Source: Atribacterota bacterium (lineage in GTDB: Bacteria > Atribacterota > Phoenicimicrobiia > Phoenicimicrobiales > Phoenicimicrobiaceae). From it: a stretch of 64,000 nucleotides of DNA. Positions 1-64,000 of this stretch are shown here, in pieces. The position numbers and the translations under genes were made by a program. The notes under the pieces are model-generated. The model saw only the letters and a program-made list of their open reading frames with translations, was not told the origin of the DNA and ran no database searches. The stretch spans positions 72,335-136,334 of the forward strand of contig JBBRDV010000001.1 in assembly GCA_038203565.1 (NCBI GenBank). The letters run 5' to 3'. Numbering within the stretch: position 1 is the stretch's first letter; the number at the start of each line of letters is the position of its first letter.

Positions 1-1318
1 TAAGGTCAGGGATTTTATCTAAATATTGATCGTTTTCACCAGATAGAATCATATATCCCTTAAACAATATCTTAGAACCGGAAGTCCTAAAGATATATTT
101 TCCTGATTCTATATCTATAGTAATCTTTTCCAGATAGGCCGCCTTCATCCTGCTTGCCATAAATCTTTGCCAGATTAAATGATACAATTTATATTGATCT
201 TTAGTTAGATATTTTTTAATCAATTCCGGGTGATTAAATACATCTGTAGGTCTAATAGATTCATGAGCATCTTGAATATTTACATTTTTTATTTTATCTT
301 TCTCTTTCCCTGAGCTTTGTAATGATTTGGCAAATTCTTTGCCGTAATGCTCTTCAATATATTTTTTCGCTTCACTCTTTGCCTCGTTGGATACCCTTAC
401 TGAGTCGGTACGCATATAGGTAATTAAACCGATATTTCCTTTGTCACCCAAGTTAATACCTTCGTACAACTGCTGAGCTATTAACATAGTTATTTTGATA
501 GGAAAATATAATCTATTAAACCCTTCTTGTTGTAAAGTGCTGGTAGTAAATGGTGGTTGTGGATTTTTGAATTCCTTCTTTTTGTTAATATTTTTAACAT
601 ATATATCCTGATTTTTTACTTCTTTACAGATATTAGTTGCTTCTTTTTCAGTATTAATAGTCGCTTTTTTAGAGTCTACCGAAAAAAGTTTTGCCTCAAA
701 AGGTTCTGCCTTTTCATCTTCAATTTTTTTAAGCAAGGCGTTTATTGTCCAATATCCTTCTATTTTAAATTTAGCTATTTCTTCTTCTCTTTCACATATT
801 AAAAGTAAGGTTACAGATTGTACTCTTCCTGCACTTAATTTTTTGCCAATTTTTTCCCATAATAATGGACTAACCTTATAACCCACCAATCTATCTAATA
901 ATCTCCTGGCCTTTTGTGAATCTACCATATTAAGGTTAATCTCTCTCGGATTTTTAAAGGCCTGGGATACAGCTCTTTCGGTTATTTCATTAAAACTAAC
1001 TCTGTTGTTATCATTTTTAATTTTTAATTTTTGAGCAATATGCCAGGCAATGGCTTCACCTTCCCTGTCCGGATCAGTAGCTAAAAATACTTTCTCTTTA
1101 CCTTTAGTGCTTTCTTCTAATTCTTTTAATACCCTTCTTTGTTTAGGAATAACCACATATTCTGGCTGAAAGTTATTTTCAATAGATATTCCTAATTTTG
1201 TTTTAGGTAAATCAATTAAATGCCCTTTGCTCGATTTAATAATATAATCATCACCTAATATCTTTTTTAAGGTTTTTTCTTTAGTCGGTGATTCAACTAT
1301 CACTAAATATTTAGTCAT
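1..1318 (-). CDS. topA: DNA topoisomerase I, N-terminal part (gene runs off the window start)
   Basis: Minus-strand frame open from the ATG at 1318 to position 1. Translation begins MTKYLVIVESPTKEKTLKKILG (Toprim) and includes LSAGRVQSVTL and LYHLIWQRFMASRM, which are topo IA hallmarks. Absent from the ORF track because it is truncated at the window edge. Confidence 0.85.
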   Translation of the reverse strand, partial: MTKYLVIVESPTKEKTLKKILGDDYIIKSSKGHLIDLPKTKLGISIENNFQPEYVVIPKQRRVLKELEESTKGKEKVFLATDPDREGEAIAWHIAQKLKIKNDNNRVSFNEITERAVSQAFKNPREINLNMVDSQKARRLLDRLVGYKVSPLLWEKIGKKLSAGRVQSVTLLLICEREEEIAKFKIEGYWTINALLKKIEDEKAEPFEAKLFSVDSKKATINTEKEATNICKEVKNQDIYVKNINKKKEFKNPQPPFTTSTLQQEGFNRLYFPIKITMLIAQQLYEGINLGDKGNIGLITYMRTDSVRVSNEAKSEAKKYIEEHYGKEFAKSLQSSGKEKDKIKNVNIQDAHESIRPTDVFNHPELIKKYLTKDQYKLYHLIWQRFMASRMKAAYLEKITIDIESGKYIFRTSGSKILFKGYMILSGENDQYLDKIPDL

Positions 1319-1352
1319 TTTTTATTCCTTGTAAATTTTTTTTGTTATTTTT

Positions 1353-2459
1353 CTATTTTCCTTTTAACCGATTATATAAATCCTGTGGCCAGGAAGGTAA
1401 TATTATTGCACCATAAGAACAATGTTCATCACAACAAAAGCAAGAAATGCATTTCTTTCTATCCGCTTCAGGAAATTTATTGGTTAAATTCATTGCCGAA
1501 ACAGGACAAACTTCAATGCAATTTTTACATATTTTACATTTATTATGATTTACTATCGGCTTAACCGACGCAAAATTAAATACATGAGGGATCGCTGTTC
1601 TTCTCATTCTTTGCAAAATACCATTATTTGGTGTTTTAAACCCCGAAATTACTTCTAATTCTCCATCAATCATTATATTGGAGATATTTGTCTCCCCTAA
1701 ATTTCTTTCTTTGGCAACTTGCAATAACTCAATGGTATCAGGCTTAAGTCCCATCATGGCAGCCATAATTGAATCAAGAGAAATACCATTATCACTGCTT
1801 ATTATTTTATTTATAACTCGTGTTTTCCCATTAGTAGGTCCAGCACCTTCCATACCGATTATAGCATCCATAATATTTAAATCAGGTACTCTTATTTGAT
1901 AGATATCTACTAATAATTCAGCAAATTCTTTAACAGATCTAGTAAGAGTATGTAATTTTGCCTTCTTCCCTCCCGGAATGATACCGAACATATTTTTTAT
2001 GGCACCGGTAATAGTAGTTAAACTGTGGGTTTTGAATTTTGGAACATTAATGACATAATCTGCCTCTTTAACTATCTTGGAAATAAATAATTCTTCAATA
2101 AATTCTGATTCTATCTTTACTTCTACTATTTCCCTGGCAATATTACTATAACAACCATCAGAAGCATCTAATATTCCGGTAATTTTTGCTATTTTAAAAG
2201 GGTCGAAGTGAATACTACCGGAGTTATCTCCCACTATTATTGCTTTGGGGCTATACTTTTTTAATTCCTTAACAATTGCAGATATTATTCTTGGATCGGT
2301 AGTTACCCCTCTCTCCGGAGGAAATGGTCCTAAGAGATTTGGCTTTACTAAAACTTTTTTATCTTTTACTTTATCTTTTACCCCAAATATCTCAAAAACA
2401 TTTTTTATTATTTCAGATATTTCATTATTTCGTACATCACTGATTATGACTTTGAACAT
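1353..2459 (-). CDS. DUF362 domain protein with C-terminal 2x[4Fe-4S] ferredoxin-type motifs
   Basis: Core resembles the DUF362 family. Two CxxCxxCxxxCP-like motifs are present (CKICKNCIEVCP, CISCFCCDEHC). The start is probably the internal MFKVIISD codon preceded by AGAGGGAA; the ORF track gives 2486. Confidence 0.6.
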   Translation of the reverse strand: MFKVIISDVRNNEISEIIKNVFEIFGVKDKVKDKKVLVKPNLLGPFPPERGVTTDPRIISAIVKELKKYSPKAIIVGDNSGSIHFDPFKIAKITGILDASDGCYSNIAREIVEVKIESEFIEELFISKIVKEADYVINVPKFKTHSLTTITGAIKNMFGIIPGGKKAKLHTLTRSVKEFAELLVDIYQIRVPDLNIMDAIIGMEGAGPTNGKTRVINKIISSDNGISLDSIMAAMMGLKPDTIELLQVAKERNLGETNISNIMIDGELEVISGFKTPNNGILQRMRRTAIPHVFNFASVKPIVNHNKCKICKNCIEVCPVSAMNLTNKFPEADRKKCISCFCCDEHCSYGAIILPSWPQDLYNRLKGK

Positions 2460-2556
2460 ATTCCCTCTATCTTTAATTCGTAGCACGTATTGCGTATCGA
2501 GTATCGCGTGTAAACGCTATACGCTCTACGCTAGTTTTATTCACGAGCGACTATTT

Positions 2557-3162
2557 TTATTTTTCCATTTTGATCTTTTCTCCGATTTTTCTTTCTTTCT
2601 TTGATTTTAATTTTTCAATATTATCTTTATGTTTAAAAATACCGAGAATCATAATTATCGCACTGAATATAACATATTCATAAGGTTGTTTAAATAATAT
2701 TGTAAAAATAAAAATAGAAATTACAGCGAAAATAGATGATAAAGAGGCGTATCTTGTTATTATTATAACAATCACCCAGACTATTACTGCTAAAATTGAT
2801 ATCGTTGGATTGAGAGCAAATACAACTCCAAAGGTAGTAGCTATACCTTTACCGCCCTTAAACCCGAGAAATAAAGACCAGTCATGACCACATATTACTG
2901 CTAACCCTGCAATAGTTAATATTAATAAATTATCAATATTAAAATATTGTACTAAATAGATAGAAAAAATACCTTTGCCAATATCGCCAATTACTACAAA
3001 AGAAGCTAATAGAGGTCCCAATATCCTAAGAGCATTGGTTGCACCTATATTTCCGCTTCCGAGTTCTCTTATATCTACTTTCTTAAACAGTTTACCAACA
3101 ATATAGCCAAAAGGTATGGAACCCAAAAGATAACAACTTATAATTATTAAAACAATCTTCAT
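2557..3162 (-). CDS. plsY: glycerol-3-phosphate acyltransferase PlsY
   Basis: 201-aa polytopic membrane protein containing LGSGNIGATN and GGKGIAT motifs. Confidence 0.85.
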   Translation of the reverse strand: MKIVLIIISCYLLGSIPFGYIVGKLFKKVDIRELGSGNIGATNALRILGPLLASFVVIGDIGKGIFSIYLVQYFNIDNLLILTIAGLAVICGHDWSLFLGFKGGKGIATTFGVVFALNPTISILAVIVWVIVIIITRYASLSSIFAVISIFIFTILFKQPYEYVIFSAIIMILGIFKHKDNIEKLKSKKERKIGEKIKMEK

Positions 3163-4505
3163 ACTGTTTCCCTCTCCTCACTTTTTCTCGCTAAATTGAT
3201 AACTACAGGTGAGCCTTCAAAACCAAAAGTTTCATAAAATTTATTTTCTAAATATTTATGATAAGAGGTATACATTAATTTAGGATTGTTTACAAATAAT
3301 AGAAATGTAGGTGGTTTTATCCCTGTTTGAGTAGCGTATTTAATTTTTAGGGTATTTCCCACTACATATTTTGGAGGATTTTTAGAAATAACTTCTCTTA
3401 TAAAAGCATTTATTGCCGAAGTGGGAATTTTTTTACTGTATTGTAAGGCAACTTCTTTAATTTTTGAAATAATTTTATCAATATTATAACCTGTTATGGC
3501 AGAAGTCATTATCACGGGAGAGTTTTTCATAAAAGACAATTCATATCTTATCTCATCAATAAATAATTTTCTATCTATATTATCTTTAATTAAATCAAAT
3601 TTATTCAATATTATAATGCAGGCTTTTCTTTCATCTTGGATGTAATTTGCCATTTTTTTATCTTGCATGCTTACTCCCTGGGTAGCGTCCAATATCAATA
3701 ACACTATATCTGAATTATGCACCGCTTCAAAAGTTCTTAATGTACTGTAATATTCAACATCTTCTTTCGGTTTCGCCTTACCTCTCAAGCCTGCGGTATC
3801 GATAAATATTAATTTTAGTAAATCATGTTTAAAAATTATTTCAATAGCATCTCTGGTGGTGCCGGGATGTTCGCTGACTATAATTCTATCTTCCCCTAAA
3901 ATACGATTTAATAAACTTGATTTTCCTACATTGGGTTTCCCAATAATTGATATTTTTATAATGTCCTCTTCTTCTTCCGGTTCTGTTCCTACTTCTGGAA
4001 TACAGGATACTATTCTATCTAATAAATCATCAACATTAAGTCCGTGTTCTGCCGAAATAATATAGGGATCTCCGAATCCTAATTCGTAAAACTCATATAA
4101 TTTTAATTCACTTCCCTTTACATCTCCCTTGTTGGCTACCAGGATGCTTGTTTTATTTTTTTCTCTAATCGCTTTAGCCACCTTAAAATCATCCGGATTT
4201 ATTCCCTCTTTGACATCGACCAATAATATAATTAAGTCTGCCTCTTCAATAGCCAATTTAGTCTGAACAGTTATTTTTTTTTGCATTTCTTCTTTTTTTA
4301 TAAAATCCACGCCTCCGGTATCTACCAGAACAAATTGCTTTCCTTTCCATTTACATTCTGCATATATCCTATCTCTGGTAATTCCAGGTTCGTTTTCCAC
4401 AATAGCGGTTCTTTTCTTGGTGATTCTATTAAATAGGGTCGATTTCCCTACATTTATCCTTCCGATAATAGCAACAATAGGTTTTCTCAAGGCAAACACT
4501 CCCAT
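3159..4505 (-). CDS. der: ribosome-associated GTPase Der/EngA (tandem GTPase domains)
   Basis: Two G-domains (GRINVGKSTLFN and GKPNVGKSSLLN; DTAGLR) followed by a C-terminal KH-like domain. Overlaps plsY by 4 nt. Confidence 0.9.
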   Translation of the reverse strand: MGVFALRKPIVAIIGRINVGKSTLFNRITKKRTAIVENEPGITRDRIYAECKWKGKQFVLVDTGGVDFIKKEEMQKKITVQTKLAIEEADLIILLVDVKEGINPDDFKVAKAIREKNKTSILVANKGDVKGSELKLYEFYELGFGDPYIISAEHGLNVDDLLDRIVSCIPEVGTEPEEEEDIIKISIIGKPNVGKSSLLNRILGEDRIIVSEHPGTTRDAIEIIFKHDLLKLIFIDTAGLRGKAKPKEDVEYYSTLRTFEAVHNSDIVLLILDATQGVSMQDKKMANYIQDERKACIIILNKFDLIKDNIDRKLFIDEIRYELSFMKNSPVIMTSAITGYNIDKIISKIKEVALQYSKKIPTSAINAFIREVISKNPPKYVVGNTLKIKYATQTGIKPPTFLLFVNNPKLMYTSYHKYLENKFYETFGFEGSPVVINLARKSEERETV

Positions 4506-4522
4506 TTTTTAATTTTATTTTC

Positions 4523-5179
4523 CTATTTTAAAATGTTTTTTATTTTCTTTATGGTCATTTCAGGATTTGAGCTTTTAGATATGATTTGACCAACCACAAT
4601 TATTTCTGCTCCGGCTTTAACCACCTGATAAATATTATCTAAATTTATTCCGCCATCAACTGCCAAGCTTATTGATTTTTTTTGATTATCTATTATTTTT
4701 CTCGCCTTTTCTATTTTAGTAATCATCTCCGGGATAAATTTCTGCCCGCCAAAACCCGGATTAACTGTCATTAATAATAATATGTCTATCTTATTAATTA
4801 AATACTCAATAACACTTAGAGTAGTTGCCGGATTTAGAGCAATACCGGATTTTACATTAGACTCATTAATAGTTTGGATAAGTCTGTCAAGGTGTTTAGA
4901 AGTTTCGTAATGTACAATTATAATATCTCCACCCGCATCAACAAATGATTTAATGTGATTCTCCGGTTTTTCTACCATCAGATGAACTTCTAAGGGAAGA
5001 GAGGTTATACTTTTAATTGATTCTACTATCCTGGGACCAAAGGAAATATTCGGTACAAAATTTCCATCCATAATGTCTAAGTGAAGTAAATCTGCCCCTC
5101 CGTTTTCTATCTTTTTTATTTCTCTTTCCAAATGGGCAAAATCTACATCCAAGATTGAGGGAGCCAATTTTTTTATCAT
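4523..5179 (-). CDS. rpe: ribulose-phosphate 3-epimerase
   Basis: APSILDVDFAHLEREI..HLDIMDGNFVPNISFGP..VNPGFGGQKFI, which are Rpe hallmarks. Confidence 0.9.
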   Translation of the reverse strand: MIKKLAPSILDVDFAHLEREIKKIENGGADLLHLDIMDGNFVPNISFGPRIVESIKSITSLPLEVHLMVEKPENHIKSFVDAGGDIIIVHYETSKHLDRLIQTINESNVKSGIALNPATTLSVIEYLINKIDILLLMTVNPGFGGQKFIPEMITKIEKARKIIDNQKKSISLAVDGGINLDNIYQVVKAGAEIIVVGQIISKSSNPEMTIKKIKNILK

Positions 5180-5237
5180 AATTATAACACCACCTATTTA
5201 TATAAATAATTGTGTATTTTAAAAACTTTGGTCATAA

Positions 5238-6773
5238 TTAATACAGCCATAATTTACGATCAAGGCTTCTATATTGAATGGATTCAGATAAATGAGAAAT
5301 TTCTATCTTCTTTGATTGTTCTAAATCAGCTATGGTTCGGGCTACTTTTAATATACGGTCATAAGCTCGAGTACTTAAATTTAACTTTTCCATTGCCTTG
5401 TAAAGTAAATTTTTAGCATTGTCATCAATATTACAATATTCTTTAATCTGTTTTTTGGTCATTCGAGCATTACAAAAAATACTGTCTTCACAATATCTTT
5501 CTCTTTGTATTTTTCTTGCTCTTTCCACTCTTTCTCTTATGGTAAAAGAGTTTTCTTCAAAATCCTTCTCCATGACTTCTCGACAATTTATCCGGGGGAC
5601 TTCAATATGAATGTCAATTCGATCTAATAACGGTCCCGATATTTTTGAACGATATTTAACAATTTGAGACGAACTACAAGTGCAAACCTTAACCGGATCA
5701 CCGTAAAAGCCGCAAGGACAGGGATTTAGGGAAGATATCAACATAAAAGAAGAAGTATAACTAACAGAGCTAAGAGAGCGTGAAATGGTGACTATCCCGT
5801 CTTCCAGGGGTTGACGTAGAGATTCTAAAGCACTTCGGGAAAATTCCGGTAATTCGTCTAAAAATAGTACACCATTATGGGCCAAGCTAATTTCTCCTGG
5901 TTTGGGCGTCTTGCCTCCTCCGATTAATCCAACATTACTTATAGTATGATGCGGAGCTCTGAACGGTCTCTCCGTAACCAAAGGGGTATCCGGTGGAAGT
6001 AAATTGGCAATACTATATAATTTAGTAATTTCTATAGATTCTTCCAGGGTCAAAGAAGGAAGGATGGTTGGAAGCCTGCGTGCCAGCATGGTTTTTCCGG
6101 AACCTGGCGGACCAATCATTATAACATTGTGACTTCCAGCTGCCGCTACTTCGAAGGCTCTTTTAGCGTGTTCCTGTCCTTTAACCTCAGAAAAATCTAT
6201 TAGACTGTTTTCGCTTAGTCGAAAAATATCTTCTAAATCTATGAATACCGGTTCAATGGATATTTTTTTATTTAAAAAATCAATTACTTGGTAAAGTGAA
6301 TTAACAGGAAATACTTTTAATTCTTTAATTATCCCTGCTTCCTTAGCGTTTGCTTGAGGAATAAGCAATTTTTTTTTACCTATTTTTTTTGCCATCAAAG
6401 CAATGGGAAGCACACCATTTACCGGTTTTATACTTCCATCTAAAGATAATTCACCCATAATTAGATATTCATTTAATTGATCTGGCTTAACTTGCTTACT
6501 GGCAACTAAAATTGCCAGAGCGATAGATAGGTCAAAAATAGGACCTTCTTTTTTAATGTCCGCTGGAGCAAGATTTACCGTAATTCTCTGCATAGGAAAT
6601 TCGAATTCAGTATTTTTTATGGCGGCTCTAACTCTTTCTCGGGATTCCTGAACAGCCGTATCGGGCAATCCTACGATATTGAACGAAGGCAATCCTGGAT
6701 GAATATCAACTTCGATTTCTACCATAAAAGCTTCAACTCCGAATATAGCCGCACTATATAATTTGGATAACAA
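5238..6773 (-). CDS. YifB/ComM family Mg-chelatase-like AAA+ ATPase
   Basis: N-terminal Lon-like ChlI domain, Walker [11 protein letters not shown], and a C-terminal Mg-chelatase subunit ChlI-like region. Confidence 0.8.
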
Positions 6774-6962
6774 AAAAACACCTACTTTTTTAGTGAATAG
6801 TCATTAGTATTGTGTATTACGTTTGTTTCATCCTAACCCTAATCTTCTAAGGGGAGAGGGAATAAAGATTCTGTATCTTTTAATTCATCCCAATTGTACA
6901 CGCTAAACTCTCTACGCTGTACACTATCTTGCTATATACTCGATACTTACTTAATAATTAAA

Positions 6963-7337
6963 TTAAAAGGCTTGGTTGCTATCAAGATAAAAAGCATTCT
7001 TGATATGTTTTAACCTTTTTACATCTTTATGGTTAGAGATGCTGACCAATATTACATCGAAACAATAATTTTTCTCCCAAAGATTATATTTAGCTAAATA
7101 ACATAAAGCGTTTTTAATTATTTTTCGTTGTTTATTAAAGTTTATTGCTTCTTCAGGATATCCAAACTTATCAGAACGCCTGGTTTTTACTTCCACAAAG
7201 ATAATATTTCCCTTATATTCACTGATAATATCTATTTCTCCCAAGAAGGTACGATAATTTCTCTCTTTAATTTTGTAACCTTTTTCTTCTAAATATTTAG
7301 AAGCTATATCTTCTCCAAATTTCCCTATATTATCCAT
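6963..7337 (-). CDS. yraN: YraN family (UPF0102) predicted endonuclease
   Basis: 124 aa with GE(I/L)D..VFVEVKTRR core. Lies downstream of rnhB, as in Bacillota. Confidence 0.75.
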   Translation of the reverse strand: MDNIGKFGEDIASKYLEEKGYKIKERNYRTFLGEIDIISEYKGNIIFVEVKTRRSDKFGYPEEAINFNKQRKIIKNALCYLAKYNLWEKNYCFDVILVSISNHKDVKRLKHIKNAFYLDSNQAF

Positions 7338-7368
7338 CTGTAATAATCATCTATCTTTGTATTATTTG

Positions 7369-7543
7369 ATTAATCGTTGATTTTAAATACAACTTTTAGT
7401 TGTCAGTCTACAGTCTGGTACAAGGGAATATAATAATACAACCTCTACGCGCTTTGATTTTTCTATAAACTGGCAACTTGAAACCTATAATTATTAATTA
7501 TTAATGTATTTATTTGCTAAAGGCTATTCACTAATGACTAATT
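7369..7543. mobile_element. MITE-like dispersed repeat, copy A (~175 bp) bounded by degenerate inverted 12-mer termini
   Basis: Left end ATTAATCGTTGA; right end CTAATGACTAAT (reverse complement ATTAGTCATTAG). The core is ~80% identical to copy B at 22920-23117. Confidence 0.6.
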
Positions 7544-7559
7544 TCTTATTTTAAGTCAG

Positions 7560-8258
7560 CTACATCATTACTCTTTTATAGCTTTTTCTATGTATTTCTG
7601 ATGGGCCATACTTAAGTAGTGCTTTAAGATGTTCTTTTGTTCCATAACCTTTATTTTTTTTGAAAAGGTACTGTGGATATTTTTGGTCATATTGAATCAT
7701 AATATTATCTCTATAGACTTTAGCAACTATAGAGGCAGCAGCAATCGATATACTTCTGTCTTCACCTTTAATTAATGGTATCTGGAAAATATTTAGGTGA
7801 GGAATTTTAAAGCCGTCCACTAATAAATAATCAGGTAATTCTTTTAAATCTAAAATAGCTTTTTTCATTGCCAAAAAAGAAGCCTGAGCGATATTTATTC
7901 TATCAATAATTTTAGCTTCTACAACACCAATTCCCACGTCTTTTGCTTTACTTAAGATAGAACAATACAATTCTGTTCTTTTTTGTGAACTTAACTTTTT
8001 AGAATCTTTAATATAGGGAATAAACAATCGGCAGGGCAAAATTACTGCGGCAGCCACTACTGGCCCGGACAATGAACCCCTGCCTACCTCATCTATCCCG
8101 GCAATCAAAGAGTACCCTTCAAGTTTTAGTTGATTTTCATAGTTATAGAGATTATAAATTCTTAATCTTTCTGCATATAATCTTTCAATTTTTCTCCGAT
8201 AACTACAAATTATTGTTTTTGTTATTTTTGTTTTCCTATCTTTTACCTCAGGATCCAT
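7560..8258 (-). CDS. rnhB: ribonuclease HII
   Basis: IAGIDEVGRGSLSGPVVAAAVIL and DSKKLS motifs. Confidence 0.9.
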   Translation of the reverse strand: MDPEVKDRKTKITKTIICSYRRKIERLYAERLRIYNLYNYENQLKLEGYSLIAGIDEVGRGSLSGPVVAAAVILPCRLFIPYIKDSKKLSSQKRTELYCSILSKAKDVGIGVVEAKIIDRINIAQASFLAMKKAILDLKELPDYLLVDGFKIPHLNIFQIPLIKGEDRSISIAAASIVAKVYRDNIMIQYDQKYPQYLFKKNKGYGTKEHLKALLKYGPSEIHRKSYKRVMM

Positions 8259-8262
8259 TTAA

Positions 8263-8607
8263 TTATCTTTTTTCTTTAACTTTACTGGTTTTCCCAATCC
8301 TATCTCTTAAGTAATATAATTTTGCTCTTCGCGTTTTCCCTTTTTTTACAGATACTATTTTTACAATATTCGGTGAATGTAATTGAAATACTTTTTCTAC
8401 CCCAACACCTTTGGAAATTTTTCTTACTGTAAATGTTTCTTTACTTCCACCATGCTTTTTAGCTATGACTACTCCTGTAAAAACTTGTACTCGCTCTCTG
8501 GCGCCTTCAATAATTTTTTGATGTACTTCCACTGTATCACCAGGTGCAAATTCGCTATTCTCTTTTTTAGACTGTTCTTCTTCTAATTGTTTAATGTAAT
8601 CTACCAT
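8263..8607 (-). CDS. rplS: 50S ribosomal protein L19
   Basis: L19 signature FAPGDTV.V..KI.EG.RER.Q.F.GVVI. The likely start is the internal MVDYIKQ codon; the ORF track extends to 8643. Confidence 0.9.
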
Positions 8608-8687
8608 AAAAATCATCCTTCCTAAATATTTTTTAAATAACATTTTCTAATTATTTACTATACGCTCTCTTCACGTCCTAGGCCACA

Positions 8688-9494
8688 TCATTTTTTTATA
8701 TTTTTATTCTCTGTATTTTTTTCCTTTTTACCATAATCTTGCTTAAAGCACTTTTCTAATTCTTTAAGAAAAGTTAACTCTCTTTTAGACAATTTTTTAT
8801 TTACAAAAATTTCAGGCCTTCTAATCAAAGTTCTTAATAGAGAGTGTTTCCTTCTCCATTCTTCGATTTCTTTATGATTGCCCGAAAGTAATATATCCGG
8901 AACTTTAAGACCTTTAAAATCATCCGGTCTGGTATAATGAGGAAAATCAAGATACTCGTTATAAAATGAATCATTGACCATAGATTCTTCTTTTCCTAAA
9001 ACTCGGGGAATCATTCTCGAAATTGCATCTACCATTAACATAGCTGGTAATTCTCCTCCGCTAACTACAAAGTTGCCGATTGATATTTCCTCTGCATCGA
9101 GAAGCTGAGGTATCCGTTCATCTATGCCCTCATATCGACCGCAAATGATTAATAATCTATTTTCTTTCGACAAATCTTTAGCCATCCCCTGGTTAAAAAT
9201 CTTCCCCTGTGCAGAAGTGATTATAATTTTTAAAGATAATGGAGATTTGTTTTTTTTTATCACCTCTACAGCATCCCAAATTGGTTGAGGCTTTAAAAGC
9301 ATACCAGGCCCTCCGCCATAAGAGTAATCATCTACAGTCTTATGTTTGTCCAGAGTAAAATCCCTAAGGTCAATTAGATTTATTTTGATCAATCCTTTTT
9401 CTTGAGCCTTATTTAATATGCTTTCGGAAAAAGGGCCTTTAAACATATTGGGGAAAATAGTTAATATATTAATTTCTAAACAATCATTTATCAT
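8688..9494 (-). CDS. trmD: tRNA (guanine37-N1)-methyltransferase
   Basis: Begins INILTIFPNMF and carries the SPOUT-type TrmD core (YSYGGGPGML). Conserved rimM-trmD-rplS order. Confidence 0.9.
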   Translation of the reverse strand: MINDCLEINILTIFPNMFKGPFSESILNKAQEKGLIKINLIDLRDFTLDKHKTVDDYSYGGGPGMLLKPQPIWDAVEVIKKNKSPLSLKIIITSAQGKIFNQGMAKDLSKENRLLIICGRYEGIDERIPQLLDAEEISIGNFVVSGGELPAMLMVDAISRMIPRVLGKEESMVNDSFYNEYLDFPHYTRPDDFKGLKVPDILLSGNHKEIEEWRRKHSLLRTLIRRPEIFVNKKLSKRELTFLKELEKCFKQDYGKKEKNTENKNIKK

Positions 9495-10000
9495 ATTAAT
9501 CCATCTACCATGCTTATGGTAATTCGTTTTTTTTCTAAACTGACATTCTTTACAACTTCACGAATAGCCGGGACAAACAATTCTTTTTTATTTTTTCCTT
9601 TAACTATATATACATCATTACTTCCCGTGCTTATTACATTTTCTACTTTTCCCAGAAAAACATTATTTTCGGTATATACTTCAAGGCCAATTATCTCAAA
9701 GATAAAATAAGTGTCTTTTGGTAGTTTTACAGCATTTTTTCTTTCAATTTCAAGAAAAGACCCTACTATCGTTTTGGCTTCTTTGATGTTTTCTATTTCC
9801 TTTAATTTTAAAATAACCGTATCTTTTTTTGTTCTTATTTTCTCTATATTTAATATTGCTTGGCAATTTTTATTTCTTAAAAAAACGGTGGCTAAATTTT
9901 TAAATCTGTCAATTGAATCGGTAAGGGGCAAAACGTTAACTTCACCTTTATTGCCCTGGGTAGAAACCACTTTACCAATTATAATAAATTCTTGATTCAA
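9491..10000 (-). CDS. rimM: ribosome maturation factor RimM
   Basis: GKVVSTQGNKGEV..PLTD N-terminal domain plus a PRC barrel. 4-nt overlap with trmD. Confidence 0.85.
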   Translation of the reverse strand: MNQEFIIIGKVVSTQGNKGEVNVLPLTDSIDRFKNLATVFLRNKNCQAILNIEKIRTKKDTVILKLKEIENIKEAKTIVGSFLEIERKNAVKLPKDTYFIFEIIGLEVYTENNVFLGKVENVISTGSNDVYIVKGKNKKELFVPAIREVVKNVSLEKKRITISMVDGLI

Positions 10001-10047
10001 TAAAATTTCTCCTTATTCACTAACGACTAATACACTAACGGCTAATT

Positions 10048-10278
10048 TTAATCGATAATTTCGATAACCACTCGCTTATCATCCTTCTGCGCTGCAGCAT
10101 TCACTATAGTTCTTATTGACTTTATATTTCTGCCTTGCTTTCCTATTACCTTACCTATGTCTTTAGGATCAACCTTTATTTCAAATATCGATGATTTTTC
10201 ACCAATAATTTCATTTATCTCTACTTGGTTTGGATTGTCTACTATCCCTTTTATAATTAATTCAATAAGTTCTCTCAA
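10048..10278 (-). CDS. KH-domain RNA-binding protein (YlqC-like)
   Basis: 76 aa containing VIGKQGRNIKSIRTIV, a KH GXXG loop. Conserved position between rpsP and rimM. Confidence 0.8.
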   Translation of the reverse strand: MRELIELIIKGIVDNPNQVEINEIIGEKSSIFEIKVDPKDIGKVIGKQGRNIKSIRTIVNAAAQKDDKRVVIEIID

Positions 10279-10299
10279 AATAATCTCCTTAGGTCTTAT

Positions 10300-10548
10300 C
10301 TATTTTTTCAATATTCCTTCTTTCTTAAATAAATCTTTTACCGTTGTTGAAAGTTGAGCACCCTTTCCGATCCATTTTAAACTTGCCTCCTGGTCAATCT
10401 TAAGAACATAAGGATCAGAAAGTGGTTGATAATATCCTAATTGCTCTATAAATTTAGCATTACAAGCTCTCCTCGAATCGATTACCACTACTTTGTAAAA
10501 AGGTTTTTTCTTGCCACCTTCTCTTCTAAGTTTAATTTTAACTGACAT
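10300..10548 (-). CDS. rpsP: 30S ribosomal protein S16
   Basis: VKIKLRREGGKKKPFYKVVV..FIE.LGYYQP. The start is probably MSVKIKL; the ORF track gives 10563. Confidence 0.9.
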   Translation of the reverse strand: MSVKIKLRREGGKKKPFYKVVVIDSRRACNAKFIEQLGYYQPLSDPYVLKIDQEASLKWIGKGAQLSTTVKDLFKKEGILKK

Positions 10549-10635
10549 TGATTTTGCCTCCATTCTGTTATTTACATTTTTTTATTTTTCTGTATTTTTT
10601 ATATATCTTTCTATTCTCTTTTAACTTTAACTATT

Positions 10636-10664
10636 GTAGGGGCGCGATACATCGTGCCCCTACA
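10636..10664. promoter_or_regulatory. GC-rich hairpin between ffh and rpsP
   Basis: TGTAGGGGC-GCGATACATCGT-GCCCCTACA: a 9-bp stem, unusually GC-rich for this genome, with no trailing U-tract on either strand. Confidence 0.4.
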
Positions 10665-10693
10665 AATTACCCGTTAGATATTTAAAGACTAAT

Positions 10694-12016
10694 TTAATTA
10701 AAAGAAAAGTTTTTTAGTTTTGGTCCCTTTTTAAACATTTCTTTTATCTGATAAAATTGTTTGAGCAATCTATTTATATCAGAAAGCTGTGTTCCGCTCC
10801 CCCTGGATATTCTTTTCCTTCTGCTTCCGTTAATTATAGAAGGATTTTCCCTTTCTTCAACAGTCATAGAACTTATAATAGCTTCAATTTTCTTTAGTTC
10901 ACCCTCTCTATCTCCTAATTTTGCAACATCTATTCTATTTTTTAAATTATTAAATCCTGGAACCATATCCATAATCTGATCTACTGAACCAATATTTTTC
11001 ATTTTTTTTAGCTGCAAATAAAAATCATTTAAATCAAAATTATGGTCCTTCATCTTTTTGTCTAATTTTTCTAATTCATCTTTACTGTAAGCAGTTTCAA
11101 CTTTTTCTATTAGTGTCAAGACATCACCCATACCCAATATCCGAGAAGCCATTCTTTCTGGATGAAAAGGTTCAAAGTTATCAACCTTTTCGCCTATACC
11201 TATAAACTTAATAGGTACTCCTAAAACCTTTTTCAAGGATAAAGCCACTCCCCCCCGAGTGTCACCATCCAATTTGGTTAGAATAATTCCGCTTACTTTT
11301 ATTTTATCACAAAACACTTTAGCTGAATTTACCGCATCCTGCCCGGCCATAGCATCTACTATCAATAATTTTTCCTGAAGAGGAATATTTTCATTAATCT
11401 CTTGTAATTCATTCATTAGTTTATCATCTATATGTAATCTTCCGGCAGTGTCAATAATTAACATATCGTTATTTTTTTTAGATGAATATTTTATGGCAGC
11501 TTTAACAATATTTACTGCACTTTCGTTTTTACCCATGGAAAAAACCGGTAAATTTGATTTTTCACCTAATACCTGAAGTTGTTCGATAGCTGCCGGTCTG
11601 TATATATCTGTTGCTATTAAAAGCGGTAGATGCCCTTTTTTTCTAAAGTAATTAGCTAATTTTACGGCTGTTGTTGTTTTACCGGTTCCCTGCAATCCCA
11701 CTAACATTATAATAGTAGGAGGGGCAGGACTGATACTAAGGTCATTTTGTTTGCACCCTAATGTTAAAGTTATCTCCCCATTTACAATCTTTATAATTTG
11801 TTGAGAAGGTGATAGGCTTTCGGAAATCTTTTCCTCTTGTACTTTATCATGTAAACTATCTATAAATTCTTTTACCACTTTGTAATTTACATCTGCTTCT
11901 AAAAGGGCTATGCGAATTTCATGAAGACAATTTTTTATATCATTTTCATTTAATTTTCCCTTGTTTTTTATCTTTTTAAATATTGTCTGAAATTTATCAG
12001 TAAGGCTGGCAAACAT
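10694..12016 (-). CDS. ffh: signal recognition particle protein Ffh
   Basis: N-domain MFASLTDKFQ..ALLEADV, G-domain GLQGTGKTTT / DTAGR, and an M-domain with a Met-rich tail. Confidence 0.95.
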   Translation of the reverse strand: MFASLTDKFQTIFKKIKNKGKLNENDIKNCLHEIRIALLEADVNYKVVKEFIDSLHDKVQEEKISESLSPSQQIIKIVNGEITLTLGCKQNDLSISPAPPTIIMLVGLQGTGKTTTAVKLANYFRKKGHLPLLIATDIYRPAAIEQLQVLGEKSNLPVFSMGKNESAVNIVKAAIKYSSKKNNDMLIIDTAGRLHIDDKLMNELQEINENIPLQEKLLIVDAMAGQDAVNSAKVFCDKIKVSGIILTKLDGDTRGGVALSLKKVLGVPIKFIGIGEKVDNFEPFHPERMASRILGMGDVLTLIEKVETAYSKDELEKLDKKMKDHNFDLNDFYLQLKKMKNIGSVDQIMDMVPGFNNLKNRIDVAKLGDREGELKKIEAIISSMTVEERENPSIINGSRRKRISRGSGTQLSDINRLLKQFYQIKEMFKKGPKLKNFSFN

Positions 12017-12107
12017 AAAAAAATAACTCCTCTTAACTTCAGTTTATCTATTAATTTTCAATTCCGAAAAAATACCTTTATAAGTATATAGAAAATTATC
12101 TTTAGTG

Positions 12108-13061
12108 TCAATCAAGAAGAGCTTCAACAAATTTTTCAGCTTTAAAATCATATAAATTATTTAATTTTTCTCCACAGCTAATTAATTTAACCGGGATATC
12201 TAACTCTTTTTTTATAGCGATTACTATTCCCCCCTTGGCTGTTCCATCCATTTTAGTAAGTGCAATTCCGGTAACTCCTAAAGATTTGTTAAAAAATTCT
12301 GCTTGAGCTATAGCATTCTGGCCCATGGTAGCATCAATGGTTTGTAATATCTCTAATGAGCAATCATTAGCCTCTTTTTGGATTACTCTTTTTATCTTTT
12401 CTAATTCACTCATTAAATTTACCTTAGTATGAAGTCTTCCGGCAGTATCGATTATGACTATATTCTTTTTCCGGGCTCGAGCTGCACTGATCCCATCATA
12501 TACGACCGAAGCCGGGTCAGCACCTTCTTTGGTATTTATCATTTCTGCTCCTACCTTACAAGCTAAAATCTTAAGTTGCTGTACTGCTGCTGCTCTAAAG
12601 GTATCGGCAGGAACCATAATTATATCATTATTTATATTTTTTAAACGATAAGCAATCTTACCCGCTATTGAAGTTTTTCCTGAACCATTTACCCCTACCA
12701 GCATGATTATATTTAATCTATTTTCATTAATCTTAATATCGGGTGCAGTTGAATTTAAGATATCTATCAGGATAACCTTTAATTTTTCTTTGAAAAATAT
12801 AAAGTTATTTTCCTTATATTCTCTAAAATTAATCTGCTGAAATTCATTCATTATCTCTGCAGTAGCGGAGGTTCCTAAGTCAGATAATATTAATAACTCT
12901 TCTAATTTTTCTAAAAAATCTGATTTATCTTTGGAATTACTAAATAAAAATCCTAATTTATTAGCAAATTCTTTCCTCGTTTTATATAGCCCTTCTTTAA
13001 ATTGGGAAAATATATTTTTTATATTCATGATTTTTATTATCCATTTTGACTTATTTTTCAA
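12108..13061 (-). CDS. ftsY: SRP receptor FtsY
   Basis: GVNGSGKTS, DTAGRLH and TKMDGTAKGG. The true start may be the internal MNIKNIF codon at 13028, which would avoid an 11-nt overlap with smc. Confidence 0.9.
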   Translation of the reverse strand: MKNKSKWIIKIMNIKNIFSQFKEGLYKTRKEFANKLGFLFSNSKDKSDFLEKLEELLILSDLGTSATAEIMNEFQQINFREYKENNFIFFKEKLKVILIDILNSTAPDIKINENRLNIIMLVGVNGSGKTSIAGKIAYRLKNINNDIIMVPADTFRAAAVQQLKILACKVGAEMINTKEGADPASVVYDGISAARARKKNIVIIDTAGRLHTKVNLMSELEKIKRVIQKEANDCSLEILQTIDATMGQNAIAQAEFFNKSLGVTGIALTKMDGTAKGGIVIAIKKELDIPVKLISCGEKLNNLYDFKAEKFVEALLD

Positions 13062-16000
13062 ATTTTACCGAAACTAATTTTGAGATACCTGATTCTTCCA
13101 TGGTTATACCATATAATGTATCTGCTGCTTCCATCGTTGTTTTTTGATGGGTAATAAGAACCAATTGCGTCTGATTTAAATCTTCCCCCTTTAATATGTG
13201 GGTAAGTTTTTCAGCATTTACTTCATCTAAAGATGTATCTATTTCATCAAAAAGACAAAAAGGGCTGGGATTTGCTTTCCACAAGGCCATTAAAAGTGCT
13301 ATAGCAGTTAAGGCTTTTTCACCGGAGGATAACAATTCAATATTTTGCGTTTTCTTTCCGGGAGGACGGGCAATTATATCTATTCCGGAGTTTAATATAT
13401 CTTCTTCAGATTCAATAATTAATCTCCCTTCCCCACCGGAAAATATTTGTTTAAATATATCATTAAAGTAGGTTTTTACCTGATTAAATGTTTTTTTAAA
13501 TCTTTCTATGGCAATTCGGTCAATTTCTGAAATTGTTATTTCCATAATTTTTTTTGCCTTACATATCTCGTCGTATTTTTCGCATAGAGAATTACAGCGC
13601 TGTAACTGATTGTGGTATCTATTTTCTGCCTCAAAGTTTATCTGTCCCACTTTTAAAATGTTGTCTCTTAAAATGTCTATCCTTTGGTTAGCTTCTTTCT
13701 GTGAACCGGATATGTTTTTGTATAATTCTAATTTTTCCAGCGATAAGTTATAATTTTTATTTACTTCTTCCTCAATGTTAACCTGTTTTTCCCGATCTTG
13801 AACCTCTAATATTTCTTCTCTATGTTGTTTGTCTTTGATTGATTCGTACGTTTTTTGTTGGTTTATCTTATCCTGCTGTAAATTTTTTAAGAGATTGGAT
13901 TTCCTTTGAATAATCTCTCCTATCTCCTCTGCTTTCTTGAAAACAGAAGGATTTTCTTTGTTCAACCTGTTTATTTGAATTTTATATTCATTTATCTTTT
14001 TTAATATATCAGCAAGTTTTTCATTATATTCTTTTACAGTACTTCTTTTTTCGTTTAAATCGACTGAATGCTCATCTTTGTATTGAGAAATATTTTCAGC
14101 CTTCTCTTTTATACTAATCAGTTTTTCTTTATTTATTAGAATAATATTTTTTAGGTTATTTATGTCTCTGGAAAGATTGTTTATACGGTTGTTCCCTCTT
14201 GTAGCAATTTGATTAATTATTTTTATAGAATGACTAATATTTTTGTTATATTCAGAAAGAGTGTTGCAATATTTTTCCAAAATACGCAATTTCCCAGAAA
14301 TATTTTTTCTCTCCTCCAAAATACTATTTTCTTCAATTAAAAGATTTTTTAAGCCATCTCTTAGTTCATTAACCGAAACTGTTGCCCTGTTCAAATTATT
14401 TATACTGTCAGTTACGTTTTTTTCGTTCTCTCGTAATAATCTTTTTATATCCTGGTTTTCTTTCCATAGAGAATTATAAATATTGTTATTTATTTTTATA
14501 AAATCATTATTTCTTTCAACTTTAATTTTTAAAGTTTTTATATCTTTTTCTAATTTTTCAATCTCTTTTTCTACATAATAAAAACTCTCTTGAGAATTCT
14601 CTGAATTTGTTGAGGTTGAATAAATATCTACGGAGCCGTCCATATTTATTACCATCCCATCTAGTGAAATAATTTTATATTTACCTAAGTACTCATTAGA
14701 AATATCAAGGGCAGTTTTTATATCTTCAACTATTAATACATTGCCCAACAAAACTTTAAATAAATTCTGATATTTTTGGGAGTAATTTATCAATTCGTGG
14801 GCAAATCCACAAATATTATGGTTTTGAATTTCACCCTGGTTATCAGGAAGTGTTTTTATATTTTTGATTAAATCCAGAGGGATTATCTTTATTTTTTCTA
14901 ATTCGTTTTCCGATAAGGAATTAATTATATTTAAAGCATATGAAATATCGCTCACTACAATTGAGTTAAAACTTTCTCTTAAAGCAATCCTCATAATTTT
15001 CTCATATTTTGAAGGAATATTATCAATGAATTTTATGATTTTTTCACAAAGGTCATCTGGATATTTTTGGCAGTATTTGGAGTAAAATACCTCTATCTTT
15101 TGTTCGTTTTTCTTCCTGTTAGTCTCAATTGATTTCCTTAAAATATTTTTCCTTTCTTCTTTTAAGCTAATTACATGTCTATCTTTTTCCACTTCTGCCT
15201 GTAATTTTTTTAAGATATTTTCAATCTCTTTTATTTTCTCTTCATTTGATTTGAGATGTGGTTCATCTTCGATTTTTCTGTTTTCCCTTACGATTCTTTG
15301 ATAATCACTCTCTTTTGTCACCATATTTTCTAATTGATTTTCAAGTAATATCCTTTTTTTTCTAATTTTTTCTAAATTCATATTTATGATATTTAAGGTA
15401 GTACTATATCTTATTTTTGCTTCCTTTAAAAACAATTCCTTTTCCGAAATTATTTTTAATACCTTTCTCGAATTAATCTCTAAAATATTAAGCGAATCGG
15501 CAAGTCTAGAAATATTATTAGTATCTTTATTTAAATAAATAAGTTTTTTATTAAAACTTTCTATTTTATTGTTTACCTCCAAAATATTCAAACTTGCTTC
15601 TTTCTTATTTTGTTCACCAATAACTATTTTTTGAGTAATATTTTCAGCTTCTTTATTTAAATCATACAGCCTTTTTTCAACATCACTCTTCTTTTGTAAC
15701 ATTAAATTTAATTCGCTCTGAATTAATTTTTTTCTATTATCCAGTTCGTAATTATCATATTTATATTTCTCTTGTTCTTTACTTGAATTATCTAACTCTA
15801 TATTTAATGAGTTACTCGCTGTTTCTTCTTCTTTAATTTTTTTTATAATCTTGTTTTTTTCTTTTTCGTATTGTTCTAAATTTCTTTTTATTTTAGATAA
15901 ATTTGTTCTGCTTAAATTATATTTTTGATAGATTAAAAATAATTCCAAATTTTTAATCTCTTCTTGACATATTTTATAACTATTTAGATGTTTTGCTTCT

Positions 16001-16620
16001 TCTTCCAAAATTAATAATTGATTTTTTATTTCAGAAATTATATTTTCAATCTTATCTAAATTATTATTGATTTCCTCTATTTTATCTAAAGTTTTTTTCT
16101 TTTCATGTCTATATTTAGAAATAGAGGCAGCTTCTTCAAATAAATAACGTCTTTCAGGTGGTTTTGCACTTAAAATAAGATCTACTTCGCCCTGAGCAAT
16201 GATGGAATAGGTATTTTTACTCAATCCTGTATTCATAAATAATTCTTGAATCTCTTTCAATTTACAAGGGATTCCATTAATAAAACTTTCGGTCTCTCCG
16301 GAACGATAAATTCTTCTTTTAATATTTATTTCTTCCCAATCTAACGGGAGAACCTTCTCATAATTATTGACAGTTAACGAAACTTCCGCTAAGTTTAAAG
16401 GTTTTTCTTTGTGATTTCCTGAAAAAATAATATCTGTTAGCTGTTTTCCCCGTAATGACCTGATATTCTGTTCACCCAATACCCACCTGACTGCATCGGT
16501 AATATTGCTCTTGCCGCAACCATTTGGACCGACTATTGCGGTTATGCCAGAATTAAATGATAATTTAATTTTTTTTCCAAATGATTTAAATCCATATATT
16601 TCAAGTTCTTTTAAAAACAC
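13051..16620 (-). CDS. smc: chromosome segregation ATPase SMC
   Basis: 1189 aa with N-terminal Walker A GPNGCGKSN, long coiled coils, a hinge, and a C-terminal LSGGEKALTAIALL signature with Walker B. Confidence 0.95.
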   Translation of the reverse strand: MFLKELEIYGFKSFGKKIKLSFNSGITAIVGPNGCGKSNITDAVRWVLGEQNIRSLRGKQLTDIIFSGNHKEKPLNLAEVSLTVNNYEKVLPLDWEEINIKRRIYRSGETESFINGIPCKLKEIQELFMNTGLSKNTYSIIAQGEVDLILSAKPPERRYLFEEAASISKYRHEKKKTLDKIEEINNNLDKIENIISEIKNQLLILEEEAKHLNSYKICQEEIKNLELFLIYQKYNLSRTNLSKIKRNLEQYEKEKNKIIKKIKEEETASNSLNIELDNSSKEQEKYKYDNYELDNRKKLIQSELNLMLQKKSDVEKRLYDLNKEAENITQKIVIGEQNKKEASLNILEVNNKIESFNKKLIYLNKDTNNISRLADSLNILEINSRKVLKIISEKELFLKEAKIRYSTTLNIINMNLEKIRKKRILLENQLENMVTKESDYQRIVRENRKIEDEPHLKSNEEKIKEIENILKKLQAEVEKDRHVISLKEERKNILRKSIETNRKKNEQKIEVFYSKYCQKYPDDLCEKIIKFIDNIPSKYEKIMRIALRESFNSIVVSDISYALNIINSLSENELEKIKIIPLDLIKNIKTLPDNQGEIQNHNICGFAHELINYSQKYQNLFKVLLGNVLIVEDIKTALDISNEYLGKYKIISLDGMVINMDGSVDIYSTSTNSENSQESFYYVEKEIEKLEKDIKTLKIKVERNNDFIKINNNIYNSLWKENQDIKRLLRENEKNVTDSINNLNRATVSVNELRDGLKNLLIEENSILEERKNISGKLRILEKYCNTLSEYNKNISHSIKIINQIATRGNNRINNLSRDINNLKNIILINKEKLISIKEKAENISQYKDEHSVDLNEKRSTVKEYNEKLADILKKINEYKIQINRLNKENPSVFKKAEEIGEIIQRKSNLLKNLQQDKINQQKTYESIKDKQHREEILEVQDREKQVNIEEEVNKNYNLSLEKLELYKNISGSQKEANQRIDILRDNILKVGQINFEAENRYHNQLQRCNSLCEKYDEICKAKKIMEITISEIDRIAIERFKKTFNQVKTYFNDIFKQIFSGGEGRLIIESEEDILNSGIDIIARPPGKKTQNIELLSSGEKALTAIALLMALWKANPSPFCLFDEIDTSLDEVNAEKLTHILKGEDLNQTQLVLITHQKTTMEAADTLYGITMEESGISKLVSVKFEK

Positions 16621-16629
16621 TCTTTTACC

Positions 16630-17358
16630 TCATTTTATTGCTTTTAACTTTTTTAAAGTATCTTGTGCGGCATCCTGTTCTGCCTCTTTTTTATTCTCAC
16701 CAGTTCCGGTTCCATAGGTGATTTTCTTTAGTCTTACCTCAATACAAAATATTTTTTTATGATCCGGACCTTTTTCTTTAATTAGACAATATTCGGGTAA
16801 ACATTTCATCTTTTTTTGAGAAATTTCCTGTAGTAAAGTTTTATAATCTTCCCCATACTTTCCCTTCATAATTAGTTCCGTTTCTTTTTTTATAAATGAT
16901 GAGATAATTTTTTTAGCTTTTTGGAGGCCGCTATCTAAATATATTGCTCCTAATAAAGCCTCAAAACAATCTGCAAGAATAGATAATTTATTTCTCCCTC
17001 CGGTTGAATCTTCCCCTTTTCCCAAAATAATGTACTTTCCTAAGGAAAGGCGATCAGCCCATTTCGCCAAAATATCCTTGCTAACCATAACAGATTTAAT
17101 TTTTGTAAGCTTACCTTCCGAAAAAGAGACTAATTTACGATAAAGATATTCAGTAACAATTAAATTTAAAACAGAATCACCTAAAAATTCTAATCTTTGA
17201 TTGTTGGTTATCTTGTCTTTTAAACTTTTTTTTTGGAAAGAAGAATGGGTTAAAGCTTCTTTTAGAAGGGTTTTATTTTTAAATTTATAATCTAATTTTT
17301 TTTCTAAATTATTTGACATTAAATCCTTTTCTTTTTTCAAAGCCAGTATATCACTCAT
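16630..17358 (-). CDS. rnc: ribonuclease III
   Basis: RNase III signature ERLEFLGDSVL plus a dsRBD. The start is probably MSDIL (17358); the ORF track extends to 17382. Confidence 0.9.
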   Translation of the reverse strand: MSDILALKKEKDLMSNNLEKKLDYKFKNKTLLKEALTHSSFQKKSLKDKITNNQRLEFLGDSVLNLIVTEYLYRKLVSFSEGKLTKIKSVMVSKDILAKWADRLSLGKYIILGKGEDSTGGRNKLSILADCFEALLGAIYLDSGLQKAKKIISSFIKKETELIMKGKYGEDYKTLLQEISQKKMKCLPEYCLIKEKGPDHKKIFCIEVRLKKITYGTGTGENKKEAEQDAAQDTLKKLKAIK

Positions 17359-17713
17359 CTTTTTTATATTTGCCTGAACCAATTATAACTCCCGTTGAAT
17401 AAGAATCCTTTTCAGTAATTTTCAATTTAGAATCCTCAAGTGCCAGCATTGCCGCAACAATTGAAAATTGAGTGCTTTTATCCATTCTGTTTGCTTCTTT
17501 GACAGATATGTAATTTGTATAATTGAAATCTTTTACTTCTGCTGCTATTTTAGTAGGATATTTTTCGGTATCGAAATAACTTATCCTGTCGATACCACAT
17601 TTTCCTTGAATTAAGGATTGCCAAAATTTATTTTTTCCAATTCCTACGGGAGTAACCGGACCTAAACCGGTAATTACCACTCTATTTTTCAATATCCTAT
17701 TCTCCACCGTCAT
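17351..17713 (-). pseudogene. fabF: 3-oxoacyl-ACP synthase II (FabF) N-terminal remnant, only 120 codons
   Basis: MTVENRILKNRVVITGLGPVTPVGIG..FDTEKYPTKIAAEVKDF..STGVIIGSG matches FabF residues ~1-125. It then stops (..KYKKDE*) exactly at the rnc start. No room remains for the ~290 missing codons. Confidence 0.7.
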
Positions 17714-17744
17714 TAAATAATTTTTTTTATCAAATTTACATTTT

Positions 17745-17842
17745 AAATAAGGGTCGGATAAATCTCCAACCCTTATTTAATTAGACATTAATCTTAATTT
17801 CTTACCGTTATTCTTTATACATATTTTTTAAAAAATATGTAT
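17745..17842 (-). promoter_or_regulatory. acpP-distal hairpin (17745-17778) and 26-bp perfect AT palindrome (17817-17842)
   Basis: AAATAAGGGT..ACCCTTATTT 10-bp stem, and ATACATATTTTTTAAAAAATATGTAT. Candidate acpP terminator or processing region; the U-tract is weak. Confidence 0.35.
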
Positions 17843-17876
17843 AAAAAATACTCATGCATATTTTATATTTATATTC

Positions 17877-18101
17877 TTATTTGCTTAAGTATTTAACCGC
17901 ATCTCCAACAGTCTTAATTTTTTCTGCATCTTCATCTGGAATTTCTACATCAAATTCTTCCTCAAAAGCCATAATAAGTTCGACAATATCTAAAGAATCC
18001 GCACCTAAATCGTCAACAAAAGAAGAGTTTTCTGTAATTTTACTTTCATCAACTCCTAATTGATCTACTATTATTTTTTTTACTCTATCTATTGACTCCA
18101 T
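17877..18101 (-). CDS. acpP: acyl carrier protein
   Basis: 74 aa with the LGADSLD phosphopantetheine attachment motif. Confidence 0.95.
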
Positions 18102-18120
18102 TCTATACTTTCACCTCCTT

Positions 18121-18867
18121 TCACATTACCATACCGCCATCGACATTTATAACTTGCCCAGTAATATAATTTGCTGCATCAGAAACTAAAAAATACACCA
18201 CTTTAGCGATATCTTCCACAGTACCCAACCTTTTTAAAGGGATATGCTGTTGGAGATCTTGTCTAACTTTTTCCGGTAATTTCTTAGTCATATCTGTCTC
18301 GATAAATCCAGGCGCAATAGCATTTACATTTATATTTCTTAAGGCAAGTTCTTTTGCCATTGATTTAGTTAATCCTATTATCCCCGCTTTTGATGCGGCA
18401 TAATTAACCTGCCCGATATTTCCTATCAATCCGATAACTGAGGATATATTTACAATTTTATCAGTGCTCTTTTGCCTCATCATATATTTTGCCACAGCTT
18501 TGGAACAATTAAAAGTACCTTTTAGATTTATTCTTATCACTGCATCCCAATCCTCTTCTTTCATCCTGATTAAAAGAGAATCTCGGGTTATTCCAGCATT
18601 ATTTACTAATATATCTATTTTCCCAAATTTATTTATAATCTCCTTCATCATTCTATTCACTTCATCAAATACAGTTATATCAGCTTTTATCCCAATCGCT
18701 ATATTACCACCTCTTGTGATTTCTTCCAAAGTTTTATCGATCTCATTTTTTGGTAGAATATCATTAACAATTATATTTGCTCCATGATTGGCCAATTCCT
18801 GGGCAATAGCTTTACCTATTCCACGAGCTGATCCGGTAATTAAAGCAACCTTCCCAGATAGTCCCAT
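18121..18867 (-). CDS. fabG: 3-oxoacyl-ACP reductase
   Basis: SDR family: TGSARGIGKAIA, NNAG and YAASKAG. Confidence 0.9.
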   Translation of the reverse strand: MGLSGKVALITGSARGIGKAIAQELANHGANIIVNDILPKNEIDKTLEEITRGGNIAIGIKADITVFDEVNRMMKEIINKFGKIDILVNNAGITRDSLLIRMKEEDWDAVIRINLKGTFNCSKAVAKYMMRQKSTDKIVNISSVIGLIGNIGQVNYAASKAGIIGLTKSMAKELALRNINVNAIAPGFIETDMTKKLPEKVRQDLQQHIPLKRLGTVEDIAKVVYFLVSDAANYITGQVINVDGGMVM

Positions 18868-18868
18868 T

Positions 18869-19819
18869 TTATAAGACCTCCTCTATTTTTTCAACTACAT
18901 TTTGAAGAGAATTTGAATCAAATACATTAAAGACATTAGACTCGGGAATAATTTGCGTAATTAATTCTTTCAACACTTTCCCGGGGCCTACCTCTATAAA
19001 ATATTTAATACCTTCGGAATACATTTTTGTTATAGTATCAACCCACTTTACAGGATGAGTCATTTGTTTGATTAGAGCTGATCTAACCTCTTCTTTATTG
19101 TGCATATAATCAGCACTAACATTGCAACGTATAGGTATTTTGGGATTATCTATTTTTACTTTTTCCAAATATCTTGCTAAATTCTCTTTGGCTGTCTCCA
19201 TAAAGGATGAGTGAAAAGGAGCATTTACTTTTAAAGGTATTACCATCCTTGCTCCTTTCTCTTTGGCCATTATTGATAACTTTTCCAATGCTTTATTTTC
19301 ACCGGAAACTACAATTTGAGTCGGAGAATTATAATTAGCAATTTCCACTACCCCAATATCCTTAATTTTTTCACACATTTTACTTATCTCATTTTTTTCT
19401 AAGCCGATAATTGCTAACATTGAACCAGTTCCTGCTGGAGTTGCACTCTGCATATATTCTCCTCTTTTCCTTACTAACTTCACTGCATCTTCAAATTTAA
19501 TAGCAGAACTAGCTACCAGTGCTGAATATTCTCCCAAACTATGTCCTGCAACTATAGAAGGCTTAACTTTATTTTTTCTTAATAATTTGCACAAAATTGT
19601 ACTGATAGTTAAAATTGCAGGTTGAGCATTAACCGTATTTTTTAATTCTTCTTCTGGTCCTTCGAAACAGATTTTACCAATATCTACTCCTTCTTCTTTT
19701 AGAGCTTTATTAGCTATATTAAATAAAATATTTGCTTCGGGGTAATTCTCTATTAAATCTTTTCCCATTCCTATTTTTTGAGAACCTTGACCAGGAAATA
19801 CAAAAGCTATTTTGTTCAT
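18869..19819 (-). CDS. fabD: malonyl CoA-ACP transacylase
   Basis: FPGQGSQ and GHSLGEYSAL active-site motifs. Confidence 0.9.
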   Translation of the reverse strand: MNKIAFVFPGQGSQKIGMGKDLIENYPEANILFNIANKALKEEGVDIGKICFEGPEEELKNTVNAQPAILTISTILCKLLRKNKVKPSIVAGHSLGEYSALVASSAIKFEDAVKLVRKRGEYMQSATPAGTGSMLAIIGLEKNEISKMCEKIKDIGVVEIANYNSPTQIVVSGENKALEKLSIMAKEKGARMVIPLKVNAPFHSSFMETAKENLARYLEKVKIDNPKIPIRCNVSADYMHNKEEVRSALIKQMTHPVKWVDTITKMYSEGIKYFIEVGPGKVLKELITQIIPESNVFNVFDSNSLQNVVEKIEEVL

Positions 19820-19860
19820 TATCTATGGTGTAACTCCTTTTTAAATATATATTATCGAGA

Positions 19861-20853
19861 TTATTTAATCCATTTTATAACAATGGTGCCGCTAGTTAGA
19901 CCAGCACCAAATGCGGTAAGTGCTACGATATCACCATTTTTAATCTTACCTTCTTTTACTGCTTCATCAAGAGCAATCATAACAGAAGCAGCTGAGGTAT
20001 TTCCATATTTATTTAAATTTACAAAAACTTTATCTTTTTTTATTTTCAAAACTCTTGTCAGGGCAGAAATAATTCGGATGTTTGCTTGATGCGGAATAAA
20101 ACAATCTACATCTTCTACCGAAAGATTACATTTATCCAAAGTTTTTACAGTTGTCCTTTTCATGTTTTTTACTGCAAACTTAAATACTTCATTTCCTTTC
20201 ATCTTAACATAATGCATTTTCTTTTCTACGGTTTCATGGGAAGCAGGGTTTTTAGAAAGCCCGGCTGGTATCATAATCAAATCATCGTACGACCCGTCTC
20301 CTGTCAAACAACCAGAAAAGATTCCTTTCTCCTGGTCGGCTTTTAAAACAGCCGCCCCTGCTCCATCGCCAAAAAGAATACAAGTATTTCTGTCAGTCCA
20401 ATCAACGAATTTTGAGAGAGTATCTGCCCCGATTACTAAAACATTATCATAAAAACCGGTAGCAATATACTGCCAAGCAGTAATTAGGGCATAAACCGCA
20501 CCAGTACAACCTGCTTGCAGATCAAAGGTTGCGGCATTTACAGCTTTAATTCTCTTTTGAATCAGGCAAGCGGTAGCTGGAAAAATCATATCCGGAGAAT
20601 TGGTAGCAACAATGATTAAATCAATCTCCTCCGGTTTAATATTTGAATCTTTTAGCGCTTTCAAAGCTGCCTTTGCAGCTATATCTGAAGTTGTTTCATT
20701 ATCTTCAGCTATACGGCGTTCAGCAATACCGGTTCTGGTGACAATCCATTCGTGATTTGTATCCACCATTTTTTCCAAATCTTCATTAGTTAGAACTTTT
20801 GTGGGAACATAAGAACCTGTTCCAATTATTTTAACATTTTTTATATTTTTCAT
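19861..20853 (-). CDS. fabH: 3-oxoacyl-ACP synthase III
   Basis: FabH family: ..ACTGAVYAL.. and HQANIRI. Confidence 0.9.
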   Translation of the reverse strand: MKNIKNVKIIGTGSYVPTKVLTNEDLEKMVDTNHEWIVTRTGIAERRIAEDNETTSDIAAKAALKALKDSNIKPEEIDLIIVATNSPDMIFPATACLIQKRIKAVNAATFDLQAGCTGAVYALITAWQYIATGFYDNVLVIGADTLSKFVDWTDRNTCILFGDGAGAAVLKADQEKGIFSGCLTGDGSYDDLIMIPAGLSKNPASHETVEKKMHYVKMKGNEVFKFAVKNMKRTTVKTLDKCNLSVEDVDCFIPHQANIRIISALTRVLKIKKDKVFVNLNKYGNTSAASVMIALDEAVKEGKIKNGDIVALTAFGAGLTSGTIVIKWIK

Positions 20854-20898
20854 TAATTAGCATTCTCCCCTTCTTGTTAGTGAATTATTTTTTTTTAT

Positions 20899-21876
20899 TT
20901 ATATTTCTTTAAAGTGCTCAACTATGTTAGCATCAATAAATTTACCGGTATTAAGTATAGCATTTTTAAAAGTTTTTGCTTTAGACCGTCCATGACATAT
21001 AAAGCATAATCCGTTTACGCCTAATAGGGGAGATCCGCCATATTCTGTATAATCGGTCATTTTTACCAAATTCATAAATTTTTCCTTTAATTTATCCATT
21101 TCTTGATTTTGGGGAAGTTGACTGATTACCATACTATTAACCTCTGTTAAAAGCAATTTTGCTAAACCTTCAGAAGATTTTAATAATATGTTGCCAGTAA
21201 ATCCATCACAAACTAATACATCTGCTTTTCCCTTAAAAATATCCTTACCTTCGATATTCCCCACAAAATTAATATTGGCACTTTCTAAATTTTTATAGGC
21301 ATTTTGACTAAATTTATTTCCTTTATTTTCTTCCTCACCTATATTTAGCAATCCTATTTTCGGATTTTCTATTCCTAAAATATATTTTGCGTATTTGCTT
21401 CCTATAAAGGCAAATTGGGGTAAATGTTCCGGTTTGCAATCAACATTTGCACCCACATCTAATACTAATACTTTCCCTTTTTCCGAGGGCAATATGGCAG
21501 CAATAGCCGGACGGCGTATTTGAGGAATACACCCTAACTCCAATAATGCCGCGGCCATAACCGCCCCGCTATTTCCGGCAGAAATAAAAGCATCAGCCTG
21601 ATTATTTTTTATTAATTTCGTGCCTATCACTATAGAAGAATCCCTTTTATTCCGTATGGCATCTAAAGGAAACTCACCTGTTTCAATATATTCTTTACAA
21701 ATTATGACCGATAATTTATCTTTTTTATATTTATATTTTATTAACTCTTTTTTGACTTTCTCCATATCACCTAATAAAATAATCTCTAAGTCTCTTTCTT
21801 CTAAGGCTAAAATTGCGCCTTTCACAACTTCTTCGGGGGCATAATCCCCTCCCATGGCATCAAGAGCTATTTTCAT
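20899..21876 (-). CDS. plsX: phosphate acyltransferase PlsX
   Basis: MKIALDAMGGDYAP.. PlsX N-terminus. Lies immediately downstream of fapR. Confidence 0.9.
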   Translation of the reverse strand: MKIALDAMGGDYAPEEVVKGAILALEERDLEIILLGDMEKVKKELIKYKYKKDKLSVIICKEYIETGEFPLDAIRNKRDSSIVIGTKLIKNNQADAFISAGNSGAVMAAALLELGCIPQIRRPAIAAILPSEKGKVLVLDVGANVDCKPEHLPQFAFIGSKYAKYILGIENPKIGLLNIGEEENKGNKFSQNAYKNLESANINFVGNIEGKDIFKGKADVLVCDGFTGNILLKSSEGLAKLLLTEVNSMVISQLPQNQEMDKLKEKFMNLVKMTDYTEYGGSPLLGVNGLCFICHGRSKAKTFKNAILNTGKFIDANIVEHFKEI

Positions 21877-22464
21877 TTAAGCTTTCTCCTTTTTTACTTT
21901 ATCGTTAACCGAAAAAATTACTAATTTTCCCGTAAATACTTCCTTTTGATCAGATTTTACGTGTACTGATACTAAATATTTATTACCTCTATTACGAGCA
22001 ACCCTTGCCTTGGCAACCAAAGTTTCTCCGGCATATACAGGTTTTTTGTAACTTAATCGGGCAATTCCCGTTAAGGCAACTTCTGTGTCAATGATGGAAA
22101 TGGCTAATGAGTCGGCTAAAGAAAAGATATAGTGACTTCGAATTATTCCGGTTCTTCCAAAAGCCATATCTTTTGTAGTCTTCAAGATAGCAATTCCGTT
22201 TTTTCCTAACTCTATATCTATTAATTCTCCGATTATCTCTTCTCTTTTTAGAGATTTTACCTTATCCTTGGAAGAAGTATTTTTGGCAACCAGCACTATC
22301 CGTTTTCTCATTTCAGGAATCCCCATTTCCAGTCGATCTAATCGAATAGTTTGCACACTAATGCTAAATAATTCAGCAAGTTTTTTATCAGACAAAAATG
22401 GGTCCTTCGAAATATTTTCCTTTATTCTTTTTTGCCTTTCTAATTTACTTAAATTTCGAATCAT
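21877..22464 (-). CDS. fapR: fatty acid and phospholipid biosynthesis regulator FapR
   Basis: N-terminal HTH (SVQTIRLDRLEMGIPE) plus a hotdog thioesterase-like effector domain. Upstream of plsX, as in Bacillota. Confidence 0.85.
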   Translation of the reverse strand: MIRNLSKLERQKRIKENISKDPFLSDKKLAELFSISVQTIRLDRLEMGIPEMRKRIVLVAKNTSSKDKVKSLKREEIIGELIDIELGKNGIAILKTTKDMAFGRTGIIRSHYIFSLADSLAISIIDTEVALTGIARLSYKKPVYAGETLVAKARVARNRGNKYLVSVHVKSDQKEVFTGKLVIFSVNDKVKKEKA

Positions 22465-22503
22465 TTTCCCAACCGCCTATTTTATATTTATTAATAGCAC
22501 CTA

Positions 22504-22557
22504 TTATTAGCAACTACTAATTGTAAGTATTATACATTAAGCGTATCTAAAAATCAA
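22504..22557 (-). promoter_or_regulatory. putative fapR promoter with FapR-box-like palindrome
   Basis: Minus strand: TTGATT at 22552-22557, a 17-nt spacer, then TATAAT at 22529-22534. Downstream at 22504-22520 is TTAGTAGTTGCTAATAA, which resembles the B. subtilis FapR operator pattern TTAGTA-N5-TANTAA. Confidence 0.45.
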
Positions 22558-22583
22558 ACATATTTCTTATTTGATGCAGAAAT

Positions 22584-22627
22584 AAAAAAAGTGCCACATT
22601 TTAATAAATTAACTGGGCACTTTTTTA
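22584..22627 (-). terminator. intrinsic terminator downstream of rpmF
   Basis: Minus strand reads AAAAAGTGCC-(loop)-GGCACTTTTTTT. A second hairpin TATTTCT..AGAAATA lies just beyond. Confidence 0.6.
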
Positions 22628-22653
22628 CATCTAATAATAACGATATTTAGAAT

Positions 22654-22851
22654 TTATTTCGTTTTGTCTTTTTTTTCAGAAGATGAAATAATTTCTTTTC
22701 CATTATAATAACCACATTCAAGACATGCTCTGTGAGGCAATTTCATCTCATGGCATCTAGGACATTCCTCTAAGTTTACTTCATTCAAATTCCAGTGCGT
22801 ACGTCTCTTATCTCTTCTTGATTTGGATGTTTTTCTTTTTGGTACCGGCAT
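22654..22851 (-). CDS. rpmF: 50S ribosomal protein L32
   Basis: MPVPKRKTSKSRRDKRRTH plus a C4 zinc ribbon (CPRC..CLEC). Confidence 0.9.
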   Translation of the reverse strand: MPVPKRKTSKSRRDKRRTHWNLNEVNLEECPRCHEMKLPHRACLECGYYNGKEIISSSEKKDKTK

Positions 22852-22919
22852 AACGCATGCCTCCTTATTATATAATATAATTTAATTTTATCGGGATTTC
22901 CTTTTTTCCGTAAAGCCTA

Positions 22920-23117
22920 ATTAGTCGTTAGCTTCAAATACAAGTTTTTAGTTATCAATTTACAGTTTATTACAATGGAGTATGATAATACAACCTTAAC
23001 ACGCTTTGAGTTTTCTAAAAACTGGCAACTTGTAACTTGAAACTTAAAACCCATAACTTATTAATCATTAATGTGTTTTATTTACTAAATACTATTCACT
23101 ATTCATTAACGACTAAT
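22920..23117. mobile_element. MITE-like dispersed repeat, copy B (~198 bp) with perfect-ish terminal inverted repeats
   Basis: ATTAGTCGTTAG ... TTAACGACTAAT termini. The core (TACAACCT..ACGCTTTGA.TTTTCTA.AAACTGGCAACTTG.AAC) aligns with copy A. Confidence 0.6.
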
Positions 23118-23169
23118 ATAATATCTTAATAACTTTAAAAGTATATAATTTCTTATTGAAAAAAGCAAA

Positions 23170-24525
23170 TTATTTTTGATTTTTTTTATTGTGTCTATTA
23201 GCCTTTATTTTAGATAAATCAGGCTTTTTTTTACATTCTTTTTCGAAGGATTTTTCTCTCATTAAATTTTTATAATTTTCTTTCTGAAAAGTATATTTAA
23301 AGTTAGTATGAATATCATAAGTACCTTCCAGCAGGGCTACCACATCTTCCACAAAGACTAATTCTTCGTCGGTGGGGATAATAAATATCTTTACCGGAGA
23401 ATCATCGGCAGAGATATCAAGTTCAGCATTCCTGGTTCTGGCTATTTTATTCTTTTGGGGGTTATATTTAATTCCTAAATTATCTAAACCTTCTAATACC
23501 TTTTCTCTGATAGTATCACTCAACTCCCCTACTCCGGCGGTAAAGACCAGGGCATCTACTCTTCCTAAAGCGGCAGTATAGGCACCAATATATTTCTTCA
23601 GTCGGTAGGATTCCATTTCGATGGCCAACTGAGATCTTTTGTCCCCTTGGGAGGCTGCTTTTATCACATCTCTTCTATCTATATACTTACCGGTTATACC
23701 CAATATTCCACTCTTCTTATTGAGTATAGTATCCATCTCTTGGGGAGAATAACCTTCCTGCTGCATAACATAGAAGTCCAGAGCGGCATCATGGTCTCCG
23801 GCTCTGGTACCCATAATGGCTCCCTCTAAAGGGGTAAATCCCATACTAGTATCATAAGAAAGACCATTTTTCACTGCATTTACACTTACTCCATTTCCGA
23901 TATGGCAGCTGATTAAGTTACAGCTAAAGGGGTCTTTACCCAGGAGAACAGCTGCTCTTTTAGCAACATATAATAATGAAGTGCCGTGAAAACCATATCT
24001 TCTTATCCCGTATTTTTCATACCACTGGTAGGGTACGGCGTAATTATAGACATAGTCAGGCATAGTCTGATGCCAGGCTGTATCCATAATAGCCATATGG
24101 GGAATATCAGGTAATAGTTCCATGGCTGCCTCAATTCCCATGATATTAGGGGGATTGTGCAGGGGAGCGAGTACGGCAAGTTCTTTAAATGTTTTTAGGA
24201 CTTCCCGGTTGATGATTACCGATTTGTAAAATTTTTCACCCCCATGAACTACCCTATGGCCGATAGCGGAAATATCTGATAAATCCTTTATGGCACCGTA
24301 TTCTGGATGAACAAGGCTATCTATAATTAATTTTATAGCTTCTTTATGGGTAGGACAATTATGCTCTATGGTAACTTTTTCTTTATGATTAACCTCATGG
24401 ACACAGAAAGAATCTCCTATGATGACTCGCTCTACTATACCTTTGGCAATTATTTCCTGTTTTTCCCAATTATAGAGTTGATATTTTACAGAGGAACTGC
24501 CACAGTTAAAAGATAAGATGATCAT
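23170..24525 (-). CDS. ackA: acetate kinase with ~45-aa lysine-rich C-terminal extension
   Basis: Acetate/propionate kinase hallmarks (LSFNCGSSSVKYQL, GHRVVHGG, IPTDEEL). At 451 aa versus the usual ~400 aa, the extra tail is KENYKNLMREKSFEKECKKKPDLSKIKANRHNKKNQK. Confidence 0.9.
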   Translation of the reverse strand: MIILSFNCGSSSVKYQLYNWEKQEIIAKGIVERVIIGDSFCVHEVNHKEKVTIEHNCPTHKEAIKLIIDSLVHPEYGAIKDLSDISAIGHRVVHGGEKFYKSVIINREVLKTFKELAVLAPLHNPPNIMGIEAAMELLPDIPHMAIMDTAWHQTMPDYVYNYAVPYQWYEKYGIRRYGFHGTSLLYVAKRAAVLLGKDPFSCNLISCHIGNGVSVNAVKNGLSYDTSMGFTPLEGAIMGTRAGDHDAALDFYVMQQEGYSPQEMDTILNKKSGILGITGKYIDRRDVIKAASQGDKRSQLAIEMESYRLKKYIGAYTAALGRVDALVFTAGVGELSDTIREKVLEGLDNLGIKYNPQKNKIARTRNAELDISADDSPVKIFIIPTDEELVFVEDVVALLEGTYDIHTNFKYTFQKENYKNLMREKSFEKECKKKPDLSKIKANRHNKKNQK

Positions 24526-24666
24526 AGTTTTTTCCTCCCAATCTTTTGCCTATATTTAAACTTGACAATTTATTTCTAATTATTTTTAGCAGGTTCGACG
24601 TATCGTACGCCCACCTCTTAGCCTTAATCTTCTCCACGCAATACTCGATACTCGATGCTAATTACT

Positions 24667-24682
24667 ATTCACTAACGACTAA
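24667..24682. repeat. representative copy of the 17-mer boundary motif TTCACTAACGACTAAT
   Basis: The same or a one- to three-mismatch motif, in either orientation, is at 2530, 6787, 7527, 10017, 10030, 22920, 23106, 31372, 31425, 34600, 39546, 39603, 60811 and 63638, always intergenic or touching a stop codon. Confidence 0.7.
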
Positions 24683-24691
24683 TCTATATAT

Positions 24692-25693
24692 TTATACTTC
24701 ACCTGCTTGTAATACGGTAATTGCTACCACATTAACTATGTCTTCGGCACTACAACCGCGAGAAAGGTCATTAACCGGTTTTCTCATCCCCTGAGAGATG
24801 GGACCTATGGCCTCAGCTTTAGCTAATCTTTCTATTAATTTATAAGCAATGTTTCCAGAATTTAGATCGGGGAATATCAGGACATTAGCTTTTCCGGCAA
24901 TTTTACTGTTTGGAGCTTTTCGCTCTCCAATTGAGGGAATCAATGCAGCATCAGCCTGAAGTTCTCCATCGATAAGTAACTCCGGCTTCTTTTCTTTGGC
25001 AATTTTAGTAGCCTCGATTACTTTTTCCACTAAAGGATGTTTGGCACTCCCCTTAGTCGAAAAAGATAACATTGCTACTTTTGGTTCAAAGCCAATCAGT
25101 GCTTTTCCGGTTGCAGCACTGGCGATAGCAACATCAGCAAGCTGTTCGGCATTGGGTTCCGGATTTAAAGCACAATCAGCAAAAACTATGATTCCCTTTT
25201 CTCCATAAGGGCAATCAGGTACCACCATAACAAAAGAACTGGAAACAATATTTATACCAGGGGCAGTTTTTATAGTCTGTAGAGCTGGTCTAAAAACATC
25301 TCCTGTGGCGTTAATAGAACCGGCAACCAAACCATCTGCATCATCATGATAGACCATTAATGCACCAAAATAAAGAGGATTTTCCAATAATTGGTAAGCT
25401 TCGTCTAAGCTTACTCCTTTATTTTTACGAATTTGGTAATATGATTCAGCATATTCTTTCAATTTTTCCGAATCTTTGGGATTTATTATTTTAATCTTAT
25501 TCGGTAAATCAATTCCCAATTCCCGGGCTTTAGACTTAATACTTTCTTCTCTTCCTAAAAGTATTAAACTGGCAAAACCCTCATTAATAATAGTTTCCGC
25601 CGCTTTAATCATCCTTGGCTCTTCACCCTCCGGAAGCACAATAATTTTAGGGTTTTTTTTAGCTTTTTCACGAATGAGTTGTGATAATTTCAT
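24692..25693 (-). CDS. pta: phosphate acetyltransferase (short form)
   Basis: 333 aa PTA_PTB family with C-terminal ..SRGCSAEDIVN.. Confidence 0.9.
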   Translation of the reverse strand: MKLSQLIREKAKKNPKIIVLPEGEEPRMIKAAETIINEGFASLILLGREESIKSKARELGIDLPNKIKIINPKDSEKLKEYAESYYQIRKNKGVSLDEAYQLLENPLYFGALMVYHDDADGLVAGSINATGDVFRPALQTIKTAPGINIVSSSFVMVVPDCPYGEKGIIVFADCALNPEPNAEQLADVAIASAATGKALIGFEPKVAMLSFSTKGSAKHPLVEKVIEATKIAKEKKPELLIDGELQADAALIPSIGERKAPNSKIAGKANVLIFPDLNSGNIAYKLIERLAKAEAIGPISQGMRKPVNDLSRGCSAEDIVNVVAITVLQAGEV

Positions 25694-25745
25694 TTATCTC
25701 CTCCTTTTAATTAACATTTATTAATGTAAACATTAGTGTGTATTT

Positions 25746-25776
25746 AGAGAAAGAAAAGACTGGTACTTTTCTTTCT
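25746..25776. promoter_or_regulatory. hairpin in pta/tmcAL divergent spacer
   Basis: AGAAAGAAAAG-ACTGGTA-CTTTTCTTTCT: an 11-bp stem. Confidence 0.4.
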
Positions 25777-25888
25777 ATTTCTATACGCAATACACGTACG
25801 ATATGCGAGATACGGATATATTACTATCAATTTTATTGCAAATTTTGTATAATTATAACATAAAATATTTTTTAAATCGAGAAATCTT

Positions 25889-27211
25889 ATGAAAATATTA
25901 GGAATAATTACTGAATATAATCCTTTTCACAATGGCCATCTTTACCATCTTTTTAAAGCAAAAGAAATAACCAGGGCAGATTATGTAGTAGCAGTCATGA
26001 GCGGAAATTTTCTGCAGAGAGGAGAGCCGGCAATTATAAATAAATGGGCCAGAACAAAGATGGCACTCAATGCCGGTGTTGATCTGATAATTGAGCTCCC
26101 CTTTGTTTTTTCTACTCAGGATGCAAACGGTTTTGCCTTTGGAGCAGTAAAATTACTTGATTCGCTTAAGATTATAGATTATCTATGTTTTGGTTGTGAA
26201 ACTGATAACCTTGATACCCTTTACTCTATAAGCAATTTTTTACATGTTGAACCACAGAAATATAAAGAGTTGATAGTATACAATAGTAAAAACGGATACG
26301 CATTTCCCAAAGCAAGGAGCCAGGCCTTATGTGAATACCATAGGAAATTCGGAATAGACGGCTTAGAAAAAATATCAACTTTAGAGTTAAGTAAATTACT
26401 AAAATACCCCAATAATATTTTAGCATTAGAATATATAAAACATCTATTAAATCTAAAGAGCAAAATCAAGCCTATAGCCATAAAAAGAATAGGTGCAAGT
26501 TATCATCAAAAGAATATTAAAGGTAAAATTTCCAGTGCTACCTCTATCAGAAATGAAATACTAAATAATTTAAGCTCCCCTAAAACCGACCTTTTTATGC
26601 TAAATGATAAAATAAAATCAACCATTCCTCCGTCAGGATTTTCTGTATTAGAGAGGGAATTAAGAGAAGGCAGGGGCCCTATCACCCTCGACTCTTACCG
26701 GCAATCTATTTTTGCTATATTGAGAAGAATGTCATCGGATGATATTTCCCGTATTCATGGAGTAACTGAGGGATTGGAAAATAGAATAGAGAAAGCATCT
26801 TTAAAATCTTATTCCGTTGAGCAATTAATTAATTCAATTAAAACCAGGAGATATACCCGTACTAAAATTCAACGCATAATTTTGCACATTATGATGAATC
26901 TATCCAAAGAAGATATAGCCATATTCAATAAGTATGGATCTTTGTATGCAAGGGTTTTGGGATTTTCTAAAAAAGGGAAAACTCTATTAAGAGCTATTAA
27001 AAAAAATTCTTCTACGCCTTTAATCAGTAAGCTATCAAATTATTTAAGGCAAATAATTTTCGAAAAAAATAATCGTCTTCGAAATAGATTAGTTAAGATG
27101 CTTGATTATGACATTCTTGCTACTGATATATATGTTCTTGGTAATAAAAAAGCAGAAGATAGGGTGGCTCGGCTTGATTTTACTCACAAAATAGCAATAA
27201 AAAAAGACTAA
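25889..27211 (+). CDS. tmcAL: tRNA(Met) cytidine acetate ligase TmcAL (YlbM/UPF0348)
   Basis: N-terminal nucleotidyltransferase motif YNPFHNGHLYH. Conserved neighbourhood with ylbL-coaD-rsmD. Confidence 0.8.
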   Translation: MKILGIITEYNPFHNGHLYHLFKAKEITRADYVVAVMSGNFLQRGEPAIINKWARTKMALNAGVDLIIELPFVFSTQDANGFAFGAVKLLDSLKIIDYLCFGCETDNLDTLYSISNFLHVEPQKYKELIVYNSKNGYAFPKARSQALCEYHRKFGIDGLEKISTLELSKLLKYPNNILALEYIKHLLNLKSKIKPIAIKRIGASYHQKNIKGKISSATSIRNEILNNLSSPKTDLFMLNDKIKSTIPPSGFSVLERELREGRGPITLDSYRQSIFAILRRMSSDDISRIHGVTEGLENRIEKASLKSYSVEQLINSIKTRRYTRTKIQRIILHIMMNLSKEDIAIFNKYGSLYARVLGFSKKGKTLLRAIKKNSSTPLISKLSNYLRQIIFEKNNRLRNRLVKMLDYDILATDIYVLGNKKAEDRVARLDFTHKIAIKKD

Positions 27212-27245
27212 ATTATTTCTTATCATCTATAATAATTTTTCATTT

Positions 27246-28238
27246 TTATAATTTTATTAATTTCATTATTGCATCATCAAAATCATCAACCGGAATGATT
27301 CTAATACCATGACTGAATTTAAGAGCTTCTGGGTAATTTTTTTGAGGCACTAAAAATACGCCAGCTTTATGTTTTTTTGCAGATAGTATTTTTTGTTTAA
27401 TTCCATCTACTTCGGTTATTCTCCCATCCATACTTAAATTACCGGTACCGGCGATCAACAAACCACTGCTTAGATCATTTTCGGCTAATTGATTCAATAT
27501 TTCTAAGGCAATCATTAGACCAGCAGAAGGTCCTTTTATCTTTTCTAAATTTATTTCTATTTTTAAAGGGAATCTGCATTGAAGATCTTTAGTATCAGTA
27601 TAGATACCTATCCCTATTCCTTCTGTTTCATCATCAGCGCTAGGAAGTTCAATTAGAGGAATTGATGTTGAATAAGTACTATTATCTCTTAAAAAAGTAA
27701 TTCTTACAATTTGACTTAAATTATAACTTCTGATAATTTCTGAAAATTCTTCCAGAGTATAAACCTGTTGCTCATCAATTTTTATAATCACATCACCCGG
27801 TAATAATTTATTTTTTGCCGGACTGTTATCCAATATTCCGTTAATCAATATTCCTCGTCCTGATATTTCCGGCGAATATCCTGCTTTCCTTATAGCTACA
27901 ACTTTGGAAATCATCTGGCTTTCTTGCATTAATTTTTCCATTATATTAATATAATCTTTTTGTTTCATCTTCAATAATATTTCATCATCCCTATTTTTTA
28001 AATCTATGTTAGGGTCAAAAAATCCATAAATATATAATAATAAATTGGCTTTTATTATAGCGGTTGAAGTAAGGAGAAATTGGCCTTTAGCGTCTTTTTC
28101 GCCGTTTTCTACTGTAATATTTTTACTAAGATTGATGGCTTGCCCCGGAATTATCAGGAAATAGGGAGTAGGGATTAGATTAAGTAAGAATAGAACTGTG
28201 ATTATAATAATTAAAAAATATCTTTTAAAATAATACAT
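27246..28238 (-). CDS. YlbL-like membrane-anchored PDZ + Lon-C (S16) peptidase
   Basis: N-terminal TM helix, a PDZ domain, and a Lon protease C-terminal proteolytic core (PSAGLMIALEIL..K). Confidence 0.75.
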   Translation of the reverse strand: MYYFKRYFLIIIITVLFLLNLIPTPYFLIIPGQAINLSKNITVENGEKDAKGQFLLTSTAIIKANLLLYIYGFFDPNIDLKNRDDEILLKMKQKDYINIMEKLMQESQMISKVVAIRKAGYSPEISGRGILINGILDNSPAKNKLLPGDVIIKIDEQQVYTLEEFSEIIRSYNLSQIVRITFLRDNSTYSTSIPLIELPSADDETEGIGIGIYTDTKDLQCRFPLKIEINLEKIKGPSAGLMIALEILNQLAENDLSSGLLIAGTGNLSMDGRITEVDGIKQKILSAKKHKAGVFLVPQKNYPEALKFSHGIRIIPVDDFDDAIMKLIKL

Positions 28239-28320
28239 TGTTTCTCTTTATCATCCAGATAGATTTTTATTCCGATTCAATAATAAATATTTTCGCTAAA
28301 AAAATTGCTAAAGTTCTTTT

Positions 28321-28809
28321 TTAAGCTTTTTTATTGAAAAATAATGTCTTTAACTTTTTCTCTACAATTTCCGGGACCAACTGGAATATGTTACCATTTA
28401 AACTCGCTATCTCTTTAACTATACTGGAATTTAAATAAGAATACTTAGAACAAGTAACCATAAAAATTGTTTCAATCTCCGGAGCAAGTCTTTTATTCAT
28501 TAAAGCCAGTTGTGATTCATGTTCAAAATCAGATATGGCTCTCATCCCCCTGATGATAATATTTGCTTTATTTTTTCTAACAAAATCAGTTAATAAACCG
28601 GAAAATGACAGCACTTTAACCTCCTCCAAATCCTTGATGGTCTCTTTTATCATATCTACTCTTTCTTGGGCTGAAAACAAAGTTGATTTTTTAGAATCGA
28701 CTGCCACTGCTACTATTAATTTATCAACAATTTTTATGGTTCTTTCAATAATATTTAAATGGCCATTAGTAATTGGATCAAAACTACCTGGATAAACGGC
28801 AATTTTCAT
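28321..28809 (-). CDS. coaD: phosphopantetheine adenylyltransferase
   Basis: MKIAVYPGSFDPITNGH. The start is probably the internal M; the ORF track extends to 28848. Confidence 0.9.
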   Translation of the reverse strand: MKIAVYPGSFDPITNGHLNIIERTIKIVDKLIVAVAVDSKKSTLFSAQERVDMIKETIKDLEEVKVLSFSGLLTDFVRKNKANIIIRGMRAISDFEHESQLALMNKRLAPEIETIFMVTCSKYSYLNSSIVKEIASLNGNIFQLVPEIVEKKLKTLFFNKKA

Positions 28810-28876
28810 TTTTCCCTCCTTGCTATACGCTATAGTTCCTTTATTCACTTGACTCTTACAATTTTAAAATTTCCTA

Positions 28877-29434
28877 TTAAATATTAACATAATCGTAAAA
28901 AGATAGGTAGCACTCTCCGTATCTTCTTTGATTAAACAATTTCAAATTATTTAAATTTTCCATAACTTTTTCTTTTTTGTGATGTTGGGCAATCACCAAA
29001 CCATTATGTCTCAATATAGGTAATTTCGCTATTTCTAATAAAGAAATATTTACCAGTCCTTTGCTGTAAGGGGGGTCAAAAAAGATATAATCCAATAGAT
29101 AATTTTTTTTGACTAGTAATTTTAGACCGGATAAAAAATCTATTTTGTAAACTATAGCATTTTGTCTGTTTCCAGTCTTTTCTAAATTTTCTTTTATAAT
29201 TTTTATGCATTTTAGCTCTTTTTCGATAAATATTACTTCTCTTGCCCCCCTGCTTAAGGCTTCAATTCCTATTGCACCGGTACCTGCAAATAGATCTAAA
29301 AAACAGGTTTCCTTGATAGATGTTCCCAAAATATCAAATAAAGCTTCCCTCACTTTTTCAGAAGTAGGACGAACAGATAAATCCTTGGGGAATTTTAATA
29401 TATTACCTTTGTTCTTCCCAGCAACAATTCTCAT
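28877..29434 (-). CDS. rsmD: 16S rRNA (guanine966-N2)-methyltransferase RsmD
   Basis: DLFAGTGAIGIEALSRGA and FFDPPY motifs. Confidence 0.85.
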   Translation of the reverse strand: MRIVAGKNKGNILKFPKDLSVRPTSEKVREALFDILGTSIKETCFLDLFAGTGAIGIEALSRGAREVIFIEKELKCIKIIKENLEKTGNRQNAIVYKIDFLSGLKLLVKKNYLLDYIFFDPPYSKGLVNISLLEIAKLPILRHNGLVIAQHHKKEKVMENLNNLKLFNQRRYGECYLSFYDYVNI

Positions 29435-29474
29435 AATTTACCTTTCGAATTAGACTTCTTTCTTCTTCTTTTCT

Positions 29475-29512
29475 TAACTAACCACTAACCAGGTAACCAC
29501 TTAACCAGCTAA
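29475..29512. repeat. periodic AACCA tract in rsmD/rpmB divergent spacer
   Basis: TAACTAACCACTAACCAGGTAACCACTTAACCAGCTAAG: four AACCA copies at 8-9 nt spacing. Confidence 0.6.
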
Positions 29513-29549
29513 GTAAATATTATAAACTTTAGATTATTTAAATTATTAC

Positions 29550-29579
29550 TTGCTAAGACTTTATATAATATGATAAAAT
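29550..29579 (+). promoter_or_regulatory. putative rpmB promoter
   Basis: TTGCTA, an 18-nt spacer, then an extended -10 element TGATAAAAT. RBS GGAGGAAA lies 8 nt before the ATG. Confidence 0.45.
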
Positions 29580-29624
29580 GTCTACTGTTAGATATTTTTT
29601 ACAACGGACAGGAGGAAATATAAA

Positions 29625-29813
29625 ATGGCAAAATGTGATATTTGTGGTAAAGGTCCACAATTTGGCAATAAAATAAGCCACTCTCATAGAGTTACTAAAA
29701 GAATGTGGCATCCCAATATACAAAAAATAAAAGCAAATATTGATAATACCGTAAAAAGAATTAATATCTGCACTAAATGCTTAAAAGCCAGTAAAGTAAA
29801 GAAAAGTTCTTAA
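29625..29813 (+). CDS. rpmB: 50S ribosomal protein L28
   Basis: MAKCDICGKGPQFGNKISHSHRVTKRMW, the L28 family signature. Preceded by a GGAGGAAA RBS. Confidence 0.9.
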   Translation: MAKCDICGKGPQFGNKISHSHRVTKRMWHPNIQKIKANIDNTVKRINICTKCLKASKVKKSS

Positions 29814-30652
29814 CCATACCATTCTTTAAGTTTATCAATTATTTCATTAGTTATCCAGTCAGGAGTAGAGGCACCACTGGCAATTCCAACTTTACCTTCA
29901 GGATAAAACCATTTATATTTTAGCTGGTTTTTAGTTTCAATATGATAAGTCTTTACTCCCTGATTCTTAGCTATTTCTGCTAATCGAGTTGTATTAGCGC
30001 TTTCCTTTCCTCCAATCACCAAAATCACATCTACTTCTTTTGCCAACTCAAATACGCTCTTTTGTCTTTCCGTGGTAGATTTACATATTGTATTAAATAT
30101 TCTTAATTCCTCAGCTCTGTTTAACAGGGCAGATGATAATTTAAAAAAATCATAAATATTTTTAGTGGTTTGAGAGATAAGACCAATTTTTTTCTTTCTA
30201 GTTATCTTCTCTGCATCGGAAATTGAATTTATTACTAAAGCATTGTTTTGAATCGTATCCAATAAACTTAGTACTTCGGGATGTTTCTTGTCTCCATAGA
30301 CAACTAAAAAATAGTCCTTCTCGTATAAATAACACGCTATTTTTTGTACTTTTCTAACATATGGACAGGTAGTGTCAACTACCGATAATTTTTTTTGGTA
30401 CGCTTTTTTAAGCATTGTAGGAGAAATACCGTGCGCCCTGGTTATAACCGTGCTTTCTTCCGGAACTTCATCTAAATTATCTGTTATCTTTACTCCCTTT
30501 TTTATAAAATATTCTATAACCTGAGGATTATTTATTATTGAACCTAACATATACAGGTTATTTTTTCTTGCTTTTAAGGCATTTTTGGCTAAGTTTACGG
30601 ATTTTTTGACTCCAAAACAAAATCCCATTTTTTTAGATAATATTATTTTCAA
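29810..30652 (-). CDS. ispH: 4-hydroxy-3-methylbut-2-enyl diphosphate reductase
   Basis: IspH/LytB family (GFCFGV.., ..TTCPYV..). Its 3' end converges with and overlaps rpmB by 4 nt. Confidence 0.9.
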   Translation of the reverse strand: MKIILSKKMGFCFGVKKSVNLAKNALKARKNNLYMLGSIINNPQVIEYFIKKGVKITDNLDEVPEESTVITRAHGISPTMLKKAYQKKLSVVDTTCPYVRKVQKIACYLYEKDYFLVVYGDKKHPEVLSLLDTIQNNALVINSISDAEKITRKKKIGLISQTTKNIYDFFKLSSALLNRAEELRIFNTICKSTTERQKSVFELAKEVDVILVIGGKESANTTRLAEIAKNQGVKTYHIETKNQLKYKWFYPEGKVGIASGASTPDWITNEIIDKLKEWYG

Positions 30653-31359
30653 TCTGTTTTTCCCCTGTATTTTTTATGCTTTCTTATTATCTTTAAAATC
30701 TCATCCTTAACTTCCTCAATGCTTTTTTCCGTAGAGTCTATAACAATAGCATCTTTTGCCTTGATCAAAGGAGCATATTTTCTCTTGCTATCTATTTCAT
30801 CCCTCTGTACTATCTGTTTCTTAACTTCTTCATAATCTACATTATAACCTTTATCTACAAGTTCTGTATATCTCCTCTTAATTCTTTCCTCTTCAGAAGC
30901 AGTAAAATATAATTTTATATCTGCCTGCGGTAAAATTACCGAACCTATATCTCTGCCTTCCATTACAATATTCCCTTTTTCAGCTAATCTTCTCTGCAGA
31001 TGAATTAACTGTTTTCTAATTTTAGGCAGTCTGGCTATCTGGGAAACATTTTGATCAATCCTGGGATTGCGTATTTCCTCAGTCACATCTTTTCCGTCAA
31101 CAAAGATGTAATAATAATCATTAAGGCTCTTGTAATTTGCTCTTTCTATAGTTATACAGGTATCTGAAACCAGATTAGAAATCATCTCTTCATCGTTTAT
31201 ATTAATATTATTTTTTAGAACCTTCCAGGTTATTACCCTGTAAATCGCTCCTGTATCGATATATAAAAAGCCTAATTCCCGGGCAATCAATTTACCCATA
31301 GTGCTTTTTCCTACAGCAGCTGGTCCATCTATAGCGATTACTAAACCATTATTTTTCAT
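30649..31359 (-). CDS. cmk: cytidylate kinase
   Basis: IAIDGPAAVGKST..IDTGAIYR. Confidence 0.9.
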   Translation of the reverse strand: MKNNGLVIAIDGPAAVGKSTMGKLIARELGFLYIDTGAIYRVITWKVLKNNININDEEMISNLVSDTCITIERANYKSLNDYYYIFVDGKDVTEEIRNPRIDQNVSQIARLPKIRKQLIHLQRRLAEKGNIVMEGRDIGSVILPQADIKLYFTASEEERIKRRYTELVDKGYNVDYEEVKKQIVQRDEIDSKRKYAPLIKAKDAIVIDSTEKSIEEVKDEILKIIRKHKKYRGKTD

Positions 31360-31371
31360 TAATTCACCCCA

Positions 31372-31438
31372 AATTAGTCGTTAGCCTGTCTGCGCCTGCC
31401 TGTGCAGGTTCGCACAGGTAGATGAATAGTCATTAGTG
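31372..31438. repeat. ~67-bp hairpin-containing intergenic element, copy 1
   Basis: ATTAGTCGTTAG-CCTGTCTGCGCCTGCCTGTGCAGGTTCGCACAGGTAGATG-AATAGTCATTAGTG. Internal 7-bp stem CCTGTGC/GCACAGG. Copy 2 lies at 39546-39614 in inverted orientation. Confidence 0.7.
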
Positions 31439-31554
31439 TTAAATACACGTTTTAAGTTTTCAGCTCTCGGTTTTCAGTAAGTAGGGCCGTATTGCTTATT
31501 CTATTAACCGGTAAACCGAGTAACTGGTCAACTAATACGATATACGATATACTG

Positions 31555-32280
31555 CTAAACAATTTTCTTCAGACTTTTAATTTCTTCTTTATTTAAATAC
31601 CTGTATTCTCCTGGTTTCACGCCTTTTAAAGAAACTGGGCCTGTCTGGATTCTTGTCAGTTTTAAAACAAAATGCCCAATATATTCAGCCATTTTTCTAA
31701 TCTGTCTTTTCTTCCCTTCTTTTATTTTTATTTTTAATATAGCATTTCCGTTAATAGTTTTTAATAAGTAAATATTGCAGGGTGTCAGTTTATAATTATT
31801 CTTTAAAGTCACTCCTTTTGATAATGTCTTTAATTTTTCAGAAGAAGGAATTCCCTTTACTTTAACAATGTAAACTTTTTCTACTTCTTTTGCAGGATGG
31901 GTTAAGGCGTGAGTCAGCTCACCATCATTAGTAAGAATTAATAATCCTTCAGAATAATAATCTAATCGACCAACCGGATACACTCTTTCTTTTATATCTT
32001 TTAACAAATCCAAAACAGTCAGCCTCCCAAAAGGGTCAGATAAAGAAGTTAAATACCCTTTAGGCTTATTTAGCAATATATAAGAATAATGTTTATTCTC
32101 TTTATATTTTATTAATTTACCCTTTACTTCAATTTTATCTTTTTTAGGGTCAATTTTAGTTCCTAACTCGGTAACGACAGAATTATTTACCCGCACCTGC
32201 CCCTGAAGGATAAGTTCCTCACATTTTCTTCGAGAATCAATTCCTGCTCCTGCTAAATATTTTTGTAATCTTTCAATCAT
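31555..32280 (-). CDS. rluB: rRNA pseudouridine synthase (RsuA/RluB family) with S4 domain
   Basis: N-terminal S4 domain (RLQKYLAGAGIDSRRKCEELI) plus the catalytic core GRLDYYSEGLLILTNDG. Confidence 0.85.
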   Translation of the reverse strand: MIERLQKYLAGAGIDSRRKCEELILQGQVRVNNSVVTELGTKIDPKKDKIEVKGKLIKYKENKHYSYILLNKPKGYLTSLSDPFGRLTVLDLLKDIKERVYPVGRLDYYSEGLLILTNDGELTHALTHPAKEVEKVYIVKVKGIPSSEKLKTLSKGVTLKNNYKLTPCNIYLLKTINGNAILKIKIKEGKKRQIRKMAEYIGHFVLKLTRIQTGPVSLKGVKPGEYRYLNKEEIKSLKKIV

Positions 32281-32281
32281 A

Positions 32282-32767
32282 TTATTTAATTCCTATTTCC
32301 CTTAGTTTGGGAAGATCGCCGATTTTCTTTAAACCGAAATGTATTAAAAAAAAGTCCGTAACTTTGTAAAGCAAAGGATTTCCAGGAGCTTTCTTTCTAC
32401 CGCTAATTCTTACAAATCTATGCTTTAATAAACTAAATAAGACCCCTGAACAACTTACTCCTCTTATCTTTTCAATTTCTAAACGGGTTACCGGTTGATT
32501 GTAGGCAATAATGGCCAGGGTTTCCAAAGCCGCTTTAGAAATTTGATGCTTTTTTTTATTTTCTAAGATTTTTTTCACCCAGACAGAGTATTGAGGCTTG
32601 GTACCCAGTTTATATCCACCAGCAATTTCATATATTCTAAATGGTCTGTTATCATTGTCATATTTTGAAATTAATTCATTAATAATCAATCTACCTCTTC
32701 TTTTCTCAAGACCGGTAATCTCTTTTACCTTTTCAAGGGTTAAAGCATTATTGTGTATAAGCAACAA
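32282..32767 (-). CDS. scpB: segregation and condensation protein B
   Basis: ScpB winged-helix pair (..IAYNQPVTRLEIEKIRGV..). Downstream of scpA. Confidence 0.85.
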   Translation of the reverse strand: MLLIHNNALTLEKVKEITGLEKRRGRLIINELISKYDNDNRPFRIYEIAGGYKLGTKPQYSVWVKKILENKKKHQISKAALETLAIIAYNQPVTRLEIEKIRGVSCSGVLFSLLKHRFVRISGRKKAPGNPLLYKVTDFFLIHFGLKKIGDLPKLREIGIK

Positions 32768-32802
32768 GCATTCTATTATATTCCCCCATTCGGAGTTGTT
32801 TT

Positions 32803-33573
32803 TTAATTCTTCTTTAAATTTAATGCACCTACTTTCAGATTGAATATTATCTTATCGAAACTTATATTTTGATAACATTTTATTTTTTGTAAATATATAA
32901 GTTCTAATAAAGCAAGGAAAATAACGATAATTTCTAACCTGCTTTGTGCTTTTTCCATAAAATAATCGAAGGATAACCCCTCTTTGCTGCCTTTTAACAA
33001 TAAATTAATTATCTCTTTCATCTTGGTGGCTACGGTAAAAGCTCTTTTCTTAAAGGGTATAAATTCTTCCTTTTTTTTGTTTTGTAATACTTTTTCTAAA
33101 GAAGTTAAAAGGTCTGCTAAATCAACTTTCTCGATTTCTATACTGTCTTCTTTATCATTACTTTCTATCGTCGGAAAATAAATATCATTTTGCGTCCCTT
33201 CTCTTTCCTTTAAATATTCGACTATTTTTTGATATTTTTCATATTCCTGAAGGTACGCTTCTTTTTCTTTTGAAATCATAAAATCATTGTCTTCATCATC
33301 TTCCTCTTCCCTGCTTTTAACTTCTAATTTAGGGAGAAGATTTTCTGATTTTATTTTTAGTATTATCGCTATTTCAGTTATGGTTTTACCGGCAATGCTC
33401 AAGTCAATAACACTCTTGTTTTGAATAACATATTTTAAATACTGATCTATTATTTCAGTAATGGGTACCTGTTCAATATCTACGATACCTTCTTTTATAT
33501 TTTTCAGTAATTTGTCTACGAAGCTATCTAAATCATCAATCTTTATCTTAAAGTCTATATTTTTTTTATTCAT
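32803..33573 (-). CDS. scpA: segregation and condensation protein A (kleisin)
   Basis: ScpA family with a C-terminal winged helix LEIIVIFLALLEL. Confidence 0.85.
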   Translation of the reverse strand: MNKKNIDFKIKIDDLDSFVDKLLKNIKEGIVDIEQVPITEIIDQYLKYVIQNKSVIDLSIAGKTITEIAIILKIKSENLLPKLEVKSREEEDDEDNDFMISKEKEAYLQEYEKYQKIVEYLKEREGTQNDIYFPTIESNDKEDSIEIEKVDLADLLTSLEKVLQNKKKEEFIPFKKRAFTVATKMKEIINLLLKGSKEGLSFDYFMEKAQSRLEIIVIFLALLELIYLQKIKCYQNISFDKIIFNLKVGALNLKKN

Positions 33574-34552
33574 AGTCTAAATTCATGGCTTTCTTTGCTT
33601 CATCGAGAGTCTGTTTAGCTACTTGCCTTGCCTTTTTGCTCCCCTCGATTATAATTTCTCTAATTATTTTCGGATTTTTTTCATAATATTTTCTTTTTTC
33701 TCTGAAACCATCAAACTTATTTATTAAGGCCTGAGCCAATCTCTTTTTGCATTCTACACACCCTAATTTTCCTGATTTACATCCGGCAGATATTTCTTCA
33801 GATTGATCCGAATTAAACATCTCATGATAGGTAAACACAACACAAATATCAGGATGCCCCAAATCATTCAACCTTATTTTTTGGGTATCAGTTATCATTG
33901 TCTTCGCTTTTTCTTCAATTTTTTCCGGCGAATCGGATATGGAAATAGTATTCCCTAGAGTTTTACTCATTCTCTTTCCGTCAGTTCCTGGCACACGAGG
34001 AATCTTAGTCAATTTTACCTGGGGTAAAGGAAAAATATTTTTATAAAGATTATTAAATCTCCGGGCTATTTCCCGAGTTAATTCTACATGGTGTACCTGA
34101 TCTTCTCCCACCGGTACAGCATTCGCTTTGTAGATCAATATATCTGAAGCCATTAGAACCGGGTATCCCAAAAGACCATAACTAATATTATCTTTCAATC
34201 CTAAATCTCGTACTTGTTCTTTTAATACCGGATTCCTCTCTAACCAGGGCAAAGGAGTAATCATGGATAAAAGTAGATGCAATTCTGCATGTTCCGGGAC
34301 ATAAGATTGCATTAATACAGTACTCCTTTCGGGGTTAATTCCTGCACTAAACCAATCTATAAGCATCTCCCTAATGTTTTCTTTTAAATCGTCAGTTTTG
34401 TCATAGCCAGTGGTTAGAGCGTGTAAATCTACGACTCCAAAAAAACACTTGTATTCTTCCTGAAGTTTTACCCAATTTTCCAAAGCTCCTAAATAATTTC
34501 CTAAATGTAATTTGCCGGTAGGTCGCATTCCACTAAAAATTATTCCCGCCAT
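33566..34552 (-). CDS. trpS: tryptophan--tRNA ligase
   Basis: Class I aaRS motifs (GMRPTGKLHLGNYLG; KMSKT). The start is probably the internal MAGIIFSG codon; the ORF track extends to 34594. Confidence 0.9.
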   Translation of the reverse strand: MAGIIFSGMRPTGKLHLGNYLGALENWVKLQEEYKCFFGVVDLHALTTGYDKTDDLKENIREMLIDWFSAGINPERSTVLMQSYVPEHAELHLLLSMITPLPWLERNPVLKEQVRDLGLKDNISYGLLGYPVLMASDILIYKANAVPVGEDQVHHVELTREIARRFNNLYKNIFPLPQVKLTKIPRVPGTDGKRMSKTLGNTISISDSPEKIEEKAKTMITDTQKIRLNDLGHPDICVVFTYHEMFNSDQSEEISAGCKSGKLGCVECKKRLAQALINKFDGFREKRKYYEKNPKIIREIIIEGSKKARQVAKQTLDEAKKAMNLDYE

Positions 34553-34646
34553 TTGAAATACTCCTCTCTTAATTTTATTATTGAAATATGTCATCTGTTA
34601 ACTCATTATCGACTAATTATAAAATATTTTAAAAATAAATCTATAT

Positions 34647-35294
34647 TTAAGCTAGCAAACGAAATATAAAAAATACAATAGGAAATAACACTTTTCCAAT
34701 TATACCACTTAATACCAGAATTAATAAGAAAATTGGCCCATAAGATTCTAACTTAGCATACCTGTAGGCTTGAGAATAAGGCAAAAGACCCATCAATACC
34801 TTAGATCCATCTAAAGGCGGAACAGGAATCAAGTTAAATATGGCTAGTGCTAAATTTATTATTACACCAGTCTGTAAGAATATTAACCATCCTCTTAACA
34901 TAGTTACCAATAGATTAAAAAAAGAGCTGTTTTGTGCTATGGTGATTTGTCCGATGAGATAATAACTTAACCTTAATATAAGAGCAAATATTATGGCAAT
35001 GACTATATTGGCTATAGGTCCTGCCAATGAAACATATATCATATCTCTTTTGGGATGATTCAATCTATTAAAATTTACCGGGACTGGTTTTGCCCATCCG
35101 AATCGAAATAAAAGCAACATCAAAGTTCCTATAGGGTCAAGATGAGCCAGAGGATTCAAGGTAAGTCTTCCCGCTTCTGCTGCTGTTGGATCACCCATTT
35201 TATAAGCCATCCTACCATGACAGTACTCATGAAAAGTAATGGCGATTAAAACAGCCGGGATGCTCCAAACAATTTCGAATATATTGTTCAACAT
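34647..35294 (-). CDS. site-2 protease family (M50) membrane metalloprotease
   Basis: HEYCHG HExxH motif in the first TM region. Polytopic. Confidence 0.75.
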   Translation of the reverse strand: MLNNIFEIVWSIPAVLIAITFHEYCHGRMAYKMGDPTAAEAGRLTLNPLAHLDPIGTLMLLLFRFGWAKPVPVNFNRLNHPKRDMIYVSLAGPIANIVIAIIFALILRLSYYLIGQITIAQNSSFFNLLVTMLRGWLIFLQTGVIINLALAIFNLIPVPPLDGSKVLMGLLPYSQAYRYAKLESYGPIFLLILVLSGIIGKVLFPIVFFIFRLLA

Positions 35295-35298
35295 TTTT

Positions 35299-37941
35299 CT
35301 ATATCTTATTCCTTTCCTTTAGAATATTTTTTACAAATCTAATTTCATCTCTTTTATTTTTTACCTCTCCATCTAACTTGGCACAAAGTAATTTATTTAA
35401 AATCTGCGAATAGATCGGACCTGGTTTTAGCTGTAGTTCTTTTAATTCATTTCCTGAAATATATAGACTTTCTTTTTTATATTTTCTAAAATAGTTGTTT
35501 ATCCTTTCTTTTGCAATATTAGTGTCGCTTTCCGTCATAGCTAAAAATAATGCTTCGTTAGGTAAACCTTTTAATTTTAAATAGATAACGCTCGGTGATA
35601 TTTTAGTTTTTTGTGATATCATTTTTATGATTTGATCTAAATTTGAGTAACAATAATTTATCTTGTCTATAAACTTTTGCTTAATGATTAGCTTTTTATA
35701 AATTCTCTGTAGTTGACTTTTTTTTAGATTTCTAATTAAACAGCAAAAATATATGACCCACAATTCTATTTTTTCATCAGGTATATCGTGTGTCCAAAAA
35801 TCAAAATTGTCTTTTACCTTGTTTAATCTTTCAACTGTTGCTTCATTTAATTCAAAATCCGGAAGAATATACTTTAACGCTCCTAATTCTTCCATTCTTT
35901 TTAAAGATTTTAATGGATTTTCTTCTTTCAATATTAGAATTAATTCTTCAGTGATTCTTTTCTTTCTTAATCTGGAGAGTAATTTATCATCAATAGCTTT
36001 TTTAAGAAAATCTTCTGTTGTCCTATTCATTTTAAAATTATATCTCTGTTCAAATCTTATTGCCCGTATAATACGTGCCGGATCTTCAACAAAACTCAAA
36101 TTATACAAAACCCTGATTGTACCTATACGCAAATCTTTCTGCCCACCAAAAAAGTCGATTAATTTTCCAAAATACTTCTGGTTTAACTGGACAGCCATGG
36201 CATTTATAGTAAAATCTCTTCTATATAAGTCTTTTTTAATTGAACTTAGCTCAACCTTAGGAAAGGCTGCGGGGTATTCATAAAATTCTCTTCGCGCAGT
36301 TGCCACATCTATTTTAAAATCATCCGCTAAAATTACTATTGCGGTTCCAAATTTTTCGTGGCTTTTAGTTCTCCCTCCCAAGTCTCTTCTTAACTCTCGG
36401 GCAAATTTTATTCCTTCTCCTTCAACCACAATGTCAAGATCATAATTCTTAATCCCTAAAAATAGGTCTCTTACGATCCCACCTACCATAAAAACTGGAA
36501 AATCTAATCTATCACCTATCTCCCCAATTTTATTTAGAACATCTTTAACTCTTTTGGGAAATATTTTTTCTATTAATTCTATTTGCTTCTTTCTCTCTAT
36601 ATTGCTGCTGGTCTCAACATAAGTTGAAAATGATCTTTTGGGAATATGGCCCTCTCCATATAAATTTCTTATTAAATCAGTTCTGGTAATAATTCCTACC
36701 AATTTATCTTCTTGGCTAACAACTAGTATCCTCCCGATATCGTAATTGATCATTAATTCTTGAATTTCAGTTAAAGGAGTATTCAATTTTACGGTAACTA
36801 CCTGATCGGACATATATTTACTTACCAGCTCTTTTCCAAGTCCATGTTGTTTGGCCTTATTTACTTCCTGCGTTGTTATAATGCCCTTTAGCTCCCCCGC
36901 TTCTACTACCGGAATACCGTTATGTCCGTATCTTAATAATATTTTTTTCGTCTCTTCAATAGAAGCTAAAGTATTAACAGTCTTAATCGGTGAAGACATA
37001 ATATCTTTCGCTACAATTCCCGCCCTTACTTTTTTTTCTAAGATCCTGATAAGTTTTTTCTCTAATTCATCAAGAGATAAATCTTTTACTACAGCCGAAG
37101 CTGCCTGAAAGTGACCTCCCCCTCCTAATTCTTTTAAAACTTCATCTACGTCAACAGAATTTGTTCTACTTCTTCCAACTATATATATTCGGTCTACCAT
37201 TTTTACTATAGTAAAAAAAACATCGCTATTTTCTATTTCTATTAATTTATGAGTAAGAAGAGCTAGCCCTTCTGTATAATTTTTTACTTCTGCATTAGCC
37301 ATATTAATTCGTATGCCCTTGCAAAATATTTCCTTAGAAGAAAGCAGCAATTTATTTAATAATTTTTTTTGAGCTATGCTTAGGCCGATATTTATAAAAT
37401 TTGCTACAACTTTTAAGTTTATACCTTTATCAAATAAATAAGAAATACTATTTATATCATCAATCGTAGTAGTTGAAAAAGTAAGGGAGCCGGTATCTTC
37501 ATAAATCCCCAAGGCAAACAGAGTTGCTTCGATGGGACTAATTTCTAAATTCATTTTCCTTATTTTTTTCAACATTATGGTAGTAGTTGCCCCTACTTCT
37601 TCTATTGCATTAATGTCCCCTTTAATATCATCCGCAGTGGAGGGGTGGTGATCATAGATATGAATTTCCAAATCTCTCTTATTTATTACATTAGCAAATG
37701 GTCCAATCCGTCTTTTTATTCTAGTGTCAACTATTATCAATTTATTAATTTCTTCTATTTTAATTTTCTTAATAGGGGTTATCTCTATCAAATCGCCATA
37801 CATAGAGATAAATTTTCTTACATTTCTCTCTATTGCTCCGGTAAATACTAAAAGAGCGTCTTTATATATTTTTTTGGCTGCCACCATAGCAGCCAAAGAA
37901 TCAAAATCAGTGCTTTGATGACTTATAATTACTTCCAACAA
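35299..37941 (-). CDS. multidomain DHH-DHHA1 / CBS pair / poly(A) polymerase-head (tRNA nucleotidyltransferase-like) / HD protein
   Basis: N-terminal DHH motifs (HQSTDFDSL.., ..DHHP), DHHA1 (GGGH), two CBS domains, then a nucleotidyltransferase head (GG.VRD.. ..DLDIVVEG..RRDFTINA) and a C-terminal helical/HD-like region. Confidence 0.7.
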   Translation of the reverse strand: MLEVIISHQSTDFDSLAAMVAAKKIYKDALLVFTGAIERNVRKFISMYGDLIEITPIKKIKIEEINKLIIVDTRIKRRIGPFANVINKRDLEIHIYDHHPSTADDIKGDINAIEEVGATTTIMLKKIRKMNLEISPIEATLFALGIYEDTGSLTFSTTTIDDINSISYLFDKGINLKVVANFINIGLSIAQKKLLNKLLLSSKEIFCKGIRINMANAEVKNYTEGLALLTHKLIEIENSDVFFTIVKMVDRIYIVGRSRTNSVDVDEVLKELGGGGHFQAASAVVKDLSLDELEKKLIRILEKKVRAGIVAKDIMSSPIKTVNTLASIEETKKILLRYGHNGIPVVEAGELKGIITTQEVNKAKQHGLGKELVSKYMSDQVVTVKLNTPLTEIQELMINYDIGRILVVSQEDKLVGIITRTDLIRNLYGEGHIPKRSFSTYVETSSNIERKKQIELIEKIFPKRVKDVLNKIGEIGDRLDFPVFMVGGIVRDLFLGIKNYDLDIVVEGEGIKFARELRRDLGGRTKSHEKFGTAIVILADDFKIDVATARREFYEYPAAFPKVELSSIKKDLYRRDFTINAMAVQLNQKYFGKLIDFFGGQKDLRIGTIRVLYNLSFVEDPARIIRAIRFEQRYNFKMNRTTEDFLKKAIDDKLLSRLRKKRITEELILILKEENPLKSLKRMEELGALKYILPDFELNEATVERLNKVKDNFDFWTHDIPDEKIELWVIYFCCLIRNLKKSQLQRIYKKLIIKQKFIDKINYCYSNLDQIIKMISQKTKISPSVIYLKLKGLPNEALFLAMTESDTNIAKERINNYFRKYKKESLYISGNELKELQLKPGPIYSQILNKLLCAKLDGEVKNKRDEIRFVKNILKERNKI

Positions 37942-37989
37942 AAAAACCTTCTTTTTTATTTTTTTATTAAAATTATAGCATAAATAAAC

Positions 37990-38160
37990 AAATGATAGAA
38001 CATAGTATTTCGTATTTCGTATTTCGTTAAGAAAGACTAGCGCAGAGTGTGTAGCGTTTAGTGTAGAGTTAAGAAAGAAGAATACAAAAGTCTAATTCGT
38101 ATTTGGTGAATCGTATCTCGGATGTAACGATATACCATATACGATATACGATATACGATT
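37990..38160. repeat. cluster of 7-bp-periodic tandem repeats and ACGCT-module
   Basis: (GTATTTC)x3 at 38004-38026; CTAGCGCAGAGTGTGTAGCGTTTAGTGTAGAG, the reverse complement of the CTCTACGCTAAACGCT..CACT module; CGTATCTCG; and (ATACGAT)x3 ending at the pdp stop. Confidence 0.7.
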
Positions 38161-39487
38161 AAATAAATTCTTTAACGTCTTCCTTACTGAAGGTTGCTAA
38201 GATTAGTGGTAATTTTTTAGGTTTATTGTCTCCTATAACAAATGAGGAGAACAATTTGTTCTTTGCTTCTTTTAATTTTTCTGAATCATTATAATACACT
38301 TCGGCTAAATTTTCATTAATATTAACCTTACTGCCTACTTTCTTCTTTAAAATAATTCCTACAGATAAATCGATTTCTGATTCTTTTTTCTCTCTGCCTG
38401 CTCCTAAAAGCATGGCGCTCTCACCAATTAATCGGGAATCTATTTTCTGTATATAGCCGCTAATAACCGCTTTAATTTTAGTACAATGTTTGGCCAGAGG
38501 TAATAATTCCGGTTTATCTATTATTTTCGGATTTCCGCCCTGAGCGGCTACCATCTCCTTAAATTTACTGAAAGCTGTCCCCTCTTTTAGTATTTTTTCT
38601 AATCTGTTTCTTCCTTCCTCATAGTTCTTTGCTGTTCCGCCTAATTTTAGCATATAAGCACCTAGAACCAGACAAAGGTTACGTAAATCTTCCGGTCCTC
38701 TATTTTTTAAAATTTCGATAGCTTCTTTAACTTCTAAGGAATTACCGATAGCAAAACCCAAAGGTTCATCCATATTTGAAACTACTGCCACGGTCTCTTT
38801 GCCAAACTCTAATCCTATATCTACCATTATTTTCCCTAATTTCAAGGCATCTTTATATTCTTGCATAAAAGCACCGCTACCGGTAGTAACATCTAATACA
38901 ATGGCATCGGCACCAGCAGCTAATTTTTTACTCATAATACTGCTTACGATTAAGGGAATACTATCTATCGTTCCGGTGACATCCCTTAACGCGTATAATT
39001 TTTTGTCTGCCGGAGCCAGATCTGAAGTAGGACTGATAATTGATGCTCCAACTTTCTTAACGATATTTATAAATTTATTTAGACTTAATTCTGTTTTAAA
39101 CCCTTTGATTGATTCTAACTTATCTATTGTACCGCCGGTATGACCTAATCCCCGTCCCGACATCTTGGCTACTGGCACACCTGCTGCTGCCACCATGGGG
39201 GCTAAAGCAAGGGTAGTAGTATCTCCTACTCCTCCTGTACTGTGTTTATCGACCTTAATACCGGGAATGGAACTAAGGTCGATAATTTTTCCAGAATGAA
39301 CCATAGCCATAGTTAGATATTTTATTTCATCAATATTCATTCCTTGAAAATAGATAGCCATCAGCATAGCAGACATTTGGTAATCCGGAATCCTATCTTC
39401 GCAATATTCTTTTATCATGAAATTTATTTCTTTTTGAGTTAATTCCTGGCCATCTCTTTTTTTGATAATTAAATCATAAAATCTCAT
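38159..39487 (-). CDS. pdp: pyrimidine-nucleoside (thymidine) phosphorylase
   Basis: ..DKHSTGGVGD.. and ..GRGLGHTGGT.. Confidence 0.9.
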   Translation of the reverse strand: MRFYDLIIKKRDGQELTQKEINFMIKEYCEDRIPDYQMSAMLMAIYFQGMNIDEIKYLTMAMVHSGKIIDLSSIPGIKVDKHSTGGVGDTTTLALAPMVAAAGVPVAKMSGRGLGHTGGTIDKLESIKGFKTELSLNKFINIVKKVGASIISPTSDLAPADKKLYALRDVTGTIDSIPLIVSSIMSKKLAAGADAIVLDVTTGSGAFMQEYKDALKLGKIMVDIGLEFGKETVAVVSNMDEPLGFAIGNSLEVKEAIEILKNRGPEDLRNLCLVLGAYMLKLGGTAKNYEEGRNRLEKILKEGTAFSKFKEMVAAQGGNPKIIDKPELLPLAKHCTKIKAVISGYIQKIDSRLIGESAMLLGAGREKKESEIDLSVGIILKKKVGSKVNINENLAEVYYNDSEKLKEAKNKLFSSFVIGDNKPKKLPLILATFSKEDVKEFI

Positions 39488-39545
39488 TTAATGTTTCCTC
39501 CCAATTGTATTCTTTGGGAATTTTTTTTGCATTTTGTATTTAAAA

Positions 39546-39614
39546 CTAACGACTATTCATCTACCTGTGCGAACCTGCACAGTCAGGCGCAGACAGGATA
39601 TTTACTAATGACTA
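39546..39614. repeat. ~67-bp hairpin-containing intergenic element, copy 2 (inverted, overlaps hppA stop codon)
   Basis: Reverse complement is nearly identical to 31372-31438, differing at one position. Confidence 0.7.
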
Positions 39615-41576
39615 TTTTATAAATAGAGGAACAAACACCAGAGCGACTATAGACATTACTTTAATTAATATATTCATAGAAGGGCCGGCAGTATCTTTAA
39701 GAGGATCACCTACAGTATCACCTATAACTGCGGCCTCATGGACTTTTGTACCTTTTCCCCCATAATTTCCCATTTCAATATATTTTTTGGCATTATCCCA
39801 AGCTCCTCCGGAATTGGCCATCTGTATAGCCAACAATACTCCTACTAACACTGCTCCAATCAACATTCCTCCCAATGCTTCTGGTCCAAGTACTATTCCT
39901 ACTACTATAGGGGCAATTATGGCTAACAACCCGGGCAATACCATCTCTTTTAAAGCTCCTTTAGTGCTAATATCTACACATCTCGCAGAATCCGGCTTAG
40001 CTTTTCCCTCTTTCAAACCAGGAATTTCTCTAAATTGCCTTCGAACTTCTTCTATCATTAAGAAAGCTGTTTTCCCTACTGCATTTATGGCTAAAGCAGA
40101 AAAAAGATAAGGCAAAAGACCACCTATAAACATCCCGGCTACCACTATCGGATTGGTTATGCTTATAGTTTCTAAACCTACAGATTTACAATAAGCTGAA
40201 AATAAAGCCAAAGCAGTTAATGCTGCTGAGCCGATAGCAAAACCCTTTCCAATAGCAGCTGTGGTATTTCCTACAGCATCTAATGAATCGGTAATTTTTC
40301 GAACCTTGGGATCCAGCCCGGCCATTTCGGCAATTCCACCCGAATTATCAGCAATCGGACCATAGGAATCAACGGAAACCGTCATGCCGACTATAGAAAG
40401 CATTCCTACCGCTGAAACAGCAATACCGTATAAACCCGCGAATTTATAGGCAACTAATACCGTAAAGGCAATCACGAGTAGTGGTATAGCAGTACTTTGC
40501 ATACCGACAGCCAATCCCGAAATAATGGTAGTTGCTGCTCCGGTAAGTGATGATTTAGAAATTGATTTTACCGGAGGATAATGGTAAGAGGTATAATATT
40601 CAGTTACTAATCCGATAATTATACCGGCAATCAATCCAGCGGTAGTGGCATAAAATACATTTAAACTATTAAATAAAACATTAGAAAGAAAAGCAGAAGC
40701 AATAATAACTAAAAATCCGCTTGCCAAAGTTCCTTTGGTTAAAGCAAGATTTAGATTCTTTTCACTTTTAGTATTTACAAAAAAGGTGCCTATAATAGAA
40801 GAAATTGCCCCACAAGCAGCTAACAATAGAGGGAACATAACTCCTTTAGCCCCTTCAAATAATAATCCACCTAAGATCATGCTGGAAATAATTGCACCTA
40901 CATAAGATTCAAATAGGTCTGCACCCATTCCGGCTATATCCCCTACATTATCCCCTACATTATCAGCGATAACTGCCGGGTTACGAGGGTCATCTTCGGG
41001 TATCCCTACTTCCACCTTTCCCACTAAATCAGCTCCCACATCTGCTGCCTTAGTAAATATTCCACCACCTACTCTGGCAAATAAGGCTATAGAGCTCGCG
41101 CCTAAAGCAAATCCATTTATAATTTCCGGGTCTCTGATGAAGTAATATAAAATACCTAAACCTAATAATCCAAAACCTGCTACCGACATACCCATTACTG
41201 CACCACCGGAAAAAGCAATTTTTAATGCTTTGCTTATTCCGCCATCCATGGCAGCATGAGCAGTCCTCGAATTTGCTTTAGTGGCAATTTTCATTCCGGT
41301 TAAACCTGCTAATCCAGAACAAATTGCCCCCACCACAAAAGATAAGCTGGTAATAGGGTTTCTCACCCAGCCCAGTACAAGACTAACTACAATGATAAAA
41401 AATACTAAAACGCTATATTCTCTTTTTAAAAAAGCCATAGCTCCCTGTTCAATCATCTTTGATATTTCTTGCATTAATTCATTTCCCGGTTTTTCTCTAA
41501 TTACCTTCAGAGAAAGAAATACGGCAAATATAAGGCTAATTATGCCACTAAGAGGGATTAACAGTTCAATTTGCAT
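39612..41576 (-). CDS. hppA: membrane-bound ion-translocating pyrophosphatase
   Basis: 654-aa polytopic protein with the V-PPase signature GDNVGD..DLFESY.. and GDTVGDP.. Confidence 0.9.
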
Positions 41577-41661
41577 GTTACTTTATATCCTTTCTTTTTA
41601 TTTACATTTCATTTTCTTATTTAAGTGTTTAGGGGTATATTAAATACGCACCTATAACTTT

Positions 41662-41687
41662 TGATTTATATTTTGATTTATATTTTG
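41662..41687. repeat. 13-bp tandem direct repeat (TGATTTATATTTT)x2 in hppA upstream region
   Basis: Read directly from the sequence. Confidence 0.8.
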
Positions 41688-41724
41688 TACTTTTCAATTA
41701 CCGCTATAAGCTATTTTCTATCAT

Positions 41725-41754
41725 TCTCCAATTGGATAATTGGCCAATTGGAGA
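41725..41754. promoter_or_regulatory. 30-bp palindrome between ppdK and hppA
   Basis: TCTCCAATTGG-ATAATTGG-CCAATTGGAGA. Perfect 11-bp arms; the core CCAATTGG is itself palindromic. Candidate operator upstream of hppA. Confidence 0.45.
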
Positions 41755-41766
41755 ATCGGTGAATTA

Positions 41767-44427
41767 TTATTTTTTATCTATATTTTTTTCTTTTATTACC
41801 GCCTGCGCAGCTGCTAATCGGGCAATAGGGACTCTAAAAGGCGAACAGCTCACATAGCTTAAGCCTACAGAATGACAAAATTCGACCGATTGTGGCTCTC
41901 CACCGTGCTCTCCGCAAATTCCTACTTCTAAGTTAGGACGGGTTTTCCTTCCTAACTTTGTACCCAGCTTAACTAATTCTCCTACTCCTTCTCGATCTAA
42001 AACCTCAAAAGGATTATCTTCTAAAATTTTATCATCAACGTATTTTAATAAGAATTTTCCCTCAGCATCATCCCGGCTTATACCAAAAGCTGTCTGGGTT
42101 AAATCATTGGTACCGAAAGAAAAGAATTCAGCTTCTTCTGCTATCTTATCAGCAGTTAAAGCAGCCCGTGGTAACTCAATCATAGTCCCGACTTTATACT
42201 CTAATTCTACCTCTGCAGATTTTATCTTTTCGTTAGCAATTTCTCTAGTTCTTTTGCATATCGGTCTAAATTCGTTTATATGACTTACCAGAGGAATCAT
42301 TATTTCAGGTTTTACTTTGACACCCTTTTTAGTTAATTCTATGGCAGCTTCTATGATAGCTTCAACCTGCATATCATATATTTCCGGATATAATATGCCT
42401 AACCTACACCCTCGAAGCCCTAACATTGGATTTATTTCGTGTAAAGATTTAATTATTTCCAATAATTTTTCCTTCTTGGCAAGTTCTGCTAAATCGTTAT
42501 TTTTTAATTTTAAAGTAGTTACCTCTATTAAAGTATCTTCAAGGTTGGGTAAAAATTCGTGAAGTGGCGGATCGAGAAGTCTGATAATTACCGGTAGCCC
42601 TTCCATGGCCTTTAAAATGCCTATAAAATCACTTTTCTGCATAGGTAGTAATTTTTTTAAGGCCTCTGCTCTACTTTTTTTAGTATCAGCCATAATCATT
42701 TTTTGGACAATGGGTAAACGTTCCTGCGCCATAAACATATGCTCAGTTCTGGTGAGCCCTATGCCCTCCGCCCCTAATTTTCTGGCTTTTTGTGCTTCTT
42801 CCGGGGTATCGGCATTAGCGTACACACCTAAACGTTTTATTTTGTCTGCCCAGGATAGCAGGGTCTCAAATTCCTGACTCATTTTCGGTTCAATGGTAGG
42901 CACTTTTCCCAGAAATACTTCACCGGTTCCGCCATCTATAGTGATAAATTCGTCTTTTTTTATTACCAAGTCATTAACAGAAATAGTTTCTTTTTTTGCA
43001 TTAATATTCAAAGCACTACAACCGGCTACACAAGCCTTACCCATCCCTCTTGCCACAACTGCCGCATGACTGGTCATACCTCCCCTGCTGGTAAGAACAC
43101 CCTGAGCTTCTACCATGCCATGGATGTCATCCGGAGTGGTTTCTGATCTTACCAATATTACCTTTTCTCCTTTTTTTCCTAATTCTTCTGCTTCATCAGC
43201 GGTGAAGATCACTTTTCCATAAGCGGCGCCCGGAGAAGCCGGTAATCCTTTGGCAATTACTTCCACTTTTGCTTTGGGATCTATTCTTCTGTGTAACAGC
43301 TGATTTAATTGATTTGGTTCTATTCTTAGGATTGCCTCTTCTTTGGTAATTATTCCTTCTTCTACCATATCAACAGCAATTTTAAGAGCAGACTGGGCAG
43401 TTCTTTTACCGGTTCTGGTCTGAAGCAAGTAAAGTTTTCCTTTTTCAATGGTAAATTCATAATCTTGAATATCTCTATAATGCTTTTCTAAAAGTGTAAC
43501 TATCTTTATAAGTTCTTTATAAGCTTTTGGTAAATCGTTTTTGAGATTAGATAAAGGTAAAGGTGTTCTGATACCGGCAACTACATCTTCTCCCTGAGCA
43601 TTCAGTAGATATTCTCCATAATCTTCTTTTTTCCCGGTAGAAGGATTTCTGGTAAATCCAACCCCTGTTCCCGAATCTTCTCCCATATTACCGAAAACCA
43701 TCTCTTGAACATTAACTGCTGTCCCCAAATCATCGGGAATTTTATTAATCCTACGATAGGTTACTGCCCTTTTAGTGTTCCAGGAATTAAATACAGCATC
43801 TATAGCCATCTTTAATTGAGCTTTAGGTTCTTGAGGAAAATATTCTCCGGTCTCTTTTTTAATCAGTTTTTTGTATCTCTCCACTAATATTTTCAGACCT
43901 TCACAGTCAATTTCCGTATCTAATTTTAGGCTAAGTTCTTTTTTAAGCCCTTCCAAAAGGTATTCAAATTTATCATGTTCAATACCCAGAACTACATTTC
44001 CAAACATCTGCATAAAGCGTCGATAACTATCGTAAGCGAAACGCTCATTTTTTGTTTTTTCTACAATTCCCAGAATAGTAATATCATTTAACCCTAAATT
44101 TAGAACTGTATCCATCATACCGGGCATGGAAATTGGTGCACCGGAACGAACTGAGACTAACAAAGGATTTTTGGAATCTCCAAATGCTTTTTTAGATACC
44201 TGTTCTAATTTATTTAAATTTTTCTCTATCTGCTCCTCTAATCCTTGAGGATATTTTTTTTCATTTTTATAATATTCCACACATACTTCTGTAGTGATAG
44301 TAAATCCCTGAGGAACAGGAAGGCCTATTCGGGTCATTTCTGCCAGACCTGCACCTTTTCCTCCTAAAATGGATTTCATATCCCCTTTTCCTTCATCAAA
44401 AAAATAGACATATTTCTTCATACTCAT
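41767..44427 (-). CDS. ppdK: pyruvate, phosphate dikinase
   Basis: 886 aa with ATP-grasp, phosphohistidine (GGMTSHAAVVARG) and PEP-utilising TIM barrel domains. Confidence 0.95.
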   Translation of the reverse strand: MSMKKYVYFFDEGKGDMKSILGGKGAGLAEMTRIGLPVPQGFTITTEVCVEYYKNEKKYPQGLEEQIEKNLNKLEQVSKKAFGDSKNPLLVSVRSGAPISMPGMMDTVLNLGLNDITILGIVEKTKNERFAYDSYRRFMQMFGNVVLGIEHDKFEYLLEGLKKELSLKLDTEIDCEGLKILVERYKKLIKKETGEYFPQEPKAQLKMAIDAVFNSWNTKRAVTYRRINKIPDDLGTAVNVQEMVFGNMGEDSGTGVGFTRNPSTGKKEDYGEYLLNAQGEDVVAGIRTPLPLSNLKNDLPKAYKELIKIVTLLEKHYRDIQDYEFTIEKGKLYLLQTRTGKRTAQSALKIAVDMVEEGIITKEEAILRIEPNQLNQLLHRRIDPKAKVEVIAKGLPASPGAAYGKVIFTADEAEELGKKGEKVILVRSETTPDDIHGMVEAQGVLTSRGGMTSHAAVVARGMGKACVAGCSALNINAKKETISVNDLVIKKDEFITIDGGTGEVFLGKVPTIEPKMSQEFETLLSWADKIKRLGVYANADTPEEAQKARKLGAEGIGLTRTEHMFMAQERLPIVQKMIMADTKKSRAEALKKLLPMQKSDFIGILKAMEGLPVIIRLLDPPLHEFLPNLEDTLIEVTTLKLKNNDLAELAKKEKLLEIIKSLHEINPMLGLRGCRLGILYPEIYDMQVEAIIEAAIELTKKGVKVKPEIMIPLVSHINEFRPICKRTREIANEKIKSAEVELEYKVGTMIELPRAALTADKIAEEAEFFSFGTNDLTQTAFGISRDDAEGKFLLKYVDDKILEDNPFEVLDREGVGELVKLGTKLGRKTRPNLEVGICGEHGGEPQSVEFCHSVGLSYVSCSPFRVPIARLAAAQAVIKEKNIDKK

Positions 44428-45242
44428 TTTTCCTCCTTTATAATTTTAAGTATATTTGTGGCAATGTCTTCTATGGCCATATTGGTTACGTTAATTATCG
44501 GACATCCGATTTTTTTATAAATAATATCTGCATATTTTAACTCTTTAATTACTCTTTCTTTTTTATTATATACACCCTCGTCTGGTAGCCCTAATGCCTT
44601 TAATCGTTCACTTCTTATCTCGATTAATTTATCGGGGTCCATGGTTAAACCAACTACTTTTTCCGGCGGTAAACTAAATATTTCAGTTGGCGGTTCAAAT
44701 TCAAAATCTAATACTATATTGGCCACCTTTATCCCTTTATAGGCAAGATACATACTAAGTGGTGTTTTTGAAGTTCGAGAAACCCCTAATATTACCAGAT
44801 CAGCTTTAGATAACTCTAATTCTCTCTGGCAGGCATCATACTTCACCGCAAATTCCATTGCTTCCATTCTTTTAAAATATTCTTTATCTATTTTTCTAAT
44901 AATCCCCGCTTCTAATTTAGGTCTGATTCCGCTTATCCTTTCAATATTTTCTATCATTGGACCAAGCATGTCGAAGGAAACAACAGATTGCTTTTTAGAT
45001 TCCTCTTTCAGAAATAATCTTAATTCTGGTTTTACAATAGTATAGACTATAAAGTCTTTTTCTTTATTGAGTTGACTTATTATCCCTGTAATATCTTTTT
45101 TAGATTCAATGTGGGAAAATAATTTTAACTTAATATCATCAGAATCAAACTGACTAAGCGCAGCATGCACTACATTTTGAGCAGTTTCGCCGGTAGAATC
45201 AGAAATTATATAGACAGTGGGTTTAAATTTAACACTATCCAT
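44424..45242 (-). CDS. pyruvate, phosphate dikinase regulatory protein (PDRP, DUF299 kinase/pyrophosphorylase)
   Basis: ..VYIISDSTGETA.. and GVSRTSKTPLS P-loop-like motifs. 4-nt overlap with ppdK. Confidence 0.85.
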   Translation of the reverse strand: MDSVKFKPTVYIISDSTGETAQNVVHAALSQFDSDDIKLKLFSHIESKKDITGIISQLNKEKDFIVYTIVKPELRLFLKEESKKQSVVSFDMLGPMIENIERISGIRPKLEAGIIRKIDKEYFKRMEAMEFAVKYDACQRELELSKADLVILGVSRTSKTPLSMYLAYKGIKVANIVLDFEFEPPTEIFSLPPEKVVGLTMDPDKLIEIRSERLKALGLPDEGVYNKKERVIKELKYADIIYKKIGCPIINVTNMAIEDIATNILKIIKEEK

Positions 45243-45244
45243 AA

Positions 45245-47347
45245 TTACTCCCTCCCCTCTTTTATAGAAACAATTTTGGATAAATAAGCTACCTGGTTAA
45301 ACAATATTCCTATTTTCTTGATAAGTGCGACCCTATTCTTTCTGATGCCTTTATCTTTGTCCATTACCAACACCTGGTCAAAAAACTCATCGACCGGTTC
45401 GCATAAATCTCCCAATAATTTAAATACTTCTTTATACTCTTTGTTACAAATAAATTCGCTTGTTCGCAGATAAATACTTTCATAATTATAATATAAACTT
45501 AACTCTGCTTTTTCCTTTAATAGTGAAGGGTCAATCTCAGTTTCTTCATAATTTTTTGATAAATTTAATACCCTGCTTGATGAGTTAAGTATTTTTCTAA
45601 AAATGGGCTGATTATATAATTTCTCTATAGTGTTTATCCTATGTTTAATATCAACTACATCTCCATCGCTATCCACAGCCAAAACTGCGTCAATTACATC
45701 ATAGCGAATCCCCTCTTCTAAAAAGATATTTATTACTCTTTGTTTGAAAAAATTTAATGTCTGGGACACCACCTCATTTTCATCAATTTTTAATTCCAAC
45801 GAACCACTTTCTTTGTATAAGGATAAAGATTTCCGAATAATATCTTTTAACGAAATTTGCAGGTTGTTTTTCAAAATTATGGCAATTTGTCCGCGAGATT
45901 GTCTTCTCAATCCGTAAGGGTCCTGTGATCCTGTTGGGATTAAGCCCATTACGAAACAGCCAATAATACTATCCAATTTATCAGCAATCCCTAAAATTAT
46001 ACCACTTTTAGTTAGGGGTAACCTATCCCCTGAAAAGCGAGGGAGATAATGTTCAAAGATAGCTTCCGCTACTTCTTTTCTTTCACCCGATAAAACTGCA
46101 TATTCTTTTCCCATTATTCCCTGTAACTCTGGAAATTCTTTTACCATTTCAGTAACCAAATCTGCTTTGCACAGATGAGCAGACCTTAAAAGATCTTTTT
46201 TAACTTTCTGTTCAACCTGCAAACTATCTGAAATGTAGTCACACAGCAATTCTAATCTCTCTGTTTTATCAAAAAGGCTTCCCAGATTTTCCTGGAAAGT
46301 AACATTTTTTAATTTACCCGCCCTTTTCTCTAAAGGAATCTTCTGGTCTTCCTGGTAGAAAAATTTTGCATCTTCCAACCTGGCTCTGAGAACATTTTCG
46401 TTACCCTCTCTAATTTTAGAAGCATACTTCTTGGAGTTATTGATAATTACAATAAATAGAGGAAGTAATTCATTCTTGTTTTTAAAAACAGGAAAATATT
46501 TTTGATGTTTTTCCATAACTATAGTTAAGACATCCTTGGGCAATTCTAAATATTTTTTATCATAACTTCCTAAAATTGCATTGGGATATTCAACTAAATA
46601 AATTATTTCCTTTAACTGTTTTTCATTTATTATTTTTTCCCCACCAATTTCTTTAATTATCTGTTCTATATCTGTTCTAACTATATTTTCTCTAATTTTG
46701 GGATCGACTATTACATAATTTTTTTCTAGCTTCTTGAAATATTCCTGAGTAGAAGATATTTTGATTTTTTGAGGCGCCAAAAGTCTATTACCGTAAGTAA
46801 TATTTTCAGAATCTAAACCATTTAGATTGAATTTGATTATTTCTTGTCCATACAGGGCAAGTATCCATCTTATAGGACGGATAAATCGCAATGATCTTTC
46901 TCCCCAGCGCATTGATTTAGGAAATTGTATGCCCGTTATTATTTTAGGAAATATCCGGGATAATATTTCAATAGTTGGCTGGCCTATTATGGATTTGGAG
47001 GCAAAAATATATTTCCCTTTTTCGGTGTCTTCGACTATTAAATCCTCAACATTTAACCCCTGGCTTTGGGCAAATCTCAGGGCAGGTTTTTGGGGTTGCA
47101 AATCTTTATTATAAGCAATTGAATAGGCAGGTCCTTTAATCTTTTGAAAAATGTCTTCCTGTTTTTCTTTAATGTGGAAGATGAATAATGTTAATCTTCG
47201 AGGAGTGCCATAAACCTTTATTTCTTTATAATTTATTCTGGCTTCTTCTAAATATTTTTGTGCTAACTGATTTAAATCTTTTAGGGCATTCTCCATATAC
47301 TGCGCCGGTATTTCTTCGCTTCCAATTTCTAAAATGACATTCTCCAT
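45245..47347 (-). CDS. glyS: glycine--tRNA ligase beta subunit
   Basis: 700 aa GlyS family. Abuts and overlaps PDRP by 1 nt. Confidence 0.9.
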   Translation of the reverse strand: MENVILEIGSEEIPAQYMENALKDLNQLAQKYLEEARINYKEIKVYGTPRRLTLFIFHIKEKQEDIFQKIKGPAYSIAYNKDLQPQKPALRFAQSQGLNVEDLIVEDTEKGKYIFASKSIIGQPTIEILSRIFPKIITGIQFPKSMRWGERSLRFIRPIRWILALYGQEIIKFNLNGLDSENITYGNRLLAPQKIKISSTQEYFKKLEKNYVIVDPKIRENIVRTDIEQIIKEIGGEKIINEKQLKEIIYLVEYPNAILGSYDKKYLELPKDVLTIVMEKHQKYFPVFKNKNELLPLFIVIINNSKKYASKIREGNENVLRARLEDAKFFYQEDQKIPLEKRAGKLKNVTFQENLGSLFDKTERLELLCDYISDSLQVEQKVKKDLLRSAHLCKADLVTEMVKEFPELQGIMGKEYAVLSGERKEVAEAIFEHYLPRFSGDRLPLTKSGIILGIADKLDSIIGCFVMGLIPTGSQDPYGLRRQSRGQIAIILKNNLQISLKDIIRKSLSLYKESGSLELKIDENEVVSQTLNFFKQRVINIFLEEGIRYDVIDAVLAVDSDGDVVDIKHRINTIEKLYNQPIFRKILNSSSRVLNLSKNYEETEIDPSLLKEKAELSLYYNYESIYLRTSEFICNKEYKEVFKLLGDLCEPVDEFFDQVLVMDKDKGIRKNRVALIKKIGILFNQVAYLSKIVSIKEGRE

Positions 47348-47371
47348 TAAATTTATCCTCTGCCTGGTCTT

Positions 47372-48241
47372 TTATTGCTTAATTAAGGGAAAACCTAATC
47401 TTCCCCTCTGCTTTACGTATTCTTCTGCACATAATCGGGCAATGTTTCTTACCCGGGAAATATATCCTGTTCTTTCTGAAACACTAATTGCACCTCGAGC
47501 ATCTAATAGATTAAAAGTATGGGAGCATTTTAATATATAGTCATATGCCGGTAAAGGCAGCTCTATTACTATTAATCTTCTGGCTTCTTTTTCATACATA
47601 TTAAAGAGGTTAAATAACATCAGTATGTCTGCTTCTTCAAAGTTATACTTAGATTGTTCTACTTCTGCTTGATAGCGTATGTCCCTATAGGTAATATTTT
47701 TACCCCATTTTAAGTCAAAAACATTATTCACATCCTGGATAACCATACCTAATCTCTCTAAACCATAGGTTATTTCAACCGGAATAATATCTAAATCAAG
47801 CCCGCCAGCTTGTTGAAAATAAGTAAATTGAGTTATTTCTAAGCCATCTAACCATACTTCCCAGCCTAATCCCCAGGCACCCAGGGTAGGGGCTTCCCAA
47901 TCACCTTCAATAAATCTTATATCATGCTCTTTTCTTGATATCCCCAAATTTTTTAAACTTTTAAAATAAATATCCTGCACATTTTCAGGAGAAGGTTTTA
48001 ATACAACCTGGAATTGATAATGTTGTTGTACTCTATTGGGATTTTCTCCATAACGTCCATCAGCAGGCCTGCGAGATGGTTCAACATAAGCTACTTTCCA
48101 TGGTTCAGGGCCTAATACTCTTAAAAAAGTGGTTGGGTTCATTGTTCCTGCCCCTTTTTCTGTATCATATGGCTGCTGAATGATACAACCCTGTTCTCCC
48201 CAAAATTTCTGTAAATTAAAAATTATCTCTTGAAAATCCAT
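47372..48241 (-). CDS. glyQ: glycine--tRNA ligase alpha subunit
   Basis: [31 protein letters not shown], a highly conserved GlyQ signature. Confidence 0.95.
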
Positions 48242-48277
48242 ATTAACATCTCTTTCTCTCTTAATTACTAATGAAAT

Positions 48278-48326
48278 TCCCTCTCATAGAGATTTTCTGA
48301 AAACTATTATCTGTTAGAGAGAGGGA
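48278..48326 (-). promoter_or_regulatory. hairpin in glyQ leader
   Basis: 8-bp stem TCCCTCTC / GAGAGGGA with a ~33-nt interior. No T-box consensus is present. Confidence 0.4.
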
Positions 48327-48342
48327 CAATATTTTATTTGTT

Positions 48343-48371
48343 AATATATCAAAATCAGCCTTAATTGTCAA
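48343..48371 (-). promoter_or_regulatory. putative sigmaA promoter of glyQ-glyS-PDRP-ppdK
   Basis: Minus strand TTGACA (48366-48371), a 17-nt spacer, then TATATT (48343-48348). Gives a ~95-nt leader to the glyQ ATG. Confidence 0.5.
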
Positions 48372-48374
48372 CGT

Positions 48375-48672
48375 AACTAAATATAGTATCGAGTATCAAG
48401 TATCCAGTATCGAGCGAAGGAAATCGGTTGTCAGTTATCGGTTATAATTTTTAAATAAAGAAATAAAAAGAATTGGATTCTGTATTCTGACTTCTTTTTA
48501 TTAACTAACCAGCAAGGGATGCAATGTGTAACATTTGGTAAGTAACGTGTAATAAGTAACCCGTTGTTGTAAATCCAGAACTATAGTTTTATTACATATT
48601 ACTTAATACTGTGTTCTTTTCACTCTACGCTAAACGCTCCACACTAGTTTGCACGAGATACGAGATACGAAT
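48375..48672. repeat. two repeat clusters in the recO-glyQ spacer
   Basis: 48380-48415 TATCGAGTATCAAGTATCCAGTATCGAG (TCGAGTA-type heptads) and 48612-48672 CTCTACGCTAAACGCTCCACACTAGTTTGCACGAGATACGAGATACGA. Confidence 0.65.
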
Positions 48673-48680
48673 TTAGCCAG

Positions 48681-49424
48681 CTACAGAAATTTCAAAAATC
48701 TATCTGTTTTAAAACTTTTTTCTGAATGATAGGCTATATATAAATCAGTTATTTTCCCTAATTCTTTTATTTTTTCATCAGGGATGGTAGCGTTTGATAT
48801 AGTAGATAAAGGCGTAATTAGTATTTTCCTTACTAATTTATTAAAATAAATAGAAACTTTAACACACCCTTCTTTATCTTTGACTATACAATTATTACAC
48901 ACCAGTCCGCCTTCTTTTATATTAAAATACATCTCTTTTTGGTCTTCTACACTTTTATTGCATCTGCAACAATGATTAAGTGAGGGTCTATATCCTAAAA
49001 TTGACATAGTTTGCCATTTGAAAGATAAGGTCAGTAATTTTGGATTATTAGATTCCCTCAAATAATGTAAAACCTCTTTTAGTAAATTAAACAGATCAAT
49101 ATTTTTCTCCCGCTCTTCGGTTAATTTATTAACTACCTCCACACAATTGGCAGCAAAAGCAAATTTAATAACTTCTTTGCTCGCTGAGAAAAAAGATTCT
49201 AAAATTTCGGCCTCACTGACAATATCAATATTTCTACCTTTATAAAACAAAAAGACAGAGTGAGTTAATATTTCCAAACTGCTTCCGAATTTACTTTTTG
49301 TCTTTCGGACTCCTTTGGCAATGGCGGTAATCTTACCATAATTTTTGGTATATATATTAACAATTTTGTCAGCTTCTTCATACTCCATACTTTTTAAGAC
49401 TATACCTTCTGTTTTATACAACAT
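48681..49424 (-). CDS. recO: DNA repair protein RecO
   Basis: N-terminal OB fold plus a C4 zinc motif (CCRCNK..CNNC). Confidence 0.85.
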   Translation of the reverse strand: MLYKTEGIVLKSMEYEEADKIVNIYTKNYGKITAIAKGVRKTKSKFGSSLEILTHSVFLFYKGRNIDIVSEAEILESFFSASKEVIKFAFAANCVEVVNKLTEEREKNIDLFNLLKEVLHYLRESNNPKLLTLSFKWQTMSILGYRPSLNHCCRCNKSVEDQKEMYFNIKEGGLVCNNCIVKDKEGCVKVSIYFNKLVRKILITPLSTISNATIPDEKIKELGKITDLYIAYHSEKSFKTDRFLKFL

Positions 49425-49442
49425 ACTATAAGATAATCTCCC

Positions 49443-49841
49443 TTATAAAAGATCATTTTTACCAAATGCCTCAGGAAGCAATTCCTTTATTTTTTTAATC
49501 TTAACATCTCCCTTTAAATTCACCATAATCAGGGGAATATCTTCACCAAATTCTGATATTACCTGCCGGCAAGCGCCACAGGGAGAACAGGGTTTATCTG
49601 TATCACCAATAACAGCGATAGCTTCAAATTTAGTTGAGCCCTCTGAAATAGCTTTAAAAATAGCGACTCTTTCTGCGCATACAGTCAAACCAAAAGATGC
49701 GTTCTCAATATTGCAGCCAGTAAATATTTTGCCATCAGCGCAGAGAACAGCAGCTCCCACTTGGAATTTAGAATAGGGAGTATAGGCCCTTTTTCTGACC
49801 TTTTCTGCTTCTTTAATTAATTTTTTAAATTCTTCTTTCAC
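49443..49841 (-). CDS. cdd: cytidine deaminase
   Basis: CAER, and PCGACRQV zinc-binding motifs. Confidence 0.9.
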   Translation of the reverse strand: MKEEFKKLIKEAEKVRKRAYTPYSKFQVGAAVLCADGKIFTGCNIENASFGLTVCAERVAIFKAISEGSTKFEAIAVIGDTDKPCSPCGACRQVISEFGEDIPLIMVNLKGDVKIKKIKELLPEAFGKNDLL

Positions 49842-49942
49842 AGTATTTTCACCTTCTTTATTTAAACCACGTCTTTGTTTCCTCTGGCACCAAATGAATC
49901 CATATTTTCCCCTGGTTTAAGTTTATAACATTTCCCTGGTTA

Positions 49943-50792
49943 TCATAACATACAGTCGGTTCGGTCTTTAGACTTTTTGACCCACTTCGTTAAATAATAA
50001 TTTCCTCCGTAAAATATCTTGGCAATACCTTCGCCGATTACCCCTACCTCCAGCCTTCCCTCTTCATCACCGGGTATTTCTTCAACCGGAATATACTGGA
50101 TTATTATATTGGAAGCAGCTATAGATTCGAGGGTTTTGCTATCCTGATGGGGCTTAGAATTTATGTACCTTAAATAGGTGTTGGTATTGGCTTTATATTC
50201 GTAAGATATGGTAAGATATGGTATATTTTTGGTTATATTGAATAGATATTTTAGTGATATCCCCTCCTGATAAATTCAGTGTTCTTAGGCTGAACAAATA
50301 GTTATCCAAATTTACCTTTTCCTGAAAACCCATTTTTCTGCTCTTCTCTCTTATATTCTGGGTTTTAGCAAAAAGATTTATCCATCCCCCAATGTTTTTA
50401 TCCCGCCAATAAGAGGAAGGATAAAGCATCTGGTCTAAATTAACCATCCTTTCACTCTTCAAGCTCTGCCCTCCACAGTGAGCAAAGATGGCAGACCACT
50501 CTATAGCTAATCTTGAAAAATAATACCTGCTGCTTCTGACCGGTCCTACTATAACCTCATCACTATTATTAAACATGGCCATTAATCTGGTAAAAGGATA
50601 CTCTACATTTGCTTCATAAATTATATCTGCCTTATTCAGACCAGTTTGGTGAATTACTTCTTCGGGTGAATTGCCGATCATTATGGCTAAGGGTCTTACA
50701 GTGCTGGCGTAAATATTACTATTTATAGTAAGACGAGTAAATAAAACAAAAAATAACAATATAAACACGCATAAAAATGATTTACTCAACAT
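49943..50792 (-). pseudogene. DUF3048 (YerB-like) secreted protein gene disrupted by a +10-bp tandem duplication
   Basis: The 199-aa ORF (signal peptide, then AIMIGNSPE..GPVRSSRYYF) stops at 50193. Another frame continues as SYEYKANTNTYLRYINSKPHQD..IPGDEEGRLEVGVIGEGIAKIFYGGNYYLTKWVKKSKDRT, matching the DUF3048 C-terminal domain. The frames are joined by removing one copy of the GTAAGATATG x2 repeat at 50201-50220. Confidence 0.7.
50201..50220. repeat. 10-bp perfect tandem duplication GTAAGATATG x2 inside DUF3048 gene
   Basis: Read directly from the sequence. It explains the frameshift. Confidence 0.9.
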
Positions 50793-50806
50793 TTCGTCCT
50801 TTATAA

Positions 50807-51826
50807 TTATTTAGCTTTATCAAATTCGTCTTCTATCTCTCCAAAAATTTCCTCTAATAAATCTTCTATGGTAACTACTCCGGATATTTTATTTTCTTTA
50901 TTTATTACTACGGCAATATGTACTTTCTTTCTCTGAAATTCTTTTAGAAGAGTAGTAACTCTTTTACTTTCTGAGACCGAGTAAGGCGGATGGATCAAAC
51001 CTAATAATATTATACTTTTACTTAATTTCTTTTTTAAATCTCCGATAAGGAAGTCTTTGGCATAAATAAAACCTATGATATTATTTATATTATTCTGATA
51101 AACCGGTATCCTGGAAAGACCTTCTTTGTTCATTAATCTTACTGCTTCCTCTAAGCAGGTATTTTCTTCAACAGCTACCATATACTTTTGGGGTATCATT
51201 ACATTCTTAACAAAAATATCATTTAGATTTAAAATTCTTTCAATCATATTTTGTTCCTTTTTCTCTAATACACCTTCCTTTTCGCCGACTTCAAAAATTA
51301 ATTTTAAATCTTTTTTAGTAAAAAAAGCATTTAAGGGTACATACTTCTTACCAGTAAAGATTCTAATGATAAAGTTCGATATCCAACTGAAAAAGACTTC
51401 AATGGGATAAAGGATGTAAGAGGCTATTTTTAAAAAATAAGCTGCCTTAAGCGAAATTTTTTGTGAATTATTTTGAGCAATGGTTTTAGGAATTATCTCG
51501 CAAAAAACTAAAATTATTAGAGTAGTAAACAATATTGAAATAGTAACTCCTCTATCACCCCATATATGCATTGCCAGGGCAGAGGAAACCGTGGAAGATA
51601 CGATTACTGCTATATTGGTTCCGATTAGAACCAACCTTAAAAATTTATCGGGCTTTTGAATTAAATTAGACACTATTATAGCTTTTTTATCCCCTCTCTT
51701 GGCTAAATATTTAAGATGCAGCTTACTGGTAGAGATAACTGCAGTTTCTGTACCGGAAAAAAAAGCAGCAATAAATATACATATAAATAATATAAAAGGG
51801 TAAACTTTAATCCAAAAATCTGTCAA
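50807..51826 (-). CDS. CNNM/HlyC-CorC family transporter (DUF21 + CBS pair, no CorC_HlyC domain)
   Basis: GTETA DUF21 motif plus a CBS pair. Ends directly after the CBS domains. Confidence 0.75.
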   Translation of the reverse strand: MTDFWIKVYPFILFICIFIAAFFSGTETAVISTSKLHLKYLAKRGDKKAIIVSNLIQKPDKFLRLVLIGTNIAVIVSSTVSSALAMHIWGDRGVTISILFTTLIILVFCEIIPKTIAQNNSQKISLKAAYFLKIASYILYPIEVFFSWISNFIIRIFTGKKYVPLNAFFTKKDLKLIFEVGEKEGVLEKKEQNMIERILNLNDIFVKNVMIPQKYMVAVEENTCLEEAVRLMNKEGLSRIPVYQNNINNIIGFIYAKDFLIGDLKKKLSKSIILLGLIHPPYSVSESKRVTTLLKEFQRKKVHIAVVINKENKISGVVTIEDLLEEIFGEIEDEFDKAK

Positions 51827-51840
51827 AATTTCCTTACCTC

Positions 51841-53199
51841 CTATGAATCTTTATCCGGAATGTTACTTTTGTTCTGTGGTAGTTCTTTTATTATCTTTAC
51901 TCTTCTAATTCTATTTTTTACTACCTGTTCTATGATCATTTGACAATTCTGATACCTTATCTTTTCATCTTTCTTAGGCACTCTGCCCAATAGATCAAAA
52001 ATAAAACCACCCAGGGTCTCGAAACCATTTTCAGGTATTTTGATGTTTAGAATTTCATTAATCTTGTCAATACTTATTATTGCATCAGCAATTACAATAT
52101 TATCTCCGATCATTTCATACAATTTTATCTCTTTATCATATTCATCAATTATCTCGCCTACTACTTCCTCTACCACATCCTCCATGGTAATCAATCCTAC
52201 TGTCCCGCCATATTCATCAATAGCAACGGCAATTTGAATTCTATCTTTCCGAAAAATATCCAACAGTTCGTCTATTTTCTTATTTTCCGGAACAAAGTAA
52301 GCCTCCCTTATTATCCCCTTTAAATCAAACTTTTTCTTTGAAGTATACCATTGCTCATATATGCCTAAAAGATCCCTGGCATACAGTACCCCGATAATAT
52401 TGTCTATAGTTTCTTCAAATACCGGGATTCTCGAATGTCCCATTTTTTTAATCAATTTTAATATTGAACCTAATTTAGTATCAGAAGGAATGCAAGCCAT
52501 GTCTACCCGGGGGATCATTACTTCTTTTACCATAGTATCGCCAAATTCAAATATATTTCTAATCATCTTTTTCTCTTCTTCCTTTATCACTCCCTCATCC
52601 TTACCCATATCTATCAAAGTTATTAAATCTTCTTCGGTAATTCCTTTTTTCTCTTTAGTCTTTTTCATTCTTAAAAAATAATATAGGGCGCTAATTATTA
52701 TTTTGAAAAATTTTATTAGAGGAAACAACCCGATAGAAATTATTTCTATCGGTCTAGCAACTTTTTTGGATATTTTTTCGGCATTAACAACAGCTAATGA
52801 TTTGGGGATAATTTCTCCAAAAACAAGTATGGTAAAAATCATTATTCCGCTGGCTATACCGATGCCTATATTTCCAAAAAGTTTTATAGCTAAATAAGTA
52901 GCCAAAGAGGATGCCGCAATGTTTACGAATGTATTACCAATTAAAATAGAGATTAATGCTCTTTGAGGATCATCAAGGAGTTTGATAATTAATTTTATCC
53001 GCCAATTGTTTTCTTCTTTTTTTTGCATTTTCTTTAATTGTAATTTATTAAGAGAGAAAAGAGCGGTCTCTGTGCCGGAAAAAAAGGCAGATAGTATTAT
53101 GAAACTCAGTAAAGCAATAGCTTCAAATATCAATATTATTAAATTAAGGGGGTCATCCAAAAAATAATCACCGCAACTTTTTAAAATATCGCTAAGCAT
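51841..53199 (-). CDS. CNNM/HlyC-CorC family transporter (DUF21 + CBS pair + CorC_HlyC)
   Basis: GTETA DUF21, a CBS pair, and a C-terminal transporter-associated domain. Paralog of the gene immediately downstream. Confidence 0.8.
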   Translation of the reverse strand: MLSDILKSCGDYFLDDPLNLIILIFEAIALLSFIILSAFFSGTETALFSLNKLQLKKMQKKEENNWRIKLIIKLLDDPQRALISILIGNTFVNIAASSLATYLAIKLFGNIGIGIASGIMIFTILVFGEIIPKSLAVVNAEKISKKVARPIEIISIGLFPLIKFFKIIISALYYFLRMKKTKEKKGITEEDLITLIDMGKDEGVIKEEEKKMIRNIFEFGDTMVKEVMIPRVDMACIPSDTKLGSILKLIKKMGHSRIPVFEETIDNIIGVLYARDLLGIYEQWYTSKKKFDLKGIIREAYFVPENKKIDELLDIFRKDRIQIAVAIDEYGGTVGLITMEDVVEEVVGEIIDEYDKEIKLYEMIGDNIVIADAIISIDKINEILNIKIPENGFETLGGFIFDLLGRVPKKDEKIRYQNCQMIIEQVVKNRIRRVKIIKELPQNKSNIPDKDS

Positions 53200-53374
53200 A
53201 TTCTAAAATATCGACCATTTCAACAAATTAAACCAAGATGATGTGTTTACCTTTGCTCATTTAGATTGGGGATCCAAATATCAACAATAATTGAGTCTAT
53301 TCGATTTCTAACCTAATGGTTTTTTATTACAAAATTACAAAAAATTAAAATTAACACAGAGATTTTTAATTAAA

Positions 53375-55327
53375 CTATGCAAATTTAACTTTCTTCGATA
53401 TTCTTATTTTCTGTAAGATTATTACCACTACTAATAAGACGATACCTATACTATCAGTTAATAATCCAGGTTTTATTAGAGCAAGTGCACTAATAATTAA
53501 TATAACTCTTTCATATATTTTAGTATGATCTAATAGATATCCACTGGCTGCCGCTCCCAATGCTAATACGCCGACCAATGAGGTTACAATTAGTATTAAA
53601 TTATGGCCAATTGAACCACTTAAAAACATCAATCCCGGATCAAGGGCAAATATAAAGGGAATCATAAATCCCGCTACTGCCAATCTCACGGCAATAAAAC
53701 CGGTTTTCATTGAATTCCCGCCGGAAATTCCTGCTGCGGCATAAGCGGCTACCGCAACCGGCGGGGTAAGGTCAGCGATCACGCCAAAGTAAAGGATAAA
53801 TAGATGGGCAGCTAAAGGGTTTACACCTAAATCAATCAAAGCAGGTGCTGCCATGATCGATAAGATAATATATTTTGCCGTGGTAGGAAGTCCCATTCCC
53901 AATAATATGGAGGCAATCATAGTGAAGAAAAGGGTTAACAATAGATTTCCATGACCTAACATCACCAATCCATTAGCAATCTTTAATCCTAAACCGGTAA
54001 GAGTAACTGCCCCCACTACCATTCCCGCACAGGCACACGCCGCAGCAACACCTAAAGCGCTCTTGGCACCCTCCTCAAAGGCTTCAGCTAATTTCTTTAG
54101 ATTCAAACGAGTCTCAGATTTTACCATACTTATCGCCAGGCTCATTACAATGGCCCAAAAAGCAGAAAATAAGGGAGAATATCCTCTTACTAATAAATAT
54201 ACTAAACCAAGTATAGGGGCAAGCAAATGACCTCTGGCCTTTAATACTTTACCTAATTTCGGAAGCTGCTCTTTGGGAAGACCTTTTAATCCATATTTGC
54301 AAGCTTCCAGGTGAACCATTGTTGCAACAGCAATGTAATATATTACAGCCGGAATAGCTGCTGCTGCTGCAATTTTAATATAGGGAATACCTAAAAATTC
54401 TGCCATGACAAAGGCAGCTGCTCCCATTACCGGCGGCAGTATTTGTCCACCAGTAGAGGCGGCCGCCTCTACTGCTCCGGCAAAATCCTTCCGATAACCT
54501 ATGCTTTTCATTAATGGAATGGTAAAACTCCCGGTTGTTACTACATTGGCGACTGAACTTCCGTTGATGGAACCCATTAAACCACTGGCTATAACTGCAA
54601 CTTTAGCCGGCCCTCCGGTAGTATGACCGGCAAGAGCCATAGCTATATCAATAAAAAATTTACCCATTCCGGTTTTATTTAATACTGCCCCAAATAAAAT
54701 AAAAAGAAATACAAAAGAAGAAGATACCCCTAAAGGTATACCAAATATCCCTTCCGTTCCGGCATATAGATGCTCTATTATTCTTTCCAAAGAGTACCCT
54801 CGATGAGCGAAGAATCCCGGCATAATCTGCCCAAAATAAGAATACAGTAAAAATACAATGACTACTATGGGGAGAGCTGATCCTATAATTCTTCTGGTTG
54901 CTTCCAGGACCAATAGGATAGCCAAGCCGCCTATAATTAAATCAAGTGTAGTAGGTAAACCGGAACGTATGACCATAGCATTGTAAAATAGCACTAAATA
55001 ATAACATACTCCTGCCCCCAATACAGCCAGAATTATATCCAGCAAAGGTATTTTATCTTTATTTTTTTCAAAACTATTTTTACTGCCAGGGTAAATAAGG
55101 AAGGCTAAACACAAAGTAAAAGCCAGATGGAATGCCCTCTGTTTTAGAGCTAAAAGCAGACCAAATCCCCCGGTATAAAATTGGAAAGCCGAAAAAGATA
55201 TGGCAATAATAGAAATAATTATCGCCATAATCCCCAAAGGATTTCTTACTCTCGATTCAGAATCATATTGTTCCATAAGCTTTTGAACATCAATTTCTTT
55301 ATTTTCCCTTTTAATTTCTTCGGTCAT
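53375..55327 (-). CDS. TRAP transporter fused permease subunit (TAXI-type, DctQ-DctM fusion)
   Basis: 650-aa protein with ~18 TM helices; the DctM-like portion appears duplicated. Confidence 0.8.
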   Translation of the reverse strand: MTEEIKRENKEIDVQKLMEQYDSESRVRNPLGIMAIIISIIAISFSAFQFYTGGFGLLLALKQRAFHLAFTLCLAFLIYPGSKNSFEKNKDKIPLLDIILAVLGAGVCYYLVLFYNAMVIRSGLPTTLDLIIGGLAILLVLEATRRIIGSALPIVVIVFLLYSYFGQIMPGFFAHRGYSLERIIEHLYAGTEGIFGIPLGVSSSFVFLFILFGAVLNKTGMGKFFIDIAMALAGHTTGGPAKVAVIASGLMGSINGSSVANVVTTGSFTIPLMKSIGYRKDFAGAVEAAASTGGQILPPVMGAAAFVMAEFLGIPYIKIAAAAAIPAVIYYIAVATMVHLEACKYGLKGLPKEQLPKLGKVLKARGHLLAPILGLVYLLVRGYSPLFSAFWAIVMSLAISMVKSETRLNLKKLAEAFEEGAKSALGVAAACACAGMVVGAVTLTGLGLKIANGLVMLGHGNLLLTLFFTMIASILLGMGLPTTAKYIILSIMAAPALIDLGVNPLAAHLFILYFGVIADLTPPVAVAAYAAAGISGGNSMKTGFIAVRLAVAGFMIPFIFALDPGLMFLSGSIGHNLILIVTSLVGVLALGAAASGYLLDHTKIYERVILIISALALIKPGLLTDSIGIVLLVVVIILQKIRISKKVKFA

Positions 55328-55837
55328 CTATAAAATTCCTCCTAAAAAGTAATTAAATAAATTGTGTTTATATATATTAAGGATCAGTAATTTGTCTCCA
55401 ACCAATTTAGACAGATTAATCTCTTTATCTTTAAAATAAAAATAATTTTCTCTTATTGCCCCAATCCTGTAATAAATTGGGGTAGCAATAATTCTGTGCA
55501 TATTTTTTATTTTAAATCTACCCTCTTCTTCCACAAATATTTCATTTTCAAAAGTTGTATAGGGAAGTCCTGCCCCGTGGTCAAAAAAATCAGTTTCGAT
55601 TAATATAATTTGATAATCTTTATCGATGGTAAAGATTTCCCATACCGGAGTAAGGGCAACAGAATGTTTATATTTCAAAGTAAATTGATCGTCTGGTTGA
55701 ATTGTTTTCTGAAATATTAACTTACTATCAGAAAAAGACCTGAGTTCCAGGGTATATACCGGAATAAAAATTAATATTATGATAATAATTATGGCAATAA
55801 GCAAGAAAAGCGGGGTAACGTATTTATTCTTTAACAT
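55328..55837 (-). CDS. DUF1850 domain protein (TAXI-TRAP associated)
   Basis: 169 aa with a single N-terminal TM helix. Sits between the TAXI receptor and the permease, as is usual for DUF1850. Confidence 0.65.
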   Translation of the reverse strand: MLKNKYVTPLFLLIAIIIIIILIFIPVYTLELRSFSDSKLIFQKTIQPDDQFTLKYKHSVALTPVWEIFTIDKDYQIILIETDFFDHGAGLPYTTFENEIFVEEEGRFKIKNMHRIIATPIYYRIGAIRENYFYFKDKEINLSKLVGDKLLILNIYKHNLFNYFLGGIL

Positions 55838-55906
55838 ATAAATTGATTCCGGGTACCATAGAAAAATATTCTCATTCTATGGTGCCCGGATTTTATTTTC
55901 CTAACC

Positions 55907-56875
55907 TTATTTAATCAAGCCAATTTCTTTGTAGTATAATTCTGCACCCGGATGTAATGGTATTCCTATTCCGTCGATTGCAGTTTCCAAAGTAATATTT
56001 TTACCCTGAGAATGTACTTTTTCCAGTATATCTCTATGTTCCCACAGGGCTTTAGTCATTTTGTAGACTACAGTAGATGATAATTTAGCATCACAGATCC
56101 ATAAAGCTGGAGTGGCAATAGCTGGAACAGGTTCATCTACTCCTTTATATATTCCCGCCGGGATAGTTGTAGCTCCATAATAAGGAATTGCGGCAACTAA
56201 TTCTTTTATCTTTTCTTCGCTGATAGGCACCAGCACCATATCTCTCTTGGTTGCTATATCAATAATACTGGAAGTAGGGTAACCAGCGGTAGTAAAGCCA
56301 GCATCTATCTGCCCGTCAACTAAACGCTGAGCCACTTCATTAAAGTCAATAAAATCTGCTTTTACATCATCAAAAGTAAGGCCATAGGCCTTTAAAATTA
56401 TCTCGGCATCAGCAGCAGTTCCACTATTAGGAGCACCTACTCCTATCCTCTTCCCTTTGAAGTCTTCTATGGTTTTAATTCCGGAGGCTTTAGTAGCAAT
56501 GATATGAATAGTTTCCGGATATAAAGAAGCAATACCCCTTAAGTTAGTGATAGGTTGTGTATCTTTTAACATCCCGGTGGCAGTATAACACCAAAAAGTT
56601 GTATTAGCCTGGGAAAAAGCTGTTTCAATTTGACCTCTACCTATTAAATTACAGTTTTCTATTGATGCATTTGAGGTCATTGCAGTCACAATTAATCCTT
56701 CGACATTATTAGAAAGCATTTGAGCTAAGGCTCCACCTAAAGGATAATAGGTTCCGCCGGTTCCACCGGTAGCAATAGCTACAAATTGTCTTTCGGCAGT
56801 ATAGCCAAAACTAAAGATTCCCACAACCAAACTAATTGCTAATACTAAAATTAATATTGTCTTGCTTTTTAACAT
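55907..56875 (-). CDS. TRAP transporter solute receptor, TAXI family
   Basis: Signal peptide plus ATGGTGGTYYPLGGALA, a TAXI hallmark. Confidence 0.85.
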   Translation of the reverse strand: MLKSKTILILVLAISLVVGIFSFGYTAERQFVAIATGGTGGTYYPLGGALAQMLSNNVEGLIVTAMTSNASIENCNLIGRGQIETAFSQANTTFWCYTATGMLKDTQPITNLRGIASLYPETIHIIATKASGIKTIEDFKGKRIGVGAPNSGTAADAEIILKAYGLTFDDVKADFIDFNEVAQRLVDGQIDAGFTTAGYPTSSIIDIATKRDMVLVPISEEKIKELVAAIPYYGATTIPAGIYKGVDEPVPAIATPALWICDAKLSSTVVYKMTKALWEHRDILEKVHSQGKNITLETAIDGIGIPLHPGAELYYKEIGLIK

Positions 56876-57087
56876 TAATAGATCCTCCTTTAAATTTTTA
56901 AAATTTAATTGATCATACTAAAAGCAAATATCTTTCTTAGGCTTATACCTCACCTCCTATTTTTTTAACTCTTTTCCTTCAGCAAATCTATACAAAGTAA
57001 TTTTTTCTAACTATTTACTTTTTAGGTTAAAATATCCTGAAAAAGTAAATAAATATAATTATCAATTTGATTATATTAAACATATAG

Positions 57088-57534
57088 CTAAAAATCAAAT
57101 ATTTTCAGCATTTCAGTCTCTTTTTCCCGCATAATTTTATAATCTTTGTCTTCTTCGTGAGCATAACCGGTTAAATGCAATAAGCCATGAATTAATAATA
57201 CTGTTAGCTCTTTTTCCATACTATGATTTAAGTTATCTGCCTGTCTTTGGGCAGTCTCAACGGAGATAATTATATCCCCCAAAAGTTTATCGCTCTCTGA
57301 TTCTGGAGTTTTGACAGACCCTTCCCATAAACTAAAAGATAAAACATCGGTTGATTTATCAATCCCTCGATATTTATTATTCAGTGACCTTATAAATTTA
57401 TCATCAGTAAATAAAATACTAACTTCAGTTTTTTCATCAACTTTCAGAAACTGCAGAGCCTTTTTGATTATCTCCCTTATCTTCCGTTGATTTATCTTTT
57501 TTGTTTTCTGCTGATTTTTTATTAGAATTTCCAA
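57088..57534 (-). CDS. ybeY: rRNA maturation endoribonuclease YbeY
   Basis: HGLLHLTGYAH zinc-binding motif. Confidence 0.9.
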   Translation of the reverse strand: MEILIKNQQKTKKINQRKIREIIKKALQFLKVDEKTEVSILFTDDKFIRSLNNKYRGIDKSTDVLSFSLWEGSVKTPESESDKLLGDIIISVETAQRQADNLNHSMEKELTVLLIHGLLHLTGYAHEEDKDYKIMREKETEMLKIFDF

Positions 57535-59671
57535 TCCTTTTTCCCTCTTCTTTTATTTTTTTTATTAAATCCTCATCGGGATATTCCACCCGGCTGTGAA
57601 ACATTCCGGTAAGAATCCGGGAAAAACTATCTCCAATTTTATCCAAGTCTTTCAAGGTCAAATCACATTCTTCCAACTGGCCATTTTCTAAATTCCTCTG
57701 AATAATTTCTTTCGCCAGGGTTTTTATTCTAGTTGCCGTAGGATTATTTAAACTTCTGGTTGCCGCTTCTAATGAATCAGCTAGTAAAATAATTCCTGCT
57801 TCTTTAGTCTGCGGTTTTGGTCCGGAATAACGATAATTCTCTTCGGCGACTGCATCATTAGCTGGTTCATTTTCTTTTAAAGCTCTGTGGAAGAAATAGG
57901 TAATCAAGTTGGTTCCGTGGTGTTGGGCAATTATATCAATTATATCTTTAGGGAGTTTATTTTTTTTCGCCAATTCTATTCCTTCTTTAACATGAGAAGC
58001 AATGACTAAAGCACTTAAACTGGGTTCCATATCATCATGAATATTTTTATATGCTTCTTGATTTTCAGTAAAGAAATAAGGTCTTTTTATTTTACCTATA
58101 TCATGATAAATGGCACCAACCCGAGCTAATAACCCATTACCCCCAATTTCTTCGGTAGCAGTCTCAGATAGATTTCCCACAACTATGCTGTGATGATAGG
58201 TACCGGGTGCTTCCAATACCATCTTTTTTAATAAAGGTTGGTTAGGATTAGATAATTCCATCAGTTTAAAAGAGGTAGTAATATCGAAATAGCTTTCTAA
58301 GAAAGGTAGAATTCCGATAGTCAAAATGACTGCTAAAAAACCGTTTAACACTCCCCATAAATTGTTTTGTAAAATTAGATAATAACCTTCATTATTGATT
58401 AAACCCAAAGCTGATATAGTAATGATATTAACTCCGGCAATAATTAACCCTGCACGGGTCAGGCTTGACCTTTGAGTAGCTTTCCGAATACTATATATAG
58501 CTACGATCCCACTAATTATAGAAACTAAAATATAATTTAATCCGACACCCGGAATAAATCCTATTAACAAGCTTAATATGACGGTAAGCAATATGGCAAT
58601 ATTGGGACTTAAAGATATGGCAATTAACATTGAGGCAGATGCACTGGGCATTAAATATCCTGATACCTGACTTGCTATTTTAGCGAGCAAAACAACAAAA
58701 ATAGAAATAATACACAGCAATATTAATTTGTTTACATTTTCATAAATGTCAGGATAAAAGTAGCTTAAATATAAAAAGACCACTAAAAGGCAGATCGCAG
58801 TAATCATAATTATGCCTATAATATTGGAAAAATTTATCTTGGGATTTTTTAGACCTAAAGCATTAAGAATGGCGATACCTTCCCAAGTTGCCACTTCTCC
58901 TTTTCTTATAATTATCTGCCCTTTTTGAATTGTTCTTATAACATCATCTACCGAAGCGATAGCTTCCTGACGCCTTTTTTCTGTATCTTCTTCATTTAAA
59001 AATAAACTTGGTAGAAGCAAAGAGGTAGCAATCTCGCTGGCAATCAGGGCATCATGATGATCAAGGGAAATCTCACTAATCTCCCTAATTAATTGTTTTT
59101 TAGCATTTTCTAAATCATCTTTTTTAATTCCTTGTTCCATAATTTTTCTCACGGAACTTTTAATATCTACCTTTATTTTCTCTAAAGATAAATTATCCAG
59201 TTGGAGATAACCTACTATGACCTGCTCACTAATATATAATCCTAAATCTTCATTTATTTCATTAGCCATAGCCATTTCGTTCAGCTCAACATCTGTCAAT
59301 CTGCTATCGATTTCCACTATAGGGGTGGTAGTATCTTTAGATGATTCATCTATTTTTTCTTGGTATTCTCCTATTTTTAAAAAGAAACTATCTATTTCTT
59401 TTTCAACATTTTCAATATTTGCTAAATTTAAATCATACACTTCTTTTATCGATTTGGCAGCTTTTTCTCTTAAACTTTGCGTTGCTTCTACATCTGCAAA
59501 TTCAAAATCACCCGGGGACAGAATATCTTTCGTGCAGATTTGCCCTTCTTTCAAAAGAATTTTATCCGGGAAAAAATTAATAGACAGAACGAGAGTAATG
59601 GCGATTAACAAAATAAAAAATATAGATATTTTTTGTATTTTATTTTTATCAATCAATTTTTTCTTTTGCAT
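57437..59671 (-). CDS. pgpH: 7TM-receptor HD phosphohydrolase PgpH (cyclic-di-AMP phosphodiesterase family)
   Basis: Extracellular 7TMR-HDED domain, seven TM helices and a cytoplasmic HD domain (HH..VGNL, HDIGK). The low-complexity C-terminal tail overlaps ybeY by 98 nt. Confidence 0.85.
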   Translation of the reverse strand: MQKKKLIDKNKIQKISIFFILLIAITLVLSINFFPDKILLKEGQICTKDILSPGDFEFADVEATQSLREKAAKSIKEVYDLNLANIENVEKEIDSFFLKIGEYQEKIDESSKDTTTPIVEIDSRLTDVELNEMAMANEINEDLGLYISEQVIVGYLQLDNLSLEKIKVDIKSSVRKIMEQGIKKDDLENAKKQLIREISEISLDHHDALIASEIATSLLLPSLFLNEEDTEKRRQEAIASVDDVIRTIQKGQIIIRKGEVATWEGIAILNALGLKNPKINFSNIIGIIMITAICLLVVFLYLSYFYPDIYENVNKLILLCIISIFVVLLAKIASQVSGYLMPSASASMLIAISLSPNIAILLTVILSLLIGFIPGVGLNYILVSIISGIVAIYSIRKATQRSSLTRAGLIIAGVNIITISALGLINNEGYYLILQNNLWGVLNGFLAVILTIGILPFLESYFDITTSFKLMELSNPNQPLLKKMVLEAPGTYHHSIVVGNLSETATEEIGGNGLLARVGAIYHDIGKIKRPYFFTENQEAYKNIHDDMEPSLSALVIASHVKEGIELAKKNKLPKDIIDIIAQHHGTNLITYFFHRALKENEPANDAVAEENYRYSGPKPQTKEAGIILLADSLEAATRSLNNPTATRIKTLAKEIIQRNLENGQLEECDLTLKDLDKIGDSFSRILTGMFHSRVEYPDEDLIKKIKEEGKRIGNSNKKSAENKKDKSTEDKGDNQKGSAVSES

Positions 59672-59747
59672 ACTTTTACCTGAAATTTTATCTCTACCTT
59701 TCCATTTATTCTATTTATCATATAGGTTCACGAGGTTGCATTACTCC

Positions 59748-60581
59748 TTATTTCTGGTTCCGTAAATCTTCCCTTTCATAAGCACGGATAATCTCCTGAA
59801 CCAATCTGTGTCGCACCACGTCCCGATCATTAAGATATACAAATTCGATACCTTTTATATTTTTAAATATCTTTTCCACTCTTGTTAATCCAGAATGTTC
59901 TTTAAGTGGTAAATCTATCTGAGTAATATCCCCATTAATTATAACTTTAGAACCAAAACCAAATCGGGTTAAAAACATCTTCATCTGCCCAAAAGTAGTA
60001 TTTTGAGCATCATCCAAAATAATAAAGGAATTATTTAAGGTTCTTCCTCTCATATAGGCTAATGGGGCTATTTCTATTATCCCTCTTTCCATATACTTTT
60101 GAAATTTTTCGGAAGGCATCATTTCGTACATTGCATCATATAAGGGGCGAAAATAGGGGTCTATCTTTTCCAATAAATCTCCGGGTAAATAACCTAAACT
60201 TTCTCCGGCTTCTACCGCTGGTCTAACCAAAATTATTCTATCTACTTCTTCATTCTTTAGGGCAGATAAAGCAATAGCAACTGCTAAGTAGGTCTTTCCC
60301 GTTCCAGCAGGTCCGATAACAAAGACAATATCATTCTTTTTAACAGCTTCTATATATTTCTGTTGACCTAAAGTTTTTGGCTTAATCTCTTTATCTTTTT
60401 TAAAAACGAGAATCACGTCTTTGTATAATAATTTCCAATCTACAGGCTGGTTACTCTGAGACATTTCGACATGGTATTTTACCTGTGCTAAAGAAAGTGG
60501 ATGCCCATTCCTAATTATAGAGAGAAGCTCTTCAATTATTTTTACAGCCTTATCCGTTTCGCTTTTTATCCCTAAAATCAC
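59748..60581 (-). CDS. phoH: PhoH family ATPase (GTG start in ORF track; homology continues upstream)
   Basis: IGPAGTGKTYLAV..RPAVEAGESLGYLPGDL. The same frame stays open up to 60737 and there encodes ..NELRELFGQYDENIKLINQHFTIKISTQNDSKL, which looks like the PhoH N-terminal domain, but with no ATG/GTG/TTG start. Confidence 0.85.
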   Translation of the reverse strand: MILGIKSETDKAVKIIEELLSIIRNGHPLSLAQVKYHVEMSQSNQPVDWKLLYKDVILVFKKDKEIKPKTLGQQKYIEAVKKNDIVFVIGPAGTGKTYLAVAIALSALKNEEVDRIILVRPAVEAGESLGYLPGDLLEKIDPYFRPLYDAMYEMMPSEKFQKYMERGIIEIAPLAYMRGRTLNNSFIILDDAQNTTFGQMKMFLTRFGFGSKVIINGDITQIDLPLKEHSGLTRVEKIFKNIKGIEFVYLNDRDVVRHRLVQEIIRAYEREDLRNQK

Positions 60582-60767
60582 TAACTTGCTATCATTTTGG
60601 GTTGATATCTTTATAGTAAAATGCTGGTTGATAAGTTTGATATTTTCATCATATTGTCCAAAAAGTTCTCTTAGCTCATTTTTATTATTAATTGATATGC
60701 TATGACTTATGTTTTTATCTTTTTCTATTATAATTCCCTACTTTCGTAAAATATAGTAAAGGAACTA

Positions 60768-60826
60768 AAAGTGTAAAACGCTAAACGCTGTACACTCTTC
60801 GCTAGTTTTGTTCGCTAACGATTAAT
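60768..60826. repeat. composite intergenic repeat: ACGCT module + 17-mer terminus
   Basis: AAAACGCTAAACGCTGTACACTCTTCGCTAGTTTTGTTCGCTAACGATTAAT. Modules of the same kind occur at 2481-2554, 6896-6952, 24593-24684, 25781-25826 and 31532-31552. Confidence 0.65.
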
Positions 60827-61234
60827 TTATCGTAATCTTTTATATCTCTGAAAATCATAAGGCCTTAAAGCTCTAGGCGGAGCAATTATCTCTGATAATA
60901 TTATTCCGTTAACCAGAATATTATTAGATAAATATATTTCCAATCCGCTTTCCCGGCTAGATGAAATTTCTTCTCCATCTTCTACTACCGGTTTTTCAGC
61001 TAAAACCTCTTTCTCTTTATCCTCAACTTTGTTCTTATAAAATTCTTTAACCTCTTCATCTATAATAATTTTATCCCCGGGCGGACCTGCTTCATCCTGA
61101 ATTTCTGAAAATACCGAGATGGAATTATCTTCTTCTTTCCGCATTAAGCTATAAGATTTTCTTTTCTTATTTCCTATCCGGCTTAATAAACTTATTATAA
61201 TATAGAAAATAGATATATATAAAACTAATGACAT
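60827..61234 (-). CDS. hypothetical small membrane protein (positional YqfB-like, downstream of floA)
   Basis: 135 aa with an N-terminal TM helix and an acidic middle region. No recognisable motif. Confidence 0.4.
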   Translation of the reverse strand: MSLVLYISIFYIIISLLSRIGNKKRKSYSLMRKEEDNSISVFSEIQDEAGPPGDKIIIDEEVKEFYKNKVEDKEKEVLAEKPVVEDGEEISSSRESGLEIYLSNNILVNGIILSEIIAPPRALRPYDFQRYKRLR

Positions 61235-61271
61235 TGTTTACTCTATCCTTTTTAAGTAAAATAATACTATC

Positions 61272-62252
61272 TTATTTATTTTCTTTCTTCTTTGAGGTTT
61301 CAGAGATACTATCCCGCATAGCAGTATCGGCAGCGATATTTTTCAAATTATAATAATCCATTACTCCTAATTTTCCAGTTCTTAACGCTTCTGCCATAGC
61401 CTTAGGAACTTCTGCTTCTGCTTCTACCACCTTTGCTCTCATTTCTTGGACTCTGGCTTTCATTTCTTGCTCCTGAGCTACCGCTAAAGCCCTTCTTTGC
61501 TCGGCCTTGGCTTGAGCAATCTTCTTATCCGCTTCTGCCTGATCAGTTTGCAGCATGGCACCAATATTTTTACCTACATCTACATCCGCAATATCTATGG
61601 ATAATATTTCAAAAGCTGTCCCGGCATCTAAACCTTTTTTTAATACAGTCTTAGAAATATTATCTGGGTTTTCTAAGACATTTTTATGGGTTTCTGCTGA
61701 ACCAATAGTAGTAACAATTCCCTCTCCTACTCTAGCTATAATGGTTTCCTCGCCAGCTCCTCCAACTAACCGTTCAATATTTGCTCTTACCGTCACTCTG
61801 GCAGTGGCCATAACTTGAATACCATTTTTGGCTACCGCTGCTACTATCGGTGTTTTTATTACTTTTGGGTTTACACTCATTTGAACAGCCTCCAAGACAT
61901 CTCTTCCAGCTAAATCAATAGCGGTACCTTTTTCAAAAGATAAAGGAATGCCTGCTCTTTCTGCAGCAATCAAAGCATTAATCACTCGATCAACATTTCC
62001 CCCAGCCAAGTAATGCGCTTCCAATTTATCAATAGAAATGGTCAAACCAGCTTTAGTGGCCTTGATTAAAGCATTAACAATCTGATGAGGAGGAACCCTT
62101 CTAAGTCTCATACCCACCAAAGTAAAAATCCCCACCTTTACTCCTGCCGCTATAGCTGAAATCCATAATCCTACCGGTATAAATTGAAAGAAAATATAGA
62201 TTATAAAAATAACTACAATAATTGGAATCAACGGAACTAATAACTCAGTCAT
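61272..62252 (-). CDS. floA: flotillin-like protein FloA (SPFH/band-7)
   Basis: N-terminal TM helix, an SPFH domain, and a C-terminal Ala/Glu-rich coiled coil ([19 protein letters not shown]). Confidence 0.85.
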
Positions 62253-62288
62253 TTCTTTACCTCCTTATTCTAAAATAATAATAAGCTA

Positions 62289-63617
62289 TCAAGAAACATC
62301 AATCGCTTCGACAACTATCTTATTGCCTTCAACACTAATTATTTTAATTTTGCTATTAGAAACAATGTATTCTCCCTGAGTAATAACATCTAATTTTTTG
62401 CCATTAATCTCTGCTATACCAGACGGGCGCAAAGGGGTAATGGTTATGCCTTTTTCCCCGGTCAATCGTTTTAAATCTTTTGTCCCTACTGTATATCCCA
62501 ATTCCTTTTTCTGCTCAGTAGAAAGTACAAACTTTCTCCAGGTTCGAGTGGAAGGAATATATTTAATTAATAAGAAAAACCCTATTACGGATATACTCAG
62601 GGCAATCAAAATAGAATAAGTCGCCTGGGTAATATTCCCAAAAGTAAGAAATATACTGGCTAAAATAGCTGCAATTCCGCTTATTCCAGCCAGACCGAAA
62701 CCGGGAATAAAAAATATTTCTGCCAAAAGCAAAATAAACCCGATTGCAAATAGGATAATTGTTTCAAATCCTGCTAAACCGACGATTATATGTCCTCCAA
62801 AAAATAAAGACAGAGAAATTATTCCTATTAACCCTGCAATCCCCCAGCCTAAAGTCCAAAATTCAATTATCAGTCCTAAAAAACCTATAGACAATAATAA
62901 TGGGCTGACTACAGGATTGGTAATAAATCGGCTTATATTCTCTGCCCAATTTGGATAAATATATACTATTTTAGCATCTTTGAGATTTAGAAAATTTAAA
63001 ACTTCTTCAATATTTGAATAAATACCATCTACAAAATTTAATTTTATAGCTTGTTCTGCATTTAAAGTTAATATTTTATCTTTTTTTATTATACCATTAA
63101 TTTCTACATCTTTGTCAACCATGGCTGCAGCTATATCTTCCGAACGCCCTCTGCTTGAAGCAGTAGAAGTAAATTCAGCCCTTAAGGCTGAAATATTTTT
63201 TTCATCTGCCGGTCTTGGTTCTGCTGCACCGATACTGGCACTTTTATCTATTAGAATATATTCTGCAGATAGAGCAATCAGAGCTCCTGCAGACCAGGCT
63301 CTATTTTTAACATAGGCTACGTTTGGTATATTCAGGCTCAATATCTTATCTCTTATCTGGATAGCGGCATCTACTCTTCCCCCGAAGGTATCAATTTCTA
63401 AAATAACCGCTTTTGCCTTGTTTAAAACCGCTTCCTCTAAAGCCCGCTTTACATAAGAAGACAAACCTAAGTCAATTGTCCCTTTAATGGACACTAAATA
63501 TACTTCATCTATTTCGTTGGCGAACGTGTTTAGAGCAATTAAACTAAAAATTACAAATAGAGTTATAATGATAAGAAATACTTTGTACTTTTTATTTAAA
63601 TTATATTTTATTATCAA
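62289..63617 (-). CDS. NfeD family membrane-bound ClpP-class protease (YqeZ-like)
   Basis: ClpP/crotonase-like domain (GGRVDAA..SAGALIA), a TM segment block, and a C-terminal NfeD OB-fold. TTG start with an AGGAG RBS. Confidence 0.8.
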   Translation of the reverse strand: MIIKYNLNKKYKVFLIIITLFVIFSLIALNTFANEIDEVYLVSIKGTIDLGLSSYVKRALEEAVLNKAKAVILEIDTFGGRVDAAIQIRDKILSLNIPNVAYVKNRAWSAGALIALSAEYILIDKSASIGAAEPRPADEKNISALRAEFTSTASSRGRSEDIAAAMVDKDVEINGIIKKDKILTLNAEQAIKLNFVDGIYSNIEEVLNFLNLKDAKIVYIYPNWAENISRFITNPVVSPLLLSIGFLGLIIEFWTLGWGIAGLIGIISLSLFFGGHIIVGLAGFETIILFAIGFILLLAEIFFIPGFGLAGISGIAAILASIFLTFGNITQATYSILIALSISVIGFFLLIKYIPSTRTWRKFVLSTEQKKELGYTVGTKDLKRLTGEKGITITPLRPSGIAEINGKKLDVITQGEYIVSNSKIKIISVEGNKIVVEAIDVS

Positions 63618-63771
63618 ATAATTTACACTCCTAAGTTAGTCGTTAGTTTGAAATACAATATACAAGATAAACTAGTTAAATAGTTTAATTCTAATAATTT
63701 ATTAACCAATTAACTAAGTAATTAAGCAACAAATCGAGATATATATTAAAATTATAAAATTATAAAAACAA

Positions 63772-63813
63772 AGAAAGACTCAAAATGCTTACCAAGGCAA
63801 GTCTGAGTCTTTC
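63772..63813 (-). terminator. intrinsic terminator downstream of yqeY
   Basis: 10-bp stem GAAAGACTCA / TGAGTCTTTC with a 21-nt loop. On the minus strand it is followed by CTTTGTTTTTATAATTTT. Confidence 0.55.
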
Positions 63814-63815
63814 GT

Positions 63816-64000
63816 TCTTAACATTAATTTTTTGAATTATCCAGAAAATCCCGTAACATTTTATTAACTATTTTCCCATCTGTTTTCCCCTTTAATTGGG
63901 GCATAATTTCTCTCATGGCGGGACCTATGTCTTGTAGGCCTTTAAATTCAAATTTTATAATAGTTTCTTTTACTATTTTCTCTACTTCTTCCTCAGATAA
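63816..64000 (-). CDS. yqeY: GatB/YqeY domain protein, C-terminal part (N-terminus beyond the window end)
   Basis: ..GLQDIGPAMREIMPQLKGKTDGKIVNKMLRDFL*, the C-terminus of the YqeY family. Confidence 0.7.

Follow-up and report, generated by a model that had tools for sequence, protein, structure and literature searches.

What are the short tandem repeats that occupy so many spacers of this chromosome segment, and are they signals for the adjacent genes or a repeat family in their own right? The window, i.e., the whole stretch of 64,000 nucleotides analysed here, is a segment of an Atribacterota (JS1-type) chromosome with housekeeping genes, from an uncultured bacterium of sediments, and the original prediction held that its spacers contain a mosaic, heptad-periodic repeat family restricted to spacers. 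Autocorrelation bears this out: the window spacers reach z=11.5 at lag 7 and z=4.7 at lag 14, with lags 1, 2 and 4 at z=3-4 and the remainder within about 1.6, and coding DNA shows no such 7-base periodicity. Six of the seven exact period-7 tandems of at least 16 nt are intergenic, though intergenic DNA makes up 7.5% of the window. In-phase heptad-core matches number 309 per 103 kb of spacer versus 32 per 601 kb of coding DNA, and about half of the spacers (213/429) carry heptads. Tandem Repeats Finder resolves the heptads as head-to-tail tandem units of 7 nt in at least two copies and all the heptad arrays are confirmed at the places reported earlier, GTATCGAGTATCG and CGATATGCGAGATACGGATATA each lying one base away from the predicted start (2494 instead of 2493, and 25799 instead of 25800). 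The family was also correctly described as neither a CRISPR array nor a terminator nor a coding sequence. CRISPR arrays combine repeats of 23-55 nt with unique spacers about as long; the units here are 7 nt long and contiguous, and no CRISPR-like repeat family was found in the window. The window has no Rfam hit that reaches the curated score and no credible one at E<=1, and no tRNAs were found either.

The spacer at 37942-38158 is densely filled, and all its features were assigned to the minus strand. A perfect heptad array at 38127..38159 (ACGATAT on the plus strand, TCGTATA on the coding strand, 4.7 copies by Tandem Repeats Finder) abuts the stop codon of the pyrimidine-nucleoside phosphorylase (pdp) gene. 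It is followed by degenerate CGTAT/CGAGATA-type heptads (TCGTATTTGGTGAATCGTATCTCGGATGTA, 38100..38126) that are conserved in the related loci L002 and L004, and by a companion segment of the ACGCT module (TTGTATTCTTCTTTCTTAAC, 38071..38099) that is pyrimidine-rich on the coding strand and whose complement, GGAAAGAAGAAGA, is found beside modules at other loci. The ACGCT module itself (CTCTACACTAAACGCTACACACTCTGCGCTAG in coding-strand sense) lies at 38041..38070. On the plus strand of the window no other copy has this orientation, and this lone "reverse-complement" module is accounted for by the gene-relative polarity that the arrays obey (see below). A second perfect array at 38005..38027 (GTATTTC on the plus strand, CGAAATA on the coding strand, 3.3 copies with 100% matches) ends about 24 nt upstream of an extended -10 box, TGCTATAAT at 37972..37980, which serves the downstream CBS/DHH/PolyA-polymerase-type gene. 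This box marks the inner limit of the repeat-filled region and is conserved across orthologous spacers; a strict -35/-10 scan did not call it. No intrinsic terminator (GC-rich hairpin plus T-run) was found in the spacer, and none follows the focal arrays.

The same elements recur in other spacers of the window, mostly on the minus strand and close to gene borders. Downstream of recO, an ACGAGAT array of 2.6 copies (48653..48670, minus strand, Tandem Repeats Finder) lies 10 nt past the stop codon, with an ACGCT module found by pattern match at 48623..48645 (minus strand). Nearby on the plus strand, a composite element of about 115 nt (48385..48500) consists of (AGTATCG)x4.3, called at 48385-48414 by Tandem Repeats Finder, then GAAGGAAATCGGTTGTCAGTTATCGGTT and further sequence up to TTCTGTATTCTGACTTCTTTTT. 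L015 carries the same element after pdp, as does L008 in part, and this is a non-orthologous site. The 70-nt spacer at 2486..2556 (minus strand) is all repeat, with the boundary, AAAACT plus (AGCGTNN)x3 and then (CGATACN)x3 on the coding strand and period-7 arrays called by Tandem Repeats Finder at 2486-2509 and 2514-2533. At 60776..60826 (minus strand) an ACGCT module is followed by boundary heptads, TTCGCTAACGATTAAT, and abuts a stop codon, and at 6900..6950 (minus strand) a module is joined to ATACTCGATACT heptads. Boundary heptads assigned to the minus strand at 6790..6812, TTAGTGAATAGTCATTAGTA on the plus strand, stand directly upstream of the Shine-Dalgarno sequence of the gene at 5238-6773. 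Right past the pta stop, (ATACTCG)x2.3 (24641-24656, Tandem Repeats Finder) is combined with an exact boundary 17-mer (24641..24683, minus strand), and in the rpsP operon the spacer between the KH-protein gene and rimM is taken up by two tandem boundary units (10016..10046, minus strand). Further boundary units on the minus strand follow the rnhB stop (7527..7542, the right end of an element of about 175 nt), lie downstream of ackA (23091..23117, ACTATTC x2 plus TTCATTAACGACTAAT) and, as a weak unit with 3 mismatches (39601..39616), overlap the stop codon of the H+-pyrophosphatase gene (39612-41576). Degenerate ATACG-type heptads on the plus strand (25783..25825) stand upstream of the only plus-strand gene (25889-27211). 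Tandem Repeats Finder added two arrays that had not been listed earlier, one at 23019-23050 and one at 31535-31552, the latter being (ATACGAT)x2.6 on the minus strand, 2 nt from the stop of a pseudouridine synthase gene. GC-rich hairpins resembling REPs are interspersed among the heptad repeats.

Two components stand out by number. At no more than 1 mismatch, ACGCTNNACRCT has 11 matches versus 1.6 expected, and matches fall exactly at the five sites proposed for the ACGCT module (2514, 6900, 38046 on the minus strand, 48627 and 60778). The boundary 17-mer has 10 matches at up to 3 mismatches versus 0.94 expected, on one strand only. That modules are "usually" followed by this 17-mer was overstated, as it follows directly in two of the five (2514 and 60778). 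Each heptad is built of a 5-base core and 2 variable bases, and the cores that recur in phase fall into about four families: AGCGT, AGTAT, CGTAT and TAGTC/TAGTG. At lag 7, AGCGT, AGTAT, TTAGT, GTATC, TAGTG and CGTAT recur 54-149 times, versus 0-6 times at neighbouring lags. Families with different cores stand in phase inside single arrays, which typically comprise 3-5 units or more. Sixty copies of the AGCGT module share one internal order of spacer dinucleotides, and in only 8 of 97 cases do adjacent spacer dinucleotides agree; the ACGCT module, about 30 bases long, is dispersed as a stereotyped copy. On the coding strand the boundary reads (UAGNNNN)3-6, e.g., UAGUCGU UAGUGAA UAGUCGU.

Absence of the modules from the rest of the genome would have refuted the original prediction; instead, they turn up in 16 loci of related Atribacterota genomes and in at least 120 stretches of metagenome. 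The 7-base periodicity was found in all 10 Atribacterota relatives tested, and lag-7 autocorrelation in the Atribacterota loci is z=2.3-12.4 throughout; in about 40 control loci the lag-7 signal is near 0, with three exceptions (L025, L031 and L077). The 5-nt cores persist among species that share 73-96% identity in their Pdp proteins. A viral origin was considered and set aside: only 7 viral contigs contain the boundary 17-mer, and the 15-base AGCGT pattern is too unspecific to interpret there. Our literature search returned no paper tying Atribacterota to tandem or intergenic repeats.

The arrays have a polarity relative to the genes, a feature that the original prediction missed along with the lineage-wide distribution and the heptamers already published from Xanthomonas and Nostoc. 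Their G/T-rich strand points away from the adjacent gene, at stops and at starts alike: 124 of 143 F cores lie in the gene-proximal left half of the spacer and 137 of 166 R cores in its right half, and this holds for all four gene arrangements. Neighbouring cores share their orientation in 1103 cases (FF 562, RR 541) versus 12 that are mixed. A GC-skew gradient of the same kind, though weaker, is present in control lineages. The polarity is the one described for the G-rich heptamers found between genes in Xanthomonas (GGGAATC) and Nostoc (GGGGAYT), whose G-rich strand is coding just after stops and non-coding just before ORFs (Rehm et al., 2015; PMC4692102), a rule that the Atribacterota arrays follow. 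One exception is an F-type boundary directly upstream of the ribosome-binding site in the KH/rimM spacer, so that the rule of an A/C-rich leader is not absolute. Two simple functions were tried and rejected. Rho-loading (rut) sites are not indicated, as inspection of the A/C-rich strand finds few YC dinucleotides. A three-frame stop barrier would suit (TAGNNNN)3, which stops every frame. There are no stop codons in the other families, however, and since the boundary carries stops in both orientations the polarity would be left unexplained.

Unit-sized changes in length are seen directly. Between two assemblies of the same sample, the sole difference over 14.2 kb is one 7-nt indel in the focal array at 38127-38159, which is shorter by one unit in the independent Logan assembly L001, and comparison with relatives reveals 7- and 21-nt indels. 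The perfect arrays thus behave like slippage-prone repeats. The predicted hypervariability in copy number gains direct support from these indels, but the support is thin, as it comes from very few events, one of which could be an assembly artefact. Exact-protein look-ups made to find further population variants gave only contigs of the same sequencing run, SRR19962010. On a longer scale, orthologous pdp spacers are between about 74 and 575 nt long and hold differing heptad families, some being without arrays. Such variation in steps of 7 nt is what contingency (phase-variation) loci would show, in which shifts in copy number switch the expression of a neighbouring gene. This role, proposed earlier for slipped-strand changes, is extremely improbable here: the arrays lie outside ORFs, upstream of -35 or past stops, so that neither reading frame nor -35/-10 spacing is altered; the neighbours are housekeeping genes; and the proteins encoded by the L001 variant are identical.

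The explanation that we favour, with about even confidence, is that these are lineage-specific heptanucleotide intergenic repeats, of the class of the cyanobacterial STRRs and the Xanthomonas/Nostoc heptamers, mostly selfish or neutral and resized by slippage. The heptamer class is known, if unexplained; what is new is a variant free of G-quadruplexes. The periodicity, shared core vocabulary, dispersal, polarity and unit-sized indels described above are observed; a copying mechanism, resizing by slippage and selection behind the polarity are what we infer. The repeats would comprise two layers. Short, stereotyped modules (the AAAACT(AGCGTNN)3-5 module of about 30 nt, (TAGTNNN)n boundary arrays and a small number of companion segments) would have been copied into many unlinked spacers, and perfect arrays such as (ACGATAT)n and (GTATTTC)n would gain and lose 7 nt through slipped-strand mispairing. 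Together they fill all the space left free from a stop codon to the next promoter or ribosome-binding site. The frameshift caused by a 7-nt step is one likely reason for their exclusion from ORFs. Selection appears to retain only copies with a G/T-rich sense strand after a stop and an A/C-rich sense strand before a start, and the heptads are most likely spacer DNA that is not gene-specific and is largely selfish or neutral, not regulators of the adjacent genes. Several observations weigh against this explanation. In the genome fragments analysed, neither a copying enzyme nor a transposase nor a target-site duplication came to light, the last on a by-eye look at the 38-nt hairpin insertion in the boundary array. 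The GC-skew gradient of control lineages runs in the same direction as the polarity but is weak, and any selective cause of the polarity is putative. Moreover, cores of 5 nt that persist across species and strict homo-orientation are equally expected of a strand-specific binding protein. Two of the long repeat-flanked regions that might have been autonomous elements (2260-3390 in L150 and 3220-5300 in L155) showed no long ORF when read by eye.

A strand-specific reader of the heptads is accordingly the alternative that we take most seriously, though we consider it unlikely. The arrays would be tandem sites for a single-strand nucleic-acid-binding protein occupying one unit per 7 nt, a candidate being a cold-shock-domain protein or, for the (UAG-N4)n boundary, a HutP-like ring protein. 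Such a reader would coat the G/U-rich RNA or displaced DNA strand left by any polymerase exiting an ORF, and the arrays would serve as generic gene-border punctuation (antitermination, insulation or end protection). The exact period of 7, the conserved 5-nt core with 2 free positions, the phasing of differing families within an array and the strictly one-directional arrays with a polarity set by ORF borders all suit this reading. So does the boundary: HutP-type RNA sites consist of at least three UAG triplets 4 nt apart, the triplets of the boundary have this spacing on the coding strand, and (UAGNNNN)3-6 is the pattern that HutP recognises. There is also a precedent in CspB, which binds with one protein per heptamer (PMC4679880). 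No candidate protein came out of the analysis, however, and the G/T-rich strand is the antisense strand at gene starts, which means that no function in sense mRNA can account for both ends of genes. Orthologous spacers swap families freely, some having no array at all, and half of all spacers are without arrays. A wider version, in which gene-border punctuation independent of G-quadruplexes is provided by a protein that binds single strands at 7 nt per subunit and insulates transcription units, also in Xanthomonas, Nostoc and some uncultured Actinomycetota with other units, is speculative and in our judgement improbable.

Binding to double-stranded DNA, in which a ribbon-helix-helix or nucleoid-associated protein would use the heptads like iterons or operators, is very doubtful. 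Its model is the omega/ParB parS system of plasmid pSM19035, whose arrays likewise consist of several contiguous 7-bp units that share a conserved core, and which needs at least four contiguous heptads (PMC9499535); the Atribacterota arrays are also contiguous, typically with 3-5 units, include arrays of four or more 7-bp sites, and in some cases end just upstream of promoters. But omega arrays mix orientations, are few per replicon and sit at specific promoters, whereas the arrays here are homo-oriented (12 mixed neighbours against 1103), genome-wide and free of ties to particular promoters, occurring also inside operons and directly after stop codons, and orthologous promoters do not conserve them. 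By the geometry of DNA, successive sites spaced by 7 bp would lie on different faces of the helix, which also speaks against such binding. Among the window ORFs scanned (30 of 55), no candidate for a cognate omega-type protein was found. The putative iteron-like and nucleoid-binding roles named in the original prediction fit poorly with one-directional arrays and the rapid replacement of orthologous spacers. It is also quite unlikely that the repeats are foldback, MITE-like or hairpin elements, in which palindromic heptad-array arms would pair, in RNA or DNA, as stems for processing, stabilisation or termination, or form transposase-binding ends. There are clear palindromes (L121 at 4305-4385, and several in L089), the element of about 175 nt has inverted boundary ends, F and R arrays co-occur above chance (odds ratio 3.4), and the focal spacer folds better than shuffled sequence (z=-3.5) with its two arrays paired. 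Against these cases, RNAfold z-scores do not differ between 47 Atribacterota and 60 control spacers (p=0.51), the two arms within a spacer show no greater complementarity to each other than to arms of other spacers (p=0.86), the families of the arms are not matched in three of four families, 138 of the 213 repeat-bearing spacers have one arm type only, and, as noted above, the by-eye look revealed no target-site duplications.

The preferred reading, a lineage-specific heptanucleotide family, can be set against known systems. With the Xanthomonas/Nostoc heptamers the Atribacterota repeats share 7-nt units, mostly in about 4 copies, a strong intergenic bias, placement and polarity, frequent convergent pairs, length and sequence that vary between close relatives, and neighbour genes of every functional class. 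They differ in having no G-tracts; G-quadruplexes, which take at least four tracts of at least three G, were rejected because the units contain no GGG. They also differ in having not one unit but four or more A/T-rich core families, in setting the heptads in stereotyped modules of about 30 nt with a companion-segment mosaic, and in their host, an uncultured lineage. The cyanobacterial STRRs and long simple sequence repeats (LSSRs), for which a favoured heptamer is described and slippage proposed (Mrazek et al., 2007, as summarised in PMC4679880 and PMC4692102), similarly present several heptanucleotide tandem repeats dispersed through the intergenic DNA of one lineage. The unit sequences are unrelated, and the ORF-relative polarity and the 5+2 core are features of the Atribacterota repeats that, as far as those summaries extend, do not appear in the STRR/LSSR descriptions. 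The TAACTGA direct repeats of marine Beggiatoaceae, for which Csp and S1 have been proposed as readers (MacGregor, 2015; PMC4679880), are likewise intergenic heptamers in 2-6 copies near gene borders and in ribosomal-protein operons. They comprise one unit only, which mostly sits right before the start codon in place of the Shine-Dalgarno sequence, whereas the Atribacterota repeats have several families, occur at both gene ends and leave a normal Shine-Dalgarno sequence in place. The REP/BIME elements of E. coli, REPINs (PMC3116915) and the NIMEs of Neisseria share with the Atribacterota modules a short extragenic format, variable order, frequent placement at gene 3' ends, high copy number and lineage specificity. 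The Atribacterota modules are direct repeats, unlike the REP/BIME units, which are imperfect palindromes of 20-40 nt that form a hairpin and are without a periodicity of 7. We know of no RAYT-type transposase for the heptad modules.

Since 2007, heptanucleotides have been recognised as the favoured long simple repeat of several bacterial lineages. In the best-studied case, that of Xanthomonas and Nostoc, the heptamers are read through G-quadruplex formation (PMC4692102). The same placement, outward polarity and similar copy number with A/T-rich units unable to form quadruplexes argue that periodicity and orientation, rather than the quadruplex, are the common principle. The Atribacterota repeats also offer a second, independent system in which this principle can be tested. 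The repeats also bear on the quality of metagenome-assembled genomes from this globally abundant subsurface phylum, since roughly every second spacer is filled by them and, of four contigs from independent assemblies that were compared, two break off within a repeat-bearing spacer.

Judged by its gene content and by the affinity of one gene product, the window is a core chromosome segment of a JS1-type Atribacterota. Its G+C content is 32%, the minus strand carries nearly all of its genes, and all 30 ORFs scanned are housekeeping genes, including the ribosomal genes rpsP and rplS, pta-ackA, glyQS, recO, H+-pyrophosphatase, PPDK, cmk, ispH and plsY. The pyrimidine-nucleoside phosphorylase (pdp) beside the focal spacer (37942-38158) is 96% identical to a 'Candidatus Sediminicultor sextus' protein and 73-95% identical to those of 15 other Atribacterota genomes. 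The gene on the other side (35299-37941, minus strand) encodes an 880-aa protein in which DHH/DHHA1 and two CBS domains are joined to a PolyA-polymerase/tRNA-nucleotidyltransferase head domain, a fusion that is unusual among enzymes of the CCA-adding type.

Tandem Repeats Finder recovered the period-7 arrays at the positions where they had been predicted: a perfect GTATTTC x3.3 (38005-38027), ACGATAT x4.7 (38127-38159), AGTATCG x4.3 (48385-48414), ACGAGAT x2.6 (48653-48670) and arrays at 24641-24656, 2486-2509 and 2514-2533, together with two that had not been listed (31535-31552 and 23019-23050). Of seven exact period-7 tandems spanning 16 nt or more, six fall in intergenic DNA, which makes up 7.5% of the window. 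Autocorrelation of the spacer DNA peaks at lag 7 (z=11.5) and lag 14 (z=4.7), with a weaker excess at lags 1, 2 and 4 (z=3-4) and z no further from zero than about 1.6 at all other lags. Allowing up to one mismatch, ACGCTNNACRCT matches the window 11 times against 1.6 expected, coinciding exactly with all five predicted sites of the ACGCT module; the boundary 17-mer matches 10 times against 0.94 expected, always on one strand. The module is therefore real, but the original prediction that the boundary usually follows the module was too strong, as this is true for two of the five. Period-8 arrays, of types CAATTGGA/AATCGGTC and CTAACCAG, also lie at spacer ends beside heptads (window 41728-41759 and 29478-29512; comparison locus L009, about 7900-8010 and 11400-11495), the first of them with an 8-nt indel relative to locus L008.

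The heptad periodicity extends to the whole lineage. All 10 Atribacterota loci long enough for the test gave a lag-7 z of 2.3-12.4 in crude spacer DNA, versus about 0 in some 40 loci of other phyla carrying the same gene, with three exceptions (L025, z=6.7; L031, z=3.5; L077, z=2.9), of which L025 and L031 are uncultured Actinomycetota MAGs. Directly after the pdp stop codon, L025 carries (GATGGCT)x10 (11300-11369) and another Actinomycetota MAG, L023, carries (ATAGCCG)x4.7 (7655-7687), so a second phylum shows the phenomenon too, with other units. The exact boundary 17-mer was found in at least 120 metagenome stretches, and genome loci and metagenome stretches together comprise about 970 kb of Atribacterota-type sequence.

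A count of every 5-mer that reappears at a distance of 7 nt, compared with neighbouring lags, revealed a small vocabulary: ATACT/AGTAT (149/126 recurrences; neighbouring lags about 3), TTAGT/ACTAA (123/112; about 5-6), AGCGT/ACGCT (87/86; 0-0.4), GATAC/GTATC (86/64; about 0.5), TAGTG/CACTA (59/51; 0.2-0.8) and CGTAT/ATACG (54/54; 0.2). Lag-7 recurrences make up 23% of all AGCGT occurrences. Since so few 5-mers dominate, the unit is a 5-nt core plus two (or three) variable bases; at least one in-phase pair is present in about half of the 429 spacers.

The main new result is the polarity of these repeats relative to gene borders. We designated the G/T-rich cores AGCGT, AGTAT, CGTAT, TAGTC and TAGTG as F and their complements as R. 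In co-directional spacers, taken from the window together with 16 genome loci, 58 of 71 F pairs sit immediately behind the stop, in the initial fifth, and 55 of 58 R pairs in the final two fifths. In an independent metagenome set, scored only with the three families unused in fetching those loci, 124 of 143 F cores lay in the left half and 137 of 166 R cores in the right, whether the flanking genes were co-directional, divergent or convergent. F-oriented boundary copies have their nearest gene border on the 5' side in 109 of 131 cases (55 same-strand stops and 54 opposite-strand starts), and orientation is uniform within arrays (1103 same-orientation neighbours versus 12 mixed). The rule also accounts for the module at 38041-38070 being the sole reverse-complement copy, because it sits towards the start in its spacer, while the four remaining copies occupy stop-proximal ends. 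GC skew falls from +0.22 to +0.01 here; control lineages change in the same direction but more weakly, from +0.08 to +0.05.

Two kinds of repeat can be distinguished. The AGCGT/ACGCT module has a stereotyped layout: about 30 nt long and with 3-5 heptads, it takes the form AAACT-AGCGT(AG/AT)-AGCGT(AC)-AGCGT(TT)-AGCGT-ATAG. Its internal order is identical in 60 copies, found at unlinked sites and across genomes, and neighbouring spacer dinucleotides within it are identical in just 8 of 97 cases, which indicates copies of one element rather than fresh slippage. A composite of about 115 nt (48385-48500) reappears at a non-orthologous position, downstream of pdp in locus L015. Unlike the modules, the (ACGATAT)4.7 and (GTATTTC)3.3 arrays are perfect and behave as slippage-prone repeats would. 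Four contigs of an independent assembly of the same sample (Logan, SRR19962010) overlap the window by 14.2 kb, and the only difference is one heptad fewer in the focal ACGATAT array. Spacers aligned with more distant relatives show three 7-nt indels and one 21-nt indel (three boundary heptads). Orthologous pdp spacers vary in length between about 74 and 575 nt and begin with differing heptad families, always 0-3 nt from the stop codon or overlapping it.

The original prediction's interpretation stands in part. No terminator was found in the focal spacer, as predicted, and the window yielded no Rfam family and no tRNA. Contingency loci, which it proposed, are unlikely: the arrays are found behind stops or upstream of the -35 region of a conserved extended -10 promoter (TGCTATAAT, 37972-37980 in the focal spacer), and the adjacent genes are housekeeping genes. 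The focal spacer folds somewhat better than its shuffled versions (z=-3.5) through pairing of its two arrays, and individual palindromic units do occur in some spacers. Matched hairpins are nevertheless not supported at the population level: folding is no stronger in Atribacterota spacers than in controls, arms of the same spacer show no greater complementarity than arms from different spacers, and arm family matching is missing in three of four families. A search of viral contigs for the boundary 17-mer, which occurs in only 7 of them, gave no viral link.

We give about even chances to a combination of dispersed non-coding modules, spread by some copying mechanism, and slippage-prone arrays. 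Heptad repeats would be purged from ORFs and would occupy all free space from a stop to the next promoter or ribosome-binding site, and selection would impose polarity as an orientation filter that keeps the sense strand G/T-rich behind a stop and A/C-rich ahead of a start. Of the elements of this reading, the periodicity, the vocabulary, the dispersal, the polarity and the unit-sized indels are direct observations, while slippage, copying and selection for polarity are inferences. The main rival, a strand-specific protein reading 7 nt per subunit and marking gene borders, would fit the conserved cores, uniform orientation and exact period; with repeats at both gene ends hard to explain via sense transcripts, we consider it unlikely. 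Among known systems, the TAACTGA repeats of Beggiatoaceae are a relative for which cold-shock proteins, one bound per heptamer, have been proposed as readers (PMC4679880). Contiguous 7-bp sites are readable on duplex DNA, as Omega/ParB of pSM19035 demonstrates, although its arrays mix orientations (PMC9499535) whereas those of Atribacterota are uniform.

In several lineages, long simple repeats favour a heptanucleotide unit, and polymerase slippage has been proposed as the cause (Mrazek 2007, as summarised in PMC4679880). The heptamers GGGAATC and GGGGAYT of Xanthomonas and Nostoc (Rehm et al., PMC4692102) are intergenic, mostly of four units, have their G-rich strand as the sense strand behind a stop and as the antisense strand ahead of an ORF, form 70-75 convergent pairs, vary among close relatives and adjoin genes of all classes, with no function assigned. 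Their architecture is that of the Atribacterota repeats, but the latter lack the G-tracts of these G-rich units, and a G-quadruplex therefore cannot be the common principle. Our literature search found no paper tying Atribacterota to such repeats, which are a new quadruplex-free form of a known, unexplained class.

Several further elements accompany the heptads. One conserved element, about 175 nt long (window 7380-7545 and 22943-23117, 76% identical; comparison locus L102, about 690-900), ends in inverted boundary heptads (ATTAGTCGTTAG ... CTAACGACTAAT) and contains a promoter-like TTTACA-N17/18-TATGATAAT (+ strand) and an (AACTTGN)n heptad run; it has no Rfam match and could be a MITE or small-RNA gene. 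L102 also carries, at 547-700, three tandem copies of a 52-nt unit that combines boundary heptads with TTTCAAATACAAAATACAA, a higher-order repeat made from heptads. A 75-nt repeat (31373-31447 and 39535-39609, opposite orientations, 91% complementary) includes a GC-rich hairpin, CCTGTGCAGGTTCGCACAGG, apparently inserted within a boundary array; similar REP-like hairpins (GACAGGCGAGACGCCTGTC, GGGTCGGATTTATCCGACCC, AGCGGGCTTGATGAATCAAGCCC) occur in L002, L006, L009 and L089. The recurring C-rich/G-rich hairpin CCCTAACCCTCTCCC...GGGGAGAGGG that follows heptad arrays (window 6832-6860; downstream of pdp in L013 and L016) is another dispersed module and a candidate terminator. In L150, a GC-rich, structured-looking stretch (about 2700-2960) in a long repeat-flanked spacer without an ORF may be a riboswitch or other RNA gene. 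Finally, the Logan contigs L001 and L203 stop inside repeat-bearing spacers (at window 39574 and 31411, respectively), which suggests that short-read assemblies of this lineage break at the repeats.

Follow-up and report, generated by a model that had tools for sequence, protein, structure and literature searches.

A probable recent pseudogene of a YerB-like DUF3048 gene in an Atribacterota lineage, carrying three slippage-type lesions

The locus described here raises the question of why an open reading frame (ORF) for a DUF3048 (YerB-like) protein stops after 199 amino acids (aa) while the sequence beyond it, in another frame, continues with the C-terminal domain of the same family. It was examined within a window of 64,000 nt, which is the whole stretch of DNA that was analysed. 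The initial annotation attributed the break to a 10-bp tandem duplication, which could have been a recent slipped-strand event, a sequencing or assembly artefact, or a phase-variable switch. We conclude, with a probability of roughly 85%, that the locus is a genuine pseudogene, recent and confined to its lineage, that derives from a DUF3048 gene which is conserved in Atribacterota and encodes an exported protein, and that it originated from slippage-type mutations.

The DUF3048 locus and its intact orthologues

The 199-aa ORF lies on the minus strand at 50792..50193 and ends at 50193, as had been described. It begins with an N-terminal hydrophobic segment (signal or anchor), continues through the DUF3048 N-domain and takes in ~14 residues at the start of the C-domain, after which five out-of-frame residues (HILRI) are followed by a TAA stop. 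In Pfam searches the ORF matched PF11258, the DUF3048 N-domain, with an E value of 9e-30, and the frame downstream of it matched PF17479, the C-domain, with an E value of 2e-16. The family assignment was confirmed when the protein was repaired conceptually by removal of the two insertions described below. The repaired protein was aligned to the DUF3048 profiles, as had been proposed, and matched PF11258 at 103–104 bits (gathering cutoff 25 bits; E 1e-29; residues 30–156, profile positions 12–147 of 148) and PF17479 at 89.1 bits (E 3e-25; profile positions 1–114 of 114). Only after such repair was the PF17479 gathering score passed in the same chain, since the actual sequence spreads the C-domain over two further frames. 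Consistent with this, when the repaired protein was compared with the window by tblastn, it hit frames −3, −1 and −2 in succession; the same search for a DUF3048 paralogue in the window found none. The repaired protein also matched the solved structure of YerB (2PSB) along its full length, with residues 31–300 of the query aligned to 29–300 of the chain at an E value of 1.3e-19, or 8.6e-22 when a profile of orthologues was used. The literature goes no further than to list YerB as a putative lipoprotein whose function is unknown. A search of NCBIfam returned nothing meaningful.

The whole pseudogene occupies 49858..50792 on the minus strand, as delimited by the Pfam matches after both repairs, by tblastn and by a DNA alignment that is collinear from start to stop. 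Its ancestral coding sequence amounts to 924 nt with the stop codon, to which insertions have added 11 nt, and the whole is read in three successive frames. In place of the intact ORF of a functional DUF3048/YerB member, the locus has two frameshifts with premature stops at 50193–50195 and 49943–49945. Judged from its sequence, then, the locus is a bona fide representative of the DUF3048/YerB-like family, as a pseudogene of that family.

The gene is conserved and intact in relatives. Searches with the repaired protein returned 276 homologues, and among the best 120 of these, 119 were 307–311 aa long and 80–98% identical; the remaining one was a 270-aa fragment. The few homologues with source labels were assigned to Atribacteria or Caldatribacteriota. 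The gene is carried by 11 species-representative Atribacterota genomes (Ca. Sediminicultor and others), a count that includes one contig cut off part-way through the gene. In every one of the more than 100 full-length orthologues listed, both domains are present in one chain. Intact orthologues are under purifying selection, with dN/dS values of 0.13–0.35; the constraint is somewhat weaker than that on CNNM, cdd and recO (0.07–0.25). P0001 is the closest protein, with 98% identity and a length of exactly 307 aa. It is encoded on four Logan contigs (SRR17021127-30), which are about 98–99% identical to the window in DNA sequence, with an identity of about 99% over the segment of the gene. An AlphaFold2 model of P0001 reached a mean pLDDT of only 39.5 because the alignment, with 26 close homologues, was too shallow, and it offered no functional hint beyond 2PSB.

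By gene calls on the closest contigs, the gene order around P0001 is DUF1850-DctM-CNNM-CNNM-DUF3048-cdd-recO, which is also the order in the window. The immediate neighbours in the window are intact on the minus strand: the upstream CNNM/CBS-domain gene (50807..51826, 339 aa) and the downstream cytidine deaminase gene cdd (49443..49841, 132 aa). Six neighbouring genes have equal lengths in the window and in the relative contig L012. Two side observations concern this neighbourhood. The ancestral start codon ATG (MKKE...) is ATA in the window and P0001 lineage (window 50793–50810), where the start lies four codons downstream, and this change accounts for a protein of 307 aa as opposed to 311 aa in most relatives. 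Since the intact P0001 has the ATA as well, the change predates pseudogenisation. In the other CNNM gene (51841..53199, minus strand, 452 aa), the window and contig L013 differ at 28 codons, and 21 of these lie within codons 27–81, at window positions 52957–53121, a clustering that is suggestive of a short recombination tract.

Three lesions and their polarity

The first lesion is a perfect tandem duplication of 10 bp at 50201..50223, where 2.3 copies of GTAAGATATG are found on the plus strand. On the gene strand it reads TACCATATCT-TACCATATCT-TAC and shifts the frame after codon 194. Deletion of one copy fuses the two frames exactly, as had been claimed, into ...QKYTISYEYKANTNTYLRYINS..., which is what intact orthologues read at this position; the PF17479 match of the fused protein starts at profile position 1 and spans the junction. 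All five aligned contigs, from four distinct relatives, have a single copy. Because the DNA alignment shows one copy in the relatives and two in the window, the repeat could be identified as an insertion. The ancestral site, ...ATA TAC CATATCT TAC GAA..., contains a TAC-N7-TAC microhomology. This supports the proposal of a recent slipped-strand duplication as the origin of the repeat, a mechanism that would fit the ancestral sequence. The 10-bp repeat by itself is not statistically remarkable. The window, which has a G+C content of 33%, contains 10 perfect two-copy repeats with a period of 8–15, set against an expectation of ~3.9 and a highest count of 10 across 30 Markov simulations. Intact genes contain some of these repeats.

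Repair of the duplication alone did not restore the gene. The resulting protein is 279 aa long and covers positions 1–92 of 114 in the C-domain profile (62.8 bits). The duplication thus accounts for the first frameshift, as the initial annotation held, but two further lesions had been missed.

The second lesion is a single inserted base at 49962, a C on the plus strand and a G on the gene strand. It changes GACC-AACCGAC to GACCGAACCGAC on the gene strand, and the extra G is lacking in five of five aligned relative contigs. With the insertion, a 5-nt repeat that had been imperfect becomes perfect (TCGGT-TCGGT, 49956–49965). The frameshift falls after ...KWVKKSKD and leads the second frame into premature stops at 49940..49945 on the minus strand (TGA at 49943–49945 and TAA at 49940–49942). 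Position 49943, formerly taken as the end of the gene, is therefore a premature stop created by this lesion. Beyond the stop at 49943–49945, the third frame reads ...PTVCYDNQGNVINLNQGKIWIHLVPEETKTWFK up to the ancestral stop codon, a TAA at 49858..49860 on the minus strand, which is the true end of the gene and lies 16 nt upstream of the start of cdd, with the same spacing as in intact relatives. When both insertions are removed, the protein is 307 aa long with a full C-domain and contains ...KWVKKSKDQPTVCYDNQ.... An A5 run (GTCAAAAAGTC, plus strand 49974–49978) was also considered as the site of the second frameshift and was rejected, as the DNA alignment places the inserted base at 49962.

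The third lesion lies just upstream of the coding sequence. Between the CNNM stop and the DUF3048 start, 37 nt that are present in nine of nine aligned relatives are absent from the window. In the relatives closest to the window these 37 nt are flanked by two copies of the 9-nt direct repeat AATTATAAA (gene strand), one of which is left in the window at the deletion junction (50800..50808); blastn alignments to relatives all break at 50800/50808. A plausible AAGGA ribosome-binding site is kept despite the deletion. A promoter and terminator scan around the locus gave matches at chance level and was uninformative on what the deletion had removed.

As the three lesions are absent from all aligned relatives, they are derived and specific to the window lineage. 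Against contigs L013 and L014, which are ~98% identical, the upstream flank aligns without gaps over 3.7 kb, and within the gene segment gaps occur solely at the 10-nt and 1-nt insertions. Similarly, ~4.9 kb of flanking coding sequence is gap-free against relatives that are ~98% identical. Relatives with the same split would have pointed to a stable pseudogene; among the relatives examined none has it except the Logan contig L016, which agrees with the window at 100% identity along 16.6 kb. The duplication junction and the +G junction were also sought in JGI metagenome contigs, and neither was found, nor was any intermediate with a single lesion. The lesion-bearing allele is known from a single population.

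The inactivation appears to be recent, since the substitutions on the window branch are much as in the neighbouring genes. When polarised with contig L001 they comprise four synonymous and two non-synonymous changes, too few to judge, and they give no substitution-level sign of relaxed selection; a neighbour-like pattern fits a very recent event and proves nothing. One of the two non-synonymous changes, Y278C, affects a Tyr that all of 26 orthologues share.

The lesions are three independent small mutations. The 10-bp duplication between the TAC microhomologies causes the frameshift at codon 195 and leaves a 199-aa product without nearly all of the C-domain. The 1-nt insertion that perfected an imperfect 5-nt repeat adds a second frameshift near codon 273, and the 37-nt deletion between 9-nt direct repeats takes away the spacer that immediately precedes the start codon. 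We propose that replication slippage or misalignment generated all three. Once the first lesion had arisen, selection may have relaxed and let the others accumulate, and a functional full-length product is presumably absent.

Alternative explanations and other frameshifted alleles

It is very unlikely that the indels were introduced by sequencing or assembly and that the gene is intact in the organism. The source is apparently a metagenome-derived genome, and some members of the population might still have a one-copy allele. Records of exactly this 199-aa product come both from an NCBI contig, presumably the one to which the window belongs, and from the Logan assembly of SRR19962010. The Logan contig, L016, was produced by a different pipeline and agrees with the window, at the lesions as elsewhere, with 100.000% identity across 16,600 nt; the two contigs may nevertheless share one read set. 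None of the three lesions is a change in homopolymer length. All three lie within ~1 kb, in one gene whose neighbours are intact; random errors would not cluster in this way, whereas relaxed selection acting on a single gene would be expected to give such a pattern. In addition, the other ORFs of the window are uninterrupted, up to a length of 1189 aa, and its larger ORF-free gaps hold small intact genes (rpsP, a KH-domain protein gene and rpmF).

Artefacts can occur in this kind of data, as two further alleles may illustrate. The 90% cluster of the truncated product contains two more frameshifted DUF3048 alleles, L017 and L018, both on metagenome contigs and each with a single-base change in a homopolymer that may be an error. 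L017 (positions 3751–4673; Logan SRR17021131) equals L012 minus one T in a T5 run at codon ~93, and four sibling runs of SRR17021131 have the intact allele. L018 (positions 118–1052; JGI 3300015048) resembles L001 (99%) and has lost one base from a T5 run at codon ~145. These lesions may represent real recurrent loss or homopolymer errors, and we treat them as a lead only. With three assemblies holding three different frameshifted alleles, the gene could be a target of recurrent loss in Atribacterota populations, which we consider unlikely. If the L017 and L018 lesions are real, they would suggest selection for the loss of an exported envelope protein, or population heterogeneity in it. Such loss might then reflect escape from phage or other surface-directed pressure, and it would offer a first clue to the function of the YerB family, which is uncharacterised.

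It is also highly improbable that the locus is still functional, whether through the truncated 199-aa protein, through translation of the two halves apart from each other or through programmed frameshifting. The signal or anchor and a complete PF11258 domain are intact in the 199-aa ORF, and its ribosome-binding site is kept; set against this is the invariable presence of both domains in one chain in the full-length orthologues noted above. Over 108 codons the C-terminal piece contains no ATG, GTG or TTG, and it is therefore untranslatable on its own. To yield a full-length product, recoding would have to occur twice, at separate sites of which none is conserved in any relative. Furthermore, Y278C at an otherwise invariant residue suggests that the C-terminal piece is no longer maintained. 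Programmed frameshifting and a split gene were rejected on the grounds of the missing start codon and of the two recoding events at unconserved sites that would be required.

Least probable is a contingency switch, in which the copy number of the 10-bp repeat would toggle the gene on and off by slippage: a perfect tandem array does lie within coding sequence, in a gene whose product is an exported or envelope protein, with one or two copies among related strains and other frameshifted alleles in other assemblies, but the array has only 2.3 copies, and a return to one copy would leave the frameshift at 49962, so the idea of a phase-variable switch was not upheld. Known contingency loci consist of long tracts of short units. 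At this locus, the single copy is the conserved ancestral state in all relatives and not an expandable array, and perfect two-copy repeats of such size are common in this AT-rich window, intact genes included.

The reading of the locus as a recent pseudogene matters mostly for annotation. A single pseudogene with two frameshifts should be entered at 49858–50792, in place of a 199-aa 'DUF3048 domain protein' and an empty spacer behind it. The reading would also mean that at least one Atribacterota lineage can live in its habitat without this otherwise conserved and constrained YerB-like gene.

Intergenic repeats and comparison with known systems

Repeats of other kinds were observed in the window, mostly between genes. 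A 22-nt motif, TAGTCGTTAGNTTNAAATACAA, occurs five times with up to three mismatches (0.01 expected), at 7371–7392, 22922–22943, 31427–31448, 39534–39555 (minus strand) and 63637–63658, and all five sites are in intergenic spacers. The motif lies within longer dispersed repeats, one pair formed by 7394–7513 and 22946–23065 (120 nt, 76%) and another, inverted, by 31373–31447 and 39535–39609 (75 nt, 91%). A related sequence, CACTAACGACTAATA, is present in 1.9 copies at 10018–10046. The motif may belong to an intergenic repeat element or serve as a regulatory site. There are also tandem arrays of 7-nt units, again mostly intergenic (for example in the recO-glyQ spacer and upstream of an 880-aa gene), at 38127–38159, 38005–38027, 48385–48414, 48653–48670, 31535–31552, 24641–24656 and 2486–2533. 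Their units include ACGATAT (4.7 copies), GTATTTC (3.3), AGTATCG (4.3), ACGAGAT (2.6), ATACGAT (2.6) and others. Rfam and tRNA scans of the window gave no matches, and no Rfam family corresponds to the 7-nt arrays. The recO-glyQ spacer of the related species Ca. Sediminicultor sextus (L002:5501-5625) matches a different spacer of the window, 31419–31552, at 86%, and the recO-glyQ spacer of the window itself (48373–48680) gives no alignment between relatives. Because of this mismatch of spacers, the sequences suggest that an intergenic element may move or be exchanged between spacers.

The repaired window protein has the two-domain architecture of Bacillus subtilis YerB (2PSB), PF11258 followed by PF17479, and, like YerB, an N-terminal hydrophobic export signal. 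It differs from YerB in that two frameshifts and an upstream deletion disrupt the window copy, and in that its host belongs to the Atribacterota, whereas that of the Bacillus protein is a Firmicute. In addition, Bacillus YerB is a putative lipoprotein, whereas the protein of the window lineage appears to lack a canonical lipobox. The Cys in the ...FTCLT... motif of most relatives is an Arg in both the window and P0001. The protein of the window lineage was probably cleaved by signal peptidase or membrane-anchored, and not lipidated.

The locus resembles the phase-variable genes of Neisseria and Haemophilus in that a tandem repeat in a gene for an exported protein shifts the reading frame. Unlike the repeat tracts of those genes, the window has a two-copy 10-mer whose effect is irreversible through the second frameshift, and its relatives show no copy-number series of the kind associated with such switches.

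The locus also resembles bacterial pseudogenes formed by slipped-strand events (microhomology-mediated tandem duplication or deletion), which arise by small indels at short direct repeats, as do all three lesions in the window. The repeats concerned are TAC-N7-TAC, the imperfect 5-nt ACCA/ACCGA (gene strand) and the paired 9-nt AATTATAAA. As in ordinary slippage pseudogenes, close relatives are intact and several lesions are found in one gene, and nothing essential differs. The locus is thus an ordinary pseudogene, unusual only for three slippage-type events within ~1% divergence. It provides a clean example of three such mutations in one gene, with no new mechanism or system.
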